In this document: one piece after another, positions 1-27,021 of the stretch
Layout of the letters: every line of letters begins with the position of its first letter
Position numbering within the stretch: position 1 is the first letter of the stretch
NCBI GenBank assembly: GCA_013239625.1
Contig: MU053859.1
Span: 124,001 to 151,021 of the forward strand
Direction: 5' to 3'
Origin: Lama guanicoe
Taxonomy: Eukaryota
DNA length: 27,021 bases
The notes under the pieces: generated by a model
What the model saw: only the letters and a program-made list of their open reading frames with translations
Database searches by the model: none
Told to the model about the DNA's origin: nothing
Program-made: the position numbers and the translations under genes

Positions 1-59
1 TTTTAAGTTAAGGGATTGCCACCCCCCAGGGAATTAATCTATTATTCGATCGTTTTTAG

Positions 60-229
60 TTGAAAAGCACAAATCTTCCACGGAACACGTGTCATGCTTG
101 GATGGCTGGATTGGCTACCTAGGAAAGTGCTTCTATTTTTCTGAAAATACAACCACCTGGGCAGCAAGTCAGAACTTCTGTGCCGCTCACGCTGCAAACC
201 TCGCTGTGTTCAACACCACCAAAGAGCTG
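60..229 (+). CDS. CLEC2-like gene, first CTLD exon (170 nt)
   Basis: Acceptor tttttag ends at 59; donor CTG|gtgagg at 230. Encodes SCLDGWIGYLGKCFYFSE...TTKEL. Confidence 0.92.
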
Positions 230-2159
230 GTGAGGCAATGCTTTGGAACTGTGGTTGTGTTTACAGAGGTTACAGCTGATGGGAGAGTGGAAATGGTCCA
301 AAGAAGACCCTCTCACGAAGCAGAGGAGGCCCCACTTTCCATGTCAGCTTAAACCATAGAAAGAACTCACATCAGGTCAGATCACATTCATGTCACAGGT
401 CAGGTCAGATCAAATCATGGTACGAGTTATCAGGCAACATTCAGGAGATGACTTTCCCCACTTGACTTTTCAACTGGGGGTAGGTGTATTTAGAAACAAG
501 GCATACACTAGGCCTTTTCCCTAAGCCCTACATAAAGCTATTTAAATACTGCTGCCCACTAGAATGACCCCAACTGTTCTTCAAAGATGTTCAGCCACAT
601 AATTACCCAGCTGTACATTTTCAAGAGAAATTACGGCTCCCAACCCCAGGGAAAGTCCAAAATCACAGTTCAGAATTGAGAAGTTCTAACAAAGCCCCCA
701 GTCATGATTAACAGTTGTTCATCTACTAAGTTCATGCTAAATGAAAGTTGCCTTTTGTGAGACTACATGAAAGAAATAATAAACAGAGAGTCATAGCAGA
801 CTGTTTGTCAGAGATGCTGGGAAGAATTAATAAATGAGTCATTATAGCCAAGACGATCTGGGAGCTCTGGGGCACAGAAAAGAGTGAATAGAAAACCTTA
901 AATGTATACAATACAAATTGCCCAAAACAGAAATAATTGAGACGTAGAATGTCAGAGATGGTAAGAGACAGAAAGGTTAAGACTAAGGAGCATAAGGGTA
1001 TATTTATTATTTATAGAAAACGTACTCTACCAGGAATGGGCAGAAGAGAGATTCTCCCATCCTAAAAGGCACCAAACCTAGAAAGATTTACTGACAAGTT
1101 TAATCGCGCTTTCACAGAAAAAAAAAAAAAACTTCTGTTTTACAAAAACTTCTTTAGAAAACAGAAAAGAGAGGAAGCTAACCAATGCAATTTACTACAG
1201 AAGTTGTTACCGAAGTAACACAACCCCTGACCTTACCATGAACCAGATAGTCACCTTTAAGATCTTTCCCAAGTCTGAAAGTCTGCACTTTAATAAAAGT
1301 ATATTGAAGTAGACTGAAAAAAAAAAACCCAAGAGAATGAGGGCTTTGCTATTCATTCTGTAAATATTCTATATTAAAGAATTTCCTGAAGCGATATTCT
1401 GACCATTCTCAGTATTGGATTGGACTGAGGCGAAAACCAGGGCAGACTTGGCAGTGGATAGATGGGACCGTATACAGTGGTTGGTAAGTCCTGGGTATAT
1501 AATTTACACACCTAAAGCTGGGGCTCAGAGCCTTTCCCACCATGGAGAGATCTGAGTTATAATCCACATCCACCGTTCTCCTGGAAACTTCCTTTGTGGT
1601 GGAGAATAAAATGAGCTCAGAGAAAAAGTCATACTGCAAGTTGTAATACAAATGATTTAATGTCTGTCATCTTCCAAAGGTGATGCTTCAACATGATTAT
1701 ATCATCTAACCTCCACAGCAGCTGTGAGGGGTGCATAGATTTACCTCTGTTTTACAGATGAAAAAAATCGGCGTTCAAAGATGTTGAATAATTAGATTAT
1801 CTTAGAATAATCTGCCCTTCTCCATCATATAGGGTATTGTTGTTTTGAGTTTATAAAGCTACCTTTTTAGGGCAACAAAACATACGAATTCAGTTTGCTT
1901 TATGTCCAAACAATGTGGTGTTGGGTTAGAGTAAAATCTCACACCAGAGGAAATTTTTTCTCTAGCCATTCCCATCAGTATCCATTCATTCTGTGCCCCC
2001 GCTTCTTCCTTTTTTCCTTCTGTGTTTTGTTTCAGGTTGAAAATAATTGGAATTGGAGAATGTGCTTATCTACACCAAATTGGGATTAGCAGTGCCAGTA
2101 CACATTTGGTTAGAAAATGGATTTGCAGCAAGCCAGACACATGTATACCAAGAAGCTAA
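60..2159 (+). CDS. CLEC2-family C-type lectin-like protein (CLEC2D/LLT1- or CLEC2A-like), 5'-partial; last 3 exons join(60..229,1380..1483,2036..2159)
   Basis: Manual splicing gives EKHKSSTEHVSCLDGWIGYLGKCFYFSENTTTWAASQNFCAAHAANLAVFNTTKEL|NFLKRYSDHSQYWIGLRRKPGQTWQWIDGTVYSGW|LKIIGIGECAYLHQIGISSASTHLVRKWICSKPDTCIPRS*. CLEC2 signatures present (CxxxWIGxxxKCFYFS, NFLKRY, WIGL, GECAYL, RKWICSK). Splice sites are GT-AG with phases 1/0/2. Cytoplasmic and TM exons lie upstream of the window. Confidence 0.93.
1380..1483 (+). CDS. CLEC2-like gene, second CTLD exon (104 nt, WIGL)
   Basis: Acceptor attaaag|AAT; donor TG|gtaagt. Encodes NFLKRYSDHSQYWIGLRRKPGQTWQWIDGTVYSG(W). Not shown in the ORF track. 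Confidence 0.92.
1690..1795 (-). mobile_element. MIR SINE fragment
   Basis: tcatctaacctccacagcagctgtgagg...ttttacagatgaaaaaa resembles the reverse MIR core. Confidence 0.7.
2036..2159 (+). CDS. CLEC2-like gene, terminal coding exon
   Basis: Long polypyrimidine tract plus ttcag|G. Encodes LKIIGIGECAYLHQIGISSASTHLVRKWICSKPDTCIPRS with TAA at 2157-2159. Confidence 0.92.
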
Positions 2160-2367
2160 GACATCGTAGATCTAAGATATTTCGCATAAAATGAAGTTTT
2201 TATTCCTTTTGAAATATATTAATATACAGGTACATGAAATTCATACTTAGAACTATTCACTAATGTTTCATTCAAATCTGTAAGTCCATTTTTATAAACC
2301 TATTAGATTCTTGGCATTCAAGAAATATATGCCACAACATATCTAAAGGTTTCCAAATCTATTATAG

Positions 2368-2408
2368 AATAAAATTTCTGATACGTAATACATTAAAATA
2401 TGAATAAA
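2368..2408 (+). terminator. Candidate polyadenylation signals of the CLEC2-like gene
   Basis: AATAAA at 2368-2373 and 2403-2408, 210-250 nt after the stop codon. The context is AT-rich, so usage is unproven. Confidence 0.55.
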
Positions 2409-3744
2409 AAGTTAGACATTTCAAGATATATAATCATATGACTTCAGACTGATGTCATTTAAAGCTACTTGTTTTTCTAAGTAAGAACGCTGACATTTTT
2501 ACAGTCTCATTAACTTTATTATCAATGCTAGTTGTTGGCTTTTCTTTCAGTTTTGCAATATTTGCATTATTTGAATTATGAGATTCACTCATGAATGTAG
2601 TGTAACATAGTGTGACAAGAATAGTGCGTAAGTGTGTTGATTTACTAGTTAAATCAATCTCTTTCACACACCAACCTCACAGCAAAAAAAAAAAGAAAAA
2701 ATGAAACAATAATACAATGAGTTCACGTTCAGACCATCATAGGATGGGCGTCAGGTGATGGGCAAACTGTCTGAACTAGCATAGTTCTATTTATAGATGC
2801 AAGGACCTACAACCTGAAGGGCACCAGGAATAGTGTAAATTTGGGGGACAGATCGGGGAGGGAGTGGTTTGAACTTTGTTACTCAAACTTCTTTCTATTT
2901 GAGAAAAACAGCAATTTAGGTTCTGTGTCAGAATATATACTTTTCAGAGGATATTATCTTCATGTTTACTCAAGGTTAACAATATCTCTTTGTAAAACAT
3001 AATTTTTCTTAACATAATTGTGAAACCTGTGATCTGCATCCTATGGGTGCTTAATGTATACTCGCTATTAGAAATTTAAATAGTTCTATTAAACGAATAC
3101 GTATTGGAGAGTAGGGCTAGTAAGAATTTAGGAAAATAACTTAGTAGAATTTCATTCTTTTACGTTTTCTTGTAGACGATACCATTTTCCATCTTTTAAC
3201 CTCTCTCTTTACCCTCATTTTCACTTTTTTCCTCCCTGTTCTTTATAAATGTTTATTTGATTATTTTAATCTCAACATGAATAAGGGAGATAACTGTCTA
3301 CAGGCAAGTAAGTGCCAAGACAGTAAAAGACTAAAAAAGAAAATTTCTTTCCTAGTTAAAATCAACCATTACATGGTTCCTTAGAAAACCCAGGACTTTG
3401 TTCTTAAGGTCTTAATTGTAACAACTTGTATTATTACTCCACTGTTGTCCTGTATCAGGAGTATATAAAGCTATTTTTATTGAAAATTAGACTGTAATAA
3501 ATGGTGGCAAGGAATTTAGCATTTAATCTACAGTTTGTTTAGAAAATCGGAAACTAGATAGACGAACCTTCCAACATTTAATTACCAAACAGTGTAAGAC
3601 ATATAAAAGCAAATGCACATGATGTGCAAGAAAGTTCAGTGCCAGCACAGGGAAGAAAGTGTCTCAGAAAATATAGGACAATAGCGATGAAGAATAGATG
3701 TGAAAAACGAATCCCATGTTTCTCTCCAAGTCAATCAGAGGAAC

Positions 3745-4010
3745 AGTGGTGCTATTAGCTGATATAGACAGAAAAGGATATTTTGGAATTACTGAGTTTT
3801 AGGAGTCGATAGGTAACTCCGGGGGAATGTTTAGGAGGTTGTAGGATGTACTGTTCAGGGACTCCGGAGCAAGTGTAGGCTGGATATAGGAAGTGGATGC
3901 AGACAGAGCTGCAGAGATCTAAGCTGTAAGCTTACATGACAGAGGGAGAAAAAGTGCATGGTGACAAAAGGGGGAAAGGTAGAGCTCAACCAGTAGAGCG
4001 CATGCTTAGC
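3745..4010 (-). mobile_element. L2 LINE fragment (degraded)
   Basis: Purine-rich stretch with L2-like motifs (tactgagttttagg...gtaggctggatatagg). Boundaries approximate. Confidence 0.5.
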
Positions 4011-6539
4011 GTCCTTCAGACAAATAAATCAGCTCATGTGTATTTAAGAAGCATTAAATGACAGTGATGCTTATTCTCCAGCAGATGTCGCAATATTCTG
4101 AAGTATTGGATTTTCAAACCTTCTAGTACTGAATAATGTCCAGAATTAAGTAGAAAAATATACTAATGTTTCCAGTTATAGTTTTAAAAATTACATGATC
4201 ATTGTATTAGCCTTTAATAATAGAGCAGCAATGTCAAGAATCTCTTTGTATGACTCGTGGCTTTTATGGTATCTAATTCTTTCATTACTTAATGACATAG
4301 ATTTTTTTAAATGTCTTCTTAATATTTTTTGAATTAGCATTAAAATAAAGTTACTACTTTAAAAACAAATTGAGAATCGTGGTGTTTTTTAGATAAAATC
4401 AGAAATATTCTCATATCACCATTAGGGGGCGATAATGGATAATTATGCCTGAAGTTGGAAATTTAATTTCTAAAACTATGGAAAGACAACTTCTAAGAGT
4501 TAAGCCTTTTTTATACTTGATTATACTTTTTGCTATATTTTTAAGTATAATATATATGCACTTAAATATAAATAAACCTGTATATGTATGCATATATAGA
4601 TATACACTAGTAAGTTTGAATAAAGTATAAAATTAACATGCTAAATTTTAAATGCTTAGTAGGAAAGCCAGATGTTCAAAACAACTTAATGTAAATGAGG
4701 AAAAATATATATTCAAGAATATAATCTCCTCACTGTGTGAGAGTGAATACGATACTTCATTTGACTTAAGAGAGGCTCGCTTGGAAATGGGAATGCAAAC
4801 TCAATTGATATATGGTATCTGTGGACATTTGTTCCTAGAGTAATAATTTAATACCTATGCATGATGTCATATTAAGAATTTATTGATTCTTTTTATCTTC
4901 TTGGAGTTCTGCTTTTGGCTAGTTCTAAATCATCTCAAACTTCCCACCCTTGAGTTGCCGTACCATTTGATGTGCATTTCATCTATTAAAATAATCCCAA
5001 TTTATTTGTCTTTGTCTTCTGAGAAATAGTCAAAAGATTTCTAAGAATTAAAAAAAAATCAGTGGAAAAGTAATGATATGGGCAGAAAGGAAGTCCCCAG
5101 AAGAATGAAGAAGAAAAGTAGAGTGGACAGTTCCTCCTCCTTAGCCAGGGGTGTTCAGACACGTTCACTCTGCTGAGCTGACTGCTTGGTGAACCGGAAG
5201 CAATCCTGTCTGTGCAGGGCAGACTCAGTAAGGCCCACCTTCCCGTGTGGACCTAACGCCAAAGAAGAACAAGAGGGAGTGGCTGGTGTGAAGATGCAAC
5301 TGGTCCTCTTCTTTATTTTCACACGTCTAGGCTCCCCAGTGTTAGATCTTTTTTGGTTGGTAGAGCTAATGCATCAAATGAGGTGGAAAATGATTAATTC
5401 AAAGAAGGGCCAGGGAGCAAGGGGAGCAGAAATGACATATTAAAAAGGATTTCAGGAGCAAACCTAAGCTATTTTTCCCTTCTGGGGGACTGGAGGCAGA
5501 TGTCACAGTCAGTTCTAATGGGGGTCCAAGTGGGAAGCAGAAAGTGGCCTCATTAAAAGCCTTACCTGGTGAAGCAATAATTTTCCCCAACTGTGAACAT
5601 ACGCAAAAAGCATAAACACACGTACATTCCAAAAGAAGTCTAAAAGCTTAAAGATAAAAGCTTTTAAAATGCCATAAATTATAATTGTCCAGTTTATTCC
5701 TAGAGATTTTTCCACTGAGACTCTTCTAATTTACATATTATTTCATATACTCCCCTCCCAGGTAGGATCACTATATAATTTAAAACATTAATTCGGAGGA
5801 ATGCGTGATCTAAAAATGACTTTAGATGTTGTGATTCAGGCAATCTAGTCCCTCAAAAATATACATATATGGATGTATATATGGAAATAGTACGACAAGC
5901 TTTGTTTTTATGAGGATTTTTAGACATGACTAATTAAAATCATAACAATTTTCCTCAGATCTCTTAATCTTTCATCATTTCCCTCTGCTTCCCTTCAATA
6001 ATTTCTATAATTTTTTTCCACGTTTCTCAAATGTTCCTAATAAAATAGTATGTATTTTTGTATTCATTATACTAAGTAAACATGATTTTGTGTTCTTTGT
6101 GCTTAATTTTTTGAGTCAAAAGTTTTATATTTCATTCCTTATAAATTGTAATTGCTTCTGTTCATACATATGAATTTGAAACAAGTATTTTTTAAAATTC
6201 TTGTATGATCTTGAAGTTTTACTCTTAGTGTATCTAAGACCTTAAAGTAGTTCCATTGGTGAACTTATAGTCAATCAACAAACATCACTGGAGAGACTCT
6301 CTGCTCCAAGTCTCAATGTAGGTTCTTGGTTAAAAACACAAACAAGCAACAAACCTAGGAAATTTCATTTATTGGCCCATATACATCTAACACTGACACT
6401 TATTTTGAAAAAAGAAAAACAGAATGATTTTATTTCTCTGTATGAAGGTTATGATTATCTAGACTAGAGAAGACTAGTAGTAAAAGTCTTGCTGGGAAAG
6501 TCAGAATATGTTACAAATACATAATCAACAACGTACAAA

Positions 6540-8150
6540 GTACTTATTTATCATCCATTCTGCATCAGGCACCTAGTTCACACAGTGACAAGGATTATTG
6601 ACCTTACAGAGCTTACAGTGCATAGAGACACAAGCAATTAAGCAATGGTTCAGGAAAAAAAAGAAACTAAATGTTACAATTAGATCAGCACAGGGAGCTA
6701 TGAAAATATATATTAAATCCTTATAATTTAGTCTGGAGTGGAGAACAGTCAAGGAAGTATTTTCCTCCAGATGACATTTGATTTGGCCACCTGAAAAAAA
6801 AAAAAGCAAGAGTTAAACAGGTGAGCAAGAAAAAGAACAATGTTTGTTATGCTGAGACAAATGTATGATTAGATCAGAGACGAGCCATCATGACGCATCT
6901 GGGGAACTGAACAAAGTTTCGTGTGTTTGCATCACTACAAGGGTGGAAGTCGGGGAGGAATGAAGAGGAGCTGAGACACAAAGCATTTGGTCGGAGACAG
7001 TAAAAGGTTTAAGCAATGAAATACCACTGAAGGGAATTAAGTAGTGAGTGATGTGGCCGAGTGTGAGGTTTAGAGAATCACAGTATGGAGAATGGACTTT
7101 CACAGACAAAAAAAAAAAAAAAAAAGCATGCAGTGACCCAAGATGACTGGGTGTGTAGGAAGATGTGAAAATGGACTCCAGAAGTAATTACATGATAAAA
7201 CTGACAGGACTTAAGTAGATGTTTGAATATTGAGGGTGAAAAGATGGAAGATGTCATGAAACCCTAGAAATACGGGTTTGGGAGTCAACAATAAACGGAT
7301 AGCAATTGAAGTTACAGAGTAACTTACAGCCAATGATTGCATATGATAGAGGACCCACTAAAACTCTGAGGAATATTAATATTTAAGAGATCAGAAAAGG
7401 AAAGAGACCTGCAGAAAAGACTGAGGAGGGATGGATGGAGAGGTAGAGAGAAATTCAAGAGAGCATCGTGCCGTCGACGCTAAGGTCAGAGAACATCTCA
7501 AGAAGAAAGGATCGCTTGACAAAGAGCAACGTTTTTGAGAGTTAAAAGGAAGCCTAGGAAAAGCAGAAACAGATTTTAGAAGAACTTGGAGTGGGAGGCA
7601 GAAAGAGGAAAAAGGAAGCCTAAAAATTTTTAGGAAATTTGACTCCAAAGCGGTGAGAAAAATTGGGCAGGAACTAAAAGCCACATGTGGTTAGTGAAAA
7701 TTTTTCTTGTTGCTCCCACGTTTAATTACTGATAGAAAAGGAAGCATAAGAAGACTGAGCAAATGGTGAGAAATGGGTCTCCTCAAAAAAACTAAAATGG
7801 ATGCAGTCATGACTAGAAACTCGGAGGACTTGGATATTTGATTTAGACAGAAAGAAAGATAGCTCTTTTTTTGGAAATAGGAGGAGAGGACAAACTAATA
7901 AATAAGATACAGATACAGGTGTAGACTCAGTGGTAGAAAGTTCAAGAATATATCATCCGATGGCTTCTTTAAAAAAAAAATTAAATGCTCTCCCCCTAAT
8001 GTGAATGAGAGGTATAGAGAGAGAATTATTGAGGAGACTAAAGGATACTTTGTCTGAAACAGCCACTATCATGCAGGGAGGATGACTAGGGAAATACAGT
8101 TCTAGGTAGAAACAAAGAGTCAGTTAAGGCTGACAGCCCTGGTGGATTGT
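6540..8150 (-). mobile_element. L2 LINE remnant (degraded, fragmented)
   Basis: L2-like motifs (acagagcttacagt, gtcaaggaag...gacatttga, actgacaggactt) in a long AG-rich tract. Boundaries approximate. Confidence 0.6.
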
Positions 8151-8282
8151 GACACAAATCTACACTCTTACCATCAATCATTATCACTATAATATTTGTT
8201 GTAAAAACAAAGTGTTTCCACAAAAATATATAAATTTTTTTAACTCGCACTTTTTTTTATAGGCAGGATACCTGGGATCAAT

Positions 8283-8421
8283 TCAGAGGTCATCATCTGT
8301 GGATGAAGAGATCACATTTTGACAAATCCAGTAACTCTGAAGGAGACACTTTTCAGCAAAAACACCCTTCTTGGTTATCACAGCACAGGCGTTACCTTCA
8401 ACCTCTCCCTGAACTTCAAAT
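8283..8421 (-). CDS. KLR-like receptor exon 6 (C-terminal CTLD)
   Basis: Acceptor gttttcctcgatag|A. Encodes FEVQGEVEGNACAVITKKGVFAEKCLLQSYWICQNVISSSTDDDL*. Confidence 0.92.
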
Positions 8422-11400
8422 CTATCGAGGAAAACAACGTTAGCGACGCCCATGGAAGCTGGACTCTTTCCCAGATATGAGTCCTCCCTCGGCCAAAAGC
8501 ACACAAAAGCACAACTGTGTGGTGCCTGTGTTTTTTCTCTCAGGAGAATGTACTCTCCAAGCTGGAATCTAAGACACTGTAATAGTCAGACAGGGAATGT
8601 ACATTCAAAACAATTTCTTTTATGAAGGAATTCCTCCAAATAGTTTCTTAACCAAATAACGGTCATTTGTAAATAGAAATACTACATGGAATTAAAATGA
8701 AAATAAAAATGTAAGAAACACTGGTGAAAGGTAAGAAATCCGTGTGATAGTATGAAAAGGAAAGGTCTTAGGGACTGCAGCCGTCTGCGGGTGTGCCCCG
8801 CCCCTACACTTCCTAGGTTAAAATCCTAACTCCTTGAAGTGACAGTGTGAGGAATTAGGACCTTTGAGAGGTGCTTAAATTATGAAGGTGGAACCTTCGT
8901 GAATGGGATTAGTTCCTTATAAAAGGGTCTCTAGAGAGCTCCCTGGCCCCTTCCACCATATGGGGACATGGTGAGAAGGCTCCGGCTACAAACCAGGAGC
9001 CCTCACCAAAACACAGTCATTCTCCCGCCTTGCTCTGGGAATCCCACCCTCCAGAACTGTCGAAATACGTCCCTGTTGTGTATAAGCTACTTAGTCTGTG
9101 GGATTTTGTTATAGCAGTCTGAACAGACTAAGATCTTCTAAAAACCTCCTCTCACTGTTTGTCTCTGATGATCTTCCTTGTTCTTACAAAAGGTCCTGAG
9201 AAAGAAGAACACTCTTTGGCACACCTAGACTCCACCTGCTAAAGACGCAACAGCGACCCCAGACCGGATGAGGAGGGGGAGGAGTTAGAGAGAGGAGGAG
9301 GGAAGAAGATCAATCCCCTTCAAAATTTTTAAACTCACATGGACACCCCAACAAGAGTATTTCTGTGCTCGTATGTAAATAAGGATGTACCCAACCCCCT
9401 CACCCTTAACACAGAAGGAAACTGCCCCTAAATTCTGTTTCTTTTCCTGTCTTCAACAAATAAGCCACAAGAAATCTTAAAAATCAGAAAATACTCAAAG
9501 AACCAGATTAGCAAATTAATCATTCTAAGCAAGTCTGAATGTGGGTTGACGGAACATCACTTTAAAAATACGGGAATAGATTTCTACTAGACATAATCAA
9601 AGGTAAAAATTTTAAATTAATTTAGTGTGTGTGGTATACAGAGATTATGACATGTGTGGGTACAGAACATAAATTTTAACAGGAGAGACTGTAAATAGTC
9701 TCTGGGTAAGAACATTCATTCATTCATTCATATTCACTCATGCATTTGTAGGGTGATTTTCTTAATATTTCCCAACAATTGAAGTCATTAATCAAAATAA
9801 TGATACTAGTACTAAAAAAAATACTAATCAAAATAAAGATTATTCTGTAAATCTTTAAGAAACACTTTGTAAGAATTTAAATTAGAGACTTCTACATTGA
9901 CCATGATTTTCCATTTATAGCATTATTTCCATTTATAGCATTATCTGTAAATTAAAAGAAAGTCCAAATATGAAAATACATTAGCTTAGGAGCTTTTATT
10001 TCACTAAGGCAAATTTCCTGCCCATTTGCACACTAATAATAATTAAAGTCTTCAATCTGTGGGAACCAACTGGCTACCTGGAGGTTCAGGCAGCCCCCGT
10101 AAGGATTGGTACCCAAATGCCAACACTCACAACTGTAGATTTAATGGGGTACTATCCAGCCAGGTCCATGCCTTTTGTGGATATGTAATGTTCAATCCGA
10201 TCCAAAAGTAAATCCCATCTTGTATATTGCTCTGCACGAAATCCTGTGAAAGGAGGTCCAGAGGAAATTGTTACACCTATTGAAATAGCTTCTTCTGACT
10301 TTTAATAGGACTTGAAAGTTTTTGATACTTATCTTTCTATTTAGTAAAGTATTAAGAAGGCTGACGAGGTTTCCTATATATGTGTGTGTGTGGAGAAGGA
10401 AATTGATAAGGGAAGGTTTTCAAAACACTCTTGTGTACATGCATACATTATGTGAAAATGTGTACTACTTAATGGAGTTCATGAGGATGATGGTATAAAT
10501 TGCAACTGATGAAAGAGTTGCAAAGAGAAGATGAAGCAAAAACTAGGAATTAATAAGTCTGCCTAAAGGAGCAACAACTATCTCTGATGGCTGACGTCCA
10601 CCAGTGTGCAGTTGTGAATAAGATGGATGCTTATGGTGAAACTAAGTAATGAAACTAACGAACCCCAGACACTAGGCATAGTGTAAGGTATTGATAACGC
10701 TTTCGGTGAGCACCTCAAAGAGCTCCTATCTTTCTCTCCCAGAGATAATGTGAAAGGGTGGCATCAATATCCCAGTGAAATAGGCAAGTTTATACAACCT
10801 GTCAAGTTCTGCAGATTCCTCTTAGGGAAATACTGCCTAGCTCATAAGGTTATTGTGAGCACTAAGTTATATAACCTTTGTAACATGCCTACCACAGTGC
10901 CTGGCATATGGTAGGAATTTGGTAAGTGGCAGTCATTATTTGTCCTATAATTCTTTCATTATAAAATATACTTATTTCTCTTAGCTTTAAAGGGGCTTTT
11001 TTCATAGCAAATCAGCTCTTACCAGTTCAGCCTTGTCTTGGATTATCAAGAGATGTGACTTCGTTATTGAACAGGCTTTTTGGCTATCAATCCATGATTT
11101 AAAGGTTCTGAAAAAGTTATAGCATTTCTCTTCTTTCTGCACCCAGTCATTAAGGCATAAGTTTAGGCTAGGTTTTTCTGAAATAGAAAAATAGAAGGAA
11201 TAGGATTGAGCAAGGTTTGAGTATCAAAAACCATTTTGGCATTAATTTTGCAAACTAGTTCTTTAAAAATAAAGGTTTTTGCCTCACTTTTAAGAAATGA
11301 ACTCCTCTTCCACTGATAAATAGTCTTTAGAAGCAATAAATGCCAGAAATAGTCATAGTTATTATTGGTTAATTACTACAGGTCGGATAATTTCCTGAAT

Positions 11401-14400
11401 TCTTAGCACACTTGAATATATGAAATGTTTTTCCTTATAAGAAAGTTATGAAATACATACAATTATTAATTTCATGATCCTCATTTTGTAAATAAAGGTA
11501 TTAAAGCTAAGGCTAGGGAAGTATACAGTAGGAAACTAAAGTAAAGTTTAAGTAACTCACTCAAGGTCATATAGCTAATAAGTGGTAGGGCATAGGAAAA
11601 CTTAAACAGAGAGTCTAAATGCCAAATGCCTAAAAGGCAGCAGGAGGAAACTGTTTTGAAAAGAAAGTTCTTTTCGGAGTCCCTTTGGATGCAGAAGAAT
11701 ATGTTTCATAACACTTTTTATCAGTGACTTTGTAAAACAAAATGTTTACCATGATCCCAGTACTTCTATGACCACCAGACTTACCTCTAAGAAATGGAAA
11801 AACCTGAGAAAGTTAGTAAAATCAACCTATATTCAGAAATGGGTGCACACACATCTCAACTGTACTAATAATTTTTATATTTTAAGCTAAGTAGTAGGTA
11901 CATAAGTATTGACTGTATTCTATTTAAATTTCTGTATATTTTAAATACTGCATAATATTTTTAATATCCACAAATCTGTGTGAAAACTTACCTGATATGC
12001 TTATAGTAAATGAAACAAACATGAAAATATGAACTGTAGAATACTCTACACAAATGTGAGTTATAACCACTAGAACCTGTGGGAGCGCTGGAGAGAGGGT
12101 ATAAGGAGTCACATTACTAGGGGGAAACATCACATACTACGTTTCTGTTTTGAATCAGCAGAGCACCCTGATTTTTCACAACCCTCTCTCCAGAGCATTT
12201 TCTTTAGAAGTCATAACATCAAAGTGGGCTTTGAAATAATATAGTAATAAATCAGATTTTAACTGCATTGGCCAGGTAAATTACCCAACAATATACTTCA
12301 GACCAAAGCTGCAGACAAATTTTAGTTTTGCTGAAATTCAGTGTCATAAACAATTGACAGAAATAAATGACTTCAAGCTCTTCTGCTTATTCAGAGGGTT
12401 CCCTTGCTATGACCTTCGCTAGGGTAGAATTTGGCCTCTAAAATAAAGCACAAATGATTCACTTTACTCTTCTTATTTGCCTGAAAGTCACAGACCTCAA
12501 CAATGAAGAAAGCCAAGCTCTGTCAGTGTAGTAATATGGAAGGCAATTCATCCATTGAAAATCACAGTTATTTGTAGAGAGAGTGACTGTTATTGACACG
12601 CCAAAGATAACATGGTGGAAAGTCAACAAATAATTCATGAGTGCTGTCGTGCTGGGAGCCCCACGGGAGGAAGGCCTCCGGTGGTCCAGAGAAGCCCAGA
12701 AGCATGCATGCTTGGGGAGGAAGAGAGAAATGGTCATAATAGGGAATAACTGAGATGACCAATAAAAGAGGCATGCCATTATAAAGACTAAATCTCAAGG
12801 GGAAAGTACCATCATAAGCATACACATTAGCTATATTTTCATATTATATTCTATGACTCTGGTATGGCCATCAGTATTTAACTTGAACGAATTATTAACC
12901 CAAACTTAACATCAAGACAATAAATATATTTTAGTATAATTCATGGTACTCAAACTGTGCAAAAGTTTATAGTTTTAGGTAGATTTTTTTTTGACTTGGA
13001 AAATAGTTGTAATTTGTGAGGAAGTTTCATTCTCTTCTTTTACAATAAACACATAAATAAGAAAAAAATAAGCACTCCATTTTTTTTCTTTACAAAAGGG
13101 CAAAGATGATGAAGAGGCAGCTTACAGAATAAAAAAATTCAAAGATCTAACGTATGTGATTTTGCATTTAATTTCCCGTACTACATAAGAAATACAACTA
13201 AAATCAACTATGTGTATTTTATCATATTATATTAGCATGTATAGTCTGAACTACGTATGTGTGTTTGTGTGTGTCTTTGAAAGGATGAGAAGGTAGGAAG
13301 TTGCAATGGAGAGAAATATTCAAAAGAGATGGATAATTGCTCTTACAGGAAGTGAAGACTCAGAGGGACTTGCAGACTACGTTAACGCGCTTAGAATTCA
13401 CTCTAAGGACTACAGAAAGTCACTGCAGAATTTAAAGTTCAGGAGTGCCTGGCTGCTGATCTGCATGTTAGAAACATCCCATTGGCTGCATGGAGGATGA
13501 ATAAAGATCCAGATAAAATTATGTCACTAATTCCCTTCATAGTGAGACATACCGATCTCCAAATACCTTACAACTCAATCTTTTGAGAGTACAATTTTTA
13601 AAGAATGATCTAAGTCACCCTAATCACATATTATAACAAATAATAATTATAAAAACAGCAATCAGCAGAGTATAGAAGAGTCAGCTACATGGATAAACAT
13701 AGGAATATAACGCTGGTATAACGTCCTTGGGTAACAGAGTAAAAGGCAATCATATCAATAAAACTATTGCAGACTAATGCACCTCACCATTTTCCACCAA
13801 ATCATCTCCAACAGTGAAGGACAATGAACTTGTTCCTTAAGGGCCCAGGCACAATCTCCTGAAAAGCTGATTTCATCTTAGGTTCTCACACAAATGCTAC
13901 ACTCTAATCCTCACTATACTAACTCGATTAACTTCCATCAAATAAAATTGATGTTCCAGGAACATGACTCTATTGTCATCAAGTAATGTAAGCACAGAAC
14001 CAGCCCCAAACTGGCCCCATCTTGTTTCTAACAAGATACTAAGTTGTTCTCCAGAGAAAACAGAACAAAACCACAAGTTCTGCAGCCAAAGCATGTGCAG
14101 AGGAGAAAATTCTGATCTCAAGCAACACTAGGAACCAAAGTGTCTCCCCGAGTGGCGTTAAAGGACTGGAACACGACTGGAACCTGAAGGCTTGAGGGCT
14201 TTCAGAAGCGAAAGGTCTATTGTCCAGGATGATTCAGAGCTGATCTTTTCTGCATTTTTTTTTTACCCCTTAACCATATGTTACCAGAAACAGCACACCA
14301 GCCTCCCTGCCCTAACTCACGGACGCTTGACCGAAACCCAGACCAGGGAGGCCGGTTCAAGCCTCCTGTCTCCTTGCTAGTGGGCCTCGCAGTACATCTT

Positions 14401-17400
14401 TTTCTTTTCTCAGAAGCCAGTGTCATAATATTAGCTTCTGTGCGTGTCAGGGAGTGAGCCCTTTGCTCCTTGACTGTGATCATATCATCCTCAACCACAC
14501 CACGTCCTGTGCTCACCTTACCTTTCAATATTTGCACGCTTAGTGCGAGCAGCTACTCTGGACCTCTGTCAGGAAAGAGTTTTATTGGTTTAAGCCTCAT
14601 GTGGAAGTGGTATTTGACTGTATCTCACACATCTGGCTGGCGGGGACTTTTTCTTAAATGTTTTGCTGTCTCAACATGTCTTATCATTAAGCCAGGTGTT
14701 TTGTATATGCCTCTAAGTCTATAAATCAAATAAATGCATTAAAACGTTGAAAAATGGGAAGAGAGAGTGATGTTGAAACCGAGTTCCCCTGACACCGAGC
14801 TTCTCTGCAGAGTTTATGACTAACCACTCTATCTAAAATCTTATTCCCTTCCTCGTCCAATACCTGTTCCCCTAAGATTGAAGAACATCAAAGGAAGGGA
14901 GGAAAGGGGGAGTTGAAACCGAGCAGGACCCGGGGGCCCCTCCCAGGTACAAAAGCCTTTCCAGATCCCCTGTTTCTCATTTGTAGGCTTCAGTCTCTTA
15001 GACCTTCCCTGAGTTCCAAAGGGCAGAGGCAAACAATTACTGATGGGGCGCGAGGAGGAAAGGCAGAAACAGAGGAGAAGCAGTCAAGAAACAATAGTGC
15101 AGCAATAAATCGGGGTCTTGGTTCCTCCTCAAGGGATGTACATAGCAATATACCTCTGAGTTCGTCCACAGGAACTAAGGGCCCCACCCAGGTGGGGGAT
15201 GGTAACTTCAGGCTGAGCACAAGCATGTGGACCCCTGACTGGTAGGCTCCAGAAGGCTGATGATTGACATTCCTGGAGCAACTCTCTGTTACCTCATCAC
15301 CAACCAATCAGAGGAAGGTCGCACACCCTGCAGACCTCCCCGCAAATTGTGCCTATGAAAACTCTTCCTCAAAACCATCCAGGGGTTCAGGGGCCCTTGC
15401 AATAAAACCTTCTCTGCTCAAAACTCTAATGTTTGAGTATCTTTGGCCTCACTGTGCTTTCGGACACACAAACTCGGGTTGGACGACAATATGTGTGTTC
15501 CCTAGCAAGGAAATTACAACACTGGAAGTAGCAGCAAGTTGGCTGTTGGAGACAGCGGTACTGAGAAGAGTTTTAGCAGCAGTAAGGCGAGCACGTATAA
15601 TCCAAACGGTGGGCCTGAACAAATTAGCAGGAGCCAGACTTGGAGGCAAAGAACTGAAATAAGAAAATGACTTCAAACCACTGAAAGGGATCTGAGTTCG
15701 CCAGGCCAACATACTCCATTTTGATACAAGGGTCATTTTAAGCTGAAGACACTTGAGATGCAGCAGATACAGGAGGAAGCCTTCCCTTATCTGACTAGAA
15801 GCAGACACTTCTGAGAGAGAAGGCTGCCATAAATCCCCCTTTTAGGGTAGCTTACCCCCAGGAGAAAGACTGAGAGGAAACCTACCCGAAGTTCCTTCTC
15901 TCGGGGAATTTTTGGCCATGAAGAAGAAGAAGAGACTACTCACATCCGCTTGAACAGACGCGGTCGCCGGTTCTTACTTCCCGTTTGTACTCTTGAAAAA
16001 CCCACTTGAGTAGAAAGACAAGTGTGTCTGTTCCATCAAAGTCATTTCTTCTCCCTCCCTTTCCCCTGCTAAGTAGGTGCCCAAGCCTTTACCTTTAACC
16101 ACTTAGAGTCAGCTGCTTCTTTTGTTAGCTCGCATATGCATACAAATAAACCCTTCTCTCCTGTTAATCGGCGTTGTCCTCCCCTACAACATAGTGAAAT
16201 AAAACCACTCACTTGTGAAGTTTGTATTGTCCTGCTGTTTCCTGGGAGAGAACTTCATACAATTGCACTCTTTGGTTCCATTCTCACTACCAAACATCTC
16301 GCTGCAGGAATATGTGCTCAGATGACTTACTAAGAAATGAAGAAAAGTAGTAACGCTAATTAGATTTCTACAAACATAACCCTGTGCCTTTTAATTCTCC
16401 ATTAAAACAAGTGAATGCACAGACTGCTGGTTGACAGGAGGTCTGTTTCTAACATTTGCACCTTTTAATTTGACAAAGGATGGTAATAAGCTTAGAGATT
16501 CGGATGTCCACTTAGGGAAAAAGTACGTAGAAATAATAAAAACAAATTGCCTAAATAAATTCAAAATATATTTAAATTTGCATCTGTTTAGTATAATAGG
16601 TTAGAATTCTGTGTGATCTTCAACTAGTAATGCAGCCTCTCTGTTCCACAGTTTCTTCATACATAAAACGGGGAAATATTTAACGAACTTAGACTTCTTG
16701 TAAGGCTGAAAGATAATGTTCATAAAATGCTTATCACAACTCCTAACATGTGTAGGTCACAACAGATGGAAACAGTAGCAGATAGAATTACAGCTCTTAC
16801 TGAGGTAGATCTCATTTTTAGGAATAAATCTTTAATTTTACTTACCCTTCAAATTTCAAGCAACTGACAAATGTTGTCAAAACTTCAACATATCAAGTCA
16901 CATGTAAAGTGTAAAAGTTTTATGTAAATGACCAAATCAACTTTCACAAAACTAAATGCTTTCACCAAAAAATAAAACTCCAGTTCATGGAATTGTGACT
17001 ACTAAACTCGCACCGTTTAGCGATTAATTACTATTATGAGCAGAACAGACTTTATAAATGAACAAGATTTTTATGTCTTCTGTATAAGGAAAAACTACTA
17101 ATTATTAATAAAATCATCAACTGTGTCATTTAATACCAACATAATTTTTTAAAACGATGAAAGAGAATATCAGGTAAAGGTGAACAATGATTCCGGAAAA
17201 GTTAGAGAAATTTTTAAAACTCCAAAGGAAATATGTTGGTCTCGACAGTTGAACATACAGCTTCAATTTACTCACCCCAAGTGGTTAGTCCTAACACTGC
17301 GACGACAAGCAAAATCAGGGCGATGCTAGTCAGTCTCAGAGCAGTCTGATGCCATTTTGGACATTCAGGGTAATCTGTAAGAATTAATTTTTGTTTCTGA

Positions 17401-18647
17401 AATATTTAAACGTTTAAAATGAACTTGAAAATGTGTCATACAAATGTCATATTTGGAGGGTATACATTATCTTAAGGTGAGGGAAAAAAAACTACAATCT
17501 CTGTTTAAATTTCCTCGCCACAGAGAAAGGAGGGGAGGGACAATTTAGGAGTTTGGGATGAACAGACACACCTACTGTATATAAAATAGATAAACAACAA
17601 GGGCCTAGTGTATAGCACGGGGAACTATATTCAGTTTCTTATAACAAGGTATAGCAGAGAAGAATTTGAAAATATATGTAATTATATTTTCTATATAGTT
17701 GAGAAACTAACTGGAACTGACATTGTAAGTCAACTACACTTCAATAAAAAGATAAATTAAAAACATTCATATTGCCACAAAAAAATTAATAAATTGCCTT
17801 ACCATGAACACATGTTTAATTATCTGTAAAAAACTGGACGTGTTGATTCTAAATTAGGAGTCAATGTGCTTTATTTGCTATTTATTAAATACTCCTCTTA
17901 ACACTTCTGTTCCAAAACTATAATTCATATAATAATCACATTAATTAAAACATGTCCACTAAAATCTGTCATTTACCTTTATGTACATCTTGACTGAATT
18001 AAACAGATAATATTCATTGTGACTGAGGCCCAGGAAGGAAAAATATAAGTACCAAAATACCAAAATAATTGAATGACAGTAAAAATGAGTGCCTCATGTA
18101 GAAACATAAACAAGATTGAGTACTGCAGCCATCTATTTTCCTAAATGTTGTTTGAAATAAAAGTTGTATATCTATGTCAATTCGTGAAACAAAACTCAGG
18201 TGCCAATCTTTATGATTATAAACTTTGCTTCGATTAAGGAAGCATTATAACACTTTCATAATTTTTAACCCAGATCAAGTCAAATCTGATCCATTATATG
18301 CTCAATTGAACAATATTTATAAACGTATAATCACATGCCAGGAACTGGGCTGGATGTAAGCGTTGCAGAGAGAAAACTGCCCAGCCGATGGGGAGACATC
18401 TGTGTAAGCCTATTATTTCAGAATAAGTTCATGAATTTTCTGAGCAGTAAATTCTAGTTCAAGTTCTTAAAAACTTCCCATTAAAAGCCTAAGATTACGA
18501 GACCCACAGAAAATTCTCACTGTATCAATTCCTACCTTTGCATGTCCACTTGTGTTGGCAGTGGTAGGGATGTTTCCTTGGCTTCTTCACCATTGCTCTC
18601 TCTGTGTTTTGACTCTGTCCAAACTTTCTATAAATAGAATAATCCAT
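8283..18647 (-). CDS. Killer cell lectin-like receptor, KLRB1(NKR-P1)/KLRF-like type II membrane protein, 244 aa, 6 exons
   Basis: Exons of 112+99+117+155+113+139 = 735 nt, open throughout: MDYSIYRKFGQSQNTERAMVKKPRKHPYHCQHKWTCKDYPECPKWHQTALRLTSIALILLVVAVLGLTTWVSHLSTYSCSEMFGSENGTKECNCMKFSPRKQQDNTNFTKKPSLNLCLNDWVQKEEKCYNFFRTFKSWIDSQKACSITKSHLLIIQDKAELDFVQSNIQDGIYFWIGLNITYPQKAWTWLDSTPLNLQLFEVQGEVEGNACAVITKKGVFAEKCLLQSYWICQNVISSSTDDDL*. All six CTLD cysteines present; WHQxALxL pre-TM motif as in NKR-P1; FWIGLN; phases 1,1,1,0,2. Confidence 0.93.
8776..9135 (+). mobile_element. MLT1A-type (MaLR) solo LTR
   Basis: Diagnostic segments gaatgggattagttccttataaaagg, ccagaactgt, gttatagcagtctgaacagactaaga; ~360 bp; in intron 5, antisense to the receptor. 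Confidence 0.88.
9908..9943. repeat. Perfect 18-bp tandem duplication
   Basis: tttccatttatagcatta x2. Confidence 0.9.
10131..10243 (-). CDS. KLR-like receptor exon 5 (WIGL)
   Basis: Acceptor cctttcacag|GAT; donor TT|gtgagt. Encodes DFVQSNIQDGIYFWIGLNITYPQKAWTWLDSTPLNLQ(L). Confidence 0.93.
10775..10940 (+). mobile_element. MIR SINE
   Basis: ctcataaggttattgtgag...acagtgcctggcatatggtagg matches the MIR 3' half. Confidence 0.8.
11023..11177 (-). CDS. KLR-like receptor exon 4 (N-terminal CTLD)
   Basis: Acceptor ttttctatttcag|AA; donor CTG|gtaaga. Encodes KPSLNLCLNDWVQKEEKCYNFFRTFKSWIDSQKACSITKSHLLIIQDKAEL. Confidence 0.93.
11470..11620 (-). mobile_element. MIR fragment
   Basis: aagtaactcactcaaggtcatatagctaataagtgg resembles the reverse MIR core. 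Confidence 0.65.
14771..15488 (+). mobile_element. ERV1-type solo LTR (family not identified)
   Basis: TG...CA termini with an imperfect terminal inverted repeat (TGTTGAAACCGAGTT / AACTCGGGTTGGACGACA). AATAAA at 15401-15406 is followed by a U5-like tail. No clear TSD. Confidence 0.75.
15682..16188 (+). mobile_element. MER34-like ERV1 solo LTR
   Basis: Starts TGAAAGGGA..., contains ttttaagctgaagac..ttgaga..agcagatacagg, ends aataaac...tctcctgttaatc...tcctcccctaCA, as in MER34-type LTRs. Confidence 0.75.
16213..16329 (-). CDS. KLR-like receptor exon 3 (stalk)
   Basis: Acceptor ttttcttcatttcttag|TA; donor A|gtgagt; 117 nt, phase 1-1, open. Encodes VSHLSTYSCSEMFGSENGTKECNCMKFSPRKQQDNTNFT with Cys residues and N-glycosylation sequons NGT and NFT. 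Confidence 0.85.
16608..16780 (+). mobile_element. MIR SINE
   Basis: ctgtgtgatctt...cctctctgttccacagtttcttcatacataaaacgggga matches the MIR core. Confidence 0.75.
17276..17374 (-). CDS. KLR-like receptor exon 2 (transmembrane)
   Basis: Acceptor attcttacag|AT; donor G|gtgagt; 99 nt. Encodes (D)YPECPKWHQTALRLTSIALILLVVAVLGLTTW. Confidence 0.93.
17521..17790 (+). mobile_element. 5'-truncated cetartiodactyl-type L1 3' end
   Basis: ggagtttgggat..acagacac...tatataaaatagataaacaacaag...tatagcacggggaactatattca...caactacacttcaataaaa plus an A-rich tail. Degenerate 14-bp TSD at 17507-17520 and 17791-17804. Confidence 0.88.
18300..18425 (-). mobile_element. L2 3'-end fragment
   Basis: aacaatatttat...atgccaggaactgggctggatg resembles a reverse L2 tail. 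Confidence 0.5.
18536..18647 (-). CDS. KLR-like receptor exon 1 (cytoplasmic tail)
   Basis: Strong Kozak context aacATGG; donor AAG|gtagga, phase 1. Encodes MDYSIYRKFGQSQNTERAMVKKPRKHPYHCQHKWTCK. Confidence 0.85.
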
Positions 18648-18737
18648 GTTTGAATGAGATGGAGAGAGAGATATCACCTGATCAAAAACAGTCAGTGTCT
18701 ACAGACTGTGGCACCGAAACAAAGCTTAGAGCTAAAA

Positions 18738-18811
18738 AACCACAAAGGATATGGTTTAAGTTGGGGGAACTTCATTGTTTGAATGAGTGTTTTCTTTCAG
18801 GATATTTTATA
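18738..18811 (-). promoter_or_regulatory. Putative proximal promoter of the KLR-like gene
   Basis: RUNX motif TGTGGTT (18738-18744) and TATAAAA (18805-18811) on the minus strand, 90-165 bp upstream of the ATG. Motif evidence only. Confidence 0.4.
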
Positions 18812-19810
18812 GAAAAATTGTGAAGGTAATACAGACAGAGTTGCCATATACCCAACACCCAACTTCCTCTATTATTAACATACTACATTAATATGGTACA
18901 TTTTTTGAAACTTAATGAATTAATGTTGATATGCTATTATTAATTAAAGTCTATACTTATTCAGTTTTTCCCTAATACCTTTTTCTTTGTATTTACCTAA
19001 CACCTTTTTCTAATCAAGGGTCCCATTCAGGATGTCACAATGCATTCAGTCCTCACGTCTCCTTGGGAGTGACAGTTTCTCACTCCTTCCTTATTTTTGA
19101 TTATTTTTAACAGTTCTGAGAAACGTTGCTCAGATATTGTGTAAAATGTTTCCAAATTGAGATAGTCTAATGTTTTTTCTCATCATTATATTTGGGTTAT
19201 AGGTTTTTGGAGGAAGACCACAAGATAAATTACCATTCTTAGCACACTTTACTAAGGGTACATACTATCAGCATGACTGCACTTGACTGCAACAGTGTTT
19301 GGAAGTTTTATCTACTGCAGAGTTACTCTTTGTTCCTCATTTCCATGCTGTACCCCTTGGAAAGAAGTCAGTGTGTGCAGTCCACACTTATGCCCCACCT
19401 CTTTCAGAACGGAGCATCTACATAAATCATTTGCAATTGTTCTGCAGAGGATACTTGGTTAGTGTCTCATTTACTTATTTATTCAATCATTTCTATCAGT
19501 AAAAATCATGCACATTTATTTTACATTTTGAGTTATAATCGAATACTACTTTTTTGTTCACATTGTTCCAGCTTTGGCCACTGGGAACTCTTTGAGTTGG
19601 CTCCATGAGTTTACACTGATGTCTCCACCTCTAATACATTACATCATGGGCCAGGCTAATCTCCTTATTTGCATTTTTATAATCTCCCACTCCAATAGTG
19701 AGAAACATGGCTACCACCGTCACCATTCATTTACTTAATTGTTCAATTCCAATATATGTATTTAGTGGTTTCAGAGATGATATCCCATATCATGTGAGAA
19801 AATATTTTAT
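18800..19810 (-). mobile_element. L1MD-type ancient L1 3' end (distal part)
   Basis: agaaaaattgtgaaggtaatacag...ggaggaagaccaca...catactatcagcatgact...ttgttccagctttggccactgggaactcttt match L1MD/L1MC 3' UTR consensus as recalled. Confidence 0.82.
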
Positions 19811-20760
19811 TTCTTACAAAACATCTGATCTATCCAAAGCATCCATTGAGACATTTGGGCCATGATTCATTAAATAATACAAACATTAACTTTGTTAAAA
19901 TTTTGTGTTTTTATTATTATAATTCATGACAAATTTTAGATTTCACATTTATCCTTGCTCTTTCTCAAATGAAGTTTGGCAGGGTTACTCCTAAATCCAT
20001 GAGCAATTTTTCTCAATTGTTGGTTTTTTGTTTGCTCTGTTAACAATTTTGTATATACAAATTTGATTTTGTCATTATTTTCGTGACTGTGGTGGCCATA
20101 TTTGAATGTGACCACTAAGAACCTGGGTGATAACTTGTTCATTGCTTTGCTGTTGATCTTTCAACACTTCAGTGGATCTCCAAATTGAAGAATAATGCAC
20201 TACCATCAGCTCTTGAATTTTGCCAGCCTTCTGCTGAGTTGTTCTTCCTGTGATCACTGTTCAGTACTGACGTATAAACATTCTAAATTCCTGGTAGAAA
20301 TCTTGGAACTTTTGATCTTCTTCTGCCCCCACCATGCTGTCCATGGACATACACTCTCTCAGCATAATCCATTAGATTGTCTAAATTCTCTTCTGCATTC
20401 TCCACAATGTACTCACAACTTTCATTTACATCTTCTAAAGGCACAAGTGGAAGCCCAAACAATATGGTGCACACTTACGGGTTAACCATTGTCATAAACT
20501 CACATGTCAGACCCAAAGACTTTATATATATACATACATACATATAGCCACAGTGATTGTGAAAAGTGAAACAAGCATTCTTTACTTGCTCATTTTGTAG
20601 GAGCAGTCAAATTGTGTTTGTATTTGCATACAAAATCCATCATGCACATTGAAGGGTTAATGTCGAGATTTCTTTCCTGTGCAAATACAGATATTTTCTT
20701 ATATACATATGTAAGTCTTGTCTTACCTTTTCATTGTTAGTGCATAAATCAACGGAACAT
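19811..20760 (-). mobile_element. Fossil Mutator-like (MULE/MuDR) DNA transposon fragment with disrupted transposase
   Basis: Minus-strand translation across stops and frameshifts: VPLIYALTMKR*DKTY (from 20758), NPSMCMMDF (Asp 20637-20635), CLFHFSQSLW (CxxH 20577-20566), GLPLVPLEDV...LMDYAERVYVHG...PRFLPGI*NVYTSVLNSDHRKNNSAEGW (Glu 20231-20229), HYSSIWRSTEVLKDQQ, LRKIA. These are MULE transposase motifs in the expected order. Confidence 0.85.
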
Positions 20761-21098
20761 CATAGGTTCACTGCCCTAAAAGAAGCCCCTGTGTTTCACT
20801 TTCCAACCCTATCCCTCTCCCAAACTCTGATAATATTTACCTTCTCTACAGTTTTGCCTTATCCAGACATCATATAAATGAAATTATATAGAATAGGGCC
20901 TTTTCAAACTGACTCCTTTCAATAAGAAATATTCATTGAAGATTTATCTATATGTTTTTGTGGCTGGAGAGCTCATTTTTGTTGTTGCTGTTCCCAGCAT
21001 ATGAATGTACCACAGTTTGCTTATCCATTCTCCTCCTGAAGGGCATCTTAGCTGCTTCCAGCTTATGGCAGTTATTATGAACATTCATGTACAGTCTT
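20761..21098 (-). mobile_element. L1MD-type ancient L1 (proximal part, continues the 18800-19810 element)
   Basis: ttcactgccctaaaa...ctacagttttgcctt.tccaga...gtaccacagtttgcttatccattc...gaagggcatct. Confidence 0.8.
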
Positions 21099-21206
21099 CT
21101 GTAGCATTCCATTGTATAAATACATCGCAACTTCTTCATCCAGGCATCTGTCAATGGACATTCAGGTTGCTTCCATGTCTTAGCTATTGCATATAGTGCC
21201 GCTATG
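21099..21206 (-). mobile_element. Short younger L1 ORF2 C-terminal fragment
   Basis: Encodes IAALYAIAKTWKQPECPLTDAWMKKLRCIYTMECY in one open frame; no 3' UTR or poly(A). Confidence 0.85.
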
Positions 21207-22734
21207 CTTCCTGAAGTCGTAGTATTGTGAGAGATAACATCTGTATCTGCGATGAGAAAAACCAACACACAGAAGAGGAGAAAACAAATACGGGAGAAAA
21301 TAATCTGTTGCTCTTGAGACTAAAAAATGTGACTTATACAGAGTATAAGAATATATAACCCAAGTCTTTAGAGAAACTTTTTTTGCCTGAAGCAGAAATC
21401 AAAATTCTTTACTGATAGTTTATGTAGAAGAAGTAATAAGAGTCTAGATCAATTAAAGATGCAGTGAGCCAATGGGAATGTATCAAAAGACTCACTGAAT
21501 GTGTGTTAGTGACCAGAACATCCAGAGAAGTTAAGCCTTCAATTGCTCCTCTCTATGACATTTTATAATTTGAGAACTCGAAACTTCATCATACTATTTT
21601 TTCAACATGGACATTATGTTCCATTCATTCATTTTATTTCAATTTTTTAAAAATTTTAATCGGATGATGGGAGAGTTTGTTTCTGCTTATATGTTAAAAT
21701 TGTTTTAGTCCTTATAAACTATTCAGTTGGAATAATTTAAATGCTTTCCCTCTCATAAAATTATTAAAAATATGTTCTACCTATTTTCTATAATGAATAC
21801 AAACTGACATCACACACATAGAAAGAATGACTGCTTTTAATTATTGGTCTACAGTGAGAGAATCTATAGGATAAGACAGAAACATATGCAACTTTTATTA
21901 CTTAAAATGTTCATTCAGATTCCTGTTTTTGACACATTCAAGCAATGTCTCATAATTTTAAGGAAAAAAATGTATGGATCTGTAAGTCTCATGAGAAATG
22001 AGAATCTGAACTATTGATTTACTTTTTTTTTTTTTTCCTGAGGGAGCAAGTGCAAATAATCTAAGTTGTGGTCCCTGGTCATGATCACATTTTCTGAATG
22101 GTCTTATTAAAGATAATGATGTGGTCATTTGAAACAATACCGATTCCAAATGAAAGTGTTGATTTCTGGGACTCCGAGAAAGGAAGCCCTATTCAGAGGA
22201 CCAGTCCTTTCAATTTCTGTGCAAAGGAAAGACAGCATCTCCTGTTCACATGTAACATAATGTTATTCAACCCTGATCCTCAGAGGAAAGCAGAGCTCAG
22301 CCACAAGCAATACAGGATTGGGTCACTCAACTCGCCATTTGTTTTTGTGTGTGTGTGTGTATGTCTGTGTATGTGTTTGCTGATGAAAACATAATACAAC
22401 TGAAAATACACTGTGAGCTAATAGAGCTAAACCATTTTTAGAATTGTGCCTCATAATTCCTCTGGCAATAATCTGTTAACAGAAAAATCTGAGCTGTTGA
22501 CCCTGGGATATTTCAAAAAGTGACATATGGCAATATACATTTTGGGAGGGTTTTTTTGTTTATTTTTTTATTTTTTATTAAACAGTGTTGTAAAAAGTGT
22601 TTCTGCACCTACTGAAGTACATGGCTGTGCATCATAGACTTTGAGAGTGCAAGGAGATAATTAAATGAACCAAATTCATAACTTTGGAGCTGAAATCAAC
22701 CATAGATAGAAGCCTTGTTCCAAATTTGTCATCA

Positions 22735-22880
22735 CAGCCTTTAAAAAGTTCAGATTCCTGGTTCCCAACCCCCAAAATTATAATCCAATAGATTTGGGGT
22801 GGTGCGTGGGAATGTATATTTTAAACAAAAGCTCCCCAGATCATCTTGACACACATTGTAACTGGGAGGCATTGGTCGAA
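22735..22880. mobile_element. MER5-type hAT-Charlie MITE
   Basis: cagattcctggttccc...gatttggggtgg...gggaatgtatattttaaacaa..gctcccca. Confidence 0.75.
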
Positions 22881-23244
22881 ATGAACAGTTCAGTTTTGAA
22901 AATGAAAAAATTATATCTTCTGATGTTAACTGCTCACCCAGACAATTGTAATAAAGAAGAAACTGAAACACAGCCTCCAGCACTCTTTCTAGCATACAAA
23001 ATTACTCTATTACTGACTCTTTTTCTAACGGATATAATTTGACAAAAAATGAAATTGATAGCTCACAAGAAAAGTTAAGTGAAGGTAACTATCTTGTTAG
23101 TTTTATTCCTCTAAATATCTCCAACTTGACTAGCTGGGTCATACACCAGGTCCTGTTTCATTAAGCACCCAAATCACAATATCCCAAGTTCCATCCCACT
23201 TTACTGAATACAGAAGAAAATCAGTATTTACCAATTTCACTTTC

Positions 23245-23430
23245 CTGAATATTTAAAAAAGAATCAATGACAATTCTTCTCAAGCTTTTCCCAAAAATTT
23301 AAGAGGAAGGAACCCACCCAAATTTATTTTATGAGGCCAGAATTACTCTGATACCAAAGCCATAAAAAGACAATACAAGAAAAGAAAATTACAGACCAAT
23401 ATCCCTGGTGAATATAGATGCAAAAATTAG
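23245..23430 (+). mobile_element. L1 ORF2 fragment (Z-segment/RT-proximal), disrupted
   Basis: [58 protein letters not shown]. Confidence 0.9.
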
Positions 23431-24100
23431 AAAAGATACCTGCAACACACAGTGTTTAAAGAGAATCTCCAAGTATATTAAAATAAAACACCAAGAAAAC
23501 ATAGGATAAGGAACACTCACAAGCAAGAACTGGGCAAAACACTTGAAAAGGCTTTCACAACAATTGATATTTAAATAACTAGTACACATGAAAAAAGATG
23601 GTGATTCTTGGTATAATCAGGAAAAAATGCAAAATTTAGGAACCTTGAGATAGCATTATATAGCTTTCAGATTGGCAAAATGTAGCCCATCTAACACAAC
23701 CAACTATCACAGAGATTGTGAAGCAACAGCAACAATGACCTATCGTGGGTGGAGATGTGCAACCATTTTGGAAAACACTTTAAGTGTTATCTAGTAAAAT
23801 AATAGAAACACATTCCCAAGGAACAAGAAAATCTAAGCCTTTTTCCTAGAAAAGCTAGTGATGGAATTGTGATTATGTTTACCAAGACACATATGAAGAA
23901 TATTCATTGTAGCTGTTTTCCTTTAAAGCCTCAACGAACAAAAAACACCTGAATTGTCCATCAAAAGAATTATTTTAATTACTGTTGCAGTAATTAAAAG
24001 TGATGATCTGCATAGCTACATGTAACCACAAAATAGATGTCAGGACAGAGATAGAGACGAATGCCGGTGGGAAGAGGGTTAGTGGTAGCCAATGCTGTGT
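23431..24100 (+). mobile_element. Ancient L1M (L1ME-like) ORF2 3' remnant
   Basis: tgggcaaaacacttgaa...ttcac, cagattggcaaaa, aaccattttggaaaaca, gaatattcattgtagc, tgtccatcaa. Confidence 0.7.
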
Positions 24101-24249
24101 CAGTTATCAGTGAATAATTTTTCTTCTATCGCTGTTAACATTTATTGCTTTCTTACACAACCTCGTAACGACAGCCATTTTGCGAATGAAAGTTTGGAGA
24201 ATGGGGGCTTTTTGTATATGTTAAAGTTGTAGATGTTTTAATGTGATAA

Positions 24250-24395
24250 AGTCAAGAGAGACTTCATTATTTCCACTATAGTTGACTTAGGTTACATAAT
24301 TTGTTTAAAGTCACAGAATCAGAATAACGTAGCAGAGATTTGTACCCAAATTTGTAACTGCACCAAAGTTCTGTTTAATCTAATGTATTATACTG
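24250..24395 (-). mobile_element. MIR fragment
   Basis: aggttacataatttgtttaaagtcacag...agcagagatttgtacccaaat. Confidence 0.55.
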
Positions 24396-24409
24396 CCCCC
24401 TAGTGGTGT
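24391..24409 (-). promoter_or_regulatory. CTCF binding motif
   Basis: Minus strand reads CACCACTAGGGGGCAGTA, a near-consensus CTCF core (CCACYAGRGGGCRS). Confidence 0.7.
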
Positions 24410-24624
24410 GAACCTACATTCACAGGCATCTGTAAGTGAAATTATGTAATTTTCCCTTTTTTGAGGACTTGGGAAGATTGAAGATCTATTTACTTATCCA
24501 TCATCAAAGTAATTTTTTTACTTTTAAAAAAAATTCATATACTTCTGAATTTGTATAGTTATATGCTTTAGACATGCAAGGAGGAATTAATTATATGAAA
24601 GGTTAACATGTATAGTGTTTGTGT

Positions 24625-24815
24625 TTTCTGAGGCATTGTACTATGTATCCTAAAACTTATGAAACTATTATTATTCCTACTTTAGTAGTGAAATGAATGA
24701 CTCTCAGAGAGCCTATGTAACTTGCCTATATTGTATGGCTAACCATGGCCAAGTCAAAGCTCACGTGCATTTGTTCATCACCAAAGCCCATCTTTGTAAT
24801 CATGAACTACACTAC
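24625..24815 (-). mobile_element. MIR SINE
   Basis: actattattattcctacttt...ctcagagag...gtaacttgcc...ccaaagccca. Confidence 0.7.
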
Positions 24816-26590
24816 ATAGTATAGTTTTTCCCTAATTAGAATTTTTGTCAAGGTTCTATTCTTTCACTGCCTGATTAATGCTTCTCCAACACAGTATCTT
24901 CAGACTGACCACAAGCATCAGATCTTTTGAAATCAACTCTTAGGTAACACCTCGTTCAGATACTCATTTGTGTAAACATAACAAATAAACAAATATCTGA
25001 TTAATGCCTATGATCTGTAACTGTCTGAAGTAACTGAGAGTTTGTTTTGGAACGTGTGTTGATTTTGCCACTCCACTCTTGACATTGGTGGTGAAAAACT
25101 GATGGTAAAAAAAATTCTTCTCGGGGAGACAGGAGAAGATGGCGGAGTAGAAGGGTCCTCGCAGCTCACCCTCTCCCACAAATACACCAAGACCCACATC
25201 CACAGACCCACTCAGCCAACCAGAGCACCTGCGGATCTCCGACAGAACATCGCCCTCTTCAAAAGATAAAGACGCCCAAAATCTGGTAGGAGAAAAGGCA
25301 AAAAGAAAGGACAAAAGGCAAAGCAGCGCGGGACGGGTCCCGCGGGGAGGGAGCAGCAAAGGAGGACTGGCACTTGCTCGCTGGGTCTCCCCTCTCCAAC
25401 TGAGAGGCCAGCGGGACGGAGTGGGAGCCTCCGAGGCTCGGATCTGTACAGAGCAGCCCTTGTCTGACAGAACAAAGTTAAACGGGCACAGAGCATCCCC
25501 CCGACACCCAGCCTGAGACGCGGGCCGGCAGCGGCGGGCAGGGCCAGGCTGCACAAGCCGGGCGGAGGATGGGGGCGGCTGCACGGAGGCAGCTCTGGGG
25601 GACTGCAAGGGGCTGGGCGCCATGGCTGTGGGTGTACAGGACAGAACAACCTGGGCCCTCCATAAAACAGCAAGGTTGATGTGCTCTCGGGGGAGGGGTG
25701 CACACCCCCATCTCTGAAAACACGCGGAAACTTTTCAGGGGAAGAGAGGCGGGGCCCAGGCGGGGCCGCCATATTCTCAGGCGCTGAGCACCCGAGCGGG
25801 GGCGGGGGCGAAACCTGCATCCGCACCGAAGGGCTCAGCAGCCTCAAGGGCCAGACTGAGACGGGCCTACAGCCCGGGGCAGGTGGGATCCTTCCATCCT
25901 GGTCCTTCAAAGAACTTGCTCCACAAAGACAAACAAGGATCTGGGTCTTGGCTCAGAGCAGGGACGAGGCTGCCCCTCGGTCTTCCCCGAGCCCACCCGC
26001 GGAGCGCGACCAGGGCGGAGCGCGCAGCCGCACAGAGCAGCGGAGCTACCGGTGGCGCAGGTAGAGGGACAGCGGCCCCCCGCCGGTAGGGCAGGAACAC
26101 AGCCCCTGACCGAGGTGCTGGGAGGGGACACGACCCGCCCTCCTGCCTGGCCAGTCTGCAACATCTGACTGCGGCATCCGGAGGGGCAGTGACCCACCCG
26201 CCCGCAGCAGAGGAGAGCTGCACCTGACCCCGTGTTAGGAGGAGGCGCAATCTGCTTGCTGACACGTGCTGGGAGCAGCAAAGAAGAGGGAGCCAACGGA
26301 GGGCCTATGAAAACAAGCTGCGCTTCCAAAACAGGATGAAGGCAGAAAGACTTCACATTAAAAGCACACAGACTCCAGGAGAACACCAACAACACCCCCC
26401 CCTTTTTTTTTAAATCTGTTTTTACCTGTTCTATTTTCTATTACTCTCTTAATTTTTACTTCTTAATTCATTTCTATTTCTATTGGGTATTGATGTCCTG
26501 TTATTGATTAGACACAGGTTTCAAATACATCTATTCATCTCCCGCCCTTCTTTTTTTTTTTTTAAAGGTTTTAAAAGGATGTCTCAACCC

Positions 26591-26613
26591 NNNNNNNNNN
26601 NNNNNNNNNNNNN
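26591..26613. other. Assembly gap
   Basis: Run of N. Confidence 1.
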
Positions 26614-26740
26614 TCTTTCTCCCTTAAAAATCTTTCTCTCTCTCTCTTTTTTCTTTTTTTTTCCCTAAGTTCTATTCCTAAATAGGCATTAGATAGATAA
26701 AATCCTTAAGATCCAAAATAGACAACTGATACTATACTCC

Positions 26741-26893
26741 NNNNNNNNNNNNNNNNNNNNNNNNNNNNNNNNNNNNNNNNNNNNNNNNNNNNNNNNNNNN
26801 NNNNNNNNNNNNNNNNNNNNNNNNNNNNNNNNNNNNNNNNNNNNNNNNNNNNNNNNNNNNNNNNNNNNNNNNNNNNNNNNNNNNNNNNNNNNN
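26741..26893. other. Assembly gap
   Basis: Run of N. Confidence 1.
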
Positions 26894-27021
26894 TTAAGGA
26901 ATTAGATAGTGTTTAGAGATATAAAATGTCAAAAATGAAATTGAAGCTATAAAGAAGAGCCAAGTAGAATGGGTAAACTCATTGACAGAGATAAGGAATG
27001 ATCTAATAGCTGTGCTGTGCA

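Follow-up and report, generated by a model that had tools for sequence, protein, structure and literature searches.

Known pairs and the naming of the locus

NKp80-AICL and NKp65-KACL are encoded, like the pair described here, by six-exon receptor and five-exon ligand genes lying tail-to-tail, in their case 7 and 3 kb apart (PMC3819593). Both receptors activate and carry a hemITAM and their ligands keep a docking arginine, whereas here the hemITAM is absent and the ligand has serine instead; orthologues of both pairs lie on the same contig as the present one. NKR-P1A-LLT1 and rodent Nkrp1-Clr share with it a Trp-His juxtamembrane motif, a tyrosine at the ITIM position and a ligand closest to LLT1, but they are not arranged tail-to-tail, have separate orthologues here, and differ in the CxCP motif, which is not in this receptor.

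The pair itself is already published: papers of 2019 and 2024 named it and put it forward as a putative pair (PMC6614441, PMC11484026); the initial annotation, which offered it as an unrecognized candidate, was thus anticipated in camels and in carnivores, respectively. In the available portion of PMC6614441, dromedary KLRB1B, with an ITIM, and CLEC2F are putative receptor and ligand. At NCBI the camel orthologues of our two genes carry these same names, and names and gene count, as far as that portion goes, mark them as the same pair. Carnivore KLRF3 and its neighbor, 'CLEC2D-like' or 'CLEC2F' (PMC11484026), occupy the same position and orientation among the same neighbors and form an orthologous pair; in that paper CLEC2F seems to denote two distinct genes, depending on the species. 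Gene order around the camelid receptor is that around KLRF3 in cat, ermine and sea lion (PMC11484026), and the receptor has the features by which KLRF3 was recognized: a place between CLEC2D and CD69, facing a CLEC2 gene, no hemITAM, and an arginine at the transmembrane segment. Orthologues in cat (XP_019690037) and ermine (XP_032203105/XP_032203111) match the mRNA numbers of PMC11484026 by constant offsets. The carnivore and camelid receptors are 70-75% identical and both lack the hemITAM. We take the offset between protein and mRNA accessions to be a rule linking the cat and ermine records to KLRF3. Judged by sequence, these two genes are KLRF3 and its tail-to-tail CLEC2 neighbor in camelid form.

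Gene structures and transcripts

We analyzed a window of 27,021 nucleotides from Lama guanicoe (contig MU053859.1), together with spliced reads from four RNA runs of a close relative (4 studies). An intact receptor gene (-) and a CLEC2 gene (+) converge, with stop codons 6,123 bases apart, matching the 6.1 kb noted at first reading. The features, in window positions, are as follows.

outside the window, 3.8 and 1.5 kb to its left, + strand: ligand exons 1-2 (contig 120218-120266, 122475-122615)
60..229, + strand: ligand (CLEC2F / CLEC2D-like) exon 3, first lectin-domain exon; joined to the transmembrane exon in 4/4 runs, loose end at 58
1380..1483, + strand: ligand exon 4; joints in 4/4 runs, skipped in 3/4
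2036..2229, + strand: ligand exon 5, encoding docking residues Tyr166, Ser176, His178 and Leu179; stop 2157-2159, splice donor 70 bases past the stop
8263..8720, + strand: ligand alternative last exon, antisense to all of receptor exon 6; AATAAA at 8702
18536..18647, - strand: receptor (KLRF3) exon 1, encoding the cytoplasmic tail, with an ITIM-like S-x-Y-x-x-F at 18638-18621
18627, - strand: splice acceptor internal to receptor exon 1; its use removes the tyrosines
17276..17374, - strand: receptor exon 2, encoding the juxtamembrane Cys-Pro-x-Trp-His motif and the transmembrane segment, which has Arg51 at its cytoplasmic edge
16213..16329, - strand: receptor exon 3, stalk, three cysteines
11023..11177, - strand: receptor exon 4, lectin domain
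10131..10243, - strand: receptor exon 5, lectin domain; one run shows its joint to exon 6 (loose end 8421)
8272..8421, - strand: receptor exon 6, encoding docking residues Phe220, Glu222 and Lys223; stop 8285-8283, splice donor 11 bases past the stop
6354..6790, - strand: last exon of the receptor gene, untranslated, with AATAAA at 6373

The six receptor exons have canonical AG/GT ends and form a 244-aa open frame, from the ATG at 18647 to the TGA at 8285-8283, that is identical to alpaca RefSeq protein P0004 from Met19 onward. The ligand frame is open through 60-229, 1380-1483 and 2036-2159, and across all five exons it differs from alpaca P0293 at 2/195 residues. Four receptor motifs picked out by eye were all found on the - strand, at 17354-17331, 11160-11143, 11061-11041 and 10168-10154.

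The ligand's GT..AG joint 2229>8263 occurs in 3/4 runs, with a poly(A) loose end at 8720, so that in camel transcripts a 3' exon of the ligand runs antisense over receptor exon 6; annotated dromedary ligand isoforms use the same exon, and its splice sites are present in the window. The receptor's untranslated last exon has a joint in one of the four runs and a matching loose end in a second, and a third shows a poly(A)-type end at 6354; the window contains the sites for this exon too. Annotated proteins alone supplied the receptor start site, the internal acceptor and a read-through involving CLEC2D. Processed copies were considered as an origin of the spliced joints and rejected, no second close copy of ligand exon 3 being found in the genome. 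A literature search on the antisense overlap returned nothing; as a guess, cells that make the ligand may hold receptor expression down through the antisense exon.

Orthology of receptor and ligand

The locus reads CLEC2A (+), KLRF2 (-), CLEC2B (+), KLRF1 (-), CD69 (+), ligand (+), receptor (-), CLEC2D (-), with the pair between CD69 and CLEC2D and the receptor on the same strand as CLEC2D. KLRF1, KLRF2, KLRB1, CLEC2A/B/D and CD69 are all present as separate genes on the same or the next contig; the only true KLRB1 found in the genome is on contig C1746, and several CLEC2D11-like copies lie near the pair. Because these genes lie elsewhere and both members form clades of their own, the pair is separate from them, as had been proposed. 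The receptor clade (17 rows, support 97/97) includes leopard, mink and fur seal; the ligand clade (13 rows, 99/99) groups with CD69 and CLEC2A/B/D in the CLEC2 clade (100/100), and the ligand has five exons, a type II transmembrane segment and a CLEC2 lectin domain.

The receptor is not a KLRB1/NKR-P1 orthologue: KLRB1 is on another contig, and the receptor's lectin domain shares 44% identity with KLRF1 but 38% with KLRB1. Nor is the ligand an orthologue of CLEC2A/B/D or CD69, all four being separate genes at 36-50% identity. It had been placed about equally far from LLT1 and KACL; it is in fact nearer CLEC2D (50%; CLEC2D11-like copies 50-54%) than CLEC2A (42%), with PDB profile scores of 163.5 bits for LLT1 and 149.1 for KACL. 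A mosaic of NKR-P1-like transmembrane exon and KLRF-like lectin domain also found no support: the transmembrane exon, described as NKR-P1-like, is about as similar to KLRF2 (10/33) as to KLRB1 (11/33), with 6/29 for KLRF1, and the lectin exons, at 29-51% identity across paralogues, show no consistent split. The tree, with one sequence per paralogue and unsettled bootstraps, leaves the branching of KLRF1, KLRF2, KLRB1 and the receptor clade unordered. An Atlas search with the receptor returned general KLR clusters only, and its best PDB matches among NK receptors were 8QMD and 4IOP.

The deer prediction P0287 fuses a different lectin gene to the ligand's exon 5. This gene is probably CLECL1-like, although the Atlas gave no such name, and nothing in this genome matches it closely. 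As regards human CLECL1 as a candidate orthologue of either member of the pair, this suggests a separate gene.

Species distribution

A word-limited search of annotated proteins gave 49 receptor and 31 ligand matches. Each clade spans Afrotheria, Glires and Laurasiatheria, and the pair is therefore older than carnivores, whereas PMC11484026 dates the KLRF amplification to the carnivore ancestor while also mentioning ungulates and bats. No primate, mouse or rat was among these matches; a human counterpart is likely missing, so that this part of the initial annotation stands as likely, and the pair was apparently lost in humans and mice.

Joint gain or loss received a divided answer. Both genes lie on a scaffold of equal length in 22 species (manual count), and both were lost in brown bear and dog (table in PMC11484026). 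Against this, the elephant seal keeps KLRF3 with a pseudogene for ligand (PMC11484026); neither the ruminants (32-member receptor cluster) nor the squirrels (26-member cluster) yielded an intact ligand among 86 candidates, one deer exon-5 piece apart; and in the colugo the ligand, altered at its end, was found with no match for the receptor. Mean column conservation is 0.83 and 0.90 in the receptor and ligand lectin domains.

Docking residues and partner choice

We give about even credence to the reading in which camelid KLRF3 and its CLEC2 neighbor are an old placental pair, with putative head-to-head binding and ITIM-like dampening of the lymphocyte; the direct observations behind it are the structures and order of the genes, their separate clades, the splicing seen in a close relative and the conservation of motifs. 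As a type II protein, the receptor would sit on NK or T cells as a disulfide-linked dimer and the ligand would be displayed on other cells, docking, by analogy, as in NKp65-KACL and NKR-P1-LLT1. Literature searches found neither a binding test of the pair nor a third pair.

Complex modeling scored the pair at 0.72 versus 0.31 for the best control, a result that shows likeness to solved pairs only, like complexes having already been solved, and not which family member binds. Runs agreed in at least 95% of contacts, with pLDDT of at least 89. The score mark is reached by 51/78 solved and 2/108 mismatched microbial pairs (39/65 and 2/126 in eukaryotes), and close cousins of a true partner pass too (10/12).

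The predicted docking face is that of the NKp80 and NKp65 pairs, and in the model the ligand's Ser176 patch faces receptor Lys223. Ser176 is present in all 26 ligands with exon 5 (27 examined). It stands where the rest of the family has a docking arginine, and that arginine is among the three contacts conserved across solved complexes (PMC9418145). Where LLT1 has Arg175/Tyr177/Glu179, the camelid ligand has Ser/His/Val. Lys or Arg occupies receptor position 223 in 34/41 receptors with exon 6 (49 examined); the alpaca equivalents are Thr in KLRF1, Asp in KLRF2 and Asn in KLRB1. Specificity would be set, opposite Lys223, by ligand Ser176/Val180, for which LLT1, KACL and AICL have Arg and Glu/Asp.

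The strongest competitor, to which we assign a real but minor chance, is that the receptor is genuine and not exclusive, binding several CLEC2 proteins (CLEC2D, CLEC2D11-like), the layout being a relic of the duplication behind the three KLRF-CLEC2 blocks. Against exclusivity, ruminants and squirrels keep the receptor with no intact ligand found, although these absences stem from a word-limited search of annotated proteins. CLEC2D11-like copies lie nearby, and 97% of receptors keep Glu222, the counterpart of the residue that pairs with the arginine of the ligand in NKR-P1-LLT1; docking relies largely on main-chain contacts (PMC9418145). The ligand's private Ser/His/Leu patch, invariant or nearly so and facing Lys223 in the model, argues the other way.

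Signaling motifs of the receptor

The absence of a hemITAM (DGYxxL/ERYxxL) was borne out, the pattern occurring in 0/50 receptor proteins; alpaca KLRF1 has one. Among the 23 receptors with the N-terminus (26/49 annotated receptors lack it), 15 have x-x-Y-x-x-F, seven Y-x-x-V/I and one another sequence. The ITIM consensus (S/I/V/L)xYxx(I/V/L) fits 6/23, with consensus-type motifs in rabbit, pika, squirrel and elephant shrew. Position -2 is Phe in elephant, and in alpaca +3 is Phe, which is not consensus. Arg/Lys is kept in 37/37 transmembrane exons, followed in all by 18 uncharged residues. Because the arginine is at the cytoplasmic edge and the ITIM-like tyrosine is conserved, the receptor is, on sequence grounds, more likely inhibitory than activating. 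Tyr6 would carry its signal, and use of the acceptor at 18627 would give a form without tyrosines.

It is doubtful that the pair is cognate but activating, the arginine recruiting an ITAM adaptor or the tyrosines and Cys/His-rich tail a kinase. Charges that pair with adaptors sit in the middle of the membrane or towards its outer face; here the arginine stands directly before the best 21-residue segment in 21/37 exons, although at position 3-5 in the other 16. The tail's Cys30, Cys42, Pro43 and His46 are invariant and in horse the outer membrane edge bears a second Arg, both in keeping with activation, whereas the CxCP Lck motif occurs in 0/49 receptors and the consensus-type ITIMs listed above also point the other way. 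PMC11484026 (section 3.4) reads the KLRF3 arginine as activating, in contrast to the conserved ITIM-like tyrosine found here.

We are also skeptical of the fullest version of the inhibitory reading: a fourth placental-wide NKR-P1/CLEC2 pair, overlooked because humans and mice both lost it, with a private Lys223/Ser176 code, a splice-switchable tyrosine-less form and an antisense ligand mRNA by which a cell makes one or the other. If the pair is cognate and inhibitory, livestock, cats, bats and rabbits would have in it an immune checkpoint invisible to human and mouse work, and the swapped docking residues would offer a direct test of specificity among linked lectin pairs.

It is very improbable that the camelid pair is decaying and its antisense exon and read-through are transcriptional noise: conserved positions have changed in Old World camel ligand records (Cys87Tyr or Leu111Pro, which may reflect relaxed selection), the alpaca receptor departs from consensus at Pro118 and Gly192, and carnivores repeatedly lost the genes, but both frames are open with all splice sites, spliced transcripts occur in 4 studies, and the alpaca ligand keeps all domain cysteines.

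In databases the receptor goes under KLRF1, KLRF2 or KLRB1B and the ligand under CLEC2A/D/E/F-like, and 'KLRF1/NKp80' in hamster, gerbil, cattle, horse and bat data may therefore be KLRF3.

Gene structure and neighborhood of the pair

As the initial annotation had described, the KLRF3 receptor gene (-) and the CLEC2 ligand gene (+; CLEC2F or CLEC2D-like) converge; the approximately 6.1 kb it gave between stop codons is exactly 6,123 bases, and its four receptor motifs (WHQTALRL, KSHLLII, WTWLD and LCLNDW) were all found where it had placed them. Six receptor exons carry a 244-residue open frame identical to the annotated alpaca RefSeq receptor (P0004) from Met19 onward.

Receptor exons, all with canonical splice sites
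18536-18647, - strand, exon 1
17276-17374, - strand, exon 2
16213-16329, - strand, exon 3
11023-11177, - strand, exon 4
10131-10243, - strand, exon 5
8283-8421, - strand, exon 6, coding part

The last three ligand exons lie inside the window and exons 1-2 to its left; the five-exon protein differs from the annotated alpaca ligand (P0293) at 2 of 195 residues. It lacks a stalk cysteine; Cys164 is free, and its tail bears Cys191 (window 60-229 and 2036-2159). Ligand records carry Cys87Tyr in dromedary and Leu111Pro in Bactrian and wild camel. By eye, several LTR-like elements lie in receptor introns (about 13990-16170); upstream of the receptor (about 25120-27021) is a GC-rich LINE-1 5' end with assembly gaps.

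Translated searches covered 221 of the 224 kb of the contig holding the window (C1821; 7,458 bases are N). Its order is CLEC2A+, KLRF2-, CLEC2B+, KLRF1-, CD69+, ligand+, receptor-, CLEC2D-, CLEC2D11-like-, and the next contig (C1746) holds another CLEC2D11-like copy and KLRB1+. Neighbor names follow likeness to PDB chains and, for some, what we take the genes to be. This order gives three tail-to-tail blocks in a row, with each characterized human-type gene present as its own copy. Receptor lectin-domain identity is 44% to KLRF1, 38% to KLRB1 and 36% to KLRF2; that of the ligand is 50-54% to CLEC2D11-like, 50% to CLEC2D and 42% to CLEC2A.

Clr-like ligands form a camelid expansion here, with at least four to five nearly identical CLEC2D11-like copies beside a single KLRB1 (C1821 196.7-198.6 kb, L009; C1746 8.0-9.9 kb, L021; L032-L034). 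The CD69 gene (C1821 93393-93527, L004) has Tyr in place of the CLEC2 second lectin-domain cysteine, and CLEC2B exon 4 deviates from the WIGL and WxW motifs. A simple pattern search of C1821 19-41 kb (L012-L015) found no KLRF2 first exon with a hemITAM; KLRF2 may be altered in this genome.

Names already in print

The pair is real but has previously been named and put forward twice (PMC11484026, PMC6614441). For dromedary, the available part of PMC6614441 gives KLRB1B with the putative ligand CLEC2F. Camel orthologues of our receptor and ligand carry these same NCBI names. Cat and ermine protein numbers were tied to mRNA numbers by an offset rule that we presume to hold. By constant offsets, these orthologues match mRNA numbers of PMC11484026, the accessible portion of which names carnivore KLRF3 at the same position, lists the ermine ligand as 'CLEC2D-like' and describes KLRF amplification together with presumed CLEC2 ligands. 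The text examined of PMC13756075 and PMC12747268 holds nothing specific on the pair, and a literature search, with subscription papers mostly outside its coverage, found no functional study of it. What is added here is a greater age, an inhibitory reading, a docking swap and an antisense overlap, which are of modest interest. Taken as a whole, the best explanation, an old placental pair whose receptor would bind the neighboring CLEC2 protein and dampen the lymphocyte, is given an even chance of being right.

Age, spread and joint loss

Orthologue screens passed 49 of 130 receptor and 31 of 86 ligand candidates, ranging over elephant, golden mole, elephant shrews, rabbit, pika, rodents, horses, bats, carnivores and camelids; no primate, mouse or rat name occurs among those 49 and 31. 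A tree of 40 selected lectin domains (from 16 receptors, 12 ligands, 11 alpaca genes and one deer piece) places the receptors in a single clade (97/97) and the ligands in another (99/99), which upholds the proposal of a separate KLR-CLEC2 pair. In 22 species the scaffolds bearing receptor and ligand have the same length, a measure of linkage, not adjacency. Hence the pair is older than the radiation of placental mammals. In human, the interval contains CLECL1 alone, according to the part of PMC4041007 available.

Of the joint gain or loss proposed earlier as a check, joint loss is partial. In the table of PMC11484026, as far as available, both genes are present in ermine and sea lion, brown bear has lost both and dog has fragments of both; elephant seal retains the receptor alone (the naming of the cat and civet entries is ambiguous). 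Ruminants, squirrels and colugo may be discordant as well: a limited search of annotated proteins found no intact ligand for ruminants and squirrels, which have the receptor, and, for colugo, a ligand whose end is altered and no receptor match. Among rodent proteins (P0030, P0034, P0029, P0050, P0280, P0281), hamster, gerbil and vole 'KLRF1' annotations are the KLRF3 receptor, and sand rat and Arvicanthis retain the ligand; in mouse and rat the loss could therefore be recent.

Predicted docking

The modeled receptor-ligand complex scored 0.72, versus 0.31 for the best control, with at least 95% agreement across runs and pLDDT of at least 89; our own alignments were not used. Among microbial pairs, 51 of the 78 solved and 2 of the 108 mismatched ones attained this mark; it speaks for likeness only, because like complexes have already been solved and close cousins pass too. 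The comparison of docking residues is more telling. Solved complexes, in the available sections of PMC9418145, have three common contacts, around LLT1 Tyr165, Arg175 and Tyr177, with Tyr201 stacking on Arg175, and a shared docking mode finds support in those of PMC3972465. Our ligand retains a tyrosine at the Tyr165 place; among the ligand orthologues with exon 5, the Arg175 place is Ser in 26/26 and the Tyr177 place His in 24 of 26. Alpaca CLEC2A, CLEC2B, CLEC2D and both CLEC2D11-like proteins keep the docking Arg, whereas the ligand has Ser. Where NKR-P1 has Tyr201, 34 of 41 receptor orthologues carry Lys or Arg, a feature absent from the three paralogues of the receptor, and in the complex model ligand Ser176 lies opposite receptor Lys223. 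This predicted Ser/Lys swap fits a dedicated partner, short of proof, and receptor and ligand probably bind each other as cognates.

Signaling side of the receptor

The available part of PMC3819593 supplies motif definitions and the tail-to-tail distances of the known pairs, 7 kb for KLRF1-CLEC2B and 3 kb for KLRF2-CLEC2A. A motif search found neither hemITAM nor CxCP in the receptor proteins, in agreement with the initial annotation on the former. In 37/37 receptors an Arg or Lys sits at the cytoplasmic edge, ahead of an uncharged 18-residue run. This edge is a poor place for adaptor pairing. The N-terminus has a conserved tyrosine. Rabbit, pika, squirrel and elephant shrew carry it in a consensus-type ITIM; in Laurasiatheria, including alpaca, its motif has Phe at +3. 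If functional, the receptor would thus lean toward inhibition, contrary to PMC11484026, whose accessible text describes carnivore KLRF3 as lacking a hemITAM and carrying a transmembrane arginine, and reads the latter as activating.

Annotated models of alpaca, panda, cat and hamster use an AG within exon 1 as splice acceptor; splicing at this site would remove the tyrosines. For alpaca (P0002), giant panda (P0045) and Chinese hamster (P0104), annotated chimeric proteins run in frame from CLEC2D exons 1-4 into this acceptor (window 18627; C1821 165238-165134, L006). These may reflect recurrent read-through or an annotation artefact. Conservation is 0.84 for the receptor tail versus 0.83 for the lectin domain. 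Cys30, Cys42, Pro43 and His46 are invariant, in a Cys/His-rich stretch (window 18560-18536 and 17374-17350) that may serve in metal binding, palmitoylation or kinase binding.

Transcripts and antisense overlap

Contigs from 4 runs of 4 studies, 90-99% alike and tentatively taken to be RNA, were aligned to window 1-9000. Ligand splice joints appear in 4/4 runs, with exon 4 skipped in 3/4, and the receptor exon 5-6 junction in 1/4. Three of the four runs also hold a + strand GT..AG joint from 2229 to 8263, with the end at 8720; a ligand transcript thus runs antisense over receptor exon 6 (8272-8421), an overlap of which our literature search found no mention. Annotated dromedary isoforms share the 8263 exon, whose splice sites are intact in the window. 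As a rule, junctions more than 50-55 bases past a stop mark a transcript for nonsense-mediated decay (NMD); the 2229 junction lies 70 bases beyond the ligand stop, and this form would therefore be an NMD target.

Follow-up and report, generated by a model that had tools for sequence, protein, structure and literature searches.

The window, by which we mean the whole stretch of 27,021 nucleotides of guanaco (Lama guanicoe) DNA analyzed here, carries two lectin-type genes arranged tail to tail. A CLEC2-like gene occupies positions 38-1483 on the plus strand, and an NK lectin receptor gene of the KLRF/KLRB type occupies 18647-8286 on the minus strand, with two exons that match KLRF1/KLRB1 chains; we take this to be the receptor-ligand arrangement of the NK complex. 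The ATG at 18647 is the probable receptor start, with the two exons matching KLRF/KLRB-type lectin receptors downstream of it. A GC-rich island at approximately 25100-26450 (up to 66% GC) adjoins runs of N at 26591-26613 and 26741-26893. The feature under study, at 19812..20755 on the minus strand, is a decayed piece of transposon of approximately 945 bp. It lies 1.17-2.11 kb from the candidate receptor ATG, in line with the 1.2-2.1 kb given by a first-pass annotation of this DNA, and it corresponds to the 3′ ~36% of a FLYWCH-MULE transposon of ~2.6 kb, the 5′ ~1.6 kb being absent. Both of its flanks (18806..19811, with a separate deletion of ~0.3 kb at ~19604, and 20766..21083) belong to one old high-copy repeat, presumably the 3′ region of an L1 of the MC/MD type on the minus strand. 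For the interval 19600-21100, 14 of the 24 listed sequencing runs, under six organism labels, contain 90% or more of its words, and this near-identity makes an assembly artefact unlikely; there were no RNA runs among the listed holders of these words.

All six transposase motifs of the first-pass annotation, which had described about 270 codons, were located on the minus strand, distributed over three frames between 20755 and 20180. They are PLIYAL (20755-20738), MMDF with the second catalytic Asp (20643-20632), the CxxH motif as CLFH (20577-20566), PRFLPGI*NVY (20306-20274), in which the conserved W has become a stop codon (20285-20283), RKNNSAEGW with the catalytic Glu (20249-20223), and HYSSIW (20197-20180). 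Alignment to the family frame described below assigns 19949..20755 to codons ~218-491, that is, ~274 codons with 10 frame changes relative to the consensus. The family stop codon maps to 19951-19949 and not near 19936, where a stop had been placed, and it is followed by the AATAAA already reported (19915-19910 in the minus-strand direction, i.e., 19910..19915); the consensus has an AATAAA in the same region, and it is a candidate poly(A) signal. The first Asp and the terminal inverted repeats (TIRs) had been described as not visible. The first Asp and the left end are indeed missing, and only these, but the right terminus with decayed subterminal repeats is recognizable at ~19812-19864, with 19812 as its last base. 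The adjacent flank at 19804..19811 (minus strand) is where the single surviving copy of the target site would be expected, its partner having presumably been deleted.

On its own, the piece is too broken to be classified by profile. Pfam models of any family matched 0 of the 3 window frames, and the MULE model matched neither of two window fragments, results that we attribute to the 10 frame changes; a repeat finder run around the piece returned no TIR pair because the left end is gone. The assignment to the MULEs therefore rests on sister copies and homologues. In a tblastn comparison, the Trichuris suis protein P0004 matched the window piece with an E value of 2.5e-37 and a best segment of 88 bits, compared with at most 21.6 bits in 50 shuffled-sequence controls.

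A DNA search of the 2.05-Gb guanaco genome with the window piece, in which all 27 candidates were scored, gave 36 matches at 26 loci, 25 of them besides the window, mostly at 67-75% identity. On the 5′ side, the sister copies continue for more than 1.5 kb past the point where the window piece stops. Twenty of the 25 sister loci were taken with wide flanks, and these share a region of ~2.6 kb; the consensus built from them and the window copy contains a single frame of 491 codons that encodes a FLYWCH finger followed by a DDE transposase. Its nine stop codons all fall in columns that mix TGA with CAA or TAG with CAG or TGG, which indicates CpG decay. The consensus carries the residues D192, D258, C279xxH282 (CLFH), the W of PETW, and E390, and thus holds the DDE triad of the MULE superfamily as well as the (C/D)xxH that follows the second D and the W that precedes the E; in the window copy this W is a stop. 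Among 20 natural fragments from the copies that were scanned against Pfam, four matched PF10551 (MULE), all under the cut-off (best E=1.1e-5, on copy L046), and three matched PF04500 (FLYWCH), L049 over the cut-off and L047 and L031 below it; PF04500 matched none of three other N-terminal fragments. When the whole genome was searched with PF10551, one copy of the family, L046, exceeded the cut-off. The MULE classification made from the window letters is thus borne out at the level of the sister copies and the consensus, and we assign the family to this superfamily from these residues and profile matches.

Two other observations from the same genome concern MULE-type sequences outside this family. 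A second, unrelated MULE family is represented at three loci (L178 3146-3478, L179 3410-3715, and L180 3764-4060) that are 67-86% identical to one another in DNA; it has ~30% amino-acid identity to our consensus and no DNA match. A PF10551 match at G000:C55221:10927159-10927407 lies in an open frame of 655 aa without stops and presumably belongs to a domesticated ZSWIM-type host gene.

The ends of the element were examined at 32 loci; both could be called for 26, and six loci with a missing or doubtful end were set aside. The 26 elements comprise nine long copies (2.4-3.1 kb), three internally deleted copies (0.7-1.5 kb), and 14 short copies (194-336 bp). Both ends carry one to six repeats of the ATTTGGTCC type in inverted orientation, so that the termini consist of an imperfect inverted core of ~50 bp plus variable repeats, ends that are compatible with the MULEs, some families of which have no TIRs. 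At their outermost bases the two ends are not complementary: in long and short copies alike, the element begins with G(G/A)TTAG on the left and finishes with CAAGG on the right. Terminal bases of this kind are uncommon among cut-and-paste elements. Over 8 bp, flank identity averaged 0.553, compared with 0.276 for shuffled pairs, and none of 500 shuffles reached 0.553. An 8-bp target duplication (at least 6 of 8 positions) was seen in 10 of the 26 elements and a 9-bp duplication (at least 6 of 9) in four, while 12 showed no clear duplication of 8-9 bp; the duplications lie within the 8-11 bp of MULEs. The first-pass annotation, which had proposed collecting copies for their ends and duplications, had overlooked that the piece belongs to a multicopy family with 25 other transposase loci and short nonautonomous derivatives. 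A search with one short copy returned 157 candidates, and all 40 that were scored matched, giving at least 40 nonautonomous copies.

The family consensus has ~650 bp upstream of the ATG, reaching to the left end (for example, L037:4640-5330), that are relatively GC-rich and contain no long open reading frame. When this 5′ region was used as a query from a copy free of insertions (691 bp), all 16 candidates were family copies, and this search of the guanaco genome found no captured host gene in it. The region is without a source elsewhere in the genome. A query with the 5′ region of L049 was swamped by a high-copy repeat inserted there, with 40 of its 5,568 candidates scored. Younger repeats also sit inside several copies (L031, L035, L036, L049, and L050); we take them to be an LTR-like piece, a tRNA-derived SINE, a Tigger-type MITE, an L1 3′ fragment, and a U6 retrocopy, one of the inserted repeats presumably being a camelid SINE. 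Such insertions are useful for relative dating.

The relation of the window piece to its host repeat suggests how the copy came to be truncated. Among 47 L1 loci, five match both flanks and have 253-300 bp at the place where the window has the transposon, which confirms the earlier proposal that the piece replaces part of an L1. The L1 copies resume at 20766, and the junction (20756..20765) joins transposase codon ~217 to the L1 with a possible microhomology of 4 nt. The simplest account is that the full element would have inserted into the L1 first and that a single later deletion of ~1.9 kb, produced by host repair, would have removed the left 1.6 kb of the element, the left target duplication, and ~280 bp of L1. 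Three other origins were rejected. An adjacent deletion made by the transposase would keep the element end, which is lost here; membership in an L1 subfamily conflicts with L1 copies that do not have the piece and with family copies in unrelated flanks; and a processed retrocopy conflicts with the DNA-transposon ends and 8-9-bp duplications of the sister copies. The transposon is younger than the L1 because it is nested in it and because it is less diverged, the Kimura two-parameter distance (K2P) being 0.154 between the piece and its family (878 sites) and 0.29 between the L1 flank and the majority of its 24 best matches (322 sites, where subfamilies may be mixed). Invasion after the L1 had been active, as had been suggested, agrees with this order.

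The copies have decayed without selection. The pooled pN/pS over 21 copies is 1.18 (range, 0.74 to 1.9), as expected of neutral decay after insertion. Distances from copy to consensus range from 0.15 to 0.27 over all sites, with a median of 0.125 when CpG-like columns are removed. If neutral sites change at a rate near 2.2e-9 per year, the family would have had its burst roughly 60-80 million years (My) ago.

The nearest relatives of the family are proteins of whipworms. The first protein search with the family returned three proteins, all from Trichuris. P0004 of T. suis matches the consensus at 323 of 486 residues (66% over 486 aa, or 69% without X and gaps), and further Trichuris proteins match at 63% (P0001), 62% (P0158), 52% (P0002, T. 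suis), and 46% (P0003, T. trichiura), compared with 45% for the best intact proteins from outside the genus (P0006 and P0185) and 41% for a named thrips protein. HMMER, run exhaustively over 1.84 billion representatives with a natural fragment of 162 aa, gave 4,430 proteins with two from Trichuris on top; names were looked up for 20 of these matches, and most had none. Metagenome contigs yielded two distant loci at 28-34% identity. Host contamination of the worm proteins was ruled out, as they are intact reading frames on contigs of 0.04-2.8 Mb and all the mammalian copies seen are broken. As a separate observation, P0002 and P0003 form a pair with 69% identity in which the CxxH histidine is absent and the first Asp motif differs, and they may represent a domesticated gene.

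Also among the matches were short open reading frames at 64-86% identity that look like further decayed copies. Signs of orthology among 14 of them were clear only for P0055 and its cluster mate P0172, which has the same deletion: P0055 shares a deletion of six codons and a few substitutions with guanaco copy L050, while many of its other residues differ. P0055 thus appears to derive from an insertion orthologous to L050 in some more distant mammal, which suggests that the family exists in other mammals. Insertions shared in this way could date the transfer and act as phylogenetic markers.

In a tree built from 14 of a set of 22 sequences (399 columns, with no named Phantom or Muta reference among them), the mammalian family and Trichuris were joined with support of 100/100, so that the kinship itself is firm. 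The order inside this clade has support of only 36/59, and an AU test on three topologies, run with too few replicates, rejected none of them (p, 0.32 to 0.70). The tree distance between the mammalian family and P0004 (0.46) equals that between P0002 of T. suis and P0003 of T. trichiura (0.46), and two families of T. suis are only 73% identical to each other, which places the mammalian family close to the spread of sequences seen among whipworms. Trichuris contains at least three diverged lineages of this clade, suggesting long residence there. The sampled worms are nonetheless not the immediate donor, given an amino-acid identity of 66-69%.

We consider it probable that the window piece is the remnant of an extinct Mutator-type family of 2.6 kb whose closest intact transposases found are those of Trichuris and which is likely to have reached a placental ancestor by horizontal transfer. 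Transfer, which we infer from this pattern of sequence similarity, is likely, and the whipworm homologues give specific substance to the earlier suggestion that it might have occurred. The donor was probably a nematode of the whipworm lineage, or else a source, as yet unsampled, common to both. By analogy with Muta1 (PMC5499845), as far as that account describes its system, the transposase would have bound the terminal motif and the subterminal repeats, excision would have involved hairpins formed on the flanking DNA, and the 3′ ends would have been joined to a staggered target. A short burst ~60-80 My ago may have left some tens of long copies and probably more than 100 short ones, after which the family would have become extinct. 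The fuller version of this history, in which an autonomous Mutator family not described before moved some 60-80 million years ago from a gut parasite of the whipworm lineage into the early placental germ line, proliferated for a short time, and became extinct, we put forward tentatively, as somewhat short of an even chance. If true, vertebrates would have a clear example of a MULE whose catalytic domain is complete, and the parasitism of early placentals by ancestors of whipworms would have a dated record in the genome.

The chance is close to even that the family is already catalogued, as a MULE-MuDR entry of Dfam or Repbase such as a relative of Ricksha, or as the Phantom element that Marquez and Pritham (2010) reported from the horse, in which case the whipworm link alone would be new; this would be compatible with the transfer that we favor. 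The 2010 horse element, which we know through PMC6446971 and PMC3169594, may be this family. Frith (2022; PMC9004415) reports 437 MULE-MuDR protein fossils in human, 374 of which RepeatMasker had already found, and the deletion shared by P0055 and L050 points to other mammalian hosts. Against a catalogued entry, Ricksha as published (PMC1431705) has 79-bp TIRs and an ERVL/MLT2B internal piece, the latter in the RICKSHA entry alone, and the guanaco family has neither, with its ~50-bp core and variable repeats and a 5′ region that matched only family copies. Dupeyron et al. (2019; PMC6446971), in the text available, find little evidence of MULEs in chordates, list their absence from vertebrates as a question, and detected transposases neither in the vertebrate entries of Repbase nor in the horse Phantom sequence, whereas the consensus here is complete. 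The text of three supplements of that article contains no mention of Trichuris, Equus, Vicugna, or Ricksha, and its trees and alignments may still contain Trichuris rows. Our literature search found no case of a MULE shared by whipworms and mammals, and the available text of PMC8101967 and PMC4079192 has nothing specific to add. The first-pass suggestion of a little-described family other than Ricksha thus has indirect support, from the published features of Ricksha, and the human fossils and the horse element speak against novelty.

Rather unlikely, in our estimate, is a third, unsampled lineage, an invertebrate or a virus, that supplied mammals and whipworms separately without any direct transfer between parasite and host. 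Approximately a third of the residues differ from those of the nearest worm protein, the mammalian branch is not nested with support inside Trichuris, and viruses are discussed as vectors (PMC6446971 and PMC4079192, in the text available). Transposons are under-represented in protein collections, so that some other animal may harbor a closer relative that has yet to be sampled. On the other hand, neither the word-based protein searches nor the exhaustive scan produced such a relative, viral contigs held none (0 of 4 pattern matches), and the diverged lineages within Trichuris speak for a long residence in the worms.

Retention of the piece as a regulatory element of the KLRF/KLRB-like gene 1.2-2.1 kb downstream is highly improbable; its position is all that recommends it, and the window copy does not fall below its sisters in divergence (non-CpG K2P of 0.141 compared with the median of 0.125). 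The copy is an ordinary dead fragment, and its sequence gives no indication of a present-day function. Vertical inheritance from a bilaterian ancestor, with persistence in both lineages, is scarcely credible, for although MULEs are old and widespread in animals (PMC6446971), the identity to P0004 is 66% over the whole protein, linker included, compared with at most 45% to all other intact homologues found outside Trichuris, the copies evolve neutrally, no intact vertebrate homologue appears among the named matches, and there is reportedly little evidence of MULEs in chordates (PMC6446971, as far as its available text goes).

Having weighed these alternatives, we regard the family, which was probably acquired horizontally, as a Phantom-like MULE with every hallmark of the superfamily in a mammalian host, new unless a repeat library already has it. 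According to the available descriptions, it resembles the Phantom group (group 20 of PMC6446971, which includes Muta1 of Aedes) and the Phantom-like Tm1 of root-knot nematodes (PMC3169594) in its N-terminal FLYWCH finger before the MULE DDE domain, its length of ~490 aa, its CxxH and W motifs, its 8-9-bp duplications, its subterminal tandem repeats, and its short nonautonomous derivatives; the finger, a feature of the Phantom group, is recognized here by the PF04500 match of L049 over the cut-off. Muta1 itself makes 8- or 9-bp duplications, and its subterminal repeats raise binding and excision (PMC5499845). The guanaco family differs from the group in its mammalian host and its extinction, and from Muta1, whose ends are 97% identical, in that its outer two bases (left GG or GA, right GG) are not complementary. 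The Trichuris FLYWCH-MULE proteins (P0004, P0001, P0158/P0010, P0002, and P0003; for example, KHJ40130.1 and KFD47203.1) share its domain order and 46-66% identity over most of their length; unlike the family, they are intact reading frames annotated as worm genes, and we found no transposon family described for them. With Ricksha, Ricksha_0, and Ricksha_a, the MuDR elements of placental mammals in Repbase (PMC5753468 and PMC1431705, in the text available), the family shares the superfamily label, the mammalian host, and the fossil state, and it differs, by description and not by direct sequence comparison, in having no 79-bp TIR, no high-copy retroviral 5′ piece, and a complete DDE domain. 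Transfers of transposons between nematodes and mammals are rarely documented, and the nearest precedent is RTE1_Sar, shared by parasitic nematodes and the common shrew (PMC6542046), for which, in the account available, sharing was likewise argued from a patchy distribution and neutral decay. RTE1_Sar is a retrotransposon of strongylid worms found in one mammal at 80% nucleotide identity, whereas the family described here is a DNA transposon, is related to whipworms, and is older.
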